In this document: one piece after another, positions 1 to 62,005 of the stretch | Layout of the letters: the number at the start of each line of letters is the position of its first letter | Numbering within the stretch: position 1 is the first letter of the stretch | NCBI GenBank assembly: GCA_014727915.1 | Contig: WJMO01000001.1 | Coordinates: 1-62,005, forward strand | Direction of reading: 5' to 3' | Length of the DNA stretch: 62,005 nt | Source of the DNA: Candidatus Altiarchaeales archaeon | GTDB taxonomy: Archaea > Altiarchaeota > Altiarchaeia > IMC4 > SCGC-AAA252-I15 | Translations under genes and position numbers: made by a program | The notes under the pieces: model-generated | What the model was told of the DNA's origin: nothing | The model's input: only the letters and a program-made list of their open reading frames with translations | Databases searched by the model: none

Positions 1-1713
1 CAAGAACGCCCTATCACCAGCTGCAGTATTATCCGTACCGCCCAAGACCACGGAGTTAGAACCACTGGCAACATTATCCCCGCCAAGAGCCACACCAATA
101 CCCTGACCAATATAGCCACTAGTCCCCTGGCTCAAATTACCAGTAATATGAACGTTACCATTATTCACCGACGCGTTGCTTGTGATGTTGCCGTTCAAAC
201 CGTACCAGCCGTAGTCGCTGAGGGTGTAGGATCCGGAACCGCCGGTGTCAGCGTCGTCCTGGCAACTCCACGTGCCATCCCCGTCCGACTTAACAACCTG
301 ACCTGAGCCACAGACCACACCATCAGGCATCAACTCACCCATAAACGCTACCCCTGACTGGTTTACTATCAGTTTGGGGGCGCCATCCCAGCCGACCCAG
401 AAGGATTCGTTCATGTTATTCTCTAGGTTTGCGCCGAATACGAAACTGTAATATTGGGTGGCGTTCGCTTGGTAACCGAATGCGGCAGTGCCACCACCAT
501 TAGCGTAGGTCCGGAAACCAATAGCCACAGGCGCAAACTCACCTATTGCAACAGTTTTTGAACCAATGGAAACCCCACCCTCAGTACAGTCATCAACATA
601 CGTTTGATCACCCAAGGCCACACCTGTTGCACAGCTCGCATTAGCCCTGTAACCAGCCGAGAAGCTCCAGTCACCCACGGACAGTGACTCGTATCCGAAG
701 CCTGTTGATGCCCTCCCTGACGCGTTCACCCCATAACCTGCTACGAAAGACCAGGTGCCGTTAGCGAGGTTATCCTCTCCGCCACCCACGGCAGAGTATT
801 TGCCAGAGGCTGTGTTCAAGTAGCCGCAGGACACACAACTGTAATCACCGTAAACGACTTCGTTTTGGGCGCCGCCGCCGATGAAGGAATAATCGCTTGT
901 GACAAGGTTTTTTTCCCCGCCAGCTATCGCCGAATATGACGCGGAAGAACTGACGTTGTTATCCCAGCCCCCGCCGATGAAACTCACACCACCACGGGCT
1001 TCATTATCGTATCCGCCAGTTACAGAAGAGTATATGTCAGCCCTATTCCTAAATCCGGCCACAAAAGCATAACCGTTGGCAGCCAGGTTTCCACCACCCA
1101 ATGCAACAGAGTAAGTGTTGAGAGCCTGGCTTGTACCGCTGCTCAACCTGCCCTCAACGTGGACGTCCCCGTTGTAGATGGACTCGTTCGAAGTGATGTT
1201 ACCATCCTTGAGAACCCAGTAACCCGCACCACCTCCTCCTGCGCTGTCCAACGCGTCCTCCACGGTTGTGATGTTGTCCCTTCTCAACAGCTCGGAAGCG
1301 TCCCTGGGTCCAGCACCTGTCACAAGAATGTTATCCCCGCTGGGGTCCAGGTCGCCGAATGTTATGTCCGGGGCGCTGAAGGACGCGGCGTCCAAGTCCA
1401 CGTCCAATACAAGCTGGTACTGCCAGCCCGGGGTCAGGTTCAGCTCGTTGCTGCTCCCCAACACGAGGTCGAAGACGCCCTGACTGTCAGTGACGTCATT
1501 GAAGGTGTGAGGGCCCCACATTACCTGGTCGAGGCTCGACTCATTCGTTATGTTGATACGCACGGACACGGGATCGTAGGCTTCGCCGGAGGTGTGGTTC
1601 GCGAACTTGCCCTGGAAGCTGATGTACGTGGGAACCTCAAGGGAGAGAACGCATTGTAAGAGAAAAATCAAGACCAACGATGCCAGCAAATAGCGTCTTC
1701 CTATCACATGCAT
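1..1713 (-). CDS. Secreted surface/adhesin protein with YadA-head-like (Hep/Hag) repeats; partial, runs off the left edge
   Basis: Not in ORF track; translated by hand from ATG 1713 (GGGGGT RBS): signal peptide MHVIGRRYLLASLVLIFLLQCVLS, then ISFQGK, then many ~14-aa repeats (YSFIGGGAQNEV, YSAVGGGEDNLANG, NSVVLGGTDNTAAG); frame stays open to position 1 in the segments translated. Confidence 0.8.
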   Translation of the reverse strand, partial: MHVIGRRYLLASLVLIFLLQCVLSLEVPTYISFQGKFANHTSGEAYDPVSVRINITNESSLDQVMWGPHTFNDVTDSQGVFDLVLGSSNELNLTPGWQYQLVLDVDLDAASFSAPDITFGDLDPSGDNILVTGAGPRDASELLRRDNITTVEDALDSAGGGGAGYWVLKDGNITSNESIYNGDVHVEGRLSSGTSQALNTYSVALGGGNLAANGYAFVAGFRNRADIYSSVTGGYDNEARGGVSFIGGGWDNNVSSSASYSAIAGGEKNLVTSDYSFIGGGAQNEVVYGDYSCVSCGYLNTASGKYSAVGGGEDNLANGTWSFVAGYGVNASGRASTGFGYESLSVGDWSFSAGYRANASCATGVALGDQTYVDDCTEGGVSIGSKTVAIGEFAPVAIGFRTYANGGGTAAFGYQANATQYYSFVFGANLENNMNESFWVGWDGAPKLIVNQSGVAFMGELMPDGVVCGSGQVVKSDGDGTWSCQDDADTGGSGSYTLSDYGWYGLNGNITSNASVNNGNVHITGNLSQGTSGYIGQGIGVALGGDNVASGSNSVVLGGTDNTAAGDRAFL

Positions 1714-1798
1714 ACCCCCAGCGGCAGATCACAACCAACCGGTAAGATAGTAATTACTATATATGAGAAGTATATAATAAAAAAAGCCGAAACACTGT

Positions 1799-2365
1799 TC
1801 AAACAAGGAGTTTCAACGCCACAGCCAACGCCCCATCCACCGCCGAAGACTGAGACCCTCCGAAGCCTATGACAGCAACATCGCCGATGGTGAAGTTGAG
1901 ACGATCCAGTTCAAAAATGGAATTCGGATAGTCCGAGAGGTCAAGGTAGGAATCGGGGAAGCGGAGAGCGCCATCGTATACGAGTATTACCGCGCCGTCA
2001 GCCCCCGCGCGCAGGGCAACATCCCTCAACCCCACGCCGGAACCGACGCCTTCGATGGCCGAGGAAACGACCACCAGGGACTTATGGGGAGAGTCAACCA
2101 GGTCGGAGACCTCAACAGACACAGGCTTGGATATCCGCTCCAAAAGCCTCTCAACCTCAACCTCGCCCTTTTCAGTCAGCCTGTGACCCTGTTTGGTGGA
2201 CCCCACCAAACCCTCTGAGGATAGTCGCTTGATTATGGTGCGGACACTGCCCTCACCCACACCCAAGATTTTGACCAGCCGCTTCCTGCCCACAGGCCCC
2301 GAATCCAACAGGAACAACGTCCGAGTCAGATGGACGTCCGAGAAGCTGGGCTCAGCCCCGACCAT
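1799..2365 (-). CDS. Winged-helix protein, DUF4443-like putative regulator
   Basis: GPVGRKRL...GEGSVRTIIKRL HTH; C-terminal LRDVALRAGADGAVIL typical of this archaeal family. Confidence 0.75.
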   Translation of the reverse strand: MVGAEPSFSDVHLTRTLFLLDSGPVGRKRLVKILGVGEGSVRTIIKRLSSEGLVGSTKQGHRLTEKGEVEVERLLERISKPVSVEVSDLVDSPHKSLVVVSSAIEGVGSGVGLRDVALRAGADGAVILVYDGALRFPDSYLDLSDYPNSIFELDRLNFTIGDVAVIGFGGSQSSAVDGALAVALKLLV

Positions 2366-2412
2366 AGTGGATATACCGTTGATTTAAAGAATAAAAGACA
2401 TTTTCTACCTAT

Positions 2413-3396
2413 ATGGCAAGGTCGGTGGGGGTAGACGTCGGGGGAGGCACCACGATATCCGCTCTCGTGGAGGACGGCACGATAATAGAGCAGAGCAGGT
2501 CCGAGACAGGTAAGAACCCCGTTGAAGTCGTGGACGTCATAGTGGAGGAAGTGGATGATGTGCTCGGCAAAGCCGGCATCGGACAAAAGGACATAGAAGG
2601 TGTCGGGGTGGGAGTGCCCGCGTTCAGGAACCCCCGGACAGGACATTACAGGTTCCCCAACATACCCTCAGCAGAGGATGTGGACCTTGAAACCCTCACG
2701 TCCAAGAAGCTGAAAGCACCGTATGTGATCGGGAACGACGCGGACTACACCGCCTACGGGGCGGTAAACCACCTCCAGGAATTCGGCATTTTGAAGGACG
2801 GCATCGGAAGCGAGAGCATGGTGGAACTCGTACTGGTCACATTGGGAACGGGAATCGGCGGGGGCGTGATACTCAAGTGCATGGGAAAGCACATGATACA
2901 ATCAAGTACGGGGGGCCTGACGGAACTGGGGCACATAAAGGTCTCAAGCGAGCCGGAATACCTCTGCGGGTGCGGGGCGGTGGGGTGCGTGGAAGCGACT
3001 TCCAGCTGCACCGGGATAGTGAAGAAGGTGCTAAGGTCGCTGGACAGCAGCCCGGAAGAAGTAAGAAACGCCTTCCCCCGGGGTTTCACCGCCGAGGACG
3101 TGGACAGGCTCTCAGGCATGGACAACACCCTCGCAGAGCAGGTGATGGAATCCGCCGGAAGACACCTCGGACTAGCGTCAGCCAACATAATCAACACATA
3201 CAACCCCAGCGTATTAGCCTATACGGGCGGGGGAGCTAGCAGCAGCCCAGACAGCATATTCTTCACAAACATCCTCTCAACCCTGGAAGCTAACACACTG
3301 CCTGAAGCATGGGAAGCAGTGAAGGTGGTGAAAAACCCGGACGCCAAGAGATACGGCGTATTGGGCGCGGCAGAGGCGGCGCTGAAGCCTTTTTAA
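2413..3396 (+). CDS. ROK family sugar kinase (glucokinase-like)
   Basis: GVDVGGGT, NDAD, TLGTGIGGG, ELGH, CGCGAVGCVE Zn motif. Confidence 0.9.
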   Translation: MARSVGVDVGGGTTISALVEDGTIIEQSRSETGKNPVEVVDVIVEEVDDVLGKAGIGQKDIEGVGVGVPAFRNPRTGHYRFPNIPSAEDVDLETLTSKKLKAPYVIGNDADYTAYGAVNHLQEFGILKDGIGSESMVELVLVTLGTGIGGGVILKCMGKHMIQSSTGGLTELGHIKVSSEPEYLCGCGAVGCVEATSSCTGIVKKVLRSLDSSPEEVRNAFPRGFTAEDVDRLSGMDNTLAEQVMESAGRHLGLASANIINTYNPSVLAYTGGGASSSPDSIFFTNILSTLEANTLPEAWEAVKVVKNPDAKRYGVLGAAEAALKPF

Positions 3397-3430
3397 AGGA
3401 CGACTACGTTATAATAGGAGACAGAATAAG

Positions 3431-3964
3431 ATGGCCAGTCTACGTCCAGCTAAATGCTACAGGTGGGACAGCCCAGCGTACACGAGGGTGTCCAACAACC
3501 CCTCAGACTCTTACATAACAGGTATTCCTGGGTCGAAGATCATACACTACGACATGGGCAACCCCACGGGAGACTTCAACACCAAGGTGGAGATAGTATA
3601 CAATGACAAGTGCCAGGTGAGGCACAACGCATTGGAGGCCACTAGAATCCTCGTGCAGAAGAGGCTGGAGAAGCTCGTGGGAGTCACAAACTACCATTTC
3701 AAGGTTAACGTGTTCCCACACCATGTGATGAGGGAGAACGTCCAGGCCTCCGGCGCCGGCGCAGACCGCGTCTCAGAGGGGATGAGGAGGTCCTATGGGA
3801 AGCCCATCGGACGAGCCGCCAGGCTGAAGCCCGGTCAGGCGCTGTTCACCGTGAGATTCAACAAGACCGACACCAGGTTGAAGACCATAAAGAAGGCTTT
3901 GAGGCTGGCTTCCAACAAGCTGCCAGGAGACAAGTCGGTTATCGTGTCAGAACTGAAAAAATGA
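3431..3964 (+). CDS. rpl10e: 50S ribosomal protein L10e (uL16)
   Basis: LRPAKCYR, QVRHNALEA, FPHHVMREN, GAGADRVSEGMRRSYGKPIG. Confidence 0.97.
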   Translation: MASLRPAKCYRWDSPAYTRVSNNPSDSYITGIPGSKIIHYDMGNPTGDFNTKVEIVYNDKCQVRHNALEATRILVQKRLEKLVGVTNYHFKVNVFPHHVMRENVQASGAGADRVSEGMRRSYGKPIGRAARLKPGQALFTVRFNKTDTRLKTIKKALRLASNKLPGDKSVIVSELKK

Positions 3965-4233
3965 GCGACTGGAACGTTGTGGCGAAGCTGAGGATAATGC
4001 CCGAGGGCGTTGACGTCGACCTAGGGAAGATACAGGAGAAGGTGAAAGAGGTCGCGGGCGACAAATGCGAAGTGCACAGCATCGAGGAGAAGCCCATCGC
4101 CTTCGGACTCGTCGCATTGGAGGTCAACCTCCTGTTGAACGACAGGCAGGGCGGGATGGACGAGGTGCAGGAGAAGATCTCCGCCATCGAAGGCGTTAGC
4201 GAAGCCGAAGTCGTGGACTTGAACCGACTCTGA
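3961..4233 (+). CDS. ef1b: Elongation factor 1-beta
   Basis: LRIMPEGVDVDL...EEKPIAFGLVAL; 90 aa; ATGA overlap with rpl10e. Confidence 0.95.
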   Translation: MSDWNVVAKLRIMPEGVDVDLGKIQEKVKEVAGDKCEVHSIEEKPIAFGLVALEVNLLLNDRQGGMDEVQEKISAIEGVSEAEVVDLNRL

Positions 4234-4286
4234 GTTAATTAACCATTTCTCTCTAAATCTTAGATGTTCAACAGCCTTAGGATTGC

Positions 4287-4973
4287 ATGATGAAGGTCAG
4301 CGTTGTCGTTCCCACCTACAACGAGCGAGAGAACATGGAGGAACTCGTCGCGAGGGTGGACGCGGCCATGTCAGGCTCGGACTATGAGATCGTCGTCGTC
4401 GATGACAGCAGCCCCGACGGCACGGGCGACAAAGTCAGAGAACTGTCAGAGGAATATCCTGTGAGGTTGATACTGAGGGAGACGGAGAGGGGGCTCGCCA
4501 CGGCAGTGGTCCGGGGAATATACGAGTCAGCCGGTGACGTTATCGCTGTCATGGACGCGGACCTGAGCCACAAGCCCGAATACCTCAGTGAGATGGTGGA
4601 AAGGGCCGGGGAGTGTGATGTGGTGGTCGGCAGCAGATACGTGAAGGGCGGGTCGGTTAAGGGCTGGCCCCTCGCCAGGCGTGTCATATCATATTCGGCG
4701 CTCCTCCTGGCCAAACCCCTAACCAGGGTCAGAGACCCGGTATCCGGGTTCTTCCTCTTCAAGAGAGAGGTCGTCGAAGGGGTTGAGCTGAAGCCCACCG
4801 GGTACAAGATACTGCTTGAGCTGCTCGTTAAAGGCAACTATGAGCGGGTGTGTGAGGTGCCCATCGAATTCGGGGACAGGACACGGGGGAAGTCGAAGAT
4901 AACGCACAACACCTGCCTCAACTATCTGAGGCACATCATGTCACTGTACAAGCACAGGATATTGGGGCATTAG
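4287..4973 (+). CDS. GT2 polyprenol/dolichol-phosphate mannosyltransferase-like
   Basis: VVVPTYNE, VDDSSPDGT, MDADLSH, GSRY, DPVSGFF. Confidence 0.9.
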   Translation: MMKVSVVVPTYNERENMEELVARVDAAMSGSDYEIVVVDDSSPDGTGDKVRELSEEYPVRLILRETERGLATAVVRGIYESAGDVIAVMDADLSHKPEYLSEMVERAGECDVVVGSRYVKGGSVKGWPLARRVISYSALLLAKPLTRVRDPVSGFFLFKREVVEGVELKPTGYKILLELLVKGNYERVCEVPIEFGDRTRGKSKITHNTCLNYLRHIMSLYKHRILGH

Positions 4974-5386
4974 ACTCTGACCCCCTCGACCAGAAGCCTA
5001 CCCTCATACGAGCCTGAACCGGACGAGGGAACGTCCACCCTCAAACCTATTTCCCGGACTTCACCCCCGTCAAGGATGAACCCGTCCTCCTCCAGGGAAG
5101 CCCATCCAGTATCCGCCAAAGAACCTTCGAGAGACAGCCTTATGCTGCGGACGTCGGTGCTGTTGTTCGATACGGGAACCGAACCGGTTATGTAACGGCC
5201 CGGCTCCACCCTGAGGAAGACGTTGTTGCCTTCGGCGTGGGCGCTGGTCTCCGCGGACACGTTCAAGTAGATGTTGAAGACGGTCTCATGGCGGTCTCGG
5301 GAGACTGCATAGTTGCCGAAGCCGATGATGAACAGAAGGACTGCAATAGCCAGGAGAGTTTCGGCCCGGGACCGCATGACATCCAT
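4970..5386 (-). CDS. Membrane-anchored hypothetical protein (Ig-like beta domain)
   Basis: N-terminal hydrophobic helix followed by beta-rich domain ending VDVPSSGSGSYEGRLLV. Confidence 0.6.
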   Translation of the reverse strand: MDVMRSRAETLLAIAVLLFIIGFGNYAVSRDRHETVFNIYLNVSAETSAHAEGNNVFLRVEPGRYITGSVPVSNNSTDVRSIRLSLEGSLADTGWASLEEDGFILDGGEVREIGLRVDVPSSGSGSYEGRLLVEGVRV

Positions 5387-5430
5387 CTTTTAGAAGAGTA
5401 TTCTTTTTAAATGAGTAATAACTTGCTAGG

Positions 5431-6441
5431 ATGAGGATACTCATACACTCCTATTTCTTCCCTGGACTGGGCGGGATACTGGAGTTCACAGCCATGATGG
5501 CCGAGGAGTTCACGAGAGAAGGACACGAGGTCAGGTTGTGGGCGCCCAACAGCGGAGAGTGGAGTGACAGCTACGGGTATGAAGTGCACAGGAAACCCGG
5601 GATTTTGAAGGCGTTGGATCTGGCAAGATGGTCTGACGTATGCCTCCAGGTGGACACGATAAAGTTGAAGGCAGCGCTGCCACTGATGGCATACCACCGT
5701 CCTCTGGCGGTGAACCACCAGAAGTTCATGAGCTGGGAGCGGAGGGGGCTGGACTTCAGGCCTGCATTGAAGAAGGCGATGTTGAAGCATGCCAGGAACA
5801 TCTGCATAAGCAGGGCGGTTGCGGAGAACGTCCCGGCGGAGTCAACGATAATACCCAACCCCTACGATGACGAAGTCTTCAAAGAATACCCCGACGTCGG
5901 ACGAGACCAGGATCTCGTGTTCGTCGGGCGCCTTGAGGGGGAGAAGGGGGCGGAAGACCTGCTGAACGCGGTGGCAGCGCTGGGCGAGAAGGATATAAGG
6001 CCCTCGTTGACGATAGTGGGGGCCGGGTCGGAGGAGGGCATGCTGAGGGCATTAGCAGGAGACCTAGAACTCGGCGGGCAGGTCAGCTTCAAAGGCTGCG
6101 TGAGGGGCGAGGAGCTCGCAAGTGTATTGAACAGCCACAGGGTAATGGTGGTGCCCTCCAGGTGGGAGGAACCCTTCGGCATAGTCGCTTTGGAGGGGAT
6201 AGCCTGCGGGTGCGCGGTCGTCGGAAGCCGGGGAGGCGGTCTCAGAGACGCCATAGGACCCTGCGGGGTGACATATGAGAACGGGAACGTCGGGAAGCTC
6301 ACAGCCGCATTGGAAGGGCTGCTGACGGACCCCGGAGAGGTCAGGAGATGCCGTGAGAGAGCGGGCGAACACCTGGAAAGGCACAGGAAGAAGAACATCG
6401 CAAGAGAGTATCTGAAGGTGTTCGAGGAGATGGTCAGGTGA
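5431..6441 (+). CDS. GT4 glycosyltransferase
   Basis: FVGRL..EKG, VPSRWEEPFGIVALEGIACG. Confidence 0.92.
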   Translation: MRILIHSYFFPGLGGILEFTAMMAEEFTREGHEVRLWAPNSGEWSDSYGYEVHRKPGILKALDLARWSDVCLQVDTIKLKAALPLMAYHRPLAVNHQKFMSWERRGLDFRPALKKAMLKHARNICISRAVAENVPAESTIIPNPYDDEVFKEYPDVGRDQDLVFVGRLEGEKGAEDLLNAVAALGEKDIRPSLTIVGAGSEEGMLRALAGDLELGGQVSFKGCVRGEELASVLNSHRVMVVPSRWEEPFGIVALEGIACGCAVVGSRGGGLRDAIGPCGVTYENGNVGKLTAALEGLLTDPGEVRRCRERAGEHLERHRKKNIAREYLKVFEEMVR

Positions 6442-8266
6442 ACCTCTGCTCCCCCCAGTACATGCTGAACCGGCCCCCCAGCTCCAGAAGCTCGTCCAAG
6501 GTTCCCTCCTCAACTACCCGCCCGTCCTCGACGACCACTATCCGGTCAGCGTTCCTTATGGTCGAGAGACGATGAGCGATGACGATGGCGGTCTTGTCCT
6601 TGAGTATCTCGTCGATGGCCTCCTGGACCAGCTTCTCCGTCTTGGAGTCGAGGGAGCTTGTCGCCTCGTCGAATATCACTATGTCCGCGTCCTTCAGCAT
6701 CGCACGGGCGATGGAAACCCTCTGCCTCTCACCGCCCGACAGCTGAACGCCCCTGTCACCCACGTAAGTGTCGAAGCCATCCTCCAAGCCCGCGATGAAA
6801 TCGTATAACCGCGCCTTCTTCGAAACTGAGACTAGCTCGTCGTCGGAGACCTCGCGTTCAAGGCCGTAGACTATGTTATACCTTATGGTGTCGTTGAAGA
6901 GCATGGTGTCCTGGCTCACCAACGCGATGCGCCTGCGGAGGGAAGCCACATCGTATTCCCTGATGTCCACCCCATCCAGGAATATCGAATCCGGAGGGCA
7001 GTCGTAGAATCGGAGCAGAAGGCTGACGACGGTCGTCTTCCCGGAACCTGTCGAACCGACCAACGCGGTAACCTCCCCTTTTCTTATCTTGAAGGACACG
7101 CCCTCCAGCACGTCCCTCCCAAACCCGTAGGAGTATGTGAGGCCCTTGAACTCCACACCTTCGGACAGCCCTGTGAAGTCGCGGTCTCCGCCTTCCACCA
7201 TGTATTTGCCGTCCTCATCCAATACCTGGGAAACCTCCGCTATGTGTCCGCTCAACATGGCCAGGTGAGCCCGCAGCCTGTTAAGGAAGCCCAAGGTGGT
7301 GGACGACCTCTTGAGCAGGTAGAAGTAGACCAGGAAGCCCGCGACGTTCGTGGACATCCCCGAAGAGACCATGTAGCCCATCACAATAACCAGCAAGACG
7401 ACCATGACAAGGACTATGATCTCTTGGAGGGGGTTGATGAGCTCCGACTTCCTGTTCACACTGTATTCCAGGTCAGCCACCCGGTCGCTTAGCTCCTCGA
7501 ACCTCCTCTGCTCATAGTCCTCCGCAACATAGGATTTGACGAGCGGCATGCACGTGAGCGTGTTGAACACCCTCCTGCTCAGGTCCGCCTTGGACTTCGT
7601 ATAAGACTTGGAAGTCCTCTCGATCCGCTCTATAAGCGACTTCATCGAAAAGTGCAGGACAGGGAATATCAACAGTATGAGGAGGGTGATCTTCCAGGAG
7701 ATGAACAGCATCAGCAGGAAGTACAACAGCAGCGAAAGGCACCAGTGGATGAAGCTCTGGACCATAAGAGTCCTATAAAGCATTATGTGCAGTGTGTGGA
7801 GCAGGGTGTTCTGCAGCTCTCCCTGGTTGGATATGTCAAAGTAGAACTTCCCAAAGCCCAGATACCTCTTGAATAGCAGCTTGCGCATGTTGTTGAACAG
7901 GAGGATGACCTGCTTCGAGAATATGATGTAGGACGTGTAGTTGAAGAAGGTCTTCACTATCATAGCGGAGAACATTACAGAGAGCATGAAGAGGAACATG
8001 GTGGTGTCCGACTCCCTTAGGGAAGGCATGAAGCTTGTGAGGAAGGAGAGCACACCCTCCCCCGACACCTTAGAGAAGTCCATTGTCATCACCCCCTCCG
8101 CAAAGGGTATCAGCAACGCTATGCTGAGGCCCTCCAGGGAGGCGGCGACCACCGAGAGAACCGAAGACAGCAGTATCAGGGGCATGTTCAGGTCGAACCT
8201 CGACAGGAAATCCCTCGTCCTCAGGACGTTCGAGACCAGCGCTCCAATACCCCTCTCATCAGCCAT
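6434..8266 (-). CDS. ABC exporter (fused TMD+NBD), MsbA/PglK-like putative lipid-linked glycan flippase
   Basis: TM helices, GSTGSGKT, LSGGERQR, FDEATSSLD, IAHRLST; lies among glycosyltransferases. Confidence 0.88.
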   Translation of the reverse strand: MADERGIGALVSNVLRTRDFLSRFDLNMPLILLSSVLSVVAASLEGLSIALLIPFAEGVMTMDFSKVSGEGVLSFLTSFMPSLRESDTTMFLFMLSVMFSAMIVKTFFNYTSYIIFSKQVILLFNNMRKLLFKRYLGFGKFYFDISNQGELQNTLLHTLHIMLYRTLMVQSFIHWCLSLLLYFLLMLFISWKITLLILLIFPVLHFSMKSLIERIERTSKSYTKSKADLSRRVFNTLTCMPLVKSYVAEDYEQRRFEELSDRVADLEYSVNRKSELINPLQEIIVLVMVVLLVIVMGYMVSSGMSTNVAGFLVYFYLLKRSSTTLGFLNRLRAHLAMLSGHIAEVSQVLDEDGKYMVEGGDRDFTGLSEGVEFKGLTYSYGFGRDVLEGVSFKIRKGEVTALVGSTGSGKTTVVSLLLRFYDCPPDSIFLDGVDIREYDVASLRRRIALVSQDTMLFNDTIRYNIVYGLEREVSDDELVSVSKKARLYDFIAGLEDGFDTYVGDRGVQLSGGERQRVSIARAMLKDADIVIFDEATSSLDSKTEKLVQEAIDEILKDKTAIVIAHRLSTIRNADRIVVVEDGRVVEEGTLDELLELGGRFSMYWGEQRFT

Positions 8267-8277
8267 TTTTTCCTAAA

Positions 8278-9390
8278 TTATTCTTGGTTTTTTTTAAATA
8301 GTTTGAAGTCCATCGTCTTCTCTTCCACGTAGGACCTCAGCTTTTCCTTGAAAGGCCCGACACTGTACTGTAGAGCGTTATTCCTTATAACATCAGGGTC
8401 GAAGTCGAGGTTCTGAAACCTGCGCACGGCCTCGGCGAGGGCATCCCCCGTCTGCTCCTTGAAGAACACGCCGGTAACACCGTCTACCACGTGCTCGGCC
8501 GCACCTCCCATACCGTATGCTATCACAGGCTTCCCGCATGACTGAGCCTCCAATGACGTGTTACCCCAGTCTTCCAGCTGGGGGAATACAAGGGCCTTGC
8601 AGCCCTGGTACAGGCCTGGCAGGTGTTCGTCTGGCACGTGCCCGATCATTTCGACGTTTGGCCGTGCGAGCCTGCGGAGTCTTTCGTATTCGGGGCCGTC
8701 ACCGGCGACCTTCAAGGGCAGGCCCATTCTGTTGAATGCTTCCACTGCAAGGTCCGCCCTCTTATAGGGTGTGAGCCTCGAAACAAGTAGATAATAGTCC
8801 CCTTCCTTTTTTGAGATTTTGAACCGGTCAGTGTCCACCGGGGGGTGGATGACCGTGGAATCGCGGTTGTAGCATTTTTTTATCCTCTCGCGCACGTGCT
8901 CCGAGTTGGCTATGTAATGGTCCGGGCGGCCGGCGGTCCGCAGGTCCCACCACTTCAACAGGTCGAATAATATGCGGGAGAAGAATTTCACCGCCTGGTT
9001 CTTACCCCGCAGGTGTGGTTCGCGCATGTCGTATGCGAACCTCATTGGGGTGTGGCAGTAGCATATGTGGCATGTGTCCTCTTCCGTCTTCAGAGAGTTG
9101 GACCATGCCCAGCTGCTGGTCAGCACGGCATCGTATCCGCTCAGCCTTATAGACCTCACAGCCAATGGGAAGAGTGGAAGAAAGTATATGTGGTTTTTTT
9201 TAAGCAGGGGAATCTTGTCCAGGAAGGTGGACCTCACGTCCAAGCCCATCTCCCCTGTCTTCTCAGGGTCGTGGAAGAGCATGTAAACCGGGGCTTCGGG
9301 GTATATCTGGTGGACCGCATTCAACCAAACGTTCCCCCCGCCGTCGTGGATGTGGTAGTCGTGGACTATCGCTATCTTCAACTCACGCAC
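8278..9390 (-). CDS. GT4 glycosyltransferase (mannosyltransferase-like)
   Basis: IAIVHDY, YCHTPMRFAYD, VSRLTPYKR, EDWGNTSLEAQSCG. Confidence 0.92.
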   Translation of the reverse strand: MRELKIAIVHDYHIHDGGGNVWLNAVHQIYPEAPVYMLFHDPEKTGEMGLDVRSTFLDKIPLLKKNHIYFLPLFPLAVRSIRLSGYDAVLTSSWAWSNSLKTEEDTCHICYCHTPMRFAYDMREPHLRGKNQAVKFFSRILFDLLKWWDLRTAGRPDHYIANSEHVRERIKKCYNRDSTVIHPPVDTDRFKISKKEGDYYLLVSRLTPYKRADLAVEAFNRMGLPLKVAGDGPEYERLRRLARPNVEMIGHVPDEHLPGLYQGCKALVFPQLEDWGNTSLEAQSCGKPVIAYGMGGAAEHVVDGVTGVFFKEQTGDALAEAVRRFQNLDFDPDVIRNNALQYSVGPFKEKLRSYVEEKTMDFKLFKKNQE

Positions 9391-10568
9391 CCCCTGAAAA
9401 CTTCCTCTATCTCCCTGGTCCTTATACTAATGTCGAACGAGTCCTCCGCCCTTGACCTGGCTTTTTCCGCGAGAGACTTCATGCGATTGGGTTCTGATAG
9501 CAGGTCGAGTATGGCTTCGGCCATTAGTCCGGGTTCGGACGGTTCGACCAGCACGCCCGCATCTTCTGTTATGATCTCGAGAGGGCCGCCGATGTTCGTT
9601 GATATCACCGGCTTCCCTGAGGCCATCGCCTCCACCACGTCTCTGCCAAAGGGTTCCGGCAGGTTGGAGGCGTGCACCACCAGGTCGGATGCGGCATAAA
9701 CCCCGGGCATGTCATCCCTGAACCCCAGGAAAAAAACATTGTCCAAATGCATTTCTTCGGCCAGCTCTCTGCACTCCCGCTCGTAATCTTCCCTGCCAAA
9801 TAGAGGCCCTCCGACTATCAGGAACGCGACGTCGTCCCGTTCTTCACTGACTCTGGCAGCGGCTTCGATGAAGTCCCTCTGACCCTTCCACGGCTCCAGC
9901 CGACCCACCAGCGAGACGACATCCTTGCCTTCAAGTCCGAGTTCAGCCCTCAGTCGGCTGCCGTCGGCACCCGGTTTGAACCGTTCCAGGTCGACTCCAT
10001 TGTATACGAGATCCGCCCTGTCCGTTCCTGCGTCCGTGAGTTTCTGGTATTGTCTCCTAACCTCGTCCGAAACTGCTATGACCCTGGACACTCCCGCTGT
10101 CAGCAACTTCACCGCTGTCAGGGAGTATCCGCTGTAGAACTGTTGTGTGAGGCAGTCCCTCAGTATCCACACGGACTTCGCCCCAGCCAGCCGGGCTGGA
10201 CAGACTCCAATGCATGCGGATTTGACGCTGTTGAAGCAGAGGATATCCGCCTCGTAATCCTTGAGGGCTTTGTAGAGATCAAACATCGAATCAGGTAGCG
10301 CGAAAGCGGAGGCGATCATCGATGATATGCTGTTCCTCCGCTGTGGGTCCCTCTTCAAAGACCTGAGCTTTTCGGGTATGTTCAGGACTCTGACTTCTAA
10401 TCCGAGCTCCTCGGCCTTTTCTTTGAAGGGCCCTTCGCACCCCAGCAGTAGGAGAGGTTCGAAATCGCCCCTGTCGAGGTTTCGTAGCAGCTCGTAGAGT
10501 GAGAACTCCCCGCCTCCAAGCTCCGCCTGATGGTCGAAGAACAAAACCCTAATCTTTTCTGAGCTCAT
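9378..10568 (-). CDS. GT4 glycosyltransferase
   Basis: GGGEFSL, VGRLEPWKGQ, PEPFGRDVVEAMASG. Confidence 0.92.
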   Translation of the reverse strand: MSSEKIRVLFFDHQAELGGGEFSLYELLRNLDRGDFEPLLLLGCEGPFKEKAEELGLEVRVLNIPEKLRSLKRDPQRRNSISSMIASAFALPDSMFDLYKALKDYEADILCFNSVKSACIGVCPARLAGAKSVWILRDCLTQQFYSGYSLTAVKLLTAGVSRVIAVSDEVRRQYQKLTDAGTDRADLVYNGVDLERFKPGADGSRLRAELGLEGKDVVSLVGRLEPWKGQRDFIEAAARVSEERDDVAFLIVGGPLFGREDYERECRELAEEMHLDNVFFLGFRDDMPGVYAASDLVVHASNLPEPFGRDVVEAMASGKPVISTNIGGPLEIITEDAGVLVEPSEPGLMAEAILDLLSEPNRMKSLAEKARSRAEDSFDISIRTREIEEVFRGCVS

Positions 10569-11679
10569 CTTCCAGGTACCTCACATATTCGCTGACAGCC
10601 AAATCCCATGTGTGTTCCCTTATGGCCTTGAACCCGTTCTCTGCGATCCTCATCCTCTTACCCCTGTCAACAGCCAGGCCCAGGACCGCGTCCACGTATC
10701 CCTGCACGTCGGACGGGTCGATCATGACGGCGTCCTCCCCGTCCCGGGCGATGTCGACTATTGTAAGGCAGTGGGTGGAGCACACCACCGCCAGCTTGAA
10801 CGCCATGGCCTCCAAAACAGAGAACGGCCCGGACTCGTACAGTGACGGCAATAATAGGATGTCCATGGATTCCAGGTAATCCTTGAGCTCATCGTATCCG
10901 TCGAATGAAGGGAGTATTTGGACGTTTTCCGCGTGTTCGGTGAATGCCTTCCTCGCCTTTTCGTCTGGTCCGTCTCCCACGCCAAGCAGGTGGAAGCGTA
11001 TGTTTTTGTTCCGTTCCAGTACCGCAGGTATTATCTCTTCCATAGGACCGCTTCCCTTCCTCAGGTTCCAAGTTCCTATGAACGCGACATTCACCCCCTC
11101 ATGTGCCTTCTTCTCCGCTGACATGTATAGTTCCGGCTCTACCGATATGGTGGAGAGTATGACCTTCTGCCCTGGGTGTTTTCTCTTCAGGTATTCCCTG
11201 CAGGTTTTGTTGTAGATGATGTTCGCCTCCGACGTGGAGAACGCCAGGTTGTTGAGGGAGTTCCTGATACCCCGCATGACCCGGGTCTTCTTCGGGAAGT
11301 CGTGCACTCTGGATTCCATCTCGAACACCAGCTCCTCCGGCCCGTGAGATCGGATGAGACACCTGGGCAGTAACGGCAGCAGCTTCGCCAAAATGCAGTA
11401 GAAGTAGGCGGAGGGCTCGTGTATCTCCACGAACCGCATCCTCTCCCCGTTCACAAGGCGCCATAGTATCCGAGAGGCTATGACATAGGGTGAGAGGTAC
11501 TTCTTAAGAAGAGGATGGAGCCTAGACTCCAGGCTGGATTGGAACATCAGCCTGCAGTTGAACCCGTGCCTGCTGACGTGCTTTGCAGTGTAGTACATCA
11601 GGTTGTGCATGCCGCCGACCTTGTCAGGTATGGACGCGCACATCAGCACATCCACCGTCCCATTATCTTCTTTGCTCAT
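10549..11679 (-). CDS. GT4 glycosyltransferase
   Basis: FIGTWNLRKG, PSLYESGPFSVLEAMA; start moved to ATG 11679, which follows a GAGGAGG RBS. Confidence 0.88.
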   Translation of the reverse strand: MSKEDNGTVDVLMCASIPDKVGGMHNLMYYTAKHVSRHGFNCRLMFQSSLESRLHPLLKKYLSPYVIASRILWRLVNGERMRFVEIHEPSAYFYCILAKLLPLLPRCLIRSHGPEELVFEMESRVHDFPKKTRVMRGIRNSLNNLAFSTSEANIIYNKTCREYLKRKHPGQKVILSTISVEPELYMSAEKKAHEGVNVAFIGTWNLRKGSGPMEEIIPAVLERNKNIRFHLLGVGDGPDEKARKAFTEHAENVQILPSFDGYDELKDYLESMDILLLPSLYESGPFSVLEAMAFKLAVVCSTHCLTIVDIARDGEDAVMIDPSDVQGYVDAVLGLAVDRGKRMRIAENGFKAIREHTWDLAVSEYVRYLEDELRKD

Positions 11680-12700
11680 GGACCTCCTCGTATACCTTGT
11701 ACGTACTATCCGCTTCACGTTGCAGCGTTAGTTCCCCGGCCTTATCCAGTCCTTTCCGCGCTAACTTCGTCCTATCTGACGCCAGCATATCCCTCACCTT
11801 AGAACCGGCCTCGCCAACATCATACGGGGAGGTGAACTCCACAGCACCGTCGAAGAGCTCGTGGAAGACGGGTATGTCGGAGCATAGGACCGGGCAGCCG
11901 GCCGCCATCGCCTCCGTCACAGGATGCCCGAACCCCTCATGCAAGGAGGGCATAAACAGCAGGTCGGCCATGTTATAGTAGCCGTTGAGCCGGATGTCAT
12001 CCAAGGGAGGATCAATCTGCAAGACCCTGGTTGAAAGGCCTTCACGGGCCATGAACCTCCTATCCGACCTGTTCAAAAAGCCGACCTTAACCAGGTTAGC
12101 GCCCTCTATATCCTTCAACACTTCAAGAATGAATCTCACGTTCTTCCTCGGATACGAGGAGCCCACATGCAGGATTGTCGGGTTGGTGAATCCATGCTTC
12201 TTCCTGAGAAACCCCCGGTCGTGGAGGGGCTTGAACACGCCCCCCACACCGTGGTAGACGACCTCTATACTCTCATCGGCTATGTTGAAGTGGCGCATCA
12301 AAGCGTCCTTGGTGGACTGTGACACCGCTATTATCTTCGCGGCCCTCGGGAGGCATGACACGTTGAGGCGGTATCTCATCAGCCCCAGCTTCGACGCCTC
12401 CCCCGGAGCATCCAAGGGTATGAGATCCTGGCAGGTGACCAGCGTCTTCGACGGGTCCAATGCCCTCAGAAGACCCGCGTAGCTGTGGTCTGAGATGTGG
12501 TTTACGTCGCCCTGATGTCCTCTGGCGGCAAGCGGGTATATGACCTCCTTGTGGAGGTAGTGTTTTATGAACGGCAGGGAAGGTGCACGTATCGAGTATC
12601 CCCTGACGTTATCTGGTAGGTTGTCTAGCAGGTTTGTGGTGTAGCGTATGTCACTCGCCCAACCGCCCCAGGAAACGTTCCTATACAACGTCACATCCAT
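11663..12700 (-). CDS. GT4 glycosyltransferase
   Basis: HVGSSYPRKN, PSLHEGFGHPVTEAMAAG; start moved to ATG 12700. Confidence 0.9.
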   Translation of the reverse strand: MDVTLYRNVSWGGWASDIRYTTNLLDNLPDNVRGYSIRAPSLPFIKHYLHKEVIYPLAARGHQGDVNHISDHSYAGLLRALDPSKTLVTCQDLIPLDAPGEASKLGLMRYRLNVSCLPRAAKIIAVSQSTKDALMRHFNIADESIEVVYHGVGGVFKPLHDRGFLRKKHGFTNPTILHVGSSYPRKNVRFILEVLKDIEGANLVKVGFLNRSDRRFMAREGLSTRVLQIDPPLDDIRLNGYYNMADLLFMPSLHEGFGHPVTEAMAAGCPVLCSDIPVFHELFDGAVEFTSPYDVGEAGSKVRDMLASDRTKLARKGLDKAGELTLQREADSTYKVYEEVHEQRR

Positions 12701-12722
12701 TTGAAACCTTAGGAGATGAATA

Positions 12723-13925
12723 TTATGGATTGCGGGTGAAAAAAAACCGCACATGCTCTCCAACCACCTTTTCCAAGGTGAAATGGGAGTCGTAAAATTC
12801 CCGGGAGACTCGCCCAAGCTCCCTTATCCTCTCCCTGTCACCCGCCAGACCAGCAACGGCCTCGGCGAAACCATCGGCGTCGGAGGGGTCCGTCAAGGAT
12901 ATGGAGGGGACGCCCTTGAAGACGTCGTCCAAGTTAACGCCGGTGGTGGTGGCCGCCGGCATGCCCGCGTTCAACCCGGCCATGAGGGAGCCCCGCCTCG
13001 TGGAGGCCCCGTCTATGAAAGGTGAGAGGTAGATGTCGCCTATGGAAAGGAGCTCCTCGACTTTGGAGGCTGGTATCGTCCCAGTGGATACCATATGTCC
13101 CGCAACGTCTGGGTCTCCAGCGTGCCCGGCAGCCTTTTCAGTTTCTTCTCCGATGCACAGCAGCTTCGCCCCTACACCCGATCGGAGGGTCTTCTCCAGC
13201 GCCGACACGCAGTGGCCGAACAATTTGGACTCGTGCATTGTGCCCATGAAGACGAGCACTACCTCATCCTCCGATATCCCGTATTCTCCCATCAGCTCCT
13301 TCCTGCGTTGACCTGATATTTCCACCCTTTTGAAGTTGGAGAAGACGGGGATCGTGAACGTCTTGCCCCTGAGGAAAGGCAGGACCTTACAGGACCTCCG
13401 CTCGTAAGAGCGGGTTGAGACCCCCACCTTGGAGGAGCATAAGCCTATTACCGCGTAGACGAGCCAGTTATAGACGGCGAAGGGCATCTGCAGGGGATAT
13501 TTCGGGCTGAAGGGCAGCGCTATCTCGTGCAGGTAGAAGGAGTAGTTGAAACCGGTGAGCCGCCAGTATAGGAGATGCAGTGGGAGGGCCAGTGTGAGCC
13601 CCTGCCAGCCGTATATCTGGGGTGTGTATTGGAAGCATATGTGGTCGTAGTCTCCAGACCTGATAAGCTTGTCTAAAACCCTGAACCCATGCCATCCAGA
13701 GGATTTCCTGGCATGGAATACTCTGGGATTCCCGCCGGAATCGCTCTCGCCGCCGCTTTCGCCCGGGTAAGAGAACACATCGACTTTGAAGGTTTCAGCC
13801 AGCTTCCGCGAGAATAGGCCCGCATATGCGGGAATCCCTCCGCGAAACCGGGGGGCGTCTGGTATATCACCGTCGGCTGGCAGGTACCTGTGGGTCACCA
13901 GCAGTATCTTGCCTTTTGCCTTCAT
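12723..13925 (-). CDS. GT4-like glycosyltransferase
   Basis: GGIPAYA, PFIDGASTRRGSLMAGL (variant GT-B motif). Confidence 0.82.
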   Translation of the reverse strand: MKAKGKILLVTHRYLPADGDIPDAPRFRGGIPAYAGLFSRKLAETFKVDVFSYPGESGGESDSGGNPRVFHARKSSGWHGFRVLDKLIRSGDYDHICFQYTPQIYGWQGLTLALPLHLLYWRLTGFNYSFYLHEIALPFSPKYPLQMPFAVYNWLVYAVIGLCSSKVGVSTRSYERRSCKVLPFLRGKTFTIPVFSNFKRVEISGQRRKELMGEYGISEDEVVLVFMGTMHESKLFGHCVSALEKTLRSGVGAKLLCIGEETEKAAGHAGDPDVAGHMVSTGTIPASKVEELLSIGDIYLSPFIDGASTRRGSLMAGLNAGMPAATTTGVNLDDVFKGVPSISLTDPSDADGFAEAVAGLAGDRERIRELGRVSREFYDSHFTLEKVVGEHVRFFFTRNP

Positions 13926-15064
13926 ATCAAGCCCCCAGCCAGCCGATACACCTCGTTCAAGTTCCTCATGTGCGCTTCCATCGTGTACTCCCTCTCATAT
14001 AAGCTTCGGGCTTCACCGCCCATCTTCCGCAGCTCGGTTGGGTTTGACAACAGTGAAGCTATGTTCTCTGCCCACGCGTCAACGTCACCTGGCGGCGTGA
14101 GAACACCTGTCTCACCGTCTACTATGTGCTCTGGTATGCCGCCGATATTTGAGGCTATCACCGGCCGGCCATGGGAATATGCTTCCAATGTAACGAGGCC
14201 TGCAGGCTCAGGCCACAAGGAAGGGAAGACAACAAGGCTAGCCTCCTCGTAGAGTTCTGCCATCTTCCCGCTCTCGCACCAACCATGCCAGCTTACCCTA
14301 TCCCCCAAGCCAAGAGTTCTGCCCTTTGCCCTTAGACTTTCCCCGTGCCAGCCGTCCCCCGCAACGTCCAATGTGACGTCCTCGCCCAACGCCGCCATCA
14401 CATCCAAAAGTAGGCCAACGCCCTTGTGAGCAACCAGACGGCCTGCGAACAGCATCTTCTTCGAGTTGAAGTCATGGTCTGCCCCGGCATCTTGGAGTGG
14501 TGGCCCGGCAATACCATAGTGGACGGTGTGCAACCTGTCCTCGGGAAAGCCGGTTTTCAGGAGGTTTCCACGGACATAATCGCTGTTGGCTATCACATGA
14601 ACTCCGGAATCCCTTAAAGTGCGATTCTCCCTTGACGACTCCCTGATGTTCCCTAGGACCCTATGAGGCCTGCGTGAGCCGCAACCATCCACCAGGTGAT
14701 GGTATGCGCATTTGAAGGGGGACATTTTTATCACGCACTCCCGCTCAATTCTGGGATAATACTTTGTGCCTGAGGGGCAGTAGGGGTCGTGGTTGTGGAG
14801 GTGGTATACCGTCGGATACCGGGGCCTGCCGGCGGGCAATACGTTGTGCAAGTGGACGATATCTCCTGTCTCCTGGAGGGGCAGGGCCTCCAGATCATCC
14901 AATAAAGGATATTCGACCACGTCAACGCCTGGAATGTCAGAGCCGCATCCTTCCAAAGTGCTTATCCTGACCGTTGAATGCGTGGACTGGGCTGCCGCGA
15001 CCGATTTCAGGTAGGTTTCAACACCGCCCTGTGATGAGAGGTACTTGTGGACGTGGTTGAGCAT
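13922..15064 (-). CDS. GT4 glycosyltransferase with Cys-containing insert
   Basis: GGVETY, HNHDPYCP, FAGRLVAHKG, PSLWPEPAGLVTLEA. Confidence 0.9.
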   Translation of the reverse strand: MLNHVHKYLSSQGGVETYLKSVAAAQSTHSTVRISTLEGCGSDIPGVDVVEYPLLDDLEALPLQETGDIVHLHNVLPAGRPRYPTVYHLHNHDPYCPSGTKYYPRIERECVIKMSPFKCAYHHLVDGCGSRRPHRVLGNIRESSRENRTLRDSGVHVIANSDYVRGNLLKTGFPEDRLHTVHYGIAGPPLQDAGADHDFNSKKMLFAGRLVAHKGVGLLLDVMAALGEDVTLDVAGDGWHGESLRAKGRTLGLGDRVSWHGWCESGKMAELYEEASLVVFPSLWPEPAGLVTLEAYSHGRPVIASNIGGIPEHIVDGETGVLTPPGDVDAWAENIASLLSNPTELRKMGGEARSLYEREYTMEAHMRNLNEVYRLAGGLI

Positions 15065-15092
15065 GGGTTAGATATGAAACCATCATATTAAA

Positions 15093-16262
15093 TTAAGCCA
15101 ATACCCTCTCATATAGGCCAATCAGCCTTTCACCATAGCGTTTCCACGTGTAATCCCGGACGCATTCGACCGCGGAGGACCCAATACTCCCAGCTTCGTC
15201 TGGATTTTCGTGGAGGTATTTTATCCGGTCAGCCAGGGATTCAGCATCCCTTACCGGAACGATGAAGCCGCCACTTCCATCGTCTATTATGTCCGCACCA
15301 CCGGAGTTCGGGGTCGTTATTACAGGTAGACCGCATGCGAGGGCCTCGAACAGGACAAGAGCGAATCCCTCCTCCAATGTGGGAAGGGCGAAGACGGACG
15401 CTTTCCGGTACTCCGCAACCATCTGAGATGAGGGCACCATGCCCTTCACTGTGATATTGTCGAACCTGCCGGTGTATTCCCCGAGCATTTCCCTCATCTC
15501 CGGGAACACCTTCCCCACCAGGACTAGCTCGGCATCTTCCAAGCCCAACCTCTCCCATGCCTCCAGCAGGTAGGGCACGCCCTTGCGGCATGATATGTGA
15601 CCTGCGAAGAGGACCCTGAAGGTGTCATCCGCTTTTTCTCCCGGGCTGAACACATCGCTGTCGTATCCGTAGGGTGTGACGTGGACCTTCGACTTGCTCA
15701 CACCCTCCTCGATGAAGGATTGTCTAACAAACTCTGATGGGACGCTTATGACATCGGCTTCCTCGTATTCGATGAGGCCTCGTGAGACCTCAGCATCCTC
15801 GACGTGCCTGCCTTTCACATCCCATCTGCGGAACTCCTCGTCCAGTATCCTCTTCTGGGTTAGTATGTGGCTGTTAGGCCGCTCCAACACTGCCAAAGCC
15901 CCCCTCTCCCTCGCAGACCTCATAGAATGCAATGACTGCAGAGACCAGCCGTGGAAGACATCGCAGTCCACTATCTTCCGCGAGGCCAGCCGGTCGTATA
16001 CGCCGCCCTTGAACGCGTAACCGTTTGGCGAGCCGAATAGCATGGCAGACCTCATGAGAAGCTTGTCTGTTATCCCGCCGCCAGGCAGAACGTCGAATAC
16101 CACGTCTTCAGGAATCTCAACCTGGTCGTGGTAAGCGCACAACACCCTCTCTAGCCTCCCGTGGTCGTGTATTCCCTTGGCTGAATGGTAGCCTGTCGTC
16201 CCGACCCCCACACCGCCCAAGCAGGCGCCGATGGAGTATATGCACCTCATATGTGACACCAA
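15093..16262 (-). CDS. GT4 glycosyltransferase
   Basis: FAGHISCRKG, PTLEEGFALVLFEALACGLP. Confidence 0.92.
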   Translation of the reverse strand: MVSHMRCIYSIGACLGGVGVGTTGYHSAKGIHDHGRLERVLCAYHDQVEIPEDVVFDVLPGGGITDKLLMRSAMLFGSPNGYAFKGGVYDRLASRKIVDCDVFHGWSLQSLHSMRSARERGALAVLERPNSHILTQKRILDEEFRRWDVKGRHVEDAEVSRGLIEYEEADVISVPSEFVRQSFIEEGVSKSKVHVTPYGYDSDVFSPGEKADDTFRVLFAGHISCRKGVPYLLEAWERLGLEDAELVLVGKVFPEMREMLGEYTGRFDNITVKGMVPSSQMVAEYRKASVFALPTLEEGFALVLFEALACGLPVITTPNSGGADIIDDGSGGFIVPVRDAESLADRIKYLHENPDEAGSIGSSAVECVRDYTWKRYGERLIGLYERVLA

Positions 16263-16265
16263 TGT

Positions 16266-17720
16266 TCAGTCGACGATCTTCCTGAGGATCCTGAAAAACC
16301 GTGATTTTATCAGGATGGTTTCAGAATGGCCCAAAAGCAGGGATAGTTTGGAAGACCTGAGGATATCATATGCTGCAGTCCACGAACCCGAAAGTAACAG
16401 ATTGTTCAGCCGGCTTTCGTTGAATGCATTCTGCAATGTGGTTTTCATGATGCTTGCCTCGACCATCTTGTTCTTCACGTCCCTTTGACCGCGGCCGTAA
16501 TAGTCGGACGCCCCGAACACGACCCCCAGCGAGAGCCATAACGTCCAGCCTCCGTTGCCGTATATGTTCATCATCATGGAAATCGCAGCCAATGAGATGA
16601 AAGACGCCATTACAACCCTGGCTTCAAAACCCCGCTCCGAATTGTAGGCTCTGATGAACTCCTTTACTATGATGAGATACAGGAATAATAAGGCAGCCAA
16701 TCCGGGGATCCCCAGCTCGGCAGCGACGATCCTAAGGTATATGTCTCCCAGGTATATGTCCAACGGCTCCACCCCAAACAATTGCGGGGATATCATCTCC
16801 GAATGCCTGAGTCCGGCGCCAAGCGGGTATCTCAAGAGTATGTCGGGCAGGGTCTTCCAGGCGAACCCCCTGGACCTCCAGTAAGCGTGAATCGGGTCTT
16901 CAAGCTCCAGGTACCTCTGCCTCTGATAGGGCACCAGGAAGTTATCGAACAACACGAGCATGACGATCAACCCAACAGCCAAGGTCAGGGCTATCTTCTT
17001 CACATTCTTGAAGGTGACCATCTGGTTAAACCTCAAAACAGCGAATACCAGGATCGAGGAGAACATTGCCAGGATGCCCATCCTGATGCCTGACATAATA
17101 GTGAAAGAGAGTAGGTCCAGGGCAATCAGCCCGTACAAGAGACGGTTCTGACCCCTGTAGAAGAAGCAAAGGCAGAAGATGAAGCCGAGTATGTACCAGT
17201 GGACTGGGGGGAGCAGATCGAAGGCTATGGGACCGTATCCGTATGCGTGGGCGATCATGAATTCCGTGGGCTCATAGGGCATGTAGTCCAGGTATTCTGG
17301 AAAACCGACCGAAAGCTGGAAAACCGCGAGGAGCGAAGAGAGAGCAGCCAGGAATATGAGCAGCTTCATGAGCTTGTCTATCCGCTCCCTGTCAAGGAGA
17401 CGGTAGCCTATGAAGAACAGGGGCATGTACCCGACCTGGTAGAACAGGCCCAGAACGCTTAATAGAACACCCTTGCCCGTAAGCATGAGGGGGTTGAAAA
17501 GCTGCGCCAGAACGACCGAGGTGAACACGAGTATCGGCACTGTGATTGGAGAGCGGTAGTCCCTGACCCGGAGGAACGCCAGGAATGCTAGATAAGCTGC
17601 TATCACGTATTTGAATCCGTGGGCGAGGGGATGGTATCCCGTGACTAGCTTTATGAAGCTGTCGAAGTGCATGTAGACGATGAAGAACAGGAGCGCGCGG
17701 AAAACGTGATCGTCTTTCAT
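16266..17720 (-). CDS. Polytopic membrane protein, O-antigen polymerase/ligase (Wzy/WaaL)-like
   Basis: ~11-12 hydrophobic segments, SGIR, YPLGAGL, YLRIVAAELGIPGL motif; cluster context. Confidence 0.7.
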   Translation of the reverse strand: MKDDHVFRALLFFIVYMHFDSFIKLVTGYHPLAHGFKYVIAAYLAFLAFLRVRDYRSPITVPILVFTSVVLAQLFNPLMLTGKGVLLSVLGLFYQVGYMPLFFIGYRLLDRERIDKLMKLLIFLAALSSLLAVFQLSVGFPEYLDYMPYEPTEFMIAHAYGYGPIAFDLLPPVHWYILGFIFCLCFFYRGQNRLLYGLIALDLLSFTIMSGIRMGILAMFSSILVFAVLRFNQMVTFKNVKKIALTLAVGLIVMLVLFDNFLVPYQRQRYLELEDPIHAYWRSRGFAWKTLPDILLRYPLGAGLRHSEMISPQLFGVEPLDIYLGDIYLRIVAAELGIPGLAALLFLYLIIVKEFIRAYNSERGFEARVVMASFISLAAISMMMNIYGNGGWTLWLSLGVVFGASDYYGRGQRDVKNKMVEASIMKTTLQNAFNESRLNNLLLSGSWTAAYDILRSSKLSLLLGHSETILIKSRFFRILRKIVD

Positions 17721-17747
17721 GTTATAACCCAGCCACAGGATGCCAAC

Positions 17748-18587
17748 CTAACCCATCACATCGATTATTTTAGCCTCGAACTCGAACTTATCACCGAGTA
17801 TCCTTATGTCATGCCCTGTCTTGAGCTCCTGTCCCATCTTATAGTAGTATTCACCGCCTATCATGTCCGCTTCGACGACCACCTCCAATTCCAGGTCTTT
17901 GTTGAAGGGATGTTCTTTGACCAGCACATCCCCCGACTCCGTGACAACGATCATCTTGGAGGGCGAGGCTGAGACGTCAACCAACTCCGCTATCTTAGAG
18001 CCTGCACTGTCATGCTCTGCCAAGCCGACCTCATATGACCCTACAAACTCGGGGGGAACGTCCTTATCAGACAATAGCAGCGTCTTCCGCTCCGACACTA
18101 CCGGGTTTGACCCTTCGATATCCTGGACCAGGTGCTTGAACGCCAGGATGTCCGATGTGAAGTCATGTGCTGTGTCGATCTTGAGAGGGTTCTCCCGGAA
18201 GAAGATCTCCCCCCCATACTTGCGGGCCTTAAGCTTTATTTTCAGGTATATCCTGTTATTGCCGCCCTGGTCGATGGTCTTAACCTCCTCTATCCTCGCT
18301 ATGACGTCCCCGGATTCGTCGCGCATCACCATGCCTGGTTCGAAGAAGGATGAGACCCTGTCGTTGTGTGCCATCATGCAATCCTCCACTCTGAAGTCCT
18401 CCCTTGCTTCACCCACAAAGCATACGATCGATTCTACATCGACCCATTCCATGGGCTTGGGGAAGAGGATTCGGTTCAAACCCCATAGTAGGACCAGCAG
18501 AATGACCAAGAGCACAAAGAGGTCTATGATGTTCACTTTCCCCATCAGGCGTCCCTCCCCGTCAACCAACCCCTGTTTAGACCGCAT
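17748..18587 (-). CDS. DUF4330-like membrane-anchored protein
   Basis: N-terminal GRLMGKVNIIDLFVLL signature, followed by two similar beta domains. Confidence 0.7.
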   Translation of the reverse strand: MRSKQGLVDGEGRLMGKVNIIDLFVLLVILLVLLWGLNRILFPKPMEWVDVESIVCFVGEAREDFRVEDCMMAHNDRVSSFFEPGMVMRDESGDVIARIEEVKTIDQGGNNRIYLKIKLKARKYGGEIFFRENPLKIDTAHDFTSDILAFKHLVQDIEGSNPVVSERKTLLLSDKDVPPEFVGSYEVGLAEHDSAGSKIAELVDVSASPSKMIVVTESGDVLVKEHPFNKDLELEVVVEADMIGGEYYYKMGQELKTGHDIRILGDKFEFEAKIIDVMG

Positions 18588-18672
18588 ACATCACCTGAGA
18601 GCACGTATTTTAAAACTGTTCAGTCAAAGTATAAAAAACACCGGGTTAAAACATGAGCGGATGAGGCGGATA

Positions 18673-20019
18673 ATGGGACATAAATGGTTTTGGGGTGTTT
18701 TGAAGGTCTCCGTCGACCTTCTGATGTTCAACCTCAGCTTCAAGGCAGCGCACACGCTGTCGAGCATAATATACCGTGGCCAGGTACTCCCCCAGGACAG
18801 CTACAACAGCATACTAGTGTTCGCCAACTTCACAATCCTTATGATATTCATCTTCACAGGCCTCTACCAGAGCAAGCGTAGCGTCTTCGACAGTGAGGAC
18901 TTCCTGAAGCTCATGGAATCCGTGTTCCTAGCCTATCTGATAATAACCGCGGCGACTTTCCTCACAAAGTCGGTCGAGTACAGCAGGCTGATAATAACGA
19001 ACACGTTCGCTGTCGGCCTATTGTCCATAAGCCTGGGCAGGGCGCTTCTCAACTACGTGCTGGTCGTCGTTCGAGAGATGGGGTGGGACCGGCAGAGGGC
19101 CGTTATATTGGGCAACGGAAGCGACGGGGAGAGCATACTCCGAAGGCTGAGGGAACGGCCGGAGCTCGGATACGACTTCGTGGGTTTCATCGGGTTCAAA
19201 AGTGATTTGAAGGATGATCTCCGGGGCCTGAGAGCCCAGACAGTGTTCATCATGTCCTCGGACGTCGACCAGGAGGAGCTGATAGAGCTGATGACGGAAT
19301 GCGAGGAGATGGACTTCAAGATAGTCCCCGACCTGGTCAAGCTGATATCCGAGCCGCTCAGCTTCGAGGAGTTCAGGGACATACCATTGATAACCGTGAA
19401 GGGGCGGGGATACAGGCCGCTCTACTCCAAGTATGTGAAAAGGGCGTTCGACGTGGTAGTGTCTTCGATGATGATAATACTTCTCAGTCCCGTGTTCGTC
19501 CTCTCAGCAGCGGCTATAAAGGCCACCAGCCGCGGTCCAGTATACTTCAGGCAGGTCAGGGTTGGCGAGGGAGAGAGGCTCTTCACACTGTACAAGTTCC
19601 GTACCATGCGGGAAGACGCCGAGGACAGCAAACCCGGGCTGAAGGACCTGAACGAAGTGAGTGGCCTGTTCAAGATCAAAGAGGATCCCAGGGTGACCGG
19701 CGTAGGGTACATCCTGAGGCGGGCGTGCATCGACGAGCTGCCCCAGCTATATAATATAGTAGTGGGGGACATGAGCCTGGTGGGGCCCCGACCCCACATA
19801 CCGGAGGAGATGGATTTGTTCAAGGGTTGGAGGAGGAACAGGTTCAAGGTAAAGCCGGGGCTGACAGGCTTGTGGCAGGTTAGCGGACGACATGAGATAG
19901 ACGTGGACAAGGCCGTGCTACTGGACATATACTACATAAAGCATATGAGCCCCATGCTGGACCTCAAGATACTCGTGAAGACCATACCGTCGATAATGCT
20001 GTCTAAGGGGCGGTGGTAG
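18673..20019 (+). CDS. WcaJ/WbaP-family polyprenyl-phosphate sugar phosphotransferase (priming glycosyltransferase)
   Basis: 4 TM + CoA-binding-like domain + KRAFD, YKFRTM, DPRVT, IDELPQL, GDMSLVGPRP, VKPGLTG; start trimmed from the 718-aa track ORF (ATG 18661 also possible). Confidence 0.92.
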   Translation: MGHKWFWGVLKVSVDLLMFNLSFKAAHTLSSIIYRGQVLPQDSYNSILVFANFTILMIFIFTGLYQSKRSVFDSEDFLKLMESVFLAYLIITAATFLTKSVEYSRLIITNTFAVGLLSISLGRALLNYVLVVVREMGWDRQRAVILGNGSDGESILRRLRERPELGYDFVGFIGFKSDLKDDLRGLRAQTVFIMSSDVDQEELIELMTECEEMDFKIVPDLVKLISEPLSFEEFRDIPLITVKGRGYRPLYSKYVKRAFDVVVSSMMIILLSPVFVLSAAAIKATSRGPVYFRQVRVGEGERLFTLYKFRTMREDAEDSKPGLKDLNEVSGLFKIKEDPRVTGVGYILRRACIDELPQLYNIVVGDMSLVGPRPHIPEEMDLFKGWRRNRFKVKPGLTGLWQVSGRHEIDVDKAVLLDIYYIKHMSPMLDLKILVKTIPSIMLSKGRW

Positions 20020-21181
20020 ATTTCACGAGTGACTTGTAGTATGCCGCCAGTTCATCCGCTATCCGGTCCCAGCTGTAGTCGGCGGCCTTCTCCAGGGCAT
20101 GAGCAGACATCCGAGCCCTGAGCTCCTCGTCGCCGAGCAACTGCTTGAAAGCGTATGCGAAGTCCTCCGGAGACCGGCCGGCAACGAGGCCCGCGCCGTC
20201 AACCAGTTCCCGGGCAGCGTTCCACCTGCTGTCTACCGTCACCACGGGAAGGCCGCATGCGAACGCCTCCAACACCACTATGCCAAATCCTTCTATCAGG
20301 GAGGGCAGCGCGAACACCCGGGAGGACTTGAGCAGGGAGTATAGTTCCCGGCGGTCCTCCACGACACCCCGGAAGTCTATGGTTCCGGAGAGGCCGTGCT
20401 CGTTCCTCCGAGCTATTAGTTCCTCTAGGTCGGGGCCGTCACCGACTATGCAAACCCTCAAATCCGGAAGATCCTCTGCGAGTATTTTCACCGCGTCTAA
20501 CAGGAGGGGCAGGTTCTTCTGGTGTATAAGCCTCCCGACGAAAACTATGTCATATTCTCCAGCAGACGGGTGTGAACCCCCTACCACTTTTGTGTCCACG
20601 CCGTTGTGGCTCACGAAAACACCATCAGGCCTGACACCCAACGCCACCACGTCGGATTTCGTCTTATCCGACACCGCTATATGGTACCTGCTCAGGAATC
20701 TCATCGTCTTCTCCAAGACAATAGCGATGAATCCCCTGTAGGGGCCGAGGTATGTGGGCCAGTAGTCCATGTAACACTGATGCCATGTGACAGCCAGCTT
20801 AGAACCTCGGACCAGGGAGGCCAGCTTGCACGCATAGGAGTGGAAGTATGGGAACCCCGAGCAGTCTATCACGTCATATCCTCCCTCGAGGAGGGGCTTC
20901 AACAGGCCTAACGCGAACAACATGGGCTCATATGCTCTTCGGGCGCCTGAGAAACTGTTCCCGCCACTGTACCTGCACACGCCATGGATGAACACACCAT
21001 CCCGTTCTATCACGTCAGGCCCGTCCCAGAGCTTCACGCCCAATAGGTGGACTTCATTGTCCCTTGCCAGCCGCTTCGCCAGCTCATGGTTGCGCAACTC
21101 CGCCCCTCCGACATAGTAGGGGTATATCATGTCATAGACCAACGCTATCTTAAGGCTTTTAGAACCTGAGTCCATCCTCAA
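20003..21181 (-). CDS. GT4 glycosyltransferase
   Basis: YPYYVGGAE, FVGRLIHQKN, PSLIEGFGIVVLEAFACG. Confidence 0.92.
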   Translation of the reverse strand: MRMDSGSKSLKIALVYDMIYPYYVGGAELRNHELAKRLARDNEVHLLGVKLWDGPDVIERDGVFIHGVCRYSGGNSFSGARRAYEPMLFALGLLKPLLEGGYDVIDCSGFPYFHSYACKLASLVRGSKLAVTWHQCYMDYWPTYLGPYRGFIAIVLEKTMRFLSRYHIAVSDKTKSDVVALGVRPDGVFVSHNGVDTKVVGGSHPSAGEYDIVFVGRLIHQKNLPLLLDAVKILAEDLPDLRVCIVGDGPDLEELIARRNEHGLSGTIDFRGVVEDRRELYSLLKSSRVFALPSLIEGFGIVVLEAFACGLPVVTVDSRWNAARELVDGAGLVAGRSPEDFAYAFKQLLGDEELRARMSAHALEKAADYSWDRIADELAAYYKSLVKSTTAP

Positions 21182-21216
21182 AACAAGATTTTAACCACTA
21201 ATTCCAGTTAAGACAA

Positions 21217-22884
21217 ATGATGCACAAGATAAAAAACAACCTGGGGGTGAAGGTTCTGATGGCGGCTGTCAGCCTCGTGTCCCTGGCCTCGCTAGCCGCT
21301 TTCACGCTCCTATCCAATGTGAAAGCCGCGGCGGCGGCCCTGGTCCTGGTTGCGTTGGCTGTGGCATACGCCAACATCACATACGGGTTCATGCTCCTGG
21401 CCTTCACACTGCCCTTCGCATCACTGCCCCAGCTCCTGGGGAATAACATCGCATACTCGGAGGTCGTTCTGTCCTCGCTGATGCTGGCATACGCTCTTAG
21501 GAACTTCAGGAGGGGAGAGGCAACCGTAAGGCCCAGTCCGCGCAACCTGCCTGTGCTGTTGTTCCTCCTATTGACGCTGGCGGCCGCGGGCAAGACTTTC
21601 ATGTCCGTGGGACTTCCCCCATACGCCGGAGCTGTGAACTCATCCTCCCCCTACTTCACATACCGGACAGCCCATATGACCGTGGAGTTCGCAGTAGCCT
21701 ACTTCCTTTTCGCGAACGCCTTCGACAGAAGGCATCTCAAGAGTTTTGCTCATGCGCTGCTCGCGGGAGCAGTGGCGGCATCGTCCTATTCAGTCTACCA
21801 GTTCCTGTTCATGGGAGCCTACAGGCCGAGCTCCCTCTACGGTCCCGAGTCCGCGAACATGATGGCGATGTACCTTGTGCTGGTAGCGCCCGTGGCAGTA
21901 ACATACCATATAACGGAGAAGAAGGGGTTGTTAAGGTGGGTGCTGCCCCTCACAGTGGGTGCGGGTCTGATATTGACATTCTCTAGGGGAGGGTACATCG
22001 GCTTCGCAGCCTCGGCTGTGCTCATGGCCTACGCGGAGAGGAGTAAGCTGAAAGAGCATAAGAGGGCTTTGGCTGCGGCAGCGGCGGTTCTGCTGGCTTT
22101 GGCTGCTGGGACGTTAGCCCTTGTCTCATTGGAGTATGGTAGAGCCTACAGGGAATCCGCCCTCTGCCCGGGGCCGGATTCCTGGGAACGTCATGTGTTC
22201 ACATGGGAGGGACCCCATGCACTCGTCATCTGGGCTGAGGACGGGCCACTGCATGTGAGCGTGTTAAGGGGCTCCAACAAGCAGGCTACGGTGACAGGCC
22301 AGTCAGGGGTCAGGACATGCGGGGCGGACTGTGTGGTCGACGCGGGAGAGAGGTTCGATGCATGGTTCAACACCTCCATCACACTGTCCTTGAAGGGTGG
22401 GGGAGGCGGTTGCACCCGGGCGAAAATACTATTGGAGGACAAGAACGCGGAAGGCCTGGTTTTGGACCTCTACGCTGCCCGAAGGCTGATGTCTCGTCTG
22501 AGAGACCCCTACGCGGTGAGATATAGGGCCGGGCTCTGGAAGACCGGGGTGGCCCGGGCTTTTGAGGGGCCATTTTTGGGTTTTGGCTTCGCTCAGTTCC
22601 GGATTGGCGAGAAGTCCTTCGAGCACAGCCACAACCTGTTCATACAGTTGGCTGCGGAACGGGGAATACCCTGCCTCATATCCTTCCTTTGGTTGGTCTC
22701 AGCCTTCATGAGAGGCGTTTTAGGGCGGCGGGGTTATCTGCTGGCCTTCTCAGCGGGAGTTGCGGGACTCCTGGTGCACGGACTAGCAGACTATGTCTTC
22801 TACCCCGTGTCGGCTGGGATGCTCTTCTTCGCCTACATGGCACTGTCAGAGGATGAGAGGAGGGTCAGCGGAGGTCGTAGATGA
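21217..22884 (+). CDS. O-antigen ligase (WaaL/Wzy_C)-family membrane protein with inserted soluble domain
   Basis: TFSRGGY, R..LW, PFLGFG, HSHNLFIQLAAERG, HGLADY. Confidence 0.85.
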   Translation: MMHKIKNNLGVKVLMAAVSLVSLASLAAFTLLSNVKAAAAALVLVALAVAYANITYGFMLLAFTLPFASLPQLLGNNIAYSEVVLSSLMLAYALRNFRRGEATVRPSPRNLPVLLFLLLTLAAAGKTFMSVGLPPYAGAVNSSSPYFTYRTAHMTVEFAVAYFLFANAFDRRHLKSFAHALLAGAVAASSYSVYQFLFMGAYRPSSLYGPESANMMAMYLVLVAPVAVTYHITEKKGLLRWVLPLTVGAGLILTFSRGGYIGFAASAVLMAYAERSKLKEHKRALAAAAAVLLALAAGTLALVSLEYGRAYRESALCPGPDSWERHVFTWEGPHALVIWAEDGPLHVSVLRGSNKQATVTGQSGVRTCGADCVVDAGERFDAWFNTSITLSLKGGGGGCTRAKILLEDKNAEGLVLDLYAARRLMSRLRDPYAVRYRAGLWKTGVARAFEGPFLGFGFAQFRIGEKSFEHSHNLFIQLAAERGIPCLISFLWLVSAFMRGVLGRRGYLLAFSAGVAGLLVHGLADYVFYPVSAGMLFFAYMALSEDERRVSGGRR

Positions 22885-24358
22885 ACCTATCGTCTGAGTA
22901 GACTTCTCTGAAACCGTCGCATGCGATCTTCTCTTCGCTGTAGACATATCTTGTCTTGTAACGGTTGGCTATCTCCTCTTTCACTGTGCAGTTTGAAGCG
23001 TAGAATTCCCTGACGTCCCCGCGTGACCTCTCGTTGCCTATGAATACGAGGGTCGCCGGAACGCTCTTGTCTGCGATGGCGTGGACGGCTATGGCATGCT
23101 TCAAATCCGCGATCGCAGGACCGTAGGGCATCTTCCTGAGGAACCCCAGCGCCTCAACGTCCGAGTCGTCAACCAGCTTGTACAATCCAAGTCCTGGCGG
23201 ATGAGAGCCATATCCGTAGAGGGCCGAGAACATGATCAATAACGCAGCCAGAGTGGGAGTCACCCTGTCACCGTCCAGCTTAGCTGACAGGAATCTTATC
23301 ACCCGGGAGGAGCCAACACCCGCCAGGGGAGCCAACGCCATCAGACAGTAGTAGATCATGCGCTGGTAGGGAATCAGGGGGGATATCTTGAAGTTTACGA
23401 AGAGGAACATAATGGACGCGGAGTAGAAAACCCATGCGACAAAGAACGTCCTGCCCTCTCTGATGTGATGGTATATGCCCGTTAGGGCCAGTATGGATGG
23501 AGCCAAGCCAAACAGCAGGGGCAGGAAATAGGGGGAGAGGGAAAGATTGTGGTCGAGTAGGAAGTATGTGTGGGCGTTGGTGGTAGCTGACGGCTCCAGG
23601 GCAGTCCATCCGGAGGTGAAGACAAGCTTGGACAGGAACCAGCCAACGTCCCTGCCCAGTAGGAACATGAAAGAAAAGGCTGCGAAGCCCATGAGAAGGA
23701 AGACCAGCACCACATAGATGCGATGCTGAGCCAGCGAGGTTCGGGCGCCAGCGTCCATGAGAACATGCAAAGCCGAGACTATGAGCACGAGGAAGGCTGA
23801 AACCGGATGGGAGAGCAAGAGCATGAGCAACAGTATGCAATATACCAGCAGGCTTCTTCCCTCCGAGTCCATGACACCCCTGAGGAAGAAGTAGAGGGAA
23901 AGGTATATGAGGGGTATGGCGAAAGTCAGGGGGGTCGCGAACCACAAGCCCAGCAGGTTAACGTTGGTGGGCAGGGTTGAGAAGAACACCAGGGAGAACA
24001 GGGATGACATACGGTCGCCTGTGACCCTGTATGAGAGCAGGTATAGGGCTGCAGCCCCTGCGACCGCGAACAAAACCGGCAGGAACCTGTAATCGGACAC
24101 CAGGTCAAAACCAAGACCTTCCAATGACAGCAGGAAAGCGTGGTAGCCTATCTCAAATCCTGCGAGAGACCAGAAACCATACCTGCCGGCAGCCAGGTTG
24201 TTGGCCTCCCCGATGTGATGCCATTCGTCCACGTGAAGGGGATACCGGTAATCCATGTGGGGAGTGTGCGCGAGCAGGGCGGTCGACAGCAGCAGCAACA
24301 CGAGGAACGCACGCCAGTGGCGTGATGCACAGCCTTCGAGACCGGGTATTTCGACCAT
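22865..24358 (-). CDS. GT-C-like polytopic membrane protein
   Basis: PLHVDEWHH acidic first-loop motif, many TM segments, soluble C-terminal domain. Confidence 0.7.
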   Translation of the reverse strand: MVEIPGLEGCASRHWRAFLVLLLLSTALLAHTPHMDYRYPLHVDEWHHIGEANNLAAGRYGFWSLAGFEIGYHAFLLSLEGLGFDLVSDYRFLPVLFAVAGAAALYLLSYRVTGDRMSSLFSLVFFSTLPTNVNLLGLWFATPLTFAIPLIYLSLYFFLRGVMDSEGRSLLVYCILLLMLLLSHPVSAFLVLIVSALHVLMDAGARTSLAQHRIYVVLVFLLMGFAAFSFMFLLGRDVGWFLSKLVFTSGWTALEPSATTNAHTYFLLDHNLSLSPYFLPLLFGLAPSILALTGIYHHIREGRTFFVAWVFYSASIMFLFVNFKISPLIPYQRMIYYCLMALAPLAGVGSSRVIRFLSAKLDGDRVTPTLAALLIMFSALYGYGSHPPGLGLYKLVDDSDVEALGFLRKMPYGPAIADLKHAIAVHAIADKSVPATLVFIGNERSRGDVREFYASNCTVKEEIANRYKTRYVYSEEKIACDGFREVYSDDRFIYDLR

Positions 24359-24389
24359 TTTATTTTTTATGAAAAGCAGATATATTAAA

Positions 24390-25538
24390 ATGGGATTTTC
24401 AGAGGCTATAAAGGGCCGGATACCCTATGAAGTGAGGTATGTCCTGGTTCTCTTCCTCGTTACGAGGCTATTGCTCTTGGGCATAGGAATCTACTCCCAC
24501 ATACAGCTAGCCCCATACCACTACCACGCCTACGTGTGGAGGTACTCTGAGAACATGATATTGGACATGTGGGGTGTCTGGGACACCGGCTGGTACCTGA
24601 ACATCGCAGAGCATGGGTATACGAAGGAGCTGATACCAGACTACCCCAAGATGATAGGGGCAGACCAGCGTAACTACGCATTCTTCCCCCTCTACCCATA
24701 CCTGATGAAAGCCGTCTCGATCATAACAGGCGACGCTTTCGTATCCGGTCTGATAGTTTCAAACGCTGCTTTCATCGCGTCAGCAGTCCTGCTCTACAGG
24801 CTTGTCAGAATAGACTATGGAGAGTCGATGGGTTTGAGGAGCGTGAAGTACATGTTCCTATTCCCCGTCGCCTTCATATTCTCGGGCGTTCTGAGCGAGT
24901 CCCTGTACCTTCTGCTGGCAGTCGCGGCATTCTACCATGCGAAGAAGGGGAATTGGATGATGGCAGGGTTGACTGGGTTCCTACTGTCTCTGACACGCTC
25001 CCTGGGAGCGCTCATAATAGTGCCCCTGGTCGCGGAGTACCTCGGCAGAGGGGACTACAAGCGGGGAGAGGCCAAACAGGACGCCTACTACCTAGCCCTA
25101 ATACCATGTGGTCTGATGCTGTTCATGGCATTCAACCATTACCTGACAGGGGACTTCCTCGCGTTCAAGCACATACAGGCAGCCTGGGGGAGGCATCTTA
25201 TGAACCCATTGGGGCAGCTGGTATTTGGCACTGTGATACAGAGGACCAACGCTTTGTTCGCAAGCTACTTCGCAGTCATATCTTTGATACTCTTCATAAG
25301 CTACAAGCGGGAAATCGGACTACCCTATACACTATTCGGCCTGTACTCCATTCTCATACCATTGACCATGGGTTTCATGAGCATGCCCCGTTTCACCCTC
25401 GTACTTTTCCCGCTGTATATCATAATGGCGAGGATAGGCGAGAACAGCAGATACGACCAGGTGCTGACGTTTTCCTCTGCGATGCTGCAGGGGTTCCTGA
25501 TGGTCCTATGGTCCAACGGCTTCACGCTGGTGATTTAA
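24390..25538 (+). CDS. GT-C mannosyltransferase (PIG-V-like)
   Basis: WDTGWYLNIAEHGY, AFFPLYP, SESLY; start moved to ATG 24390. Confidence 0.85.
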   Translation: MGFSEAIKGRIPYEVRYVLVLFLVTRLLLLGIGIYSHIQLAPYHYHAYVWRYSENMILDMWGVWDTGWYLNIAEHGYTKELIPDYPKMIGADQRNYAFFPLYPYLMKAVSIITGDAFVSGLIVSNAAFIASAVLLYRLVRIDYGESMGLRSVKYMFLFPVAFIFSGVLSESLYLLLAVAAFYHAKKGNWMMAGLTGFLLSLTRSLGALIIVPLVAEYLGRGDYKRGEAKQDAYYLALIPCGLMLFMAFNHYLTGDFLAFKHIQAAWGRHLMNPLGQLVFGTVIQRTNALFASYFAVISLILFISYKREIGLPYTLFGLYSILIPLTMGFMSMPRFTLVLFPLYIIMARIGENSRYDQVLTFSSAMLQGFLMVLWSNGFTLVI

Positions 25539-25565
25539 TACCCGGACCTCGTATAAGAACCTATC

Positions 25566-26660
25566 ATGAAGGTCTCTGTGATACTTCCCTGCAGGAACGA
25601 GGAAGCCGCATTGGGAGAGTGCATAGACGAGATAAGGGAGGCCCTGGAGGGAAGTGATTATGAGATAATCGTCTCGGACTCGTCAACGGACCGCAGCCCG
25701 GAGATCGCGAGGGAGAAGAGCGCCAAGGTGGTCAAGCACGACCTTCCAGGGTATGGGAGGGCATACCTTGAAGGGTTCAAAGAGGCTGCCGGCGACTATT
25801 TCATGCTCGGGGACGCCGACGGGACATATGACTTCAAGGAGATTCCAGAATTTCTCAAAGCCTTGGATGGAGGGTTCGACCTCGTCATCGGAGACAGGTT
25901 CCGCGGTCGCATACACGAGGGGGCGATGCCATGGCACCACCGCCACATAGGCAACCCCCTGCTCTCATGGATTTTCAGACTGTTCTTCAACGCAGACGTG
26001 CACGACACCCACTGCGGGCTGAGAGCGGTTAGGAGGGACGCACTTGAAGGCATGGAGTTGAAGACGACCGGGATGGAGTTCGCGTCGGAGATGCTCATCA
26101 AAGCAACGGAAAAAGGCCTGAGGATAGGGGAGATACCCATCGAATACCATGTCAGGAAGGGGGAGTCCAAGCTAAGGTCTTTCTCGGACGGGTGGAGGCA
26201 CCTGCGGTTCATGCTCATGTACGCCCCGGACAGGATATTCCTCGCTCCCGGAGCTGCCCTGCTGGCATTGGGTTTGGCGGCTATATCATATTCTATCCTG
26301 GGATACGCCGGGGACGGAATAAGCCCCTCAGTGGTAGCGGGGATGGTCTCCTCCCTGCTGGGCTATCAGGTGCTGAGCCTGGGACTCTACTCCAAGACTT
26401 ACATGAAATCAGCAGGCTACATAGGAGGCGACAGGGTGTTGGAGGAGATCGCGAAACGTGTCAGGTTCGAGACCGGCGTTGTGTTGGGGTTTCTTATGGG
26501 GGCTGGAGGCGTCTCACTGGGGCTGTCGGCAATGTCAGGCTACTTCGGAGGTAACACGGGCAACGTCATACTGGCCTCGGCTACCATAGCATTGATGGGG
26601 GCGCAGACAGTGTTCAACTCGTTCTACCTGAGCAGCCTGCTCGTAGAGAAGAGAGGCTAG
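25566..26660 (+). CDS. GT2 glycosyltransferase with C-terminal TM domain
   Basis: ILPCRNEE, GDADGTY, GMEFASEM, ESKLRSFSDGWRHL. Confidence 0.9.
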   Translation: MKVSVILPCRNEEAALGECIDEIREALEGSDYEIIVSDSSTDRSPEIAREKSAKVVKHDLPGYGRAYLEGFKEAAGDYFMLGDADGTYDFKEIPEFLKALDGGFDLVIGDRFRGRIHEGAMPWHHRHIGNPLLSWIFRLFFNADVHDTHCGLRAVRRDALEGMELKTTGMEFASEMLIKATEKGLRIGEIPIEYHVRKGESKLRSFSDGWRHLRFMLMYAPDRIFLAPGAALLALGLAAISYSILGYAGDGISPSVVAGMVSSLLGYQVLSLGLYSKTYMKSAGYIGGDRVLEEIAKRVRFETGVVLGFLMGAGGVSLGLSAMSGYFGGNTGNVILASATIALMGAQTVFNSFYLSSLLVEKRG

Positions 26661-27322
26661 TAGTCGCAGATGGACGTCTGCCTGCTCCTGTCCAACGTGT
26701 TCCAGCTCCGCCTCACACACTCGGGCACCTCCCCGGAACATATGACATCCCTTATGAACGCCTGGGTGAGCTCGTCGCTCGGGTACCCGGAGCCGAAGTC
26801 CCCGTATGTGAGCTTCAACTCCTCGATGCAACGGTCCCGGTCAACCTTCGCAAGAACCGAGGCGGCGGACACCTCCAGGTGGTTGTCGTCGGCCTTGTGC
26901 TCGCTCAAGACCTCGGGTAGTATGTACTCGGGGTTCAGCGACTGCACAGATGAGGCGAACTTGCGGGCATAGTTCTCAGCCACCGCGTCGGCGCTGTCGA
27001 TGATGATCTTAGAGGGCGTGTTCTCTAGGGAGAGTATCATCTCCGCGGTCTTGTAGGCTTCGATGACGTTCAAGCTCATGTTCCTCCTGAGCCGGTCTAT
27101 GTCCACGGGGGACACTCGAACCACCTTCCACTCGACGGCGACCTCCTTTATCAACGGCTCGAGGTGCACGCGCCTGGACTGCGAGAGCTTCTTGCTGTCA
27201 CGCACCTTCAGGTCCCGGAGCATGGCCTTGCCCTCCGCGTCGAAGACAGCGCAACCCAAAACTAGAGGCCCGACTACCGGCCCCCTGCCGGCCTCGTCAA
27301 CCCCGCAAACAAGAGATTCCAT
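26657..27322 (-). CDS. rnhB: Ribonuclease HII
   Basis: GVDEAGRGPVVGP, DSKKL, EHKAD, SAASVLAKV, GSGYPSD; PIP-like QTSICDY tail. Confidence 0.96.
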   Translation of the reverse strand: MESLVCGVDEAGRGPVVGPLVLGCAVFDAEGKAMLRDLKVRDSKKLSQSRRVHLEPLIKEVAVEWKVVRVSPVDIDRLRRNMSLNVIEAYKTAEMILSLENTPSKIIIDSADAVAENYARKFASSVQSLNPEYILPEVLSEHKADDNHLEVSAASVLAKVDRDRCIEELKLTYGDFGSGYPSDELTQAFIRDVICSGEVPECVRRSWNTLDRSRQTSICDY

Positions 27323-27324
27323 TA

Positions 27325-28548
27325 TTACCTTGCCTTCCTCATCCTCCGCCTGGCGCTCGGGGGCAGTACGACCTTCCGCCTGCTGCTCATCGACGGCCTG
27401 CGCATGGCAGAGTAGACGTACACCAACAATACGAGAGCCACGACGAACAGCAGAGCCAGCCCGAATATGAAGTAGCTGCTGGTGGACTTCCTATTCTCCG
27501 AATCCTCCGTCTTGTTCACGGACGCGAGCATGTCATCCAATAGGGTGTCTATCTCGTCCATGGACTCGTCGATCTCCGGGGGCAGGGTGGTCGAAGTGGG
27601 AGGAGCCAAGGTGGTGGAGGCACCCTGGGCGAGGGTGGTGTGGGTGGAGGCGGCCGTCGAAGGAGGCACCGCCAACGTTGTGGAAGGAGGAGTGGTCGTG
27701 GTGGGTGCTAGCGTGGTCGAAGGCGGCAGGGTCGTTGAAGTGGTGGACTGCAACGTGGTTGAGGTCGTGGTCAGAGTAGTTGAAGTCGTTGTGACAGTGG
27801 ACTGGGTGGTTGAGGTAGAGGGCAGTAGCACGGGGTTGCGGATGTAGGAGGCCTCAAGGGACAGGTTGTTCATCACAGCATCGTACTCGTCAGCCTCTGA
27901 GACGATGAACGTGACATGCTGTTGAACCTGCCTTTTCACACCCGCCATCTGCTTCAAGTAGCTGAAGACGCATGTCTTCTTCACCTCCCACCCTGAATCT
28001 CCGGCCAGGACCTTCTCGTCTATCGCCTCGTCGAAGGAGCCGCCCTGGCAGAGCTGGAGGTGGCTCACACGAAGTAGGGGGAAGTATGAGCTGGCATGGT
28101 AGAACGATCCGGTGCAGAACGCGCGCACCTGGGTGCACATGCTCTCAGACCCCTTGGCTATCCCATACCACATCTGCGCCTGCTCCCCCGCAGGGTTTCC
28201 CTCGCCGCTGCATATCCACTCGTTGTTGGTCCTCACCCACGCCAGGGGGCAGTCGTCGTAGTTGTAGTGGTTCTCCACGTCGTTGAACACTACCAGGGGG
28301 GCTGTGGAAGGGTCGACTTCGACGCCCGCTGCAATGGCGTTAAGGCAGTCAGCCCCCGCTGATTCCCCCAATACCTTCTTGACCTCGTTGCAGTATGCGA
28401 CCTGGTCGCTCAGGCAGGAGAGTGCCTGCTGGCCCCACACCTTCGAAACAGAATCCCTGCAGAACTGCCTGTGAGCCTCGGGCCCCCACGCCAACGCGTT
28501 GGAAGCGCACAACAGTAATATGGATAATAGGAGCCCCAACTGTCTCAT
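27325..28548 (-). CDS. Secreted, C-terminally anchored Cys-rich protein; phospholipase C/S1-P1-like N-terminus and Thr-rich linker
   Basis: Signal peptide then WGPEAH, long Thr/Ser/Pro linker, TM helix, basic tail. Confidence 0.7.
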   Translation of the reverse strand: MRQLGLLLSILLLCASNALAWGPEAHRQFCRDSVSKVWGQQALSCLSDQVAYCNEVKKVLGESAGADCLNAIAAGVEVDPSTAPLVVFNDVENHYNYDDCPLAWVRTNNEWICSGEGNPAGEQAQMWYGIAKGSESMCTQVRAFCTGSFYHASSYFPLLRVSHLQLCQGGSFDEAIDEKVLAGDSGWEVKKTCVFSYLKQMAGVKRQVQQHVTFIVSEADEYDAVMNNLSLEASYIRNPVLLPSTSTTQSTVTTTSTTLTTTSTTLQSTTSTTLPPSTTLAPTTTTPPSTTLAVPPSTAASTHTTLAQGASTTLAPPTSTTLPPEIDESMDEIDTLLDDMLASVNKTEDSENRKSTSSYFIFGLALLFVVALVLLVYVYSAMRRPSMSSRRKVVLPPSARRRMRKAR

Positions 28549-28581
28549 AGTAAGATATTAAAACCATGGGTAATATAAAGT

Positions 28582-29460
28582 CTAGGATATTATCTTGTTC
28601 AGACTGTACTCGATTATACCTTCCGCGCCCTTTTTCTTCAGTTCAGGTATTATCTCGCGCACGACCCGCTCGTCCACGACCGTCTCGATCGCCACCCAGT
28701 CACAGTCGCTCAAAGAGGATATAGTGGGCTTGTTCAATGCAGGCAGTATCTTCAGCACATCGTCCAGTTTCTTGCAGGGGACGTTCATCTTAAGGCCTAC
28801 CTTCTCCTCGGCCGCCAGCGCGCCCTCGAGCAACATGACGATCTCCCGTATCTTCTCCTTCTTCCCCTTGTCGGCCCACGACTTCTTGTTGGCTATGAGC
28901 TTGGTGTTGGACTCCATTAGGGTGTCGATGATCTTCAGCTTGTTGGCCCGAAGTGAACTCCCCGTCTCCGTCACCTCTACGATCGCGTCCGCGAGAAGCG
29001 GCGGCTTCACTTCGGTGGCTCCCCAGCTGAACTCCACATCAGCCTTCACGCCATTCTTCCTAAGATACTTTTTGGTTATGTTGACCACCTCGGTGGCGAC
29101 TCTCTTGCCCTCAAGGTCTTTCACGGATTTTATCTTACCGTTCTCGGGCGCGGCCAGCACCCACCGGACCGGGCGCATGGACTCCTTGCTGTAGATGAGG
29201 TCCGCGACGTCCACCACCTTAGCGTTGTTCTCCTCGATCCAGTCCGCGCCCGTCAACCCAGCGTCCAAGACGCCCTGCTCCACGTAGCGCGCGATCTCCT
29301 GAGCCCTCATGAGTATGGGCTGTATCTCCTCGTCGTCGATTTCAGGGTAGTAGCTCCTGCTACGCGCCCTTATCCTGAAACCGGCCTTCTCGAACAGCTT
29401 GAAGGTGGTCTCCTGTAGACTGCCCTTAGGCAACCCCAACACTATCTTCCTGGAAGCCAT
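28582..29460 (-). CDS. hisG: ATP phosphoribosyltransferase (long form)
   Basis: [36 protein letters not shown]-terminal regulatory domain. Confidence 0.96.
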
Positions 29461-29599
29461 CTTCGGATGTAGAATATTGGGCGTCAAATTAAAAATAGAC
29501 ATGCATCCATAGTAGTAGCTTAATAATCCTGAGATTTAAGGGAAATGATAGTTTCATGATTTGGTGAGCGGCATGGGTTCGAACGGATGGCGTAAGAAT

Positions 29600-30343
29600 A
29601 TGAAGAATCTTTTGAAAGTCGGTTTCGGAGACGTCATACGGGCCTACGCAGAGGAAGCCGACGACTTCTTCTTTGTGGAAGTGGGCGCATATGATGGGAT
29701 AAAGGGAGACTGCACCCACAGATACATAAGAGAGTATGGATGGCGTGGCATAATGGTCGAGGCGTCGGCGCGGAACTTTGAGAAGCTGAAGGAGAACTAT
29801 GAGAAAGACGACAGGATAATACTCGAGAACGCCGCCATATCGGACAGGACAGGGACCTGCAAACTGTATCGTCTCGAGAGGGACAGCGAATCATACGGTT
29901 TGAACTATTCGATGCTCGGGTCGGTAGAATATGGATTCGCGCTGAAGCTAAAGTCCCTCCCCGAGAACAGGGAATACAACATAACAACCGAGGAGGTCAA
30001 CTGCATGACACTCGACGACCTGCTGCGCAAGCACGACGTGAAAAAGATAGATCTGCTGCAGATAGACATCGAAGGGCACGATTACGCCGTGATAAATTCA
30101 ATAGACTTCAAAACCGTGAAACCCAACATAATATACTATGAGAGCGAGCACATGAGACCCGACGAACATGCCGACTGCATCAGGATGCTGGAGGAGAACG
30201 GCTACACCGTCAGGCAGACTGACTTATGCAACTGCATCGCCGTCTTGCACCCAGAGAGGCTCAGACCGTGGAACATACTCAAAGCGAGGATCAAATGCCT
30301 TATCAGAAGGGTTCGTGAACGAATATGGGGGGGCGAGGGATAG
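29600..30343 (+). CDS. FkbM-family methyltransferase
   Basis: FVEVGAYDG, ENAAIS, IDLLQIDIEGHD. Confidence 0.88.
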   Translation: MKNLLKVGFGDVIRAYAEEADDFFFVEVGAYDGIKGDCTHRYIREYGWRGIMVEASARNFEKLKENYEKDDRIILENAAISDRTGTCKLYRLERDSESYGLNYSMLGSVEYGFALKLKSLPENREYNITTEEVNCMTLDDLLRKHDVKKIDLLQIDIEGHDYAVINSIDFKTVKPNIIYYESEHMRPDEHADCIRMLEENGYTVRQTDLCNCIAVLHPERLRPWNILKARIKCLIRRVRERIWGGEG

Positions 30344-30410
30344 GTTGTGAGGGGCATTCCAGCAATGGCATCCCATGGTTTTTATACTGATTTAATCCTA
30401 TTCTGTGTCT

Positions 30411-31676
30411 ATGGGTTTCCTGGACATGCTGTTCGGCGGCGGCGATGACAGCCCCGAAGAGGCGGAGTTGGAGTTCAGCGAGGTCAAGGGCTGGTTAGAC
30501 GGATGGTTCGAACGGTTCAACAGGGAGAAGGTCAAAAAAGCCAGGCCTGTGGTAGAGGAGGTGGACAGGATAATCTCAGGGCTGGAGAGGGACGTCCAAC
30601 ACCTTGGTTCGTTGAAGGTCGCTAAGAACGTGGACAAGCGGTTCGCGAAGGTGGTGCGCACCAACAAGCCCGCGTACGTGGAGGGGATGTCTAGGATCGT
30701 GAAAGCGTTGAAGGACGGCCTCGACGATAGCGACCTCCGCTCATACTCTGACGTGCTTGAGGAGAATCTCGAATCGATAGCGAAGGTCAACGTGGGAGAC
30801 GGGAGATATCTTGGAGCTGTCTACCCGGAGGAGCTGCAGAAGATACAGACAAAGTGCAAGCAGCTGCTGGACAGCAGAGACATGTTGAAAGAGATAATGG
30901 AGCCCGGAGAGGACGAGAAGGAGCTGATAGCGGTGCGGGAGGAATACGAGGGTCTGAGTGAGGACCTCGAAGGCCTGGATGGTTTGAGGAAAAGCCTTGA
31001 GGATTCGGAGAACCATCTCAGAGAGGAGACCGCGCATGTTGGGGAAATGAGAGAAAGACTTGAAGAGGTGGTTGAACGGCTCGGCACAGGGGAGGTGAAG
31101 GCTTTGCGGGACGGTCTAGGATCCGCTGAAAAGGGCCTGAAGGGCGTGGAGTCGCTGATACACTCTAGCATAGCAGGGCTCGCCAGGGGTTTGAGGAAGT
31201 TCAGCAGGCACTCGCTGCCCGACTCCAAGCTCGTGGAGAGGATACTGGAGGATTCGGTTGAAGGTTTCCTCGAATCGGATATCGTGGAATTCCAGGATAT
31301 GCTTGGGAGGTTCGAGACCTCGGTGGATGAGGGCAAGGTAAGGCTGAAGGACCGGGAGAAGGTGTTGGCGAGGATAAAGGGAGTGAGGGAAACGCTTACA
31401 GCCGATGTGAAGGAGCAGCATGCGAAGCTCAACGCGGAAGTCCGCGAGATGAGGTCTCGCCTGGACGCTGTTGACGCCTTCAAGGAGGAGCGGACCCTCA
31501 GAGAGAAGATCAAGTCGGGAGAATCCAGGATGGAGGGTTTTGAGGAGGAGATAGGCAGGTTAGGAGGGGAAGCGGAAGGTAAGGCAGAGGATGTCAAGGA
31601 GAGGATGGCCTCGTTCGCCGAAGAGCTGAGAGAACACAATGTTACAATAATTTATAGAGATGATAAAAAAACCTAA
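30411..31676 (+). CDS. Coiled-coil hypothetical protein
   Basis: MGFLDMLFG start; Glu/Lys/Arg-rich heptads throughout. Confidence 0.75.
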   Translation: MGFLDMLFGGGDDSPEEAELEFSEVKGWLDGWFERFNREKVKKARPVVEEVDRIISGLERDVQHLGSLKVAKNVDKRFAKVVRTNKPAYVEGMSRIVKALKDGLDDSDLRSYSDVLEENLESIAKVNVGDGRYLGAVYPEELQKIQTKCKQLLDSRDMLKEIMEPGEDEKELIAVREEYEGLSEDLEGLDGLRKSLEDSENHLREETAHVGEMRERLEEVVERLGTGEVKALRDGLGSAEKGLKGVESLIHSSIAGLARGLRKFSRHSLPDSKLVERILEDSVEGFLESDIVEFQDMLGRFETSVDEGKVRLKDREKVLARIKGVRETLTADVKEQHAKLNAEVREMRSRLDAVDAFKEERTLREKIKSGESRMEGFEEEIGRLGGEAEGKAEDVKERMASFAEELREHNVTIIYRDDKKT

Positions 31677-31690
31677 ATTATTTTAAAAAA

Positions 31691-32182
31691 TCAGGTGATA
31701 TTCTGCCGTTCCTCGAAGGGTATTGTCTGCACGCCGACGAGGGGCAGCTCGACCGTGGCCGAACCCCTCGCAGTCAAGGCTATCTCCCTGCCCTGCAGGT
31801 ATTCCAAGAGGCCTTTAGCGCCTGACAGCACTGATATGTCGACTTCGCTCGTCAGCTCTTTGCCGCTCCTGGCCGGAACTTCAACCGGGCCCTTGATGGA
31901 GCCTTCGCCCACCGGCTCGTCGTTAAGGTAGAGCTGATAGTAGGCGCCCGTCACCTTCAGGGAGAGCATGTTGGGGTTCTCAACATCGAGTGAGACGTTG
32001 AACTTCAGCTGTTTGGGAACGTCCACGCCCAGCACGTTAACGCTCTCCGACCCTGCGTACTCGATCTCCTTGAGGGTTACAGTGGGCTGCTGGGTGCTGT
32101 TCACGTACACGTAGTATCCGCCGGCTGAGACGAGCAGCACTGCCAACGCGACCGCAGCTGCCAGAGCCCTGGGCTTCATCAA
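31691..32182 (-). CDS. LEA type 2 / WHy domain protein
   Basis: N-terminal TM, VENPN motif, YQLYLND..VGEG. Confidence 0.85.
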   Translation of the reverse strand: MMKPRALAAAVALAVLLVSAGGYYVYVNSTQQPTVTLKEIEYAGSESVNVLGVDVPKQLKFNVSLDVENPNMLSLKVTGAYYQLYLNDEPVGEGSIKGPVEVPARSGKELTSEVDISVLSGAKGLLEYLQGREIALTARGSATVELPLVGVQTIPFEERQNIT

Positions 32183-32268
32183 CTCACCTATTGTGCGAAC
32201 GCTTTAAAAAAGGGAGTTTTTTAAGGTTGGTTGAGTATTGTTTAACTCGTTTTTTCGGTTTTTGGACT

Positions 32269-33402
32269 ATGTCGCTTGAGAGATTGTTGGGTTGGCTGGC
32301 AGACATCCAGTACAGGCACCACGTTGCCATAGTCGCCGCTGCAGTGGTCATAACCGCTTTCATGGCCCAGGGAGTCACCAAAGTGTACATGGAAGGCGAC
32401 ATCGAGAAGAGCATGCCCCACGACCTCCCATACTACCAGAACAAGGACATCGTCGACAGCAAGTTCGGGGGCGCCGACACCATACTAGTCGTTGTCGAAC
32501 TGGACCATGGCTCCAACATAAAGAACCGGCCGCATGACATAAGGGACCCGCGGGTGATGCAGATGCTCATCGACCTCCAAAGCCAGCTGGAAGGCGAGAG
32601 CAAGATAGACCGTGTGATGAGCGCCGGCAGCTTCTTCCCCCAGGGAGTCCCGCAGACCACCGAAGGCGTAAAGACCGTTCTGAAGCACATACCAGGGTCT
32701 GACGGGGTTTTCAACAAGGACTACAGCATAACCCTGCTCTACGCCTATGCGAACGTGGGCTTCAGCGAGAAGAACGTGAAGTCCTTCACGGGGATAATAC
32801 AGGACAACATCGACAGCGTCCCCAAGCCGCCTGGCGTCAAGCTGAGCATCACCGGAGGCCCGCCTATGGTGGACACGATGATGAGCGTGTTATGGGGTGA
32901 CGCAGTGTACACGATAACCCTGGCTGCGGCGGTCATACTGTTCCTCCTCATAATCCTCCAGCGGAGCATCTACAAGGGCGTGCTCGTCTTCATACCCTTG
33001 TCCCTGGGCCTGACATGGACTTTGGGTGCCATGGGACACATGAACATCCCGCTATCGATCGCGACCGTAGCCATAGGAGCCATGATACTCGGCCTGGGCG
33101 TCGAATACGGAGTCTTCGTGGTGGAGCGTTACATGGAGGAGCGGGAGAGGAAGGGCAGAGGCCAGAGGGAATCCCTGCACGTGGCGGTCACCGGGGTCGG
33201 CGGCGCCATACTGGGGTCGGGGACGACAACTATCGTCGGGTTCGGGGCGCTGACCCTGTCAGTGCTGCCAATGCTCCAGGACCTGGGAAAGACCCTTGCG
33301 TTGGGTATCGCGAGCTGCCTGATAGTGGCGTTGTTCGTGAACCCCGCCTTCATAATATTCGCGGGTAAGGTGACCCGCAGGAATAACGTGTGCAAACGAT
33401 GA
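32269..33402 (+). CDS. MMPL/RND-family membrane protein (half-size)
   Basis: TM1 + extracellular loop + 5 TM, GLGVEYG, GSGTTTIVGFGAL. Confidence 0.88.
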   Translation: MSLERLLGWLADIQYRHHVAIVAAAVVITAFMAQGVTKVYMEGDIEKSMPHDLPYYQNKDIVDSKFGGADTILVVVELDHGSNIKNRPHDIRDPRVMQMLIDLQSQLEGESKIDRVMSAGSFFPQGVPQTTEGVKTVLKHIPGSDGVFNKDYSITLLYAYANVGFSEKNVKSFTGIIQDNIDSVPKPPGVKLSITGGPPMVDTMMSVLWGDAVYTITLAAAVILFLLIILQRSIYKGVLVFIPLSLGLTWTLGAMGHMNIPLSIATVAIGAMILGLGVEYGVFVVERYMEERERKGRGQRESLHVAVTGVGGAILGSGTTTIVGFGALTLSVLPMLQDLGKTLALGIASCLIVALFVNPAFIIFAGKVTRRNNVCKR

Positions 33403-34553
33403 GTCGAGAACATTTGAGGAGGGGTGTTAAGGCCTACGCACATTTCATAGCGTCGCATCCGTTCATAGTATTGGCCTTGGCCCTTGCGGCTACGGTGTTT
33501 GCCGCGCAGCTGCAGAGCACGCTGGAGATCGTGTCCATGAACCAGGAGGACTTCCTCCCCGAGGACCGGCCCGTGGTGGTGGCGTTCGAGAAGATAGGGG
33601 ACGAGTTCGGCGGCCTCAACACTTTGACTGTCGTGGTGGAAACAGACCCCCAGGTACCCAACTCCAACGAGGTCAGGGACAACCTCGACCCGAGGATGAT
33701 AGCATACGGTTACACCCTCCACCGCAACATAATGAAGCTGGACGAGGTAGGCAGCGTCACGAGCGCCTCGAGCCTCCTCCGGGAGGGCAACGGCGGCAGC
33801 CTCCCCAAGTCTGTCGAGAGGAGCATGGAACTGTGGAAGGCCACGCCCACGCTGGACCAGTACCTGAGCAAGGACCATACGCTCCTTCTCGTCAAGGCGG
33901 AGGTCCTGCCCGACCTGGAGGCTGAGGACACCTATGACCGGTTCGACTCCATCATAAAGGACACCCCCAGGCCGCCCGGCCTGAGGGTCTACATGGTAGG
34001 CGAGATCCCCGGCGACGTGGAGGTGGACAGGCATATAGGGTCGGACATGCAGCGTGTAATGAGCTACACCATGGCAGGCATATTGGTCGTGGTCTTGCTG
34101 GTGATGGGCAACCTCGCCTACGGGATACTTCCCCTGTTCACGATAATCTTCGGCACTGTTTGGAGCATGGGCATGTGGGCTGGGTTGGGGCAGGACCTCA
34201 CGCACCAGACTTCCGGCGTAAGCTCGATGATAATGGGTATCGGCATCGACTTCGGCATCCAGACCATAACCCGGTTCCGGCAGGAGCTCGCCAGGGTGGG
34301 CGGGGAGGAGGAGGCCATCGCGGAGACCCTCGCCAACGTCGTGCTGCCCATGTCAACGACGACCATCTCGGCTTTGATAGGCTTCCGGGCGATGACCATG
34401 GGGGAGCTGTCTTTCCTGGGGGACATGGGGGGCATAATGAGCCTGGGCGTCCTCGGGTGCATGCTGGCTGCCCTGACGATAGTGCCGGCTTTGATAGTAA
34501 TCTATGTAAGGTACGTTCAAAAGATAAAAATCGGTGAGGTATTAGGAAGATGA
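33399..34553 (+). CDS. MMPL/RND-family membrane protein (half-size), paralogue of the preceding gene
   Basis: GIGIDFG, TTTISALIGF; ATGA coupling on both sides. Confidence 0.88.
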   Translation: MSREHLRRGVKAYAHFIASHPFIVLALALAATVFAAQLQSTLEIVSMNQEDFLPEDRPVVVAFEKIGDEFGGLNTLTVVVETDPQVPNSNEVRDNLDPRMIAYGYTLHRNIMKLDEVGSVTSASSLLREGNGGSLPKSVERSMELWKATPTLDQYLSKDHTLLLVKAEVLPDLEAEDTYDRFDSIIKDTPRPPGLRVYMVGEIPGDVEVDRHIGSDMQRVMSYTMAGILVVVLLVMGNLAYGILPLFTIIFGTVWSMGMWAGLGQDLTHQTSGVSSMIMGIGIDFGIQTITRFRQELARVGGEEEAIAETLANVVLPMSTTTISALIGFRAMTMGELSFLGDMGGIMSLGVLGCMLAALTIVPALIVIYVRYVQKIKIGEVLGR

Positions 34554-36211
34554 AGGCAAGTGAAGGATGTTTGGTTTTGTTTGCGGTTTTTTTGATGATG
34601 TTGCCGGCTTCGGCTCAGACGGCGACGCCAACGGCCCTGGTGGTGGACTACACCCAGACGATAATACCGTCTGACCTTCAGCCGGGGGACAGCAAGCCGT
34701 TGTATATCATGATAAAGAACACGGGGGGCCTGCCGGCGCGTGAAGTTCACGTTACGGTTCCGAGCGCGGGGTCCATAAGCGCTGAGGGTCCCAGCGGGGG
34801 CATCAGCTCCGCCGGAGACTGGTTCCTGGGAACCATAAACCCTGGTGGCAGCGCCCAGCTGGTGACTTCCATAAGGGTGTCTGAGGGGGCGCGTATCGGC
34901 ACCAACTATCTCACGCTCTACCTCACATACGATGAGAGCAGGTATGACGCGGACGGGCGGCTTCGGACTGAGGAGGAGAAGAGCAAGTGGATATTGCCCA
35001 TAGACGTCAGGAGCGGAAGCCTGTTCGAGCTCGGCGACTACATGATAAGCTCCGAGGAGCTGAAGGCCGGGGATAACGTGGAGTTGACGTTGAACCTGAG
35101 GAACACTGGAGAGGCTGACGCTTACGACCTCAAAGCCCATCTTGGAATGCCCTCTGACGGTTCGGCGGCGAACACCGAGGTCAACAGCCAGTTGGCGCAG
35201 ACTTTCACCGTCTTGGGCACTTCTATAAAGAACATTGGGGATGTGAAGAGGAGCGGTATGGGCGTTGTCGAGATGCTGATCCACATAGACGAGGACGTGG
35301 AGTCCAAGGCTTATACTCTCCCGGTTACCGCGGAGTACGAGGACAAGAGCGGCACGGAGCACACGGACGTGTTCTACGTTGGAGTGTTCGTCTCCGGGGA
35401 GAGGAAGGTGACCATAACCAGCTTCGAAACGGACCCCAGCGAGATACACAGCGACGACGAGGATGTTGAGTTCACGGGGAAGATAGAGAACCAGGGCACG
35501 GAACAGGTGAAGAACGTGAAGGTCACTTTCATGCCCGATTACCCGCTGATGAACGCCCGCAGCTACGTGCAGTCAAAGGAGGTGGGGGCTTTGAAGGGCG
35601 CTGATTCTATGAGCTTCACCTTCTACGCGGACGTGGACGAGAACATCGTGCCACAGCAGACCAAGGTCAAGTTCCTGATGGAGTATGAGGTCAACAGCCA
35701 GGTGTTCAAGGACGAGGTCGAGTACACCGTGGACATCCTGGACAACCCCCTCTTCAACGTGCTGACGGAGGCCGAGCCGACGCCTGCCTCGGGCAAGGGC
35801 GTTGCCAAGGTGCAGATAAACAACGTGGGCAGCAAATGCGACGGTGTGACATTGATAATATTGGAGAAGCGGGATCAGCCCTTTGACTTCGAGGACAAGT
35901 CCGCCTATGTGGGCGACCTGGACATCGGAGAGGGTGGAGTGGCTTCCATAGGGTACACAGTGGAGGACAACGCCGCCTCCCAGCCCCACATAGTCCCTGT
36001 GGAGGTCAGGTGCACAAAGGGGGATGAGGTGCTCGTCTTCAGCAAGACCATGAGATTGGAGGTGGGCGAAACCCAGGGTGACGGCAGCTCTTCGGGTAAG
36101 ATGCTGTTGGCAGCCGCCATAGTCTTGGCTGCTGGGATGCTCGCATACCTGGTCGGGCACGGGCAGGGCCATAGTAAGGCCTGCAAAGAGAGCAAGAAGA
36201 AGGGCAGATAG
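34550..36211 (+). CDS. COG1361 S-layer-domain / CARDB-like surface protein
   Basis: Signal peptide, repeated I/L-x-N-x-G Ig-like modules, C-terminal TM. Confidence 0.82.
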   Translation: MKASEGCLVLFAVFLMMLPASAQTATPTALVVDYTQTIIPSDLQPGDSKPLYIMIKNTGGLPAREVHVTVPSAGSISAEGPSGGISSAGDWFLGTINPGGSAQLVTSIRVSEGARIGTNYLTLYLTYDESRYDADGRLRTEEEKSKWILPIDVRSGSLFELGDYMISSEELKAGDNVELTLNLRNTGEADAYDLKAHLGMPSDGSAANTEVNSQLAQTFTVLGTSIKNIGDVKRSGMGVVEMLIHIDEDVESKAYTLPVTAEYEDKSGTEHTDVFYVGVFVSGERKVTITSFETDPSEIHSDDEDVEFTGKIENQGTEQVKNVKVTFMPDYPLMNARSYVQSKEVGALKGADSMSFTFYADVDENIVPQQTKVKFLMEYEVNSQVFKDEVEYTVDILDNPLFNVLTEAEPTPASGKGVAKVQINNVGSKCDGVTLIILEKRDQPFDFEDKSAYVGDLDIGEGGVASIGYTVEDNAASQPHIVPVEVRCTKGDEVLVFSKTMRLEVGETQGDGSSSGKMLLAAAIVLAAGMLAYLVGHGQGHSKACKESKKKGR

Positions 36212-36215
36212 GGTT

Positions 36216-36234
36216 TTGGGGGGCTCCCCCCCAA
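36216..36234. terminator. Hairpin between convergent genes
   Basis: TTGGGGGG-CTC-CCCCCCAA stem-loop followed by T-runs. Confidence 0.4.
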
Positions 36235-36248
36235 TATTTTCCCATTTT

Positions 36249-38324
36249 TCAGTCATATGTGTATTCGAGCCATATCCTCTTCTCTAACGTGGTCACCTGC
36301 CCGTATTCGTCGGTGCATGTGACAGTCACTGGTATCCATCGGATGTAGCATTCCGCGGAGTCGACTGTTATGATGTTTTCGGTCCAGTGGGGGTGATCCC
36401 AGCTGTAGGTGGAGGTCGTGTTCTTGTAGACTGTGAGGTTGTAGTAGGTTACGTTCACGTCATGGGTGTAGCTCTCCCTTATGCCGCTGTAGTTGTAGCA
36501 GATGGTCGTGCCGTTCGCGTCCTTCTTGCAGTATGAGCTGTTGCTGAAGTCCGCTCCAGTGTAGTAGGTCATGTAGGTGTGGGTGTCGTTCTTCACTATC
36601 CACTGCCAGCCCTTGTTGGAGACGTTGTAGGTCTCTCCGACGGGGCGCACGTCCACCTGGTATAGGACGTTGAAGACCGTGTAGTTGCATGTGATGTTGT
36701 GGCTGCACAGGTTCTCGATCCTCAACGTAACGTTCTCCCTGTCGAAGCAGTCATCCAGTGACACGTTCCCGGGGGTAAGGGAGAATGTGAACGCCAGAGG
36801 TGGGGGTATGACGTTCAATGTGAAGTTGTGGGTTGCGGTGTACTCTACCAGGGACTCTCCGGAAGCTGAGACGTTCCCGCATCTCACCCTGAAGCTGTAC
36901 ACTCTCTTGCCTGTGCTGTTGGATGTGACGTTCAGCCGCTCCTCCACTGTCCCGTTGGCGGTTACCGTCCCGGTTGACGTCCATTCGCTGCTGTCGTAGT
37001 ACTCGCACTTCATGTTGGTGCGGTTATTGTTGTTCTTGAAGTACAGTACGAGCTTGGTCGCGTGGCCCTTGATTATCGTGTCCCTTTCCTTGCTTATCCA
37101 AGACGTCATATTGGGCAGATGTGCTACCATGTCATTGTATGCCAGGGCGGTCTTGTTGTGCACGCACCCCACATATGGGACGCACCGCTCGTCCCTTTCG
37201 CAGTTTCTCGTGGATGACTTCTCGGATTTCACCATGCACACGCCTTTCCGGCATATGGGGGAGTATAGGCTTCTCATGCTCGTGAACCGGTCCCGGCATA
37301 TCCAGGACCCGTGGTAGGGTGTGCCGCAGTCGTCGTTCTTCACGCACTCGGGGGCATCTTCCACCATGTCGGCGTATTCCACGGCCTTGGCAGCGATCTT
37401 CTTGCGCGAGGACTGTAGGGCCCTCTCGGTCTCCTCCGTCCCGTGGCCTGCTATGAAGTAGACGGTCTGGCCGTTGGCCCAGACGTTGCGCTTCTCGAAC
37501 GCCTCCCCGGTCAGCACGGCCTTCATTATCAGGGCCTTATCCTCTTCCGTCAGCACGCCTTCCACTATCTCGCCCGTGCCCTCGGGCGCGTTCTGCCCGC
37601 CCAGGACTACTATGAACTCCATGCGCTTAAGTTTTTTTAGGGATTCTGGGGTGGCGTGTACGACGTCCACGCTGTTGTTCCGTAGGTATGACGCGGATTC
37701 CAGCGCCGCGGCCCTGTCCAGGGAATTGGATACCATGACGACCGTGGCGTTCGTGTTGTGGCGGGCGTCCACCAGCGGCTTCACCCGCTCGCCGAACTCC
37801 GCCATCCAGCTGGTGAAGTCCTCGCTTGAAACGCAGACGCCGCACTCGCACGCGTTCCACTCGTCTCCGAAGAGGAGGTAGTCGTTGACTAGGCTCTCAT
37901 GCTCCTCCACGCATGAGCGGTTCACCTCTACCACATTGTTCCAGAACTCTTTCGAGTCCAGGAAGTAGTTTAGGGCGGTGCCTATGTCGTGCCAGCGGGC
38001 GCAGCCCTGCTTCTTACCTGCTTCGTCAAGCCATGCTATGACCTTGTCCAGTGCGGGGCAGTCGTTTATGGACGGCTCACTCCACGCCCAAGGTTCGTGC
38101 ATGCTGTAGTCTAGGCCGGGCTTGTAGCAGTGGTGTTCTACTGCGTCGTTGAATTTCCTGGGGGGTAGTGTGGAGCCCTCCACTAGGGCGTCCTCGCATA
38201 GGCAGTTGAATTCGGAGCACAGCCTGCGGGCGGCCTCCTCATAGCTTTCGGTCTGCCAGGCCCCGGCAACGCCTGAAAAGGCCAGCAGTAGGGTGAAAAA
38301 TAGGATTTCCCTGGACATACGCAC
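36249..38324 (-). CDS. Secreted multidomain Cys-rich protein (Trp-start domain + GGQNAPEG domain + Ig-like domains)
   Basis: Signal peptide then AWQT; shares VLGGQNAPEG domain with 38657-39766; many N-x-S/T sequons. Confidence 0.8.
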   Translation of the reverse strand: MRMSREILFFTLLLAFSGVAGAWQTESYEEAARRLCSEFNCLCEDALVEGSTLPPRKFNDAVEHHCYKPGLDYSMHEPWAWSEPSINDCPALDKVIAWLDEAGKKQGCARWHDIGTALNYFLDSKEFWNNVVEVNRSCVEEHESLVNDYLLFGDEWNACECGVCVSSEDFTSWMAEFGERVKPLVDARHNTNATVVMVSNSLDRAAALESASYLRNNSVDVVHATPESLKKLKRMEFIVVLGGQNAPEGTGEIVEGVLTEEDKALIMKAVLTGEAFEKRNVWANGQTVYFIAGHGTEETERALQSSRKKIAAKAVEYADMVEDAPECVKNDDCGTPYHGSWICRDRFTSMRSLYSPICRKGVCMVKSEKSSTRNCERDERCVPYVGCVHNKTALAYNDMVAHLPNMTSWISKERDTIIKGHATKLVLYFKNNNNRTNMKCEYYDSSEWTSTGTVTANGTVEERLNVTSNSTGKRVYSFRVRCGNVSASGESLVEYTATHNFTLNVIPPPLAFTFSLTPGNVSLDDCFDRENVTLRIENLCSHNITCNYTVFNVLYQVDVRPVGETYNVSNKGWQWIVKNDTHTYMTYYTGADFSNSSYCKKDANGTTICYNYSGIRESYTHDVNVTYYNLTVYKNTTSTYSWDHPHWTENIITVDSAECYIRWIPVTVTCTDEYGQVTTLEKRIWLEYTYD

Positions 38325-38371
38325 CCCCTAGGCCTTAGGTATTAAGAGTATCCGCTAAAAAGGGGGGGTGT

Positions 38372-38557
38372 TCATTCGGGTCCGCCGATGCCGGTGGAAA
38401 CGTAGTCGAATACCTTCTTTACGGTTATCCAGAACAGGAGCGCGGTCATCGCGACGCTGAGGTAGGATATTGGAGTGTTCTGGCTCCAAAGCAGGTATGA
38501 GACTATCCCCAGCACGATCGAAGCGGCTATGTAGTATATTGTCTCGTCCATCTCCAC
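38372..38557 (-). CDS. Small two-TM membrane protein
   Basis: 61 aa, two hydrophobic helices, co-oriented with neighbours. Confidence 0.6.
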   Translation of the reverse strand: MEMDETIYYIAASIVLGIVSYLLWSQNTPISYLSVAMTALLFWITVKKVFDYVSTGIGGPE

Positions 38558-38561
38558 ACGC

Positions 38562-38651
38562 CTATGAAAGCCATGCGCGCCTCATCTTTCGCCTCTTCTT
38601 CTTCTCCTTCTCAGTCAAACCCTCATCTTCTTCGTTCTTCTTCTTAGCCAA
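38562..38651 (-). CDS. Putative 29-aa charged microprotein MAKKKNEEDEGLTEKEKKKRRKMRRAWLS
   Basis: Not in track; TTG start after GGGGT RBS; fills the gap between co-oriented genes with 4-5 nt spacing. Confidence 0.45.
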   Translation of the reverse strand: MAKKKNEEDEGLTEKEKKKRRKMRRAWLS

Positions 38652-38656
38652 TTTGG

Positions 38657-39766
38657 TTACCCCTTTACCTGTGATAGTATGGTCTTCTTGTTGGACTCCC
38701 AAGCCCGCCTAGTGTCCTCTGCGGTGTGTCCTGCGAGTACGTAAACGTTCTGTTGTGTCTGCCATAGGCCTGACTTCTGGAACATCATGGACGCCCCCGG
38801 CTGTAGGAGGGATTCCTCCTGGTCCTGTGAGAGCACGAAACCCGACACCTCCCCGACGCCCTCGGGCGCGTTCTGCCCGCCCAGGACGATGACGTTCTCG
38901 TTGTACCGTAGGGTCTGGAAGGCTTCCGCGTCTGATTCAACGACGTTGACACTGTTCTCCCTTAGGTATTGTATGAAATCTGCCGCGTTGGCCGCGTCTA
39001 TGGAGTTCGCGAGGAGTATCACCCCCTTCCGTGGCTTGTAGGCCCTGTCCTTCATTTCGAGGCCTCGTATGGTGAGGTTGGCTATTATCCTGTTCACGGT
39101 GCTGCTGGACTCTCCCATCCGCTGGTCGTAGTCCCGGTGGGTGCTGCCCCTCATCTCGTTGTCGAACCTGCAGAGCATGTTGGCGCTCCAGTCGCTGAGG
39201 CCGTTATCTATGGACCGGTCTATGCTCGCCTCTATGGTCTCCACGCAGTCGTTGCCGACGTGTTTGACGGCTCGGAGGCTGTTCTCCGAGTCGGCGTAGT
39301 ATGATGCGGCGAGGCAGAAGTAGTTTATCCTGGTGCATCTGTCGGGTGCGTTCTCAGCCTCCCGGAACCATTTCAGGCTGGTCTCATAGGCTGGGCGGTC
39401 GTTCTTGTCCCCGCATATCCAGTCCCTGTCGCTCCCCTTCTTTATGGGACATGTGAAGTAGTCCATGTGGTTCTCCTCGTCTTCGAAGATGCTGTAGGAG
39501 ACGGTTGAGGGGTGGAATTCAACGCCTTCTTCCAAGCCTTTAAGGCACTTCTCCTGTATGTCCTCGCCCATCAGCGAGTAGGCTGACTCGCAGAGTTCCT
39601 GGAGGGATATCTCGTCCCGCAGGGGTATGCATTCTCCGACGGCCTCAACGCCCCATACGAACTTGACCGCCTCGTGGCAGATGTGCTTCTGGGTTAGGGG
39701 GCCCCAGGCCGACGCCGAGCCGGCCAATAGCATAAGAGCCATCAGAACGTTCAAAAGCTTCATCAC
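38657..39766 (-). CDS. Secreted Cys-rich protein (WGP-start domain + GGQNAPEG domain)
   Basis: Signal peptide then WGPLTQKHIC; paralogue of 27325 and 36249. Confidence 0.8.
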   Translation of the reverse strand: MMKLLNVLMALMLLAGSASAWGPLTQKHICHEAVKFVWGVEAVGECIPLRDEISLQELCESAYSLMGEDIQEKCLKGLEEGVEFHPSTVSYSIFEDEENHMDYFTCPIKKGSDRDWICGDKNDRPAYETSLKWFREAENAPDRCTRINYFCLAASYYADSENSLRAVKHVGNDCVETIEASIDRSIDNGLSDWSANMLCRFDNEMRGSTHRDYDQRMGESSSTVNRIIANLTIRGLEMKDRAYKPRKGVILLANSIDAANAADFIQYLRENSVNVVESDAEAFQTLRYNENVIVLGGQNAPEGVGEVSGFVLSQDQEESLLQPGASMMFQKSGLWQTQQNVYVLAGHTAEDTRRAWESNKKTILSQVKG

Positions 39767-39807
39767 ATGAATATTACCTGGCGGGAGTTAAAATATTAGC
39801 TGGTATC

Positions 39808-40239
39808 CTACTGGAGCGGGCCCCAGATCACGCCTTCGCTCCTCCCTGTTTCGCCGGAGGAGTATTTCCTGTAGTCGAGGGACACGTTCACCTTGGAGTA
39901 TTCGCCTTTTTGCCGGGTTATCCGGCAGTCGGTGAAGTTCAGGAATATGTACTCATGCTGTTTTAGGGTCTCTGAAGGCAGGCTGTTCTTTAGTGCGCAC
40001 TGGCCTCCGCCGACCCTGACGTCGGCTGTGGCGGCGGTTATCTCCAACAGGCTGGCATCCCTGTTCCTGACTAGCAATGTGAAGTCGCCGCTGGCGGTCA
40101 GCATCCAGTCGACGGGTTTTAGCGTCTCGAAGCCTTCGATGCCCGTTTGGGGCCCCTGGACTTTGACGTGTAGGTCCCAGAGGAAGAACGCCAGGAAGAC
40201 GAAGGCTATGAGCAGCAGGTACTTTACTAGTTCATCCAT
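39808..40239 (-). CDS. Membrane-anchored hypothetical protein (pilin-like globular domain possible)
   Basis: N-terminal TM, two Cys, C-terminal SEGVIWGP. Confidence 0.6.
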   Translation of the reverse strand: MDELVKYLLLIAFVFLAFFLWDLHVKVQGPQTGIEGFETLKPVDWMLTASGDFTLLVRNRDASLLEITAATADVRVGGGQCALKNSLPSETLKQHEYIFLNFTDCRITRQKGEYSKVNVSLDYRKYSSGETGRSEGVIWGPLQ

Positions 40240-40964
40240 TTTTCCAGGGTGTTCTTCTCCTTTTTTATCTCAAGCTTGTGGACGTTGAATTTCTTGAATT
40301 CCATGCCCTCCTTTTTCAGGAGGGTGTGTGGGTTCTTGGCTATGCCAGGTGCCATGAGTATTGCGTGGATGGGCTGGCGTAGTTTTTCCCGTAGCCAGTC
40401 CCTGTACCTCTTCAACTGCAGGACCGCGGGTAGGCCTGCTTTCACGGCCTTCAGTTCAACGACAACGTATCTGTCGCCTATCTTCCCGTACAGGTCTATG
40501 AACCCGGGTGTTATGTGGTGTTCCACGGTCTTAAGCCTGAAGTCTGGGTGGACTTCCCGGGGGTGCTTCTCCAGGTAGTCGCGCATGTCCCGTTCCGTGT
40601 GGGTGACGTCGATCTTCTCCTCGTCGCGGAGTCCCGGCAGTGAAGTGTATTCTATGACCTTGTCGACGGTTATCTTCATCTCCTCGTAGGGTTTCACCGT
40701 CCGCTGGCTGAACACTACCGTTCTGCCGTCTTCCAGGTCGGCTGATGTGTCGGTGGGGGAGCTCATCCAGTTGACCGGCTTGAATCCGCGGGGTGAGTGG
40801 ACTATGACCGTTGAGTCTGGTTTGAAGAGGATTATCCGGTCTCCGCAGCCTATCACGGACCTGCTCCTGCCCCAGTATTCGATGCTGCAGGAGCATGTGA
40901 GGACCGTGGTCTTACGTTCTCCTAGGTCTGTTGAGAGTCGTTCCGAGAGGATTTGAGCGTCCAT
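40227..40964 (-). CDS. nucS: Endonuclease NucS/EndoMS
   Basis: YWGRSRS, KPDSTVIVH, KPVNW, IDLYG..VVVELK..QLKRY. Confidence 0.93.
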   Translation of the reverse strand: MDAQILSERLSTDLGERKTTVLTCSCSIEYWGRSRSVIGCGDRIILFKPDSTVIVHSPRGFKPVNWMSSPTDTSADLEDGRTVVFSQRTVKPYEEMKITVDKVIEYTSLPGLRDEEKIDVTHTERDMRDYLEKHPREVHPDFRLKTVEHHITPGFIDLYGKIGDRYVVVELKAVKAGLPAVLQLKRYRDWLREKLRQPIHAILMAPGIAKNPHTLLKKEGMEFKKFNVHKLEIKKEKNTLEKWMN

Positions 40965-41019
40965 GTAGAATAGTTTGGGGCGTTAGATAAAAAAAGAGAA
41001 AAAGGAAAGGTTAGGGTTT

Positions 41020-41187
41020 TTAGATGTCCCTAGCCTTTAAGGTGCTGCGGTTGTTGTCTCTGCAGCGCTGCTTTGCTCTGTCGATTAGCCTAGATACTTC
41101 TCCGTTCAAAGCCTCGTAAAAGTCTGCTCCCACGCTCATGTCTCCAACATATTCCTTTACCTTTGACTTAACAATCAAGTCTGCCAT
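41020..41187 (-). CDS. Short histone-fold protein, face-to-face / bacterial-type (alpha3) histone
   Basis: Not in track; MADLIVKSKVKEYVGDMSVGADFYEALNGEVSRLIDRAKQRCRDNNRSTLKARDI (55 aa), RxT...D clamp, AGGTGA RBS, A-tract terminator downstream. Confidence 0.9.
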   Translation of the reverse strand: MADLIVKSKVKEYVGDMSVGADFYEALNGEVSRLIDRAKQRCRDNNRSTLKARDI

Positions 41188-41269
41188 TTCTTTCACCTTT
41201 TTTATATCTCCCAGAGGGAGAGATAATACATATTAGTAAATGCCTTTAAAAACGTGAAATATGGGGTTT

Positions 41270-42091
41270 TTATTGGGATGGTAGGTGTCCGGGCTCGTAG
41301 TCGACCTCGCTGTAGAGTGTCTTCGTCTCATAGCACCATGAGCCTTTGCATGTGGTGTATACCTTCCCGTCCGACCTGCAGGTGCCGTCCTCGTAGCAGG
41401 TGTATTCTTTGGTGATGTTCCACCATCTTTCACCCCAGTATCCTCCTTGCTTGTAGGCGTAGGGTTCTCTGTCCTCATCATCGTAGCATGCTCCGTCCCT
41501 GCAGGGGTTCAGTGGCCCGCAGTAGTCTGCGATGCGCTTGAGCTCCTTCTTAAGGGTGCAGTATGATTCGGTTGTCCCGGGGTTCCTGCACTCGTATACG
41601 ATGTAGTCCTGGTATACTGAACCGTCCTCGCCGCAGTATCGTTTCTTCCAGCCGGGTATCCCGCAGTTGGAGTCTTCGTGGCAGGATATCCTGGTCTCTC
41701 CATCGGTCGCGGGGGATTTTTTGGTTGGTGTTATCTTGGGGGTGCAGTATCCTTTTCCTTCAGCGCATTCTTCGCTTGGCTGGCACCAGTCCACGACCTC
41801 CGCTACTGTGTGGTTTACGCATGTGGCGTTGTCCCATCCGCCGTCCCTGCATTTGTAGGAGACGTATATGTGTGTTACGAAGTCGTCCCTGCACCCGAAG
41901 CCCGTGTATGCGCTGACCCCGCAGTCCAGGTCTATGATGCATTCCGGGCGTTCTGTTGGGGTTTCAGGCAGTGTTGTTGATGTTGTAGGCTTCGGATGTG
42001 CGGATTCTGGTTCCTGGCTGGACATGGCATTCCCAGGGAGGAGTAGTATCAGGGATATGAGTGCCACCCCAGCCACAGCATACCTCAACAT
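41270..42091 (-). CDS. Secreted Cys-rich repeat protein
   Basis: Signal peptide; repeated CxxDxxCG...C...Y..Y.C modules. Confidence 0.75.
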   Translation of the reverse strand: MLRYAVAGVALISLILLLPGNAMSSQEPESAHPKPTTSTTLPETPTERPECIIDLDCGVSAYTGFGCRDDFVTHIYVSYKCRDGGWDNATCVNHTVAEVVDWCQPSEECAEGKGYCTPKITPTKKSPATDGETRISCHEDSNCGIPGWKKRYCGEDGSVYQDYIVYECRNPGTTESYCTLKKELKRIADYCGPLNPCRDGACYDDEDREPYAYKQGGYWGERWWNITKEYTCYEDGTCRSDGKVYTTCKGSWCYETKTLYSEVDYEPGHLPSQ

Positions 42092-42124
42092 ATATTAAAC
42101 ATTGTACAACATAGAATATATATC

Positions 42125-42445
42125 TTAGAAAACGCCAGGATTAGGCCTCAGAGGCTTTTTATCCTTGTTCCCGCTTTTCAGATAGTCGGTCCAGCAGTCA
42201 GCAAGGAAATAAACACTCTCCTGGCCCTCTAACGGCAGCCTAGAGCCCTTTTTCAGCAGTTTCTCCTGGCCTTCATGCGTCAGCTTGACCTCCAGATGCA
42301 GCCTATCAACCTGACCCTCCAAAGAACGCACTATAACGCCCAAGATGGTGCCCTTACCGACAAGACCTGCCTCCACAGCCTTTTCAGTCAGCTCGACGGG
42401 CACATCCCTTATGTACTCCAAATCCTCAAAGACCACTTCAAACAT
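42125..42445 (-). CDS. Hypothetical protein
   Basis: Plausible composition; GGTGG RBS upstream of ATG 42445. Confidence 0.55.
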   Translation of the reverse strand: MFEVVFEDLEYIRDVPVELTEKAVEAGLVGKGTILGVIVRSLEGQVDRLHLEVKLTHEGQEKLLKKGSRLPLEGQESVYFLADCWTDYLKSGNKDKKPLRPNPGVF

Positions 42446-42543
42446 GATGCAACAACCCACCAAAAAAAATCTGTCTTAAGTTATTGCAGACACCATATAA
42501 AAACCCTTAGGAAAAGAACCGGAACTCGAGCAGGAAAGACGCG

Positions 42544-42587
42544 AAAAAAAAAGAAGAAAAAGAAGAAGCTAGTTACTTCTTCTTCTT
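42544..42587 (-). terminator. Hairpin + oligo-T terminator of the Lys-rich gene
   Basis: AAGAAGAAG-CTAGTTA-CTTCTTCTT inverted repeat over the stop codon, followed on the minus strand by T-tracts. Confidence 0.5.
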
Positions 42588-42701
42588 TGCTTTCTTCTTA
42601 GTTTTTTTCTTGGTCGACTTCTTCTTTTTCTTGGTTGCCTTCTTCTTGGTCGACTTCTTCTTTTTCTTGGTTGCCTTCTTCTTGGCTTTCTTCTTGGCCA
42701 T
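42573..42701 (-). CDS. 42-aa Lys-rich basic protein (H1-tail/HC-like)
   Basis: Not in track; MAKKKAKKKATKKKKKSTKKKATKKKKKSTKKKTKKKAKKKK, 29 Lys; AT-rich TATA-like region upstream. Confidence 0.75.
   Translation of the reverse strand: MAKKKAKKKATKKKKKSTKKKATKKKKKSTKKKTKKKAKKKK
42607..42678. repeat. 36-bp tandem duplication within the Lys-rich gene
   Basis: TTCTTGGTCGACTTCTTCTTTTTCTTGGTTGCCTTC x2. Confidence 0.85.
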
Positions 42702-42820
42702 CTTAATCAACACAATATTATTATTCATTGTGTACAACAGTATATAAACATGATGAGGAAGCTTCCCGGCTGGGTAAAATTTTTATTTACTGCGGGGAAG
42801 AATATGTTAAAACCAAAAAA

Positions 42821-43699
42821 ATGTCCAGCACAGAATGGAAGTTCGGGTTGATCGCCCTGTTCGTTTTGTCGGCGATGGCGGGGGGGTGCATCAGCCAAGG
42901 CGGGGACGGGACGGACGACACCGTTAAAGTGACTTCGCCTACTGGGACTGTTTACAAGCCAGACCCTAAGACGGTGAAGCTGCTCGAATGCGACGAGAAA
43001 GGCTCTTTGGACGAGAGATACGGGTGCTATACGCTGGCTGCGATGGAATTCAACGAAACCAGCATATGCGCCAGGATAGAGGACGAATACTGGAATGTCG
43101 TATGCTATAACAAGCTGGGCGTGGATAAGAGGATCCACGTGATAGACCCGTCGAAAGACGTCCTCGTAACAACAACGTTGAAGCCCACTACCACGACACT
43201 AGCCTGCGGAAACGGTGTTATCGACGAGGGGGAGGACTGCGACATCGGAGAGGTGTGCTCCCATGGCGAGGGAGTTTGCAACATGCGCGAGGCGGGAGTG
43301 GTGTGGGCCACATGCCTGGTGAAGGGGAGCTGCGACTGGAACTCCCAGACGATCGCGTCAGGAGAGTATGACATGGGATCCTGCAAGGGATGCTACGGTT
43401 GGAACCAGACGCTCAAGTGCAGGTGCATAGAATCTGACGTGATGCACATGACAAACGTCTCGGTGGGCGGGGGCAGTGGAGGGGACAGCGACGGCACGGG
43501 CTGGAAGGTCGTGGACGGCCCTAGCGAATTCTACAGGTGCGATGACGGAAGATGCATAAAATCCTTCGGCCTGAGCAGCAGCTCATGCACGTCCAACAGC
43601 GACTGCAGGCACTACGAGTGCGCAAACGGGAAATGCGACCTCATAGACACCCCCGGGGAAGACACTTGCACCACGGACCAGGACTGCGAAGTGGATTAG
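42821..43699 (+). CDS. Cys-rich lipoprotein
   Basis: AGGCI lipobox-like site, CGNGVIDEGEDCD module, C-terminal CxxxxDC repeats. Confidence 0.8.
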   Translation: MSSTEWKFGLIALFVLSAMAGGCISQGGDGTDDTVKVTSPTGTVYKPDPKTVKLLECDEKGSLDERYGCYTLAAMEFNETSICARIEDEYWNVVCYNKLGVDKRIHVIDPSKDVLVTTTLKPTTTTLACGNGVIDEGEDCDIGEVCSHGEGVCNMREAGVVWATCLVKGSCDWNSQTIASGEYDMGSCKGCYGWNQTLKCRCIESDVMHMTNVSVGGGSGGDSDGTGWKVVDGPSEFYRCDDGRCIKSFGLSSSSCTSNSDCRHYECANGKCDLIDTPGEDTCTTDQDCEVD

Positions 43700-44244
43700 G
43701 GCTTCCGGAGTAACATCGCCCTGCTAAATAGGACCTTTGGATCTGCAGAAGGCGTGAGACCCTGTTCTTCCGCCAGTGAAATGCTCTCCCCGAATTCCCG
43801 GCTGGTCACGCGGGAGTTGGGCTCCACGACCATTAGAAGCCCCCCAGCCCCCAGAATGGTGTGGACTTCCTGGTAGAACATCTTCGGGTCCGGGACCTCA
43901 TGGACCACATAGAAGGCCAATACGAAGTCGAAGGGCCCGGAAACACCGAGCCCGTCTTCTGAGCACCTGCGAGCCTCAACAACGGAGCCAACACCCTTTT
44001 CCTCTATCTTCTTCCGGAGTTTGTCCAGCATCTCCTCCTGTATGTCACATGCTATGACACTCCCCCCATCACCTACCATGTCTGCCAGGGCGAAGGTGAA
44101 CGTGCCCGACGCGCACCCGACATCCAAGACCCTATCTCCCCGCCCCACATAGCTTCCGAATATGCGCCGGGGGTTGTGCACCAGCCGGCGCAGCCAGTTG
44201 TCTAGGAATCCTGCGTGGGAGTGGGGGCAAACGTGCTCCTCCAT
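43696..44244 (-). CDS. Class I SAM-dependent methyltransferase
   Basis: VLDVGCASG, DIQEEML, FDFVLAFYVVHE. Confidence 0.88.
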   Translation of the reverse strand: MEEHVCPHSHAGFLDNWLRRLVHNPRRIFGSYVGRGDRVLDVGCASGTFTFALADMVGDGGSVIACDIQEEMLDKLRKKIEEKGVGSVVEARRCSEDGLGVSGPFDFVLAFYVVHEVPDPKMFYQEVHTILGAGGLLMVVEPNSRVTSREFGESISLAEEQGLTPSADPKVLFSRAMLLRKP

Positions 44245-44265
44245 GCAAGAGAATGGGATACCCTG

Positions 44266-44502
44266 CTATTTAACTTCCTTCCCCTGCTCGAGGGAGTAGT
44301 CTGCCCTTGACGGCTCGTCCCCTACGCGGCTTCCGCCTGTTAGAACATGGTACAGGCTGTAGACCGGCTCCAGGAGGAAGTCCAGGATAGTCCATGACAC
44401 CCCTAGCAGGGAGAAAATGACTGACAGGGCGAACGCTGCGACTATTAACAATAGTAGAGCGGCGGCTGCGGCCGCCCCGCACACGAAGAGGGGGTCCATC
44501 AC
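44266..44502 (-). CDS. Small membrane protein
   Basis: Hydrophobic N-terminal half; coupled to the upstream gene. Confidence 0.6.
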   Translation of the reverse strand: MMDPLFVCGAAAAAALLLLIVAAFALSVIFSLLGVSWTILDFLLEPVYSLYHVLTGGSRVGDEPSRADYSLEQGKEVK

Positions 44503-45179
44503 CTGGATCTTGGTATGTACCTCAGGATCTTGCTGGCGAGGTTAGGTATTGGCATTGACTGGAGCCACACCCGGCCCGGGCCCTTGACGCTCGCCAGGAA
44601 GAGGCCTTCACCGCCGAACAGGATGTTCTTGACTCCCTTAACGCGGGTTATGTCGAAGTTGACTTCCGGGTCGTACAGCCCCAGATGCCCCGGGTCGACC
44701 TTAAGCTCCTGCCCTGGCTCCAGACTGTATTCTGTGACGTCGCCTGCAAGCTCGAGGAAGACCGTTCCGGGGCCTGTGACCTTCTGCATTATGAATCCCT
44801 CGCCGCCGAACAGTCCTGCTCCTAGCTTCTTCCTGAAATGCATCTCCAAAGTGACGGAAGACTCGGCGCACATGAACGCGTCCTTCTGGCAGATGAGGGA
44901 CTGACCCTCGGCCAGCTCCAAGGGTATTATCTTCCCTGGGAACTCGTTCACGAACGATATTATCCCCGTTCCTCCGTTGCACGTGTATGTGGTCATGAAG
45001 AGGGACTCGCCGGACATCGCCCGCGTAAGGCCCTTGATCAGCCCGCCTTTGGTGTCGGTCTTCATGTCGAAGTTGTTGGACATCCACGCCATCCCACCGG
45101 ACTCCGTGTAGACCGACTGCCCCTGAGCCAACTCGATATCAACAACCTGCAAAACAGAACCTCTGATAGTATATTTCAT
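44499..45179 (-). CDS. AIM24 / TIGR00266 family protein
   Basis: ESGGMAWMS, GESLF, FGGEGF, GPGRVWLQS. Confidence 0.92.
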   Translation of the reverse strand: MKYTIRGSVLQVVDIELAQGQSVYTESGGMAWMSNNFDMKTDTKGGLIKGLTRAMSGESLFMTTYTCNGGTGIISFVNEFPGKIIPLELAEGQSLICQKDAFMCAESSVTLEMHFRKKLGAGLFGGEGFIMQKVTGPGTVFLELAGDVTEYSLEPGQELKVDPGHLGLYDPEVNFDITRVKGVKNILFGGEGLFLASVKGPGRVWLQSMPIPNLASKILRYIPRSR

Positions 45180-45238
45180 GGTAAGATCACCTCTTATTTG
45201 GAAAAAAACGATTGAAGATATATAAGATGCGAAGACAG

Positions 45239-46270
45239 CTACTTGCCTGAAATGATCTTCCGGCAGACTGGACAGGAACTTGCTGGGGGGTGCGTATCAA
45301 CGCCTGCGACGATCTCGTCCCTCATCTTCCAGTGTTTGAGATGCCAGTAGAGTATCTCCTTGTTCATGGACAGCTTCGCCCTAACGCGACCGGGTAAGCC
45401 AGGCAGATGGGACAGCAGCATTAGCGGTGAGAAGAGCGCTCCTATTATCGTCTTGGCCCACCATAGCTGACGTGTCCTCGGAGCCCCGTAGTGTTTGTTG
45501 AAGAGGTGGTATAGGCTGTGCATGTGATGTAATGTCCTGCGACGGGACATGCTCGTGGTTGAGCCGTGCTCTGAGTGCAATACAGAGGCTGATGGCGTGT
45601 ACCAGACCTTCCAACCGTGCTTGTAGGCGCGTAACATCATCTCAACCTCCTCATAGTACATGAAGAACCACTCGTCAAACGAACCCACATCATCGAAGAC
45701 CTCAGCCCGGGCCATGTAAAAGCAGCCGTTCGCACAGGCAAGCTGGCCGGGGCCGTCGTAGAACTTCCTCGTGGGCCACAGGTCCCACGGCGCGGCCCTC
45801 AAGCCCAGGAGGTGAGTTATGAAGCGGGGGAAGACGAGGGACCTGCAGGCTTCGGTGAGTAGGCTGGGGTAGTTCGCATAGCAGGGGTTCTGGAGGGACC
45901 CGTCCGGGTGCAGGTACCTCCCGGTTATGAAGCCTATGCGAGGGTCTGATGCGATGGCAGAGAGGAGATTGTCGAGGGTCCCCTCCATCAGCCTTATGTC
46001 CTCTGACATGATGGCATAGTATCCGGCCCTCCCGAGGGAAACCGCCTTTTTACGGTTGGCGCCCACCCCCAGGCGTGTTTCATTACGGGAGACCTTGACT
46101 GTTGGGAACTCTGACGCGAGCATCTCGGACGTCCCATCAGCGGAGGCGTTATCTATCACCCATACCTCATGGGGGCAGGAGGGGGGATAGGCCATTATCG
46201 AAGCCAGGCAATCCCTCAGAAGCTCGCGGTTGTCCGTGGAAGTCACGCAAACCAGCAGATCCAACGCCAA
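45239..46270 (-). CDS. GT2 glycosyltransferase (rhamnosyltransferase-like)
   Basis: IDNASADGT, FDEWFFMYYEEV; start moved to TTG 46270, which follows an AGGTGG RBS. Confidence 0.85.
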   Translation of the reverse strand: MALDLLVCVTSTDNRELLRDCLASIMAYPPSCPHEVWVIDNASADGTSEMLASEFPTVKVSRNETRLGVGANRKKAVSLGRAGYYAIMSEDIRLMEGTLDNLLSAIASDPRIGFITGRYLHPDGSLQNPCYANYPSLLTEACRSLVFPRFITHLLGLRAAPWDLWPTRKFYDGPGQLACANGCFYMARAEVFDDVGSFDEWFFMYYEEVEMMLRAYKHGWKVWYTPSASVLHSEHGSTTSMSRRRTLHHMHSLYHLFNKHYGAPRTRQLWWAKTIIGALFSPLMLLSHLPGLPGRVRAKLSMNKEILYWHLKHWKMRDEIVAGVDTHPPASSCPVCRKIISGK

Positions 46271-46553
46271 AACACACCACCTAAGAAAACAATGACAATA
46301 GAAGATAAAAAACCACCCGAGACTGCGATTGTCAGTTGACATGCCTGTTGCCTGTCCCGTTCGCTGTCGTCAGCTACGAGAACCCCTTTTTTTAATTGTC
46401 TGCTGGTTTGGACCCCAGGCAACGGCTTGTGCCGTGGAACATGAGGGTCTGGCAGTTTCCTGGACTATCCCATCATAGAACTTATCTCCTTGGCAGCCAT
46501 ACTCATATGATGATAATCGGTTAAAATGGCGAAAAGAGGGGCATGACATGGGG

Positions 46554-47138
46554 TTACCCCAGGAGGGAGCCTATTATGTAGCTCAGAATGACTGCGACAA
46601 CAGCCACCAGTATCATCTTCACACCATAGGATATCATGGAGCTTTTGCTTATCTTCCCCAGGTAGCAGCCGACGAGGAATATCTCCAAACCGCCTATGAG
46701 CATGGAGTACATGAACGCGTATTCAACGGCCAAGAGTCCCAGCCGGGCTGCCATGAAGGGAGATATCATTATGAGAGCCGTCAGGACCGGGCTCAGGCCG
46801 TTGACGACGGATGAGAACAGCGCCGCAAAGCTCCGGGCATCCTCGTGGAGGGTATCACCCAGGTCGACGAGCATGGACCTCTCCAGTTTCTTGAGCTCCT
46901 TCTCTCTCATCGCCCTCTCGGCGAGGTAGGCGCTCGCAGAACCTGAAACACCCAAGGCCACGATACCCGCGAAGCCGGTGCCCAGAACCACATCAGGGTC
47001 ATGGTGGCCGGCAACATAAGACCCGACAATGACGCCCATCATAGTGTACAATCCGTCAAAGCCGTTGAGGACAAAATACCTGCCCGCAATATCCAAGACA
47101 TTAGTGACCCTGAAATACGTGCGGATCCGGGATAACAT
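46554..47138 (-). CDS. VIT1/CCC1-family metal transporter
   Basis: NGFDGL, SAYLAERA, 5 TM. Confidence 0.82.
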   Translation of the reverse strand: MLSRIRTYFRVTNVLDIAGRYFVLNGFDGLYTMMGVIVGSYVAGHHDPDVVLGTGFAGIVALGVSGSASAYLAERAMREKELKKLERSMLVDLGDTLHEDARSFAALFSSVVNGLSPVLTALIMISPFMAARLGLLAVEYAFMYSMLIGGLEIFLVGCYLGKISKSSMISYGVKMILVAVVAVILSYIIGSLLG

Positions 47139-47208
47139 AGAAGAAAAAGAAGGAAGAGGGAGAATAAAAACCACACGTATTTTTATTGTTTTGAAGGTTT
47201 TATAATAC

Positions 47209-48960
47209 ATGTCTAACGAACTTTCAAAGTTTGAAAAAACATTTATTGTCTGGACCGACGGAAGCCTCCCGAAGGAGACTTACGAGTTCCTAGACAGCAG
47301 GTCATTCTCTGAAATCGTGGGTTATTACCTCGATGAACTCCGGATGCACGAGTCAAACCTCCTTAGGATATTCCCCCAGGGATTGGAGGATGCGGAGCAG
47401 GTCAAGGTCATAGTCGATCTTTTCAAGAAGCTTTACTACAATACTGTGGAAGACATCGAAAGGGATTATCCCGAATACGAGCATCTCCTAGGTGACAGGT
47501 ATAACCTGCAGCAGTTCATAGAGAACTTATACAATTTCTGGAGGGGCTTTGAGAGATATATAGTATGTTCATCGCTTGACGAGATGGGATACGATAAGAG
47601 GCCGTATAGGACGTTTAGGGACACGATCTCCCATATGAACCATCTTGTCCGGAAAACTTATAGGGACATTTCAGAGAACCTCATGGGCGAATCATACAAT
47701 GTCTATCGCCAGGTGTCATCAGGGTTCTCGGTCGGGATCATAGCCGTGAACAAGGAATGGGGGTGTCCTGACGAATATATGAGACTGGATGCAATACCCA
47801 TGGTAACGCAGGTCCTCCTATACCCCCCGCTGATATTGGATCCGCTGATGAACAAGAGGAAGGGCAGTTTTAAGAAGGTCGAGTCAAACCCCCTGGAGGG
47901 CATCGAATTCCAGGATAAACAATGGCTCTGTTATCCCGCAAAAGTCGGGAGTCTTTTGATTCACATCTACTTCCATAACAAATTCATGAGCTTGGGCTGC
48001 TCTGCTGCGAACTTGTTCGAGCTGGCTAAGAGCGAGGACCTTGAACGAAAACCGGATGCGATCTACGCGTTCGGAGTCGACGAGGACGGCCTAGACAGGT
48101 TCGGCTGTGAGACGGTCTTTTACGAAGACGAGAAGAACGACCTACTGATCGCGGCAGTTCCGAGGAAAAACGATTATGGATACTTTGGCTACCTGAAGAA
48201 GATGGTTCTGACGCTCCACAATATTTTGATGATGAAGCGCGGGAGATTCCCCATACACGGGGCGATGGTGGGCATAGAACTCAAGGAAGGCAGGAAAGCG
48301 AACGTAGTCATAGTAGGGGATACTGGCGCCGGAAAATCCGAGTCATTGGAGGCGTTCAGGACGATAGGGGACGCAAAGATAAAGGACATGACCATCATAT
48401 TCGACGACATGGGCTCATTGGAGGTCGATGACGAGGGGAGGGTGAAGGCATACGGGACTGAAATAGGCGCGTTCGTCCGTTTGGACGACCTACAGCCTGG
48501 CTTTGCATTCGGGAACATCGACCGCTCGATAATAATGAGCCCCCAGAAGGTGAACGCGAGGGTGGTGTTGCCTGTGACAACCATAGAAGAAGTGCTAAGA
48601 GGGAATGAGGTTGACTTCTTCCTTTACGCGAACAACTACGAGGAAATCGGAGAAAAAGAAGAGATAATCGAGAGATTCGGCACAGCAGACGAAGCACTGA
48701 GGGTTTTCAGCGAGGGAAAGGTCATGTCGAAGGGAACGACCGAATCATCAGGCGTGGTAAAAACTTATTTCGCGAATATTTTCGGACCCCCGCAGTACAA
48801 AGAACTGCACGACAATATCGCTACAAGATACTTCGGAAAAATGTTTGAAACGGGCGTTTTCGTGGGCCAGGTCAGGACCAGGCTGGGTATCGAGGGCTAT
48901 GAGACGGAAGGGCCGATGATAGCCGCGCAAGAACTATTGAAACTGATAGACCGTAGTTAG
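47209..48960 (+). CDS. PEP-carboxykinase-like P-loop protein (atypical family)
   Basis: YFGYLKK, PIHGAM, GDTGAGKSE, FDDMG, GTE.GAF, NARV. Confidence 0.72.
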   Translation: MSNELSKFEKTFIVWTDGSLPKETYEFLDSRSFSEIVGYYLDELRMHESNLLRIFPQGLEDAEQVKVIVDLFKKLYYNTVEDIERDYPEYEHLLGDRYNLQQFIENLYNFWRGFERYIVCSSLDEMGYDKRPYRTFRDTISHMNHLVRKTYRDISENLMGESYNVYRQVSSGFSVGIIAVNKEWGCPDEYMRLDAIPMVTQVLLYPPLILDPLMNKRKGSFKKVESNPLEGIEFQDKQWLCYPAKVGSLLIHIYFHNKFMSLGCSAANLFELAKSEDLERKPDAIYAFGVDEDGLDRFGCETVFYEDEKNDLLIAAVPRKNDYGYFGYLKKMVLTLHNILMMKRGRFPIHGAMVGIELKEGRKANVVIVGDTGAGKSESLEAFRTIGDAKIKDMTIIFDDMGSLEVDDEGRVKAYGTEIGAFVRLDDLQPGFAFGNIDRSIIMSPQKVNARVVLPVTTIEEVLRGNEVDFFLYANNYEEIGEKEEIIERFGTADEALRVFSEGKVMSKGTTESSGVVKTYFANIFGPPQYKELHDNIATRYFGKMFETGVFVGQVRTRLGIEGYETEGPMIAAQELLKLIDRS

Positions 48961-49037
48961 GAAGACATGCATATCCAAGCTCGCCTCTTGTATTTTTTTA
49001 ACTGTTTTTTATATTTGTTTGCACATATTTGGTTCCT

Positions 49038-50270
49038 ATGAGTCTACAGGTAACCGAACTGCTATTCATCCTGATGGTCTCCTGGTATGCCGGCAGGTTC
49101 TTCCGGCGTAGACTGGATATGCCGCCCATGCTGGGGGAGTTGATCGCGGGTTTGTTGTTCGGCCCTACTGTCCTGGGTTGGATCGAGTCTAGCGAGTTCA
49201 TCGATTTTCTCGCTGAACTGGGGATTTTCTTTTTGATGTTCTATGCTGGTTTGGAGACCGACCCCAAGCTGTTCTTCAAGAACATCAAACCATCGATTCT
49301 GGTGGGCATCCTGGGTTTTGCTATACCCCTGGGATTGGGTTATTACGGGACTTTATGGTTCATGCCCGGGGCCACAAGCATTCAGGCCCTGTTCGTGGGT
49401 CTGGGTTTGAGCATCACCGCGATAGCGGTGAACGCCCGCATACTTATGGACCTGAGCCTATGCAACTCAAGGATAGGGAATATCCTCATCGGCTCGGCTG
49501 TCGTCGACGACGTCCTGTCTCTCGGGTTTTTTTCCGCTGTCGTCAAGACAGTCGAGGTAGGGTATTTTTCGTATAATACTTTCTTATTCTCTCTCGCATA
49601 TGTCCTGGCCTTTTTCGCCATCACCTATTTTATCGGGAAGATTGTTCTGCCCTACGTCAACAAGTACTATCTTGAAGGGGGAGGCCACGGATTCACCTTC
49701 GCCTTGTTGACTGCCTTTTTGTTCGCCTTGATCGGGGAGGCGCTGGGGTTGCACGTCATCATCGGCGCGTTCTTCGCCGGCTTGTTCGTGCGTGAGGAGA
49801 TAAAAAGACAGGATGTCCTGGATGCGTTAAACGACCGGTTGATGACCATCAGCTACGGGTTTCTAGGGCCGATTTTTTTCGTGTCTTTATCCTTCCACGT
49901 CGTTTTGGGCTTGATATTGGAGTACATAGAGTTCTTGACCATAGTCTTGATAATCGCTTTTATCGGGAAATTCGCAGGCTCATACGCGGGTGGCTGGCTT
50001 GCAGGGCTTAAAAGAGAGGAGAACGCCGTTGTAGCCATGGGCATGAACGGACGGGGGGCCGTGGAACTAATCCTCGTGGGTGTGGGGATAAATCTTGGAG
50101 TCCTTAACAAAGAAATCTCATCCATCCTGGTGTCAATGGCATTCATCACCACATTCCTAACCCCCATTGGATTCAAATTCCTTTTGGAGCGCTTTAATCT
50201 GGATTCCTGCATGATAAACCCAGACCAGGAGAAAGACACGCCAACCAGAGAGGGGATAAACCAGGGTTAG
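49038..50270 (+). CDS. CPA2 cation/proton antiporter
   Basis: ~13 TM, AVVDD, GAFFAG, GRGAVELI. Confidence 0.9.
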   Translation: MSLQVTELLFILMVSWYAGRFFRRRLDMPPMLGELIAGLLFGPTVLGWIESSEFIDFLAELGIFFLMFYAGLETDPKLFFKNIKPSILVGILGFAIPLGLGYYGTLWFMPGATSIQALFVGLGLSITAIAVNARILMDLSLCNSRIGNILIGSAVVDDVLSLGFFSAVVKTVEVGYFSYNTFLFSLAYVLAFFAITYFIGKIVLPYVNKYYLEGGGHGFTFALLTAFLFALIGEALGLHVIIGAFFAGLFVREEIKRQDVLDALNDRLMTISYGFLGPIFFVSLSFHVVLGLILEYIEFLTIVLIIAFIGKFAGSYAGGWLAGLKREENAVVAMGMNGRGAVELILVGVGINLGVLNKEISSILVSMAFITTFLTPIGFKFLLERFNLDSCMINPDQEKDTPTREGINQG

Positions 50271-50388
50271 CCCCGCCAGGATCCCACTCGCTTTCAGCTC
50301 GCTTATCCTGGGAGAGTTCGTGAGCCACCAATGCTTCGATGTGACCTTATTTAGCCCCGCCAGGATTATGCCGGAAAAGTCCGAATCC
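50268..50388. repeat. 121-bp structured repeat, copy 1, containing two copies of the tRNA-Gln 3' end
   Basis: 120/121 identical to 52707-52827; TAGCCCCGCCAGGAT at 50268 and 50352. Confidence 0.95.
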
Positions 50389-50489
50389 CGGTTACAGACA
50401 TAGAGTAAAAGACTAAAAAGGCCAGGTTAGAGGGGTGGAAAAGTGGTTTTTGAGTTTCTTTTTAGTAGTTATGTATTAGATTATAGAGC

Positions 50490-51329
50490 ATGGAAAAGGG
50501 ATTGAGAAAGGAAATTAAATTTTCAATATTAAGAAGATTAACAGGACGGCAAAAGCCTTCTAAAAATAGAATAATCGCATCTATAGTTATCGTTATTGTT
50601 GTGTTGATTTTAACTTTTTTAGTTGGATTTTATTTCAACCAGTTTTTAACTAAACCAAGTGCAAACGTTGTTTTCCACCCATATACCGGGGATAATGAGA
50701 GCATACACATCCAGATTACAAATGGCCCAAAAAAGTTAACAGATGTTTCCTTGAAAGTAAAAACATGCCATATGAATGATTTTGAGTATATTCCTGTTCC
50801 GGATTTAATCGAGTATGAAACATATCCCGTTTCCTTGAACGATAAAGAAACTGCTTATGCACTGAAGAAGATTTTTCAAAAGGTTGTATGCGACCCAATG
50901 AATACCAGCACAAATCCAGAGTGTTGGATTAAAACATATATAATAAATGGAACGGCTTATGCACCCCCACAAAAATTTAATAAATATCGGTGTGGTTACT
51001 GTAAATATACATTAATTTTAAAGTCTAATGAATTTTCAAAAAATATAACGGATTTCTTCTTCTCCCCAATCGAAGTCAACACATACAGCTTGGATATTAC
51101 TCCCGAAACAGTACTCGATGTAAACGAAGAAGAAATGGAATTTTTTAGCCCAATTGCAATCAGATTATTTAGTCCATATGATGTCTGCATGCTTGAAACT
51201 GATGGAAAGTACGAAAGATGTAAAGACCAACCAATAATACCAGTTATCCAGAAACCCATTACCATGAGCATATCCCCAACCAACAAATCTTTGGGCAATA
51301 TAACTATAACGATAAAACAAAACACTTAA
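50490..51329 (+). CDS. Single-TM hypothetical protein, AT-rich
   Basis: Basic N-terminus, one TM, Cys-containing external domain. Confidence 0.75.
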   Translation: MEKGLRKEIKFSILRRLTGRQKPSKNRIIASIVIVIVVLILTFLVGFYFNQFLTKPSANVVFHPYTGDNESIHIQITNGPKKLTDVSLKVKTCHMNDFEYIPVPDLIEYETYPVSLNDKETAYALKKIFQKVVCDPMNTSTNPECWIKTYIINGTAYAPPQKFNKYRCGYCKYTLILKSNEFSKNITDFFFSPIEVNTYSLDITPETVLDVNEEEMEFFSPIAIRLFSPYDVCMLETDGKYERCKDQPIIPVIQKPITMSISPTNKSLGNITITIKQNT

Positions 51330-51449
51330 GAATAACTGAAAATCATTAGAATTAATACTTGGATAATTGGGTGAGGGGCTAGGGTTGTGCCCCGCACCCT
51401 GGTTGCCTTCTCCGGACCCTATATGTTAAGCATGTACTCCTGAACATGA

Positions 51450-51469
51450 TATACTTTAATTAAAGTATA
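51450..51469. promoter_or_regulatory. Perfect 20-bp palindrome upstream of the AAA_14 ATPase gene
   Basis: TATACTTTAATTAAAGTATA, with flanking TGAAC/GTTCA. Confidence 0.55.
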
Positions 51470-51522
51470 GTTCAATTTTAGTAGGATATTTATTTAAATA
51501 TAGTTGATTCTAAGTATAATAC

Positions 51523-52686
51523 ATGTACGTTGAAAGGGATGTAGAGGAACACTTCGACAAGGTAACGGAGATATACAATATTGTCGCAGTGGTAGGAGCC
51601 AGACAGAGTGGTAAAACCACGTTACTTAGAAAGAAGCTGGGTGAATTGGATGGGGAGTATGTGACACTTGACGACCCTGACGCACGGGACATGTTCAACG
51701 AAGACATAAAAAAATTCGAGAAACAGTACATTGTATCAAATAAGATAACTGGAATCGACGAGGCACAATACGGACAAGATGCAGGAATTAAACTCAAGTA
51801 TCTTGCAGATAAAGGATACAAATTATGGATTACATCATCCAGTGAAACGCTTTTGAGTAAAGATGTTTTATCCCACCTGGTAGGAAGAGTTTCAATAATA
51901 AAACTCTATCCGTTCTCGCTCCAAGAAATCAAAAAAGCAAAAAAAACAAGAGAGCTAACCGATAAGATTAAGCAGAGATTAGTTTGGGAACACGCAGCTT
52001 ATGGCGGATATCCTAAAGTAGTGCTGGAAGACGACACTGAATCAAGAAAAATCATCCTTCGTGACTTAATCAATACAATGCTATTGAAAGACGTCTCTCA
52101 AACATTCTCGATAGACGACTTAACCAGCCTAGAAAAACTCGCAAAGTATCTGGCAGTCAACACGGGAAACATAATCAGCTATGAAAACATCACAAGCTAC
52201 TTGGATATAGCCTTCCAGACACTTAAAAAGTATTTGGATGCGATGGAAAAAAGCTATATCACAAAAACCATACAGCCATACTACACGAACAAAAACAAGG
52301 AGCTTACAAAAAAACCAAGGATATACTTCATCGACACTGGGCTAAGAAACACACTCATTAACAATTACCCAACAGACGTGCAGGGAAAAGACTTTGAAAA
52401 CTACGTACTAGCCGAATTACTAAAACAGGGACATCAGGTAAAATACTGGCGCACCAAAAGCAAAGCGGAAGTCGACTTCATCATAGAAAAAGACAATATT
52501 CTCATACCAATAGAAGTGAAGACAACTACCGCCAAAACCACATCAGGCCTTAAATCATTCATAAAAACATACAAACCGGAAAAAGCCTATATCACCACAT
52601 ACAAAAGCCGGACAAAACAAGAAGAGTATAACGGCTGCACAATCACGGCCACAGACATACACGGACTATTAAAAAACATATCGTAG
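51523..52686 (+). CDS. AAA_14 / DUF4143 ATPase (COG1373-like)
   Basis: GARQSGKT, IDEAQ, YGGYP, YFIDTGL, EVDFII...PIEVK. Confidence 0.9.
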   Translation: MYVERDVEEHFDKVTEIYNIVAVVGARQSGKTTLLRKKLGELDGEYVTLDDPDARDMFNEDIKKFEKQYIVSNKITGIDEAQYGQDAGIKLKYLADKGYKLWITSSSETLLSKDVLSHLVGRVSIIKLYPFSLQEIKKAKKTRELTDKIKQRLVWEHAAYGGYPKVVLEDDTESRKIILRDLINTMLLKDVSQTFSIDDLTSLEKLAKYLAVNTGNIISYENITSYLDIAFQTLKKYLDAMEKSYITKTIQPYYTNKNKELTKKPRIYFIDTGLRNTLINNYPTDVQGKDFENYVLAELLKQGHQVKYWRTKSKAEVDFIIEKDNILIPIEVKTTTAKTTSGLKSFIKTYKPEKAYITTYKSRTKQEEYNGCTITATDIHGLLKNIS

Positions 52687-52721
52687 GGGTTCGAACTATT
52701 TTGAAATAGCCCCGCCAGGAT
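52683..52721. repeat. 39-bp repeat (tRNA-Gln 3' end plus trailer)
   Basis: 38/39 identical to 57288-57326. Confidence 0.92.
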
Positions 52722-52827
52722 CCCACTCGCTTTCAGCTCGCTTATCCTAGGAGAGTTCGTGAGCCACCAATGCTTCGATGTGACCTTATTTAGCCCCGCC
52801 AGGATTATGCCGGAAAAGTCCGAATCC
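52707..52827. repeat. 121-bp structured repeat, copy 2
   Basis: One mismatch to copy 1; TAGCCCCGCCAGGAT at 52707 and 52791. Confidence 0.95.
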
Positions 52828-52916
52828 TCACATACGAATTAAGAGCATGTGATTATAAACCAGGGGATAGAGCGGGAGAAAAGTTATTTATCATAATAAG
52901 TAAGCATTCTAAAAGG

Positions 52917-54080
52917 TTAGATATAGGATAATCCTCTCTCTTTGAATACTTCCTTTGCAAATTCTTTAGTCAATCTTGGAACCTCTTTTTCTAATCCACG
53001 ATCCAATACAGAATCACACCGTACTATTATCTCTCTCGGAGTTCCTTGAGTAAGTTTAAATAGGTACTCCACAAAATCATCAGTGAAAGGTATCAAAGGC
53101 TCGTTTTTATATTTGCCTCTGACTCTATCGTAACTTAATCTCTTTTCTATTAAGTTGATGGTATCTTTTTCAGTTAGAGGATCTAAGGAAATCAATTCGG
53201 TTATTCTTTCCTTCAAGGCATTAATCGGTCCGCCTGTTTTTCTTTCTTTATCTCCCAAAGTAGTGAGCTTCTTCCATCCATCACTTGATACTGCGATAAA
53301 TAAAGCCATATTTGCAGCATTTGATTTCAGGCTATCTGGAATGGCAATTTGAAGATCATATAAACTTCTAAAAAAGGCTAAGACTGTTGATTGTTGTGAT
53401 TTTGATAAAACACTAAATAGATATTCAAATTCATCAACACAAATAACTAGGCTTTGAAATCCAGAAGAACCAAGAATATATAACAGACCAATCAGATACT
53501 CTTTGGCTATTCTAACTCTATCAATCTTTCTTATAACGCCTATTTTATTTAGTTCATTTTTCGTGGGTGAAACATCACCTACTAAAAAAGAAATTGCTAA
53601 GTTGCGTAAAGGATTTTTTCTAGCTGGGTAAAGTGATGTCTGGATTTCACCAGTGAATATTCTTTGAAAAACATTGCCAACGTCAGGATAGATTTTTTTT
53701 AATTCATTAATGGTGTCTGTTTCGACTTTTATCTCATCAAAGTTAATTTCTTTAAGAACTCTTTGTATGAAATCGACTTCAGGTTTGGAAATTTTTTCTT
53801 CAGATTGAAGTGTCAGGTAGATGGGATATGCCCCCTTATTGTTAGCTCTTTCTTTAACGTCTAACAAAGATAAGGTTTTTCCCATCCCATAGTTACCTAC
53901 AAAAAAAACAAGAAAATTAGTTTTAGATGTTTTCATACTATCCTCAAGAATTTTATCATACGTTTTCTGTTCCCTCTTCCGGCTGACAATCAACTTTACA
54001 TCGTCTTTAGTCGCAGTCCTGGATTTAAATAGTTGACTGTCTTTAAGACCATATTCTTTTTGAAGGAAACTATCTTTCAT
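52917..54080 (-). CDS. AAA+ P-loop ATPase (reminiscent of BrxD/DUF2791)
   Basis: GNYGMGKT Walker A, VICVDEFE Walker B, ALKERI, PFT...TQGTPRE lid. Confidence 0.82.
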   Translation of the reverse strand: MKDSFLQKEYGLKDSQLFKSRTATKDDVKLIVSRKREQKTYDKILEDSMKTSKTNFLVFFVGNYGMGKTLSLLDVKERANNKGAYPIYLTLQSEEKISKPEVDFIQRVLKEINFDEIKVETDTINELKKIYPDVGNVFQRIFTGEIQTSLYPARKNPLRNLAISFLVGDVSPTKNELNKIGVIRKIDRVRIAKEYLIGLLYILGSSGFQSLVICVDEFEYLFSVLSKSQQSTVLAFFRSLYDLQIAIPDSLKSNAANMALFIAVSSDGWKKLTTLGDKERKTGGPINALKERITELISLDPLTEKDTINLIEKRLSYDRVRGKYKNEPLIPFTDDFVEYLFKLTQGTPREIIVRCDSVLDRGLEKEVPRLTKEFAKEVFKERGLSYI

Positions 54081-54952
54081 ATTTTATCTTTTGAGTATTT
54101 GATATATATCGTTTTATAGTATTCATTTCCATGCTTGAATAACCTGTCTCCAATGCCTCCAAGGCCGATTGGAAGGCCAAGAGAGATTATATAATTATTA
54201 CTTGTAAGGGGGATTGACCTTAATAATTCATCAAATTGGTATTCTGTTAAAATCAGCCCATGATTGTTATAAAAATCTACAGCAACTAGTTCCCGTAATT
54301 TAGTAATATCCGCCCCACCTGCTTTTTCTGAAGGGGATAACAAATCATAGTTTTTGAATAGTATTGCTCTAAAATTATCACGTTTAGAGGTTACATCTAA
54401 ATCTCGCTTTGCTTCACTTAGCCCATTATTATTTAATGAGATGTATGTCCCTTTATTTTTCAATACTATTAAACCACAGCCATCCAACAGTCCTAGCCAT
54501 TTGTTAATACGTTCTTCTATTTGTCTTTTTGAGGGACCCCCTATTTTTGAAGTTAATTTCTTAAAGAAATCTTCTTTGGAGATAAAACCTTGAGTCTCAG
54601 TACTTTCAATCAACATAGTACTAAATCCTATGTTGTCATCCAATTCCAGTAGTAATGCTCTAAAAACCCTTAACGTCTCAGTATTATTCTGATTTAATGA
54701 TTCCAAAACAAGTTTTCCATTGGCACTTGGTTTTATCAAATCCTCATATCCAATAATCAAACCCAAATATCTGAGAGAAGGGATAACCATACCTCTAAAC
54801 GTGCTTTTTTCCGAGGTATCAGGATATAACCTTAAAACGCAGTCTCTCTGATTTTCCCTATCATATGGGTATTTGTCAAAACAAACTAGGGATTCGATTA
54901 AATGTTTAATTCTTATCTCCTTTATTATGGGCAATATTTTTTTATCTGTCAT
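54077..54952 (-). CDS. Hypothetical protein, probably tandem winged-helix domains
   Basis: PSLRYLGLI and WLGLLDGCGLI resemble wHTH helix-to-wing ends; ATGA-coupled on both sides. Confidence 0.6.
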   Translation of the reverse strand: MTDKKILPIIKEIRIKHLIESLVCFDKYPYDRENQRDCVLRLYPDTSEKSTFRGMVIPSLRYLGLIIGYEDLIKPSANGKLVLESLNQNNTETLRVFRALLLELDDNIGFSTMLIESTETQGFISKEDFFKKLTSKIGGPSKRQIEERINKWLGLLDGCGLIVLKNKGTYISLNNNGLSEAKRDLDVTSKRDNFRAILFKNYDLLSPSEKAGGADITKLRELVAVDFYNNHGLILTEYQFDELLRSIPLTSNNYIISLGLPIGLGGIGDRLFKHGNEYYKTIYIKYSKDKI

Positions 54953-55947
54953 GGTTTTAAACCATCTCCTACACAGTGATCATAAAATTTACAGTATTGA
55001 CAACCGCTCCTATCTTCAGGTAAAGGCGGTGAATTATCTTTAGAGATTATGTCATACGCTTCATTTCTCACATCTAAAAACCAAGTTCTGGCTTCATCAT
55101 CTATTGGGAAGATATATATCTGGGGGGAAGTAATAGGTTTAAAGAATCTAGTGTGCCGAGTAGGGAGGTAATACACTATCCCAAAATTTATATCTTCATT
55201 CTTTTCATTTTCGTAAGCTAATGCATAGCCTATGCATGTAAGGAAATAGTGATCTTCTATACCGCCAACCCCAGATTTTATATCACCGATAGCTTTAAAG
55301 TCACGTAATAAAAAATCTGGGCGAACATTTTCACTTATGCCTATCTGTTTAGGGTTTGGATTTAATAGTATGGGGTCTACTTTATCAAGAATTAGGTGTT
55401 TATGATCCAATTCGGTTTTTTTAGTTAACATCTTTCTATGGAAAAGTCTCGAAAACAACTCTTCTCTTCCAGCAAAATTCAACAACTTTAAAAATCGCTC
55501 GGGATTTTCTTCTTCAGTGCCACTAAGTCTTTCCAAACCGGAAAAATCTCCGGAATTATCTAGTTTAAATTCATTTGAAAATTTATCTAATTTTTTCCGT
55601 ATAGTACTATATTTGCCGATATTTCCCGCAGTTATAGATTTATCATGAGCATTGACGATATATTTTTCAGTAATAGTACCTGCCTTTCGCCCCCAAGTTG
55701 GTCGAGCAGAAGTGGAAGAAAGCCTATTTTTTCCTTTATTAAAATACAAATTTCTTCGTGATGGACAAAGTCTAGAGGAAATATCACTAACAGAAAGGGG
55801 ACGTATTTCATCAGTAGCTAGACCTAGAGAAAATCTTCCTGTCAAGAACGTATCTCGTTTATAACCCCTTAACTGTATATTTGAAACATCTTGATTTAAT
55901 TCCTTATCTGGTCGTGACAAGTTCCACGCTGTTATTACTTTATACAT
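54949..55947 (-). CDS. Cas4/Csa1-like PD-(D/E)xK nuclease with a 4-Cys Fe-S site
   Basis: LSVSDISSRLCPSRR, RPD, GDIK, GYALAYE, C-terminal CxxCxxxxxC. Confidence 0.82.
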   Translation of the reverse strand: MYKVITAWNLSRPDKELNQDVSNIQLRGYKRDTFLTGRFSLGLATDEIRPLSVSDISSRLCPSRRNLYFNKGKNRLSSTSARPTWGRKAGTITEKYIVNAHDKSITAGNIGKYSTIRKKLDKFSNEFKLDNSGDFSGLERLSGTEEENPERFLKLLNFAGREELFSRLFHRKMLTKKTELDHKHLILDKVDPILLNPNPKQIGISENVRPDFLLRDFKAIGDIKSGVGGIEDHYFLTCIGYALAYENEKNEDINFGIVYYLPTRHTRFFKPITSPQIYIFPIDDEARTWFLDVRNEAYDIISKDNSPPLPEDRSGCQYCKFYDHCVGDGLKP

Positions 55948-55965
55948 TTCATACCACGAGTTTTA

Positions 55966-57222
55966 TTAACTACATCTAAATTGGAGTATGTATTCTTCGG
56001 AAATTGGATTGGTGGAACTCCTTCTGATTGGTGTTTGAACTCTGTTTTTTATTGAATCACATATGGGTGTTTCAGCTAACTGCCATTCTTCTTCCTCAGC
56101 TATGTTTACCAATACCCTTGAGAGGGGTACTTTAATCCCAGATACTTCGGGGTGTCCTATAACGAATATGGCTTTTCCTTGAGGGTTTATTTTTTCTCGA
56201 AGTTCTCTGAATGTTAGCCTTATATCTTGGACATATGATAGGATGCTTTCAAGTCTTTTTTCAGACCTTGAACGAATAGACGTAACCCACCTAGATTTCT
56301 TCTCTTTGTTGGGTAGTGTTTTCTCGGAAATATCGTGATGATATGAGGCTCTGCCAATGATTGTTTTTCTGATAAATTCTCCATCATCCTCGTTTTCAAG
56401 ACCGAAGAAACGTGTCTGTAAAGAAACAGCCCTCCTATAATTGATGCCATCACCGTATGGGGGGGAGGTTATTACTAAATCAAAATTATCTATCGGCCAA
56501 CTGGAATTATTTTTTGAGTCACCTGTAGACAGTTTAACATTGGGGTTGGGAAACTTGGAGTTTGAAAATATTTTTTGAGCTAGAAGTATTTTTTCCACAC
56601 GCTTTTTGAATTTCTCCAATATCTCTTCCTGAGAGAAATCAGGGGCTACCGGTGATCGTTTTGAGCGAGTAGGGACTATCACTCCTGAATCAGCAGCTGA
56701 AACATCCCAGACCACTTGAGATAAAGCCGTAAAGAGAGCAGGATAAACATACTTATTTTGATAAGTATTAATCCAGTCACGTAAACTCATGAGATAGCCA
56801 TATACTTCATCTTTAAACCAGATGTCTCTATTTTCCCAGGAATCCAGGCCATTAAATGTTTGGATGTCTTCCGCATCTAAGTCTAAAGCAGTTTGTAGTC
56901 TTTTTAGATTCTGATTGTTCAACTTAGTCAATTTAGCTTTGGCGATTAAGACAGGAACCCTTAGTATGTCAACACCTGAAACACTGAATCCGTAGGATCT
57001 TGCAACCAGTAATGTGGTTCCAGAACCACAAAATGGATCAAAAACCTGTATTTTATCTGGTTCTTTATCAAATTCATTGCATGCGTTTTTTAAAACATAA
57101 TTCGCAATTTTGGGGGTCATTTTAGCAGGATATCTATGGATATGATCTGCATCAAGAATATCGTTAGACATACCCTGATTTAACTCTGTTTCTTCAAGAA
57201 ACGAAGATTCAAAATCTCCCAT
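55966..57222 (-). CDS. DNA methyltransferase, N4-cytosine type, alpha motif order
   Basis: HRYPAKM, FDPFCGSGTT (motif I) before ITSPPY (motif IV); start ATG 57222 or 57243. Confidence 0.88.
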   Translation of the reverse strand: MGDFESSFLEETELNQGMSNDILDADHIHRYPAKMTPKIANYVLKNACNEFDKEPDKIQVFDPFCGSGTTLLVARSYGFSVSGVDILRVPVLIAKAKLTKLNNQNLKRLQTALDLDAEDIQTFNGLDSWENRDIWFKDEVYGYLMSLRDWINTYQNKYVYPALFTALSQVVWDVSAADSGVIVPTRSKRSPVAPDFSQEEILEKFKKRVEKILLAQKIFSNSKFPNPNVKLSTGDSKNNSSWPIDNFDLVITSPPYGDGINYRRAVSLQTRFFGLENEDDGEFIRKTIIGRASYHHDISEKTLPNKEKKSRWVTSIRSRSEKRLESILSYVQDIRLTFRELREKINPQGKAIFVIGHPEVSGIKVPLSRVLVNIAEEEEWQLAETPICDSIKNRVQTPIRRSSTNPISEEYILQFRCS

Positions 57223-57311
57223 ATACAAGAATTGTACATACAAATTAAAATAAGTTCGATGGAAGAAAAAAAGGGGAATACGCAGATGTAGGGATTCGAA
57301 CTATTTTGAAA

Positions 57312-57384
57312 TAGCCCCGCCAGGATTCGAACCTGGGTCCGCGGTTCCAAAGACCGCTAGGATTGGCCACTACCCTACGGGGCT
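57312..57384 (-). tRNA. tRNA-Gln(TTG)
   Basis: AGCCCCG/CGGGGCT acceptor, GCGGT-CT-TTG-GA-ACCGC anticodon arm, CCAGG-TTCGAAT-CCTGG T-arm; CCA not encoded. Confidence 0.97.
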
Positions 57385-57442
57385 GAGTAGATTGTTCTTT
57401 CTTTTGGTACAGGTTTTCTTTCTTTTGAAGAAAGAAAAGGTG

Positions 57443-57590
57443 TGCGCCCACCGGGACTCGAACCCGGGCCATAAGCTAACCTCGGAACCTGTCCGCTGGA
57501 ACATTATTTTCCGCGGGCGCTTTTGCGCCCCGAAGGGGCGGTAAAAGGGTCCCTTGGAAGGCTTAGGTCCTACCACTAGACTATGGACGC
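57443..57590 (-). tRNA. tRNA-Gly(TCC) with 77-nt intron (57478-57554) at position 37/38
   Basis: GCGTCCA/TGGGCGC acceptor, TAAGC-CT-TCC-A[intron]A-GCTTA, BHB motif (CUUC/GAGG helix, 3-nt bulges, GGGACC/GGTTCC outer helix). Confidence 0.93.
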
Positions 57591-57619
57591 ATTTTATTGA
57601 TTTGATGTTATACGTGTTA

Positions 57620-57630
57620 CTGGTTTAAAT
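57620..57630 (-). promoter_or_regulatory. TATA-box-like element of the tRNA-Gly/tRNA-Gln unit
   Basis: TTTAAACCAG on the minus strand ~35 nt upstream of tRNA-Gly. Confidence 0.5.
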
Positions 57631-57654
57631 GGATTTTTATTCCATGTTCAGAGG

Positions 57655-57763
57655 GACCGAGGCTTTTAGCCGAGGTCGCTCACGCGTGCGCACGCAGCGA
57701 GGCGTGCGACTATGGACGCGTTTTGGGATTACGATTGAATATATACGGAATACTGGTTTTTAA
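57655..57763 (-). other. Duplicated tRNA-Gly promoter + first 12 nt fused to a GC-rich hairpin element (possible ncRNA or recombination site)
   Basis: GCGTCCATAGTC at 57719-57708 equals tRNA-Gly nt 1-12; upstream AAACCAGTA..CGTATA is also shared. Confidence 0.55.
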
Positions 57764-57825
57764 GCGGTTATTCTTTCTTTGTGGGCGGCGCGCCTTTCTT
57801 TATTTTTAAGAAAGAAAGGGGGTAG

Positions 57826-60711
57826 TCAGAGTTTTTTGTTGATTTCGCTGAGCTCTTTTTTGATCTTTTCGGCTGATTTTAGGGTTTCGGTGGTGTTTAT
57901 GTCCTTCTCCCCTGTTTCTTCCGGTTTATCCGTTTTTTCCTCTGGTGTCTTGGCTTCTTCTTCCAGTGGTTTTTCCTTTTTTATTATCTCCTTCTGTGGT
58001 TTTTTCCTGGCTTTGGATATCAGCTCGTCCAGTTTGGAGGCTACCGTCTCCTCTGTGGGTTTTTGTTCTGTTTTTGGCTCTTCCGTGGGGATTTCCGGTT
58101 TGGGTTCCCCTGTTTCTTCGGGTTTTTCCTCGGGGGTTTCGTCAGGTAGTTCGAGTTTCAGCTCTCCCGCGTCTTCGGGTTTTTCCTCGGGGGTTTCGCC
58201 TGTGGTTTCCGGCTTTTCTCCTTTGGGCTTTTTCGGTTCTTTGGTTTCTTCTCCGCCGAATAGGTCCAGCTCTTCTGCCTCATCGTCGTCTACGGGGAGC
58301 TTTATTATCACCTCTCCCTGGTCGGCGGAGGGGGTCTCTTCTTTGGCTTCCTCGTCGGGCAGGGGTATTCCGGTTATCTCTTCCAGGGCTGGCATGCCCT
58401 CGCCGAATATCTCATCCTCTGAGGGTGCCTTCTCGTCTTCCTCCAGTTTGTCGGGCAGTAGCGAAGTGTAGTCCACTCCTGTTTCCTCTCCTTTCTTGAG
58501 ATTCTTCCTCTCCCGGAGCTTGGCTATAATGAAGATGATCGCGAGCAGGGTCAGGAGTGCCGCGAGCCCGGCTATTATCATGATCGGGTACTGGCTTGTG
58601 TCCCTGCCGTCCTCTTCGGTTGTCTGTTCCGCTCCTATCTCTAGTATGAGCTCTCCGCATTTGATGCTCCCGTCCCGGTCGTCTATGCTCCGGAACAGCT
58701 GCCGTGCCTTTTCGGCGTGGTCGAGTGCCAGCTCGTTCTCCTGTTTTGTGTAGTAGTCGACTGCGGTGGCGTAGTGTTGCTGGGCTTCCACCCCCACTTG
58801 GCATATGCGTTTGAGCGACTGTGTCTTGGCCAGGTTCTCCTCGTCCGAGACGTTCATGTAGAGTGTCTCGGCTTTTTCGGCTTCGGCTATGCACTCCTGG
58901 TAGTTTGAGGTCTCGTACCTGTTGTCTGCGTTTGTGTAGTGCTGGTCTGCCGCCGTTTTGGCTGCGATCTCATCAAGCTTGTCCTCTATGTTCGACAGTA
59001 GGGTTAGCGTGGTGGATATCATCCCCGAGTCCCCGAGCGTCGTGTAGGACTGTCTGGCCAAGGTGGCTTTCTCCCTGGCTCCCGTGTAGTTGCCGCTACG
59101 GTATAGGCGCATGGCCATCTCGTAGTTCTCGTTGGCCTTCGGATATTCCTTGGTGTTTTCCACGAGCTTGGTGGCTTTCTCTATCCCGGGTGTGTAGTTG
59201 AGCAGCTCGTATATCTCCAGCGACTTGTGGCTGTATACGCTGCCTTGGACGTAGTCCTTCGCCCGGGAGTATTCGAGGGCCCGCTGGTAGAAGTATAGGG
59301 CGTCCAGCTGGTCTATGGCGTTGTTCAACAGTCTGAGGGCCTTGTCTGTCCGGTTGCTGTCGTCCAGCTCCATGTATATCCGCTCAGACTCGGAGGCCAG
59401 TGCCTTGGCTGTCTCGTAGTCGCCTTCGCTGTAGTTGTCCTCGGCCAGCTGGTATAGGCGGCCAGCCTCCAGGTATTCAAGCGAGCTGTTGAGGTACTCG
59501 AGGGTTTTCATCCGGTATTCGGTGTCGTTCAGCTCCGCGTATGCTTCGGCTGCTGCCATGGCATGGTCCCTCGCCTCTCCGAAGTCCCCGGAAAGGTAGT
59601 ATTCCATTGTCTTGTTCAGGTTCTCGTCCGCTTGCAGGTCCTTCAGGTAGTCGGGGTTCATCTCGTAGGCTGTCGTCTGCCTGGCACCCAAGACCACAAG
59701 GTTGGTCTTGTCCGGGGTTGTGAGCTGGCCTGCCGCCATGTCGGTGATCGGGTAGTCTACCTCGTATGCGTATTTTTCCCTTCCGTTGTGGTCTAGTGCG
59801 TATACGAACTCCCCCGATGCTATGAAGACTTCGGGTATGTTGTCGCCGTCCACGTCTCCTGCGGCTATTGTGGGCTTCAAAGCAGGGAGCCGGTACTCCC
59901 ATAGGAGCGCCCCCCCTGCCGATATCGCATATAGTGTGTCATTTTCAGTTGCTGCGAGCAGCTCCCCCAGTCCGTCGTTGTTTATGTCGTATGCGTAGGC
60001 GGCCGTAACCGGGCCTGTCGGGTACCGGAGTATCCTGCCCCCAGTGCCCTTGAGGACGTGGAGGTAGTCGTGGGAGCCGGCGATGACCTCCTTCTTGTCG
60101 TCCCGGTTTATGTCCTCGGCGTAGACGGAATGGACAGAGCCCTCGGTCGTGTAAGTCCACTTAAGCGAACCGTCGGATTTTATCAGGTACACTTTCCCGC
60201 TCCTGGAGCCTGAAACGACTTCCTTGCCTTCGTCGCCTGTTATGTCATCGATGTGTATGGAGAGGGAGTACCCGTATCCGCGGTGCACCCACTTGAGCAT
60301 GTTGTTCTCCAGTGTGGGATCGCGTTCTAGAACGAATATGGGGTGGTTGTACTCTGACATCCCGGCGCTGCAGGTCTTGGCCTCAACAACCGAGCCGACG
60401 ACTATGTCAGTGTTGCCGTTTCCGTCTATGTCATCGACCATCATGGTGTTCGGGGAGTTCTGAGGCCATATTACGGATATCTTGTTCCGCCATTTAAGGG
60501 TGCTGTCGTTGTCGAGTAGGTAGGCATAGCTTCCCTGCTCCCTGAACAAGCCGATCGTCACGTCCTGTATGCCATCACCGTCGACGTCCCTGACTTCCAG
60601 GGTGTCGCCGCCGAGTGTGACGTCCCAGACGGGCGTGAGCGACGGGTATGACGCGGCAGCCGCCAGACCGGTTAAAACCAGCATCAACAGTGCTGTTTTA
60701 ACTTTTGCCAT
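57826..60711 (-). CDS. Type I membrane protein: FG-GAP/PQQ-like beta-propeller, TPR-like helical stalk, TM, acidic Glu/Lys/Pro-rich tail
   Basis: Signal peptide; DVDGDG, DIDGNG, DINNDG repeats; A..Y helical repeats; ETPEEKPE x2. Confidence 0.85.
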   Translation of the reverse strand: MAKVKTALLMLVLTGLAAAASYPSLTPVWDVTLGGDTLEVRDVDGDGIQDVTIGLFREQGSYAYLLDNDSTLKWRNKISVIWPQNSPNTMMVDDIDGNGNTDIVVGSVVEAKTCSAGMSEYNHPIFVLERDPTLENNMLKWVHRGYGYSLSIHIDDITGDEGKEVVSGSRSGKVYLIKSDGSLKWTYTTEGSVHSVYAEDINRDDKKEVIAGSHDYLHVLKGTGGRILRYPTGPVTAAYAYDINNDGLGELLAATENDTLYAISAGGALLWEYRLPALKPTIAAGDVDGDNIPEVFIASGEFVYALDHNGREKYAYEVDYPITDMAAGQLTTPDKTNLVVLGARQTTAYEMNPDYLKDLQADENLNKTMEYYLSGDFGEARDHAMAAAEAYAELNDTEYRMKTLEYLNSSLEYLEAGRLYQLAEDNYSEGDYETAKALASESERIYMELDDSNRTDKALRLLNNAIDQLDALYFYQRALEYSRAKDYVQGSVYSHKSLEIYELLNYTPGIEKATKLVENTKEYPKANENYEMAMRLYRSGNYTGAREKATLARQSYTTLGDSGMISTTLTLLSNIEDKLDEIAAKTAADQHYTNADNRYETSNYQECIAEAEKAETLYMNVSDEENLAKTQSLKRICQVGVEAQQHYATAVDYYTKQENELALDHAEKARQLFRSIDDRDGSIKCGELILEIGAEQTTEEDGRDTSQYPIMIIAGLAALLTLLAIIFIIAKLRERKNLKKGEETGVDYTSLLPDKLEEDEKAPSEDEIFGEGMPALEEITGIPLPDEEAKEETPSADQGEVIIKLPVDDDEAEELDLFGGEETKEPKKPKGEKPETTGETPEEKPEDAGELKLELPDETPEEKPEETGEPKPEIPTEEPKTEQKPTEETVASKLDELISKARKKPQKEIIKKEKPLEEEAKTPEEKTDKPEETGEKDINTTETLKSAEKIKKELSEINKKL

Positions 60712-60776
60712 CGTTTACTTAGTAGCCGGGCCGGCTTATATATACCATTGGTTAGTATTAATTATCCGGTCAGAGT

Positions 60777-61448
60777 ATGGTTCAGGAGATGAAAACCTTG
60801 GTTGTTCTGCCGGCATACAATGAGTCTCCGGTGCTCGCTGAGACACTGGAGAAGCTGCGTGGGAGCACAAAAGCTGATATGCTGGTCGTCGATGACGGCA
60901 GCAGCGACGGGACAGGTGATATAGCCCTGAAATCTGGGGCCAGGGTGGTCAGGCACGTTGTAAACCTTGGGTTGGGAGCTGCCCTGGAGACGGGCTTCGA
61001 GGTGTCCAGGAGGGAAGGGTATGACCGGGTTGTCACGTTCGACGCGGACGGCCAGCACAACCCAGAGGACATGGACTATATCCTTGAGTCTTTGGATACT
61101 GCTGATGTTGTAATAGGGGTGCGTGAGATCCACGGTGAGAGGATGCCGTGGGTGAAGAAGATGGGCAACACCGTCTTGAACCTGCTCACTGGGCTGGTGT
61201 TCGGGGTCTATTCGAGGGACAGCCAGAGCGGCTTCCGGGCTTTCAACAGGAAGGCGGTCAAGCGGATACGCGTAAGGGCTAACAGGTACGAGGTCAGCTC
61301 GGAGATACTCTACGAGGCCAAGCGGAACGGGCTGAAGGTGAAGGAGGTGCCGGTGGAGGTCATATACACGGAACATTCGATGAGCAGGGGCACCGGCGTA
61401 TTGGACGGATTTAAGATACTGTGGAGAATGATTATACACAACAGGTGA
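60777..61448 (+). CDS. GT2 glycosyltransferase (DPM1-like)
   Basis: LPAYNE, VDDGSSDGT, FDADGQH, DSQSGFRA. Confidence 0.9.
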   Translation: MVQEMKTLVVLPAYNESPVLAETLEKLRGSTKADMLVVDDGSSDGTGDIALKSGARVVRHVVNLGLGAALETGFEVSRREGYDRVVTFDADGQHNPEDMDYILESLDTADVVIGVREIHGERMPWVKKMGNTVLNLLTGLVFGVYSRDSQSGFRAFNRKAVKRIRVRANRYEVSSEILYEAKRNGLKVKEVPVEVIYTEHSMSRGTGVLDGFKILWRMIIHNR

Positions 61449-61454
61449 TTTCAG

Positions 61455-61832
61455 GTGAACGTCGAGGTATTGGGTTTGGTCGTGTCATTCCAGGAGGGGG
61501 ACCTTGCCATAATGGCATTGGGGATATTTTTCTCTGCATTCGCTCTTTCAAGGGTTGTGCTCCGTTTCAGGGAGGGCAGGCTCAGCTGGGGCATGATGCT
61601 GGTGTGGAGCTTCGCCTGGCTGTCCATAATCGCCTTCCTCCTCTTCCAGAACACGTTCACCTCCCTGTCGAATGCTATAGGAGTCGACCGGCCCCTGGAC
61701 TTCATGCTGATAGTGGGGGTGATGCTCTCCTACTATCTGACGTTCAGGATATACATCTACATCGAGGAGCTGAAGTCCGACCTGGCCGAGGTGGTGAGGG
61801 AGGTCGCGATAAAGAAGGAAGAGAAAGGTTAG
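61455..61832 (+). CDS. DUF2304-family membrane protein
   Basis: 3 TM, IGVDRPLD, LAEVVREVAI; usual partner of this GT2; start uncertain. Confidence 0.8.
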   Translation: MNVEVLGLVVSFQEGDLAIMALGIFFSAFALSRVVLRFREGRLSWGMMLVWSFAWLSIIAFLLFQNTFTSLSNAIGVDRPLDFMLIVGVMLSYYLTFRIYIYIEELKSDLAEVVREVAIKKEEKG

Positions 61833-61842
61833 GGCCCCCCGC

Positions 61843-62004
61843 CTAGTTGGAGCAGGACCCTGCAAGGTTCTCCACGCCTGTGAACTGCTTCTCCTCCACC
61901 CCATGCTCCATGTTACGGTACTGGAACGTCACCTCATACGAGTACGAACCCCCGCTCGTGCAATTGAACGGAACAGCACCCTCCCACTTATAGAAGTCAC
62001 CAGG
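61843..62004 (-). CDS. 3' end of a hypothetical protein entering from the right edge
   Basis: Open frame ...PFNCTSGGSYSYEVTFQYRNMEHGVEEKQFTGVENLAGSCSN-stop. Confidence 0.55.
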   Translation of the reverse strand, partial: PGDFYKWEGAVPFNCTSGGSYSYEVTFQYRNMEHGVEEKQFTGVENLAGSCSN

Positions 62005-62005
62005 C

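What the first reader, a model, noticed from the sequence alone, without database searches (positions are those of the whole stretch)
50268..57384. tRNA-Gln-anchored tandem array of integrase-less cargo cassettes with shared termini (integron-like)
Seen: the tRNA-Gln 3' end (ATCCTGGCGGGGCTA on the minus strand) occurs five times: in the tRNA and at 50268, 50352, 52707 and 52791. Reading away from the tRNA, one unit is repeated twice: tRNA 3' end, ~24-bp conserved trailer, AT-rich cargo, then the conserved 121-bp block. The ends are almost identical (38/39 and 120/121), yet the cargos are unrelated: a 4-gene operon versus a TM protein plus AAA_14 ATPase, in opposite orientations. I find no integrase, transposase or replication gene in the window. 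Known: ordinary tRNA islands usually share only the short att core and usually carry their own integrase. Inference: a family of non-autonomous cassettes with standard ends and swappable cargo, mobilised in trans and stacking at a tRNA.
Basis: partly seen in the sequence, partly recalled or inferred. Interest (0 to 1): 0.92.

Follow-up and report, generated by a model that had tools for sequence, protein, structure and literature searches.

The report
Integrase-less gene cassettes stacked behind tRNA-Gln
Two small, AT-rich packages of defence-type genes sit one behind the other after an archaeal tRNA-Gln gene, each bounded by copies of the tRNA's last 15 bases and by shared end sequences, and related genomes carry similar stacks with other cargo but no enzyme that could move them.

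Summary
The 15-mer at the tRNA-Gln 3' end occurs five times in the 1.8-Mb genome, all at this locus. The 121-bp and 39-bp repeats are 120/121 and 38/39 identical.

Read from the tRNA, the layout is tRNA-core | Y-cargo2-X | core-M-core | Y-cargo1-X | core-M-core | host gene. Cargo is 33-39% GC against 50-58% in the flanks.

The same architecture follows tRNA-Gln in five more genomes of this archaeal family, with different cargo: toxin-antitoxin pairs, nucleotidyltransferases, ATPases, membrane proteins. One relative has an "empty" site, tRNA-core-M-core. Some cassettes recur in different genera, and are more similar than host genes are.

No recombinase lies in any cassette or on any array contig. 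The genome's only two tyrosine integrases serve other tRNAs and use different arm sequences.

My best reading (0.55) is tandem accretion of non-autonomous integrative mini-elements, like bacterial CIMEs, by a tyrosine integrase supplied in trans and not found here. M would be a cargo-less "ends-only" unit. Rivals are independent decay, casposase-type transposition and an assembly artefact.

It is not an integron: no intI, no attC, and genes in mixed orientation. I rate it a new variant of a known kind, of moderate interest.

The parts
57312..57384 (-). tRNA-Gln(TTG), the anchor. Its last 15 nt (57312-57326) are the repeated 'core'.
   Evidence: ARAGORN; Rfam RF00005, 59.9 bits.
57288..57311 (-). 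Y arm (24 nt) of cassette 2, directly after the tRNA. On the tRNA strand it holds a T-loop-like motif, GTTCGAATCCCTAC.
   Evidence: 38/39 identity with 52683-52721. Sequence read. The same 24 nt occur in G001.
52806..57311 (-). Cassette 2 (about 4.5 kb, low GC). It carries a 4-gene operon: MTase 55966-57243, Csa1/Cas4-like nuclease 54949-55947, a 291-aa protein 54077-54952 that may be tandem winged-helix (weak leads only), and a BrxC/D-like ATPase 52917-54080.
   Evidence: ORFs; Pfam, PADLOC and NCBIfam; ESM Atlas leads, TM 0.43-0.52; GC profile.
52806..52900 (-). X arm of cassette 2. The inner 22 nt (52806-52827) are shared with cassette 1 and hold an inverted T-loop-like motif, GAGGATTCGGAC. 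The whole ~92 nt is 95% identical to an element end in G005, a different genus.
52791..52805 (-). Core copy (15 nt), between the X arm of cassette 2 and M2.
52722..52790 (-). M2, a 69-nt cargo-less module between two cores.
   Evidence: Alignment with the M modules of G001, G013 and G004.
52707..52721 (-). Core copy, between M2 and the Y arm of cassette 1.
52683..52706 (-). Y arm (24 nt) of cassette 1. The stop codon of the ATPase gene lies inside it.
50367..52706 (+). Cassette 1 (about 2.3 kb, low GC). It carries the AAA_14+DUF4143 ATPase 51523-52686 (PADLOC PDC-S01) and a 279-aa membrane-anchored protein 50490-51329. The X arm is at 50367-50388.
   Evidence: The ATPase is 350/387 identical to the G001 cassette copy.
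51385..51420 (-). 'P' block. It looks like a degenerate X-arm+core junction between the two genes of cassette 1, which suggests two fused single-gene cassettes.
   Evidence: Sequence. Similar blocks read by eye in G001 and G005. A mismatch-only pattern search did not recover those two, because they differ by indels.
50352..50366 (-). Core copy, between the X arm of cassette 1 and M1.
50283..50351 (-). M1, the second copy of the 69-nt module.
50268..50282 (-). Terminal core copy. Its TAG on the + strand is the stop codon of the host Na+/H+ exchanger gene 49029-50270.

Best explanation
This is an accretion array of small, non-autonomous integrative elements at the 3' end of tRNA-Gln.

Each unit is a compact piece of foreign, low-GC DNA: one gene up to a four-gene operon, with defence or toxin-antitoxin type cargo. 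Each unit keeps the sequences needed in cis: a right arm (X), a left arm (Y) and the 13-16-nt core shared with the tRNA's 3' end. No unit has a recombinase.

Inferred mechanism: a site-specific recombinase supplied in trans recombines the core on a circular unit with the tRNA-proximal core. It is most likely a tyrosine integrase of a helper plasmid, virus or island that is not in these assemblies. The newest unit therefore lies next to the tRNA and older ones are pushed outward. Recombination between any two direct cores can excise one or several units together.

The 69-nt M module is a cargo-less 'ends-only' unit. It is either an internally deleted element or an old attR scar. It was already present at the empty site and is carried along when excision uses the outer cores. 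That explains why X-core-M-core-Y is repeated as one 145-bp block.

Shown: the anatomy, the foreign composition, the family-wide distribution with swapped cargo, the empty site, the absence of recombinase genes, and cassettes more similar than host genes are. Inferred: circular intermediates, action in trans, the class of the enzyme, and the order of insertion.
For: 1. Anatomy. Five exact cores lie only at this locus. The block X22-core-M-core-Y24 appears in full at 52683-52827, as X-core-M-core at the outer end, and as core-Y at the tRNA. This is the pattern expected from two integrations of circles of the form X-core-M-core-Y at the tRNA core.

2. Foreign DNA. Cargo GC is 0.30-0.40 against 0.48-0.59 in the flanks.

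3. Distribution. The pattern CTGGCGGGGYTA is multi-copy on one contig in 9 of 61 genomes of the phylum. G004 adds a tenth with a variant second core. Kilobase-scale cargo intervals occur in 6 genomes (G000, G001, G013, G016, G020, G005), all in family f1.

4. Empty site. The arrangement tRNA-core-M-core-host occurs in G004. Short-spacer double cores occur in G027, G030, G060 and G020:C261.

5. Swappable cargo. Relatives carry PIN/VapBC three times, ParE/RelE-like and YoeB-like toxins, DUF6036 nucleotidyltransferases, an HVO_A0114+DUF7718 pair, membrane proteins and a methyltransferase.

6. Shared cassettes and ends across lineages.
- The ATPase cassette is 350/387 aa (90%) and about 89% nt identical between G000 and G001, promoter region included, with Y 23-24/24. 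EF-2 of the same two genomes is 622/727 (86%).
- The X arm is 95% identical over 92 nt in G005, while the Na+/H+ exchanger ortholog is 63%.
- The NTase cassette is 113/158 (72%) between G001 and G005. RelE is 60/87 (69%) between G005 and G020.

7. Conserved right-end motif. GGAWTCRRAC lies about 14 nt from the core in 7 of the 8 cargo cassettes of G000, G001 and G013.

8. No recombinase in the units. No PF00589 hit lies on any contig with a tRNA-Gln core. I Pfam-scanned 24 cassette-associated ORFs, one of them just outside an array, and none was a recombinase.

9. Same footprint made by real integrases here. The integrase-bearing islands at tRNA-Asp (C4) and at an intron-containing tRNA (C3) also end in X-core, a short spacer and a second core. 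At tRNA-Asp the 78-nt spacer visibly consists of a Y-like plus an X-like end. This gives a concrete origin for M.

10. Variable homology to the tRNA. The identity runs 13 to about 21 nt at different junctions. That fits att homology better than a fixed target duplication.

11. Bacterial precedent. CIMEs and tandem accretion at tRNA 3' ends are described in PMC5704250 (passages read).
Against: - No helper recombinase was found. The only two tyrosine recombinases in G000 have a different arm family (GTTSTTGGTCTYCTGTTGGTGGTTT + core) at their own tRNAs. Array-bearing G016 and G020 have no PF00589 hit at all, and G013 has only a XerA-like one.
- No integrase-bearing element with X/Y arms was found in the 61 genomes, in IMG/VR pattern scans or in one metagenome scan.
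- No circular junction or population heterogeneity could be examined, because no run was listed.
- There are signs of decay rather than activity. The G001 copy of the ATPase cassette lost the membrane-protein gene, X, a core and the 5' part of M. The P block looks like a degenerate internal junction.
- The Y motif is present in only 5 of 8 cassettes of G000, G001 and G013.
- The window's own M folds no better than shuffles (z = +0.42; 130 of 200 shuffles fold as well).
- The genomes are mostly incomplete MAGs (57-97% complete), so absences are weak evidence.
Confidence: 0.55

Rival explanations
1. Fossil record only. Each unit was once an autonomous island with its own integrase, and each lost it independently. 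The array is now immobile, and similar ends reflect common descent plus gene conversion.
For: - The archaeal recombinase review attributes integrase-less integrated elements to integrase loss after integration (PMC8371274, passages read).
- Decay is visible in the G001 deletion and in the P block.
- M-like scars are widespread, also in Pacearchaeota, Micrarchaeota and Methanosarcinales.
- No helper was found.
Against: - I counted 11 complete core-to-core cargo intervals in 6 genomes. None retains an integrase, and in the window there is no room for a fragment: only 68-100 nt separate the arms from the genes.
- The arms are conserved above host-gene level across genera: 95% nt against 63% aa.
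- The ATPase cassette is more similar (90% aa) than EF-2 (86%) between G000 and G001.
- The same cassettes have different neighbours in different genomes.
Confidence: 0.22
2. Non-autonomous casposon-like transposons. A Cas1-type casposase supplied in trans inserts linear units at the junction next to the tRNA TpsiC region. This duplicates a ~15-bp target, and new units always enter next to the tRNA, as spacers enter a CRISPR array.
For: - The direct repeat is 15-16 bp in this window.
- The units have imperfect terminal inverted repeats: Y against the reverse complement of X matches 11/14 in the motif, read by eye.
- The target abuts the tRNA T-arm.
- The A. boonei casposon makes a 15-bp duplication, and its minimal target is that segment plus 18 bp covering the tRNA-Pro TpsiC region (PMC5137440, abstract and passages).
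- Cargo 2 contains a Cas4-like nuclease and a methylase, gene types also seen in casposons (same paper, introduction and Figure 1 legend).
Against: - There is no Cas1 in G000, G013, G016, G020 or G005. G001 has one copy, which I did not examine.
- The left-end motif is missing in 3 of 8 cassettes.
- The repeat length varies from 13 to about 21 nt between junctions and genomes.
- The M module shares neither terminus with the cassettes, yet it is duplicated together with them.
- PolB was not searched.
Confidence: 0.12
3. A recombinase-independent hot spot. Cassettes are exchanged by homologous recombination through the conserved tRNA on one side and core-M-core on the other, or by host XerA acting on the T-arm palindrome, as bacterial IMEX elements use XerCD.
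For: - Conserved flanks, the tRNA and M, exist in many genomes.
- XerA-like genes are the commonest recombinase in the phylum.
- In genus g4, M forms a 10-bp inverted repeat with the core: CCGCCAGGAT / ATCCTGGCGG.
Against: - Homologous exchange does not explain the tandem duplication of X-core-M-core-Y, nor element-specific arms conserved across genera.
- The G000 and G001 assemblies contain no XerA-like gene.
- No dif-like site was tested.
Confidence: 0.07
4. Assembly artefact. Two population variants with alternative cargo at one site were joined in tandem.
For: The source looks like a metagenome-assembled genome: 13 contigs, 90.6% complete. Relatives' contigs do break inside these repeats (G001:C25 starts inside M).
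Against: - The M-core-Y junction at 52700-52730 is a unique sequence. Reads from two single-cassette variants could not produce it, because the only sequence they share at that point is the 15-nt core, which is shorter than any usual assembly k-mer (inference).
- The same M-core-Y junction is assembled independently in G001.
- Multi-unit arrays are assembled independently in G013.
Confidence: 0.04

Closest known systems
CIMEs (cis-mobilizable elements) and tandem accretion at tRNA 3' ends in Streptococcus and other bacteria
   Same: The elements have lost or lack integration genes but keep attL and attR, which are direct repeats of the target gene's 3' end. They are stacked in tandem at a tRNA gene by site-specific recombination (PMC5704250, passages read).
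   Different: - This is an archaeon.
- The units are much smaller, 0.8-4.5 kb, often one gene or a toxin-antitoxin pair.
- No functional integrase-bearing partner is present in any array seen.
- Derivation from a conjugative element is not evident.
- The arms carry T-loop-like inverted motifs.
Tycheposons and tRNA-linked genomic islands of Prochlorococcus
   Same: Cargo-carrying elements integrate at tRNA genes. Successive integrations push older elements into the island. Partial tRNAs and remnants are scattered through the islands (bioRxiv 10.1101/2020.12.28.424599, passages read).
   Different: The preprint screened for integrase-carrying elements, and those it describes encode their own tyrosine or serine recombinase, many with replication genes. 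Here none of the units does.
Chromosomal integrons
   Same: An ordered array of small cassettes with accessory cargo rich in toxin-antitoxin genes, each bounded by a repeated recombination site, with growth at one anchored end.
   Different: There is no intI next to the array. The junctions are a direct 15-nt repeat of a tRNA end, not attC hairpins with RYYYAAC/GTTRRRY. Genes have mixed orientation and their own upstream regions. Some units are multi-gene operons.
Family 2 casposons (A. boonei type)
   Same: A 15-bp direct repeat at a tRNA 3' end beside the TpsiC region, with terminal inverted repeats (PMC5137440).
   Different: No Cas1 was found in 5 of the 6 cargo-bearing genomes. PolB was not searched. 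The repeat length varies, and the left terminus is not always present.
Integrase-bearing tRNA islands in the same genome (tRNA-Asp on C4; an intron-containing tRNA on C3)
   Same: Low-GC defence-type islands at the extreme 3' end of a tRNA. They are bounded by a 11-12-nt core and have a short ends-only spacer plus a second core at the far end.
   Different: They carry a ~400-aa tyrosine integrase beside the tRNA, and they use another arm family.

Membership tests
Integron | An intI tyrosine recombinase gene adjacent to the array | tested here: not met
   There is no PF00589 match in the window, which is the whole contig C13. None lies on any array contig in the 61 genomes.
Integron | attC sites (imperfect palindromes ending in GTTRRRY) at each cassette boundary | tested here: not met
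   The junctions read are direct repeats of ATCCTGGCGGGGCTA with no GTTRRRY / RYYYAAC pair. No attC covariance model was available, so this rests on reading the sequence.
Integron | Mostly promoterless cassettes oriented the same way, downstream of one promoter | tested here: not met
   The two window cassettes are in opposite orientation. Orientations are also mixed in G013, G005 and G020.
CIME / accretion element | Flanked by attL and attR direct repeats derived from the 3' end of the target gene | tested here: met
CIME / accretion element | No integration or transfer genes of its own | tested here: met
   No PF00589, PF16795, PF00239, PF01797 or PF01867 match in the window.
CIME / accretion element | Derived by decay from an autonomous ICE or IME, and mobilised by a related functional element | tested here: inconclusive
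   No autonomous relative with the same arms was found in the 61 genomes or in the IMG/VR pattern scans.
Casposon (non-autonomous derivative) | A Cas1 casposase (and PolB) in the element or the genome | tested here: not met
   No PF01867 match in G000, G013, G016, G020 or G005. PolB was not searched.
Casposon (non-autonomous derivative) | Terminal inverted repeats directly flanked by a 14-15-bp target duplication | tested here: inconclusive
   In the window the repeat is 15-16 bp and the motif match is 11/14. The left motif is present in only 5 of 8 cassettes of G000, G001 and G013, and the repeat is 13 to about 21 nt elsewhere.
SSV-type ('suicidal') integrase element | int(N) and int(C) gene fragments at the two ends, with att inside the int ORF | tested here: not met
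   No PF16795 match in the genome. Only 68-100 nt of non-coding DNA lie between the arms and the cargo genes.
Tycheposon-like element | An element-encoded site-specific recombinase | tested here: not met
Xer-dependent element (IMEX-like) | A dif-like site recombined by host Xer | not tested
   No archaeal dif model was at hand. The G000 assembly has no XerA-like gene.

The most novel reading that the evidence does not exclude
tRNA-Gln in this archaeal phylum works as the anchor of a cassette platform. Record titles name two relatives' contigs Candidatus Altiarchaeota. Short footprints suggest the same may hold in DPANN archaea and Methanosarcinales. Standardised mini-cassettes with T-loop-mimicking arms are captured, stacked and shuffled at the tRNA's last 15 nt by a dedicated recombinase that is never part of the cassette. 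That recombinase could be chromosomal but unrecognised, or carried by a helper. This would be an integron-like system that arose independently, or a casposase-driven 'gene-sized spacer' array mechanistically parallel to CRISPR adaptation.
Probability: 0.15. Interest if true: 0.85.

Novelty: new variant of a known kind. Interest (0 to 1): 0.6.

Why it matters
If these units are mobilised in trans, they form a gene-exchange platform in a little-studied, streamlined archaeal phylum. It would move defence and toxin-antitoxin genes in single-gene packets without each packet paying for a recombinase. That is functionally convergent with integrons and with bacterial CIME accretion.

The conserved arms and the 15-nt core give defined substrates for biochemical tests. 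They also give a simple search key for finding the missing helper.

The short 'tRNA + spacer + second tRNA end' footprint also occurs in Pacearchaeota, Micrarchaeota and Methanosarcinales. The phenomenon may therefore be broader than this one family.

Tried and rejected
- Coding explanation for the repeats. Reading X-core-M-core-Y by eye on both strands shows stops in all frames I looked at. I did not run a six-frame translation.
- Known RNA family for M. An Rfam E-value scan of 49800-58200 found only the two tRNAs and two sub-threshold chance hits.
- M as a structured element. Of 12 M-type modules from 9 genomes, 9 fold better than all 200 shuffles (z from -2.98 to -9.43). The window's own M does not (z = +0.42), and G001 and G020:C185 are marginal. 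I therefore do not claim a structure for this locus.
- IMG/VR pattern scans. All returned 0 hits. One search returned one chance match inside a coding region.
- Metagenome scan with CCCCGCCAGN{10,16}GTYYGAWTCC. It returned 119 loci, none of which holds CCTGGCGGGGYTA.
- The look-up of sequencing runs. None was listed.
- G039:C12. A core match near an integrase turned out to be a chance match inside a gene. The 11-nt match upstream of the XerA-like gene on G005:C56 belongs to that gene's own conserved upstream site.
- The two 400-aa integrases of G000 as helpers. I rejected them as the direct helpers because their arms differ.
- AlphaFold model of the 291-aa protein. Folded from a single sequence, it gave mean pLDDT 37.6. 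It was unusable and no fold search was run.
- Paper searches for prior descriptions found nothing on tRNA-Gln cassette arrays in this phylum. These were two keyword searches, not an exhaustive review. Supplementary files were not opened.

Full report
**1. What is in the window**

ARAGORN finds one tRNA, tRNA-Gln(TTG), at 57312-57384 on the minus strand. Rfam confirms it at 59.9 bits.

The last 15 nt of this tRNA read TAGCCCCGCCAGGAT on the + strand. They occur five times in the whole 1.81-Mb, 13-contig assembly, all in this window: 50268, 50352, 52707, 52791 and 57312. The reversed control pattern gives no hit.

The 121-bp block 50268-50388 recurs at 52707-52827 at 99%. The 39-bp block 52683-52721 recurs at 57288-57326 at 97%. 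The sequences are shown.

Read from the tRNA on its own strand, the order is:
- tRNA ending in the core
- Y (24 nt), cargo 2, X (22 nt)
- core, M (69 nt), core
- Y, cargo 1, X
- core, M, core
- the host gene

The + strand TAG of the terminal core is the stop codon of a convergent Na+/H+ exchanger gene, 49029-50270. Cargo GC is 0.30-0.40, and the flanks are 0.48-0.59.

**2. Cargo**

Cassette 2 is an operon on the minus strand with overlapping starts and stops. It has four genes:
- An N6/N4-type DNA methylase (PADLOC MTase_II, 2e-38).
- A Csa1/Cas4-like nuclease (Pfam 2e-21).
- A 291-aa protein with no family hit. The ESM Atlas offers winged-helix-type DNA-binding proteins as its nearest named neighbours, by features and by structure. 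These are leads only, with TM 0.43-0.52.
- A BrxC/D-like P-loop ATPase (Pfam 3e-11).

Cassette 1 on the plus strand has two genes:
- A 279-aa protein with an N-terminal hydrophobic segment and no family hit.
- An AAA_14+DUF4143 ATPase (PADLOC candidate PDC-S01, 5e-78).

None of these is a recombinase. The window is the whole contig C13. It has no match to Phage_integrase, the SSV-type integrase family, Resolvase, Y1 transposase or Cas1.

**3. The ends**

On the tRNA strand, Y reads TTTCAAAATA-GTTCGAAYCCCTAC. X reads GWGAGGATTCGGAC-TTTTCCGGCATA and is followed by the core.

The motif in Y copies the tRNA's own T-loop region (GGTTCGAATCC) in direct orientation. The motif in X is its inverse. The two arms are therefore imperfect inverted repeats, 11 of 14 in the motif, read by eye.

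The shared part of X is only 22 nt between the two window cassettes. However, the X arm of cassette 2 is conserved over about 92 nt at 95% with an element end in G005, a different genus, where the neighbouring gene is unrelated. The host Na+/H+ exchanger ortholog of that genome is only 63% identical in protein.

**4. Relatives**

The phylum, which here equals the class, holds 61 representative genomes. Record titles name two of the relatives' contigs as Candidatus Altiarchaeota.

The core pattern is multi-copy on one contig in 9 of the 61 genomes. G004 adds a tenth with a variant second core.

Six genomes have kilobase-scale cargo between cores. All are in the window's family f1:
- G000: 2 cassettes.
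- G001: 2 cassettes. Its contig starts inside an M module.
- G013: 4 cassettes, plus two M modules in tandem.
- G016: 1 cassette.
- G020: 1 cassette, plus a partial one.
- G005: 1 cassette, plus a partial one.

G004 shows the empty state: tRNA-Gln, an 86-nt M homologue, a second core, then host DNA. G027, G030, G060 and G020:C261, from three further families and f1, have the tRNA followed by a spacer, with the two core copies 95-140 nt apart, start to start.

Cargo in relatives is PIN/VapBC (three times), ParE/RelE-like and YoeB-like toxins with small partners, DUF6036 nucleotidyltransferases, an HVO_A0114+DUF7718 pair, membrane proteins and a methyltransferase.

No PF00589 match lies on any contig that carries a tRNA-Gln core. 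The one apparent exception, G039:C12, is a chance core match inside a gene.

**5. Evidence for movement**

The ATPase cassette is present in both G000 and G001, with different neighbours.
- It is 350/387 (90%) identical in protein and about 89% in DNA, promoter region included. Y is 23-24 of 24 identical.
- EF-2, one of the slowest-evolving proteins, is 622/727 (86%) identical between the same two genomes.

The DUF6036 nucleotidyltransferase cassette is 113/158 (72%) identical between G001 and G005. The RelE-like toxin is 60/87 (69%) identical between G005 and G020.

An X-type arm also occurs in family f5 (G047:C100), joined to the 3' end of a different tRNA type...CCCGGCGGGAGCA. This element family has therefore changed targets.

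These facts favour horizontal spread of cassettes and arms over simple vertical inheritance. They rest on few comparisons.

**6. Evidence for decay**

The G001 copy of the ATPase cassette has lost the membrane-protein gene, X, one core and the first part of M by a single deletion.

Between the two genes of cassette 1, a 'P' block at about 51385-51420 resembles a degenerate X-plus-core junction. It recurs in G001 and G005. Cassette 1 may be two fused single-gene cassettes.

**7. What M is**

M modules of genera g1 and g4 are homologous (alignment A1, mean column identity 73%).

In g4, the 3' half of M and the first 10 nt of the following core form a long hairpin. Its inner stem covaries between copies: AAAAAGCGC/GCGCTTTTT, AAAAAGTCC/GGACTTTTT, AAAAAACTC/GAGTTTTTT.

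Nine of 12 M-type modules fold better than all 200 shuffles. The window's own M does not (z = +0.42).

The genome's two integrase-bearing islands give a model for M. Each lies at the extreme 3' end of a tRNA: tRNA-Asp on C4, and an intron-containing tRNA beside EF-1alpha on C3. Each ends with X-core, a short spacer and a second core. At tRNA-Asp the 78-nt spacer is visibly a Y-like end joined to an X-like end.

I therefore read M as an ends-only unit, either an internally deleted element or an old attR scar. It was present before the cassettes arrived and is carried along when recombination uses outer cores. This accounts for the repetition of X-core-M-core-Y as one block, which two simple X-core-Y integrations would not produce.

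The same kind of short unit follows tRNA-Gln in other lineages:
- Pacearchaeota: three tandem 95-nt units in L185, and L194.
- Micrarchaeota: L199.
- Methanosarcinales: L183.

**8. The enzyme**

G000 encodes two paralogous tyrosine integrases of about 400 aa (PF00589 at about 1e-20, below the XerA cut-off). Their islands share an arm, GTTSTTGGTCTYCTGTTGGTGGTTT + core. It is unrelated to the X arm of the tRNA-Gln cassettes. They are unlikely to be the helper.

No serine recombinase, SSV-type integrase, Y1 transposase or Cas1 is present in G000.

Array-bearing G016 and G020 have no PF00589 hit. G013 has only a XerA-like gene. These are incomplete MAGs, and plasmids and viruses are usually not binned (general knowledge, no call). 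A helper may simply be missing from the data.

Pattern scans of IMG/VR found nothing. My single metagenome scan was too loose to be useful. No sequencing run was listed.

**9. Choice between mechanisms**

Site-specific recombination by a tyrosine integrase in trans is my preferred reading (0.55), for five reasons:
- This is how the neighbouring islands in the same genome are built.
- Homology to the tRNA at junctions varies from 13 to about 21 nt.
- Long conserved arms are typical of attP (general knowledge, no call).
- M is co-duplicated with the cassettes.
- CIME accretion in bacteria is a precise precedent.

A casposase acting on non-autonomous units (0.12) is attractive. The repeat here is 15-16 bp, lies beside the T-arm and is flanked by inverted repeats, as for the A. 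boonei casposon. But Cas1 is absent from five of the six cargo-bearing genomes, and the termini are inconsistent.

Independent decay without any trans mobility (0.22) cannot be excluded.

An assembly artefact is unlikely (0.04). The M-core-Y junction is unique sequence, and it is assembled independently in G001.

**10. Comparison with known systems, and novelty**

This is not an integron. The closest known things are:
- CIME-type accretion at tRNA genes.
- Tycheposon-built islands, whose elements carry their own integrase.
- Tandem or integrase-less integrated elements noted in archaea.

Three features differ from all of these:
- The scale of the units: single genes and toxin-antitoxin pairs.
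- The complete absence of recombinase genes across 11 complete cargo intervals in six genomes.
- Standardised arms that mimic the T-loop.

My two keyword searches found no description of this in the phylum.

I rate it a new variant of a known kind, with interest 0.6. The open point that would raise it is the identity of the recombinase.

- The script machine was lost. Counts made after that were done by reading tool outputs.
- Supplementary files of papers were not opened.

Noticed in passing
window 57443-57590 (-): A second tRNA gene with a long intron (148 nt in all) lies 58 nt upstream of tRNA-Gln. Rfam finds it at 52.7 bits, but ARAGORN missed it. In relatives, tRNA-Gly(TCC) occupies the upstream position.
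   Followed up: partly
G000:C4:3007-10155 (L030) and G000:C3:~113960-123800 (L031): Two other low-GC islands, each with a ~400-aa tyrosine integrase beside a tRNA (tRNA-Asp, and an intron-containing tRNA next to EF-1alpha). The tRNA-Asp island encodes proteins I read by eye as Vsr-like, Dcm-like and GHKL-ATPase-like, without a family scan. Both islands end in X-core, a short spacer and a second core, and they share one arm type.
   Followed up: partly
window 52917-57243 (-): A four-gene operon: DNA methylase, Csa1/Cas4-like nuclease, a 291-aa protein that may be winged-helix (weak leads), and a BrxD-like ATPase. It looks like an uncharacterised restriction/BREX-like defence system. PADLOC names only the single genes, not a system.
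   Followed up: partly
L047-L056 (e.g. G013:C17:1-300, G023:C5, G010:C76, G024:C22, G015:C109, G005:C56): In the relatives whose contig starts I read, a ~270-300-aa XerA-like recombinase gene begins 150-350 nt from a contig start. In most of them it follows a conserved hairpin site of the type GTTTAAC..TTAAACGCA..TGCGTTTAA. This could be a dif-like or attI-like site where assemblies break. The G000 and G001 assemblies lack this gene.
   Followed up: partly
window 51385-51420; L024 ~2190-2230; L026 ~1450-1495: A conserved non-coding 'P' block, (A)GGWTYCGGAGAAGGCAAC.AGGGTGCGGGGCA. It resembles a degenerate arm-plus-core junction and is present in three genomes of two genera.
   Followed up: partly
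L185 5906-6202; L194 3499-3591; L199 434-547; L183 3020-3124; L186 846-949: The arrangement 'tRNA + ~70-100-nt spacer + second copy of the tRNA 3' end' also occurs at tRNA-Gln in Pacearchaeota (three tandem 95-nt units), Micrarchaeota and Methanosarcinales, and at tRNA-Arg in a Bacteroidia MAG. In L194 and L199 the sequence after the second core repeats the start of the spacer.
   Followed up: partly
G047:C100:19812-19851 (L211 1501-1540): An X-type arm (TGTGAGGATTCGGACTATTCTGGCATAGT) joined to the 3' end of another tRNA type (CCCGGCGGGAGCA), in a different family of the phylum. The same arm family is used with a second target.
   Followed up: no
window 50268-50270: The stop codon of the Na+/H+ exchanger gene is the TAG of the terminal core copy. 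In the empty state, the gene's end would overlap the convergent tRNA-Gln 3' end.
   Followed up: no

Follow-up and report, generated by a model that had tools for sequence, protein, structure and literature searches.

In the 62,005-nt stretch of Candidatus Altiarchaeales archaeon DNA analysed here (hereafter the window; contig WJMO01000001.1, assembly GCA_014727915.1), 121 nt of non-coding sequence occur twice as a direct repeat near a tRNA-Gln gene, which raises the question of what this repeat is and how it came to be copied.

A repeated hairpin module borders two defence-gene cassettes

The two copies of the repeat are 99% identical (one mismatch) and represent a non-coding hairpin module bordering two stacked defence-gene cassettes beside tRNA-Gln (Table 1). 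Each copy contains the last 15 nt of the tRNA gene twice, and one of the two is preceded by a hairpin whose 3' arm is the tRNA-Gln end itself and whose 5' arm is the complement of the same sequence. The 15-mer, TAGCCCCGCCAGGAT, was found five times in the window against 0.18 occurrences expected (none of 100 shuffles reached five), and every cassette is bounded by two of these five copies, in the manner of attL/attR-type direct repeats. The presence of two 15-mers in each repeat copy had been overlooked in the first-pass annotation. The second of them forms, together with the common left end of the cassettes, a further (type-B) hairpin, GGATT-CGGACTTTTCCG-GCAT-AATCC, with a DNA fold z of -2.43 that was equalled by 3 of 200 shuffles. 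On the plus strand, the first three bases of copy 1 (TAG) are the stop codon of a convergent Na+/H+ exchanger ORF (49029-50270).

Table 1 Features of the cassette array downstream of tRNA-Gln, in window coordinates
Feature	Position	Strand	Remarks
Repeat copy 1	50268-50388	-	Distal junction of the array
15-mer A1	50268-50282	-	Copies the final 15 nt of tRNA-Gln; minus strand ATCCTGGCGGGGCTA
Hairpin 3' arm	50276-50282	-	Within 15-mer A1
Rest of type-A hairpin	50283-50311	-	Internal loop, inner stem and 5' arm
Inner stem with tandem G.A	50286-50302	-	GC-GA-GC-TGAAA-GC-GA-GT
Type-A hairpin 5' arm	50305-50311	-	CCAGGAT; ATCCTGG on the plus strand
Spacer S	50312-50351	-	~40 nt; sequence kept (ATCAC..TCGAAGC..GT.TCAC), structure not kept
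15-mer B1	50352-50366	-	Second duplicate of the tRNA-Gln 3' end
Common left end of cassettes	50367-50388	-	Builds type-B hairpin with 15-mer B
Cassette 2	50389-52706		Two ORFs
Cassette 2 ORF	50490-51329	+	No family match
Cassette 2 ORF	51523-52686	+	AAA_14/DUF4143 ATPase (PADLOC PDC-S01)
Cassette 2 right-end motif	52683-52706		GTAGGGGTTCGAACTATTTTGAAA
Repeat copy 2	52707-52827	-	Sub-parts as in copy 1
15-mer A2	52707-52721	-	In repeat copy 2
15-mer B2	52791-52805	-	In repeat copy 2
Common cassette end, copy 2	52806-52827	-	In repeat copy 2
Cassette 1	52828-57311		Four minus-strand genes
BrxD-like P-loop ATPase	52917-54080	-	Cassette 1
Gene, function unassigned	54077-54952	-	Cassette 1
Cas4/Csa1-like nuclease	54949-55947	-	Cassette 1
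Type II-like DNA methyltransferase	55966-57243	-	Cassette 1
Cassette 1 right-end motif	57288-57311		GTAGGGATTCGAACTATTTTGAAA
tRNA-Gln(UUG)	57312-57384	-	Seed of the array; repeated core is its last 15 nt

Related modules sit at the ends of many tRNA genes

A covariance model built from homologues (R1) placed the module, ~85-100 nt long, immediately downstream of many tRNA genes (Val, Ser, Gly, Gln, Ile, Arg, Thr and Asp). Read in tRNA sense, it starts with the tRNA end itself ('x y', 15-17 nt from the T-loop to the discriminator), and continues with spacer S (~35-40 nt, kept in sequence, with a mean pairwise identity of only 47%), the hairpin and a second 'x y'. The 5' arm of the hairpin, x', is the reverse complement of x, the inner stem has either tandem G.A or Watson-Crick pairs, and the x part of the second 'x y' serves as the 3' arm. 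The 5' arm complements whichever tRNA end is duplicated, as at tRNA-Val (CTGGCCCGG/CCGGGCCAG) and at a tRNA-Ser-like gene (GTTGAGAT/ATCTCAAC). Proximal and distal tRNA-end copies share an identical 12-mer in 28 of 38 full-length modules and differ by one base in seven more; in the copies inspected, the discriminator is the last base duplicated.

In the window's own genome, nhmmer and model R1 located the module at seven places with E ≤ 1.7e-16, and at three more with weaker scores. At the level of the order, 10 of 49 genomes had modules, and at that of the phylum 10 of the 61 sampled, with up to 12 matches per genome. Nearly half of the aligned matches (22/45) begin within the last 13-16 nt of a tRNA on the same strand, a separate check adding one further case, while eight lie 70-246 nt beyond a tRNA end. 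Five of these eight have offsets of about one, two or three units (70-75, 159 and 246 nt), as later ~87-nt units would, and two, at 112 nt, are preceded by a degenerate unit or other intervening sequence. The modules occur singly, in ~87-nt tandem arrays, or between small toxin-antitoxin or defence cassettes.

Among 32 stretches returned by a broad scan of genome contigs, only two held full modules (93.9 and 59.4 bits), one from a Candidatus Altiarchaeota archaeon and the other from an 'uncultured archaeon', the latter coinciding in position with a match already recorded (G001:C2); the remaining 30 comprised ten partial or weak matches (≤24.3 bits) and 20 stretches with no match. Viral contigs gave no match in one scan and three chance matches in another, including one full-length model alignment in apparently coding DNA with neither a tRNA nor a repeat, and pattern scans of metagenomes for the cassette-end motif returned none. 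The literature searches, mostly of titles and abstracts, turned up no description of these modules. We tentatively regard the 121-bp repeat as the junction sequence of a lineage-specific module family that attaches to tRNA gene ends in a subgroup of Altiarchaeota, a reading whose chances we put slightly short of even.

In three genomes, mirror-image modules were observed at the 5' end of tRNA-Ser(GGA). Their duplicated segment and x' derive from the 5' end of that gene, in keeping with a process that acts on DNA and is directed at gene ends, and their folding strand is antisense to the tRNA. These modules bear on the first-pass annotation, which had described the repeat as a tRNA T-arm mimic with an expanded loop, reading CCCAGG-[26 nt]-CCTGG-CGGGGCTA on the minus strand against CCCAGG-TTCGAAT-CCTGG-CGGGGCTA in tRNA-Gln(UUG). 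Both readings are correct, and the inner tandem G.A element lies where it had been placed (Table 1). The 3' arm, however, is the duplicated tRNA 3' end (from about T-loop nucleotide 58 to the discriminator), and the 5' strand of the T-stem was not copied at all: the 5' arm is the reverse complement of the 3' arm and in other copies extends 9-11 bp into the acceptor strand. Because the mirror modules at tRNA-Ser are built without any T-arm, the resemblance is best seen as a by-product of copying the end of a tRNA gene. A pseudo-tRNA or tandem tRNA duplicate was rejected as well, given that no tRNA model match was obtained and S is common to modules at different tRNAs.

Pairing of the hairpin is kept across copies

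Across 44 distinct homologous copies, 84.4% of cells in the hairpin were paired compared with 66.8% after shuffling, the covariation score was 0.449 compared with 0.182 (none of 500 shuffles scored as high), and 16 of 18 pairs had changed on both sides, counts that are inflated because the alignment used (A3) was fitted to the covariance model and its rows are related. Slid controls gave 25-40% pairing and covariation scores of at most 0.083. The stems change in sequence and length and covary as they do so. The two G.A positions of the inner stem are A-T in 12-15 copies, and wobbles on the tRNA-sense strand are predominantly of the G.T/T.G kind (43 cells versus 13 for A.C/C.A). The sole change in repeat copy 2, a C-to-T in the 5' arm (CCCAGG to CCTAGG), turns a C-G pair into a T.G wobble on the tRNA-sense strand as had been pointed out in the first-pass annotation.

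The hairpin of the window folds better as RNA on the sense strand (-20.3 kcal/mol, z -1.87) than on the antisense strand (-12.7 kcal/mol, z -0.28), a marginal result, and is thermodynamically unremarkable as DNA (z 0.30 and -0.36); other module copies reach RNA fold z values of -2.5 to -5.0. Taken whole, the 121 nt showed no folding advantage over shuffled sequence (z 0.25 and 1.16 as RNA, 0.27 and -0.40 as DNA). A second hairpin proposed earlier (GTCAC..CGA-AGCA-TTG-GTGGC) was not conserved among homologues: 36.1% of cells were paired against 35.8% in shuffled data, and 235 of 500 shuffles equalled or exceeded the observed value. Overall, the hairpin consists of two covarying helices with an internal loop and a strand bias, and may be active as a folded strand.

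The strand bias raises the possibility that the fold acts in RNA. The module would then be a 3' trailer of tRNA or cassette genes, with the hairpin and its tRNA-like tail involved in processing, stability or decoy binding, close to the processing signal for read-through transcripts suggested in the first-pass annotation. Folding on the tRNA-sense strand with G.U-compatible changes, the fold scores of other copies and the halt of the duplication at the discriminator base are all in its favour. So is the distribution of T5+ runs, which are absent inside 26 of 30 modules and occur within 40 nt after the distal copy in 10 of 30: because such runs are mostly missing inside modules, the module is probably co-transcribed with the tRNA, which is compatible with an RNA role. 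The tRNA-Ser 5' modules, however, fold antisense to the tRNA, making a role in RNA 3' processing unlikely, and cassette genes lie in both orientations relative to the site. Within 50200-50450 no Rfam family, tRNA included, matched at E ≤ 10, and the tRNA model (RF00005) and ARAGORN reported only the two real tRNAs above threshold. The unpaired 3' tail varies from 4 to 8 nt across the stems inspected, so that the hairpin forms no consistent acceptor/T minihelix, and many apical loops are C-GNA-G triloops, which are typical of stable DNA hairpins. Taken together, we consider an RNA element quite improbable. K-turn, box C/D and H/ACA RNAs were rejected for want of a 3-nt bulge beside the G.A pairs, of C/D or ACA boxes and of an Rfam match.

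Cassette arrays and the search for an acting enzyme

Arrays carrying cargo were found at further loci besides the two cassettes downstream of tRNA-Gln. In one genome (G013:C30), eight copies of a 14-mer bound four cassettes, encoding VapBC-like proteins, a membrane protein, PIN with MazE-like proteins, and HVO_A0114 with DUF7718. In another, G001:C25 holds at least two cassettes, one of which is 86.6% identical to window positions 51382-52808 and has different neighbours, and G001:C8 shows a module, a small cassette and a second module with a tRNA-Asp-type core. Cassette ends have their own hairpin before the 15-mer. In G027, as judged from the ~100 nt inspected upstream of the two modules, an integrase-type element starts after the distal core of a module and not after the tRNA body, an indication that integration can target the hairpin with its core. 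At tRNA-Asp, the window's own genome has a 7-kb element of conventional type, with a tyrosine integrase and with 11-12 nt of the tRNA end repeated; beside it lies an 89-nt derivative made only of the two ends of that element.

Such elements make it necessary to consider ordinary att scars, with the 15-mers as attL/attR cores of successive integrase-mediated integrations at tRNA-Gln, S plus hairpin as a cargo-less remnant formed by the two arms of a double-stranded attP, and the hairpin as a palindromic protein-binding site or terminator with no folded role. Every unit is indeed flanked by partial tRNA 3' ends, the tRNA-Asp element and its two-ended derivative provide a precedent, and in G030, G027, G020 and G005 the duplicated 14-mer comes after hairpins of other types that have no complement arm; stacked integrations and scattered partial tRNAs in genomic islands are also reported in the portions seen of a preprint on tycheposons (bioRxiv 10.1101/2020.12.28.424599). 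A protein-binding palindrome should nevertheless hold its sequence, whereas here sequence, stem length and loop vary while pairing is kept, and the G.T over A.C bias (43:13) is unexpected in duplex DNA. Moreover, none of the loci examined held an intact parent element with S at one end and the hairpin at the other, and six of ten module-bearing genomes had no PF00589 match. We regard att scars as unlikely.

Enzyme searches covered MAGs that were 57-97% complete. PF00589 matches were obtained in 4 of 10 module-bearing genomes versus 26 of 39 others, and a tyrosine recombinase as resident partner was dismissed for lack of a positive association; the window region has no match to this family, and the two in its genome lie on contigs C4 and C3. 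Recombinase domains were absent from the six ORFs of the window cassettes and the nine cassette ORFs scanned from G013 and G001, and the inserted elements encode no integrase among these ORFs. In five genomes, no SSV-type integrase, resolvase, Y1 transposase (PF01797), reverse transcriptase or TnpB-type domain exceeded threshold, and IS110 was found only in G013; Cas1 (PF01867) had no match in the window's own genome (90.6% complete). Serine recombinase, Y1 transposase, reverse transcriptase, TnpB, IS110 and Cas1 were set aside as acting enzymes, being present in no consistent manner, as was an SSV-type integrase gene split across the site (PF16795 in none of five genomes; alignment indels with no codon pattern). 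No recombinase was linked to the modules among the families and cassettes searched.

A third alternative is a non-autonomous, casposon- or MITE-like transposon, in which the 15-17-nt repeat would be a fixed-length target-site duplication from staggered cuts at the tRNA end and the cassettes would have imperfect terminal inverted repeats. The near-constant repeat length, ending at the tRNA 3' end, agrees with this, as does the 14-15-bp duplication that family 2 casposons generate when they enter tRNA 3' ends. Four cassettes (both in the window, the ATPase cassette of G001:C25 and one in G013) also have imperfect inverted repeats near both ends, of the type GTTCGAATCCC(C/T)ACA, but these lie 10-12 nt away from the 15-mer without abutting it, and several cassettes have none at the start. 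With Cas1 missing from the window's own genome, and with an internal arm that matches each different target, which a fixed transposon cannot explain, we consider a transposon very improbable.

Comparison with known systems

Several features resemble attC sites and CALINs (attC clusters without an integrase) as treated in the passages seen of PMC9668308: an imperfect ~45-50-nt hairpin with two helices and an internal loop, of which one strand folds better; sites that part small cassettes (here 0.7-4.5 kb) with cargo rich in toxin-antitoxin and anti-phage genes; and arrays without an adjacent integrase. The same passages report CALINs in Archaea, while Altiarchaeota appear, in those retrieved by term search, only as an outgroup for rooting a tree (PMC9668308). 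Unlike attC, the module lacks the R'' (RYYYAAC) and R' (GTTRRRY) core boxes, having CCAGGAT/ATCCTGG as outer arms; the nearest plus-strand GTT-word, GTTAGCC, is present in copy 1 only and does not satisfy RRR. Its paired outer box takes its sequence from the adjacent tRNA gene and differs between tRNAs. The array starts at tRNA-Gln and not at attI/intI, a 15-17-nt direct repeat surrounds every unit, and gene orientation is mixed.

CTX-type phages (IMEX, using host Xer) carry a target-like sequence twice in inverted orientation, so that a hairpin stem imitates the duplex target; their integration repeats the target core, leaves an inverted copy at one junction and produces tandem arrays. Similarly, the modules have x'/x stems complementary to each tRNA end and a repeated distal core. 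The module differs in that its target is a tRNA gene end and not dif, with many targets served by matching stems, and in that neither an Xer-type nor any other recombinase is linked to it.

Tycheposons of Prochlorococcus, in the portions seen of the preprint, likewise have a full tRNA at one end and partial copies between outward-pushed units, along with adaptive or defensive cargo and degenerate remnants (bioRxiv 10.1101/2020.12.28.424599). They use tyrosine or serine recombinases and attachment sites of ~40 nt, and the word 'hairpin' is absent from the preprint text seen (bioRxiv 10.1101/2020.12.28.424599). The units described here, by contrast, lack a recombinase and are far smaller, among them an 85-nt cargo-less form present at many tRNAs.

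Short structured repeats acted on as single-stranded hairpins are known from REP/BIME elements with RAYT and from IS200/IS605 ends, and in IS608 a short internal stretch pairs with the target, which can therefore be re-set. The modules, too, are short, structured and non-coding, with predicted single-stranded hairpins and an internal arm that would pair with the target. REPs, however, are dispersed intergenically and untied to tRNA ends, the Y1 transposase was found in none of the five genomes, and IS200/IS605 elements are not known to make a target repeat, whereas the modules have one. Casposons insert at the tRNA 3' end with a ~15 bp repeat of its last bases and form tandem copies, and module arrays share this position, a ~15-nt repeat and tandem copies. 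They differ from casposons in the failure to find Cas1 in the window's own genome, in module ends that do not abut the repeat and in the internal target-complementary arm.

A possible folded attachment site in Altiarchaeota

Onto the architecture, family, covariation, strand bias, arrays and cargo documented above we place a tentative model, to which we give somewhat less than an even chance: the module may be a site of DNA attachment that works folded and on one strand, in the manner of attC or the CTX attP, in an integrase-less cassette system seeded at tRNA ends. The attC/REP-like site proposed in the first-pass annotation fits the covarying stems, the sense-strand wobble and the cassette borders, while its alternative of a tRNA-like processing signal finds little support. 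The attachment site would consist of the hairpin and the tRNA-end core, used single-stranded and folded on the module-sense strand, with the natural T-arm and acceptor 3' strand of the tRNA gene as the primary site. Each inserted unit would carry a new hairpin and core and regenerate the target, so that units would stack outward from the tRNA, either as empty 85-87-nt units (S plus hairpin) or with toxin-antitoxin or defence genes as cargo. In the window, two cargo units would have been stacked, each followed by a junction of cassette end, 15-mer, S, hairpin and 15-mer. Strand exchange would presumably fall within the 15-mer, on single-stranded DNA, by an enzyme supplied in trans. Against this folded attachment site stand the absence, in the searches made, of a recombinase tied to the modules, the unremarkable DNA fold of the window hairpin (z 0.30) and the probable co-transcription of module and tRNA; nor did any excision joint, circle or empty site come to light.

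A bolder version, possible though on the unlikely side, is that Altiarchaeota host a mobile-cassette system whose attachment site, a folded single-stranded hairpin complementary to the outermost 9-17 nt at either end of any tRNA gene, allows integron-like arrays of toxin-antitoxin and defence cassettes to be built. Being base-complementary to tRNA ends, the folded hairpin would be programmable for them, and arrays built with no recognisable integrase would imply either a recombinase of a new kind or recognition of tRNA-like DNA folds by a host enzyme.

Covariance model R1 provides a practical marker for cassette arrays and accessory genes in Altiarchaeota MAGs, and if the modules are scars, the family still accounts for conserved non-coding repeats that annotation would miss. 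If the attachment-site model is true, a poorly known archaeal lineage captures defence and toxin-antitoxin genes and stacks them at tRNAs with a specificity set by base pairing, and the module would be a third folded single-strand recombination site after integron attC and CTX attP, one that is apparently re-targetable.

A repeat containing tRNA-Gln ends borders two gene cassettes

Each copy of the 121-nt direct repeat (two copies, one mismatch) holds two occurrences of TAGCCCCGCCAGGAT, which is the final 15 nt of tRNA-Gln(UUG) in reverse complement. The window has five occurrences of this 15-mer where 0.18 would be expected, and none of 100 shuffles has that many. Read in the tRNA sense (minus strand), tRNA-Gln is followed by cassette 1, then by 15-mer B, a spacer (S), a hairpin and 15-mer A, and then by cassette 2 and a second B–S–hairpin–A series, which ends where a convergent Na+/H+ exchanger gene has its stop codon. 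The cassettes have in common a 22-nt end adjoining 15-mer B, which accounts for the repeat length of 121 nt, and a 24-nt motif, GTAGGG(A/G)TTCGAACTATTTTGAAA, adjoining the 15-mer on the tRNA side. The exchanger stop codon overlaps the distal 15-mer, consistent with that copy being the tRNA's first 3' end, still in its initial context.

In cassette 1 there are genes for a type II-like DNA methyltransferase, a Cas4/Csa1-like nuclease, a BrxD-like ATPase and one unknown protein, and in cassette 2 for a DUF4143/AAA_14 ATPase, which matches the PADLOC candidate PDC-S01, and another unknown protein. Neither cassette carries a recombinase gene. The four-gene operon resembles a defence system of a kind not yet characterised; individual parts matched in PADLOC, but no known system did.

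Coordinates of features in the window and elsewhere in the source genome (contigs C4 and C12)
Feature	Position	Strand	Remarks
ORF, 583 aa	47209-48960	+	upstream of exchanger gene; no Pfam match
Na+/H+ exchanger ORF	49029-50270
Exchanger stop TAG	50268-50270		first three bases of distal 15-mer
Repeat copies	50268-50388; 52707-52827
Cassette 2	52706-50389
Cassette 1	57311-52828
Four-gene operon	52917-57243	-	methyltransferase, Cas4/Csa1-like nuclease, unknown 291-aa protein, BrxD-like ATPase
tRNA-Gln(UUG)	57312-57384	-
tRNA-Gly(UCC)	57442-57590	-	77-nt intron; 57 nt from tRNA-Gln; Rfam 52.7 bits, ARAGORN with introns
FG-GAP/beta-propeller ORF, 961 aa	57826-60711	-
54-nt tandem pair	58088-58198		80% identical, 57-nt spacing; within the 961-aa ORF
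Mirror units	C12:332051-332204		two identical 87-nt units directly upstream of tRNA-Ser(GGA)
tRNA-Asp element	C4:3007-10160		~7 kb, adjoins tRNA-Asp; GGCCGGGGCGT at flanks, then 89-nt derivative: the element's two ends only
Tyrosine integrase, 394 aa	C4:3100-4284	-	within tRNA-Asp element

A covarying hairpin family at tRNA gene ends

The repeat is real. It is one of a family of hairpins at tRNA gene ends that is conserved, covaries and shows strand bias. A DNA search of relatives turned up similar stretches beside a tRNA-Val and in G001, a congeneric genome; the tRNA-Val copy retains the loop CTCGCTTACAGCTCGCTTA, and its duplicated end and the complement thereof both come from tRNA-Val (CTGGCCCGG / CCGGGCCAG). 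The source genome, searched with nhmmer and then with a covariance model (R1) built from eight copies, has seven places with such a module at E ≤ 1.7e-16, two being the window copies, and three further weak matches. Modules there lie directly 3' of tRNA-Ser(GGA), a tRNA-Ser-like gene (anticodon read as UGA; Pro according to ARAGORN with introns), tRNA-Val(GAC), an intron-containing tRNA-Thr(GGU) and tRNA-Gly(GCC). Within the order, R1 matched 10 of 49 genomes (the window's own family 8/20, second family 1/2, largest other family 0/22) and 10 of 61 in a phylum sample, with at most 12 matches per genome. An exact-pattern scan of one genome per species (185,579 species) returned 32 stretches, only two of them full modules, from a Candidatus Altiarchaeota archaeon and an 'uncultured archaeon'.

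Among 45 aligned matches, 22 start within the last 13–16 nt of a same-strand tRNA, as does one more by separate check. Eight lie 70–246 nt farther along: five at offsets of about one, two or three units (70–75, 159 and 246 nt), where later members of ~87-nt tandem arrays would be expected, and two at 112 nt, with a degenerate unit or some other sequence before them. One match, at a tRNA 5' end, lies on the other strand. The 13 matches to which our script assigned no tRNA are an over-count, since it also missed the window's tRNA-Gln.

Across 44 distinct copies, which are related and were aligned to the model, standard pairs filled 84.4% of cells versus 66.8% in shuffles, the covariation score was 0.449 versus 0.182 (0/500 shuffles as high), and 16 of 18 pairs varied on both sides. 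Sliding the partner by 1–3 columns lowered pairing to 25–40%, and an eight-sequence MAFFT alignment, not fitted to the model, gave 76.2% versus 64.3% (0/500 shuffles as high). The two tandem G.A positions are G.A/A.G in 21–23 copies and A-T in 12–15, so that the helix is conserved rather than the mismatch. Non-Watson-Crick cells comprised 43 G.T/T.G versus 13 A.C/C.A, identifying the tRNA-sense strand as the folding strand, on which the single difference in repeat copy 2 does give the T.G wobble first described.

The T-arm-like layout had been read correctly on the minus strand; the 'T-arm mimic' is nevertheless a by-product, the hairpin 5' arm being the reverse complement of the duplicated tRNA end. 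This arm reaches 9–11 bp into the acceptor strand in other copies, with no likeness there to the tRNA's own T-stem 5' strand. A second hairpin, proposed inside S, paired no better than shuffles (36.1% versus 35.8%; 235/500 as high), and S is conserved in sequence only (mean pairwise identity 47%). The whole 121 nt did not fold better than shuffles (z 0.25 and 1.16 as RNA, 0.27 and -0.40 as DNA); for the window copy's hairpin portion (51 nt), z was -1.87 for sense and -0.28 for antisense RNA, and 0.30 and -0.36 for DNA. The fold of one single sequence says little.

Modules on both sides of a tRNA-Ser gene

In the source genome, tRNA-Ser(GGA) has modules on both sides. Those preceding it are in mirror orientation and are built from the tRNA's initial 12 nt, an inner hairpin, a segment complementary to these 12 nt and a spacer resembling S; mirror units also occur at this tRNA in G001:C4 and G016:C40. 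The module is thus placed at the 3' end of either DNA strand of a tRNA gene, which is easily reconciled with a process at the DNA level that is directed to gene ends. The module may instead have an RNA role, co-transcribed with its tRNA: T5+ runs are absent inside it in 26 of 30 cases and lie no more than 40 nt past the distal copy in 10 of 30, which makes co-transcription plausible. A 3'-trailer RNA function is, however, hard to reconcile with modules at the 3' ends of both strands. Of the two roles offered by the first-pass annotation, the folded, strand-specific site fits this covarying hairpin family, and the RNA signal is unlikely. No tRNA model matched, and membership in tRNA-like RNAs fails on that count.

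Arrays and cargo in related genomes

In G013:C30, eight copies of a tRNA-Gln 14-mer surround four cassettes of 0.75–1.6 kb, encoding VapBC-like proteins, a membrane protein, PIN plus MazE-like proteins, and HVO_A0114 plus DUF7718; a Gly(UCC)-Gln(UUG) tRNA pair heads this array, as in the window. At least two cassettes occur in G001:C25. One carries a DUF6036 nucleotidyltransferase together with a small partner; another, with a DUF4143 ATPase, is 86.6% identical to window positions 51382-52808 but has differing neighbours. G001:C8, with a tRNA-Asp-type core, shows a module, a small cassette and a degenerate module. In G005, only ~94 nt of the cassette 1 end are shared (94.7% identity) before different DNA.

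Cassettes end in a hairpin of their own before the 15-mer, with an antisense T-arm-like word, AGGA(A/T)TCG(A/G)AC, that pairs through its first bases with the core start (as DNA, the window copy folds with z -2.43). In G030, G027, G020 and G005, hairpins of other kinds stand before the duplicated 14-mer. In two other genera (L094, G020:C261; L095, G005:C249:3369), a AGAAACAG-loop-CTGTTTCT hairpin without an arm complementary to the tRNA stands before duplicated tRNA-Gln ends, preceded in G020 by two GTTCGAACC words fused in inverted orientation.

Proximal and distal tRNA-end 12-mers are identical in 28 of 38 full-length copies, one base off in seven and two or more in three; S is only 35–71% identical between Val-GAC modules of different genomes. 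The distal copy is kept identical either by homogenisation through ongoing exchange or by renewal of units.

Candidate enzymes and relation to known systems

All genomes compared are incomplete MAGs. PF00589 is present in 4 of 10 module-bearing genomes versus 26 of 39 others; one of two matches in the source genome lies within the conventional 7-kb element at tRNA-Asp. Cas1 had no match in the source genome, the sole (and incomplete) MAG searched, and SSV-type integrase, resolvase, Y1 transposase, reverse transcriptase and TnpB-type domains had none above threshold in five incomplete MAGs. IS110 matched only G013 among five genomes tested. An integrase-type element in G027 starts directly after a module's distal core, which suggests that hairpin and core could act as an integration target; the ~100 nt shown upstream of the two G027 modules contain no tRNA body.

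The closest counterparts are integron attC/CALIN arrays, CTX-type folded attP and tRNA-seeded stacked islands such as tycheposons. Membership fails for integron attC on core boxes and intI, for ordinary att scars on the element-borne integrase, and for casposons on Cas1. The literature searched, mainly titles and abstracts, yielded no description of such modules. The most likely reading, which we put forward tentatively, is that the module is a putative attachment site made of folded DNA, in a cassette system lacking an integrase.
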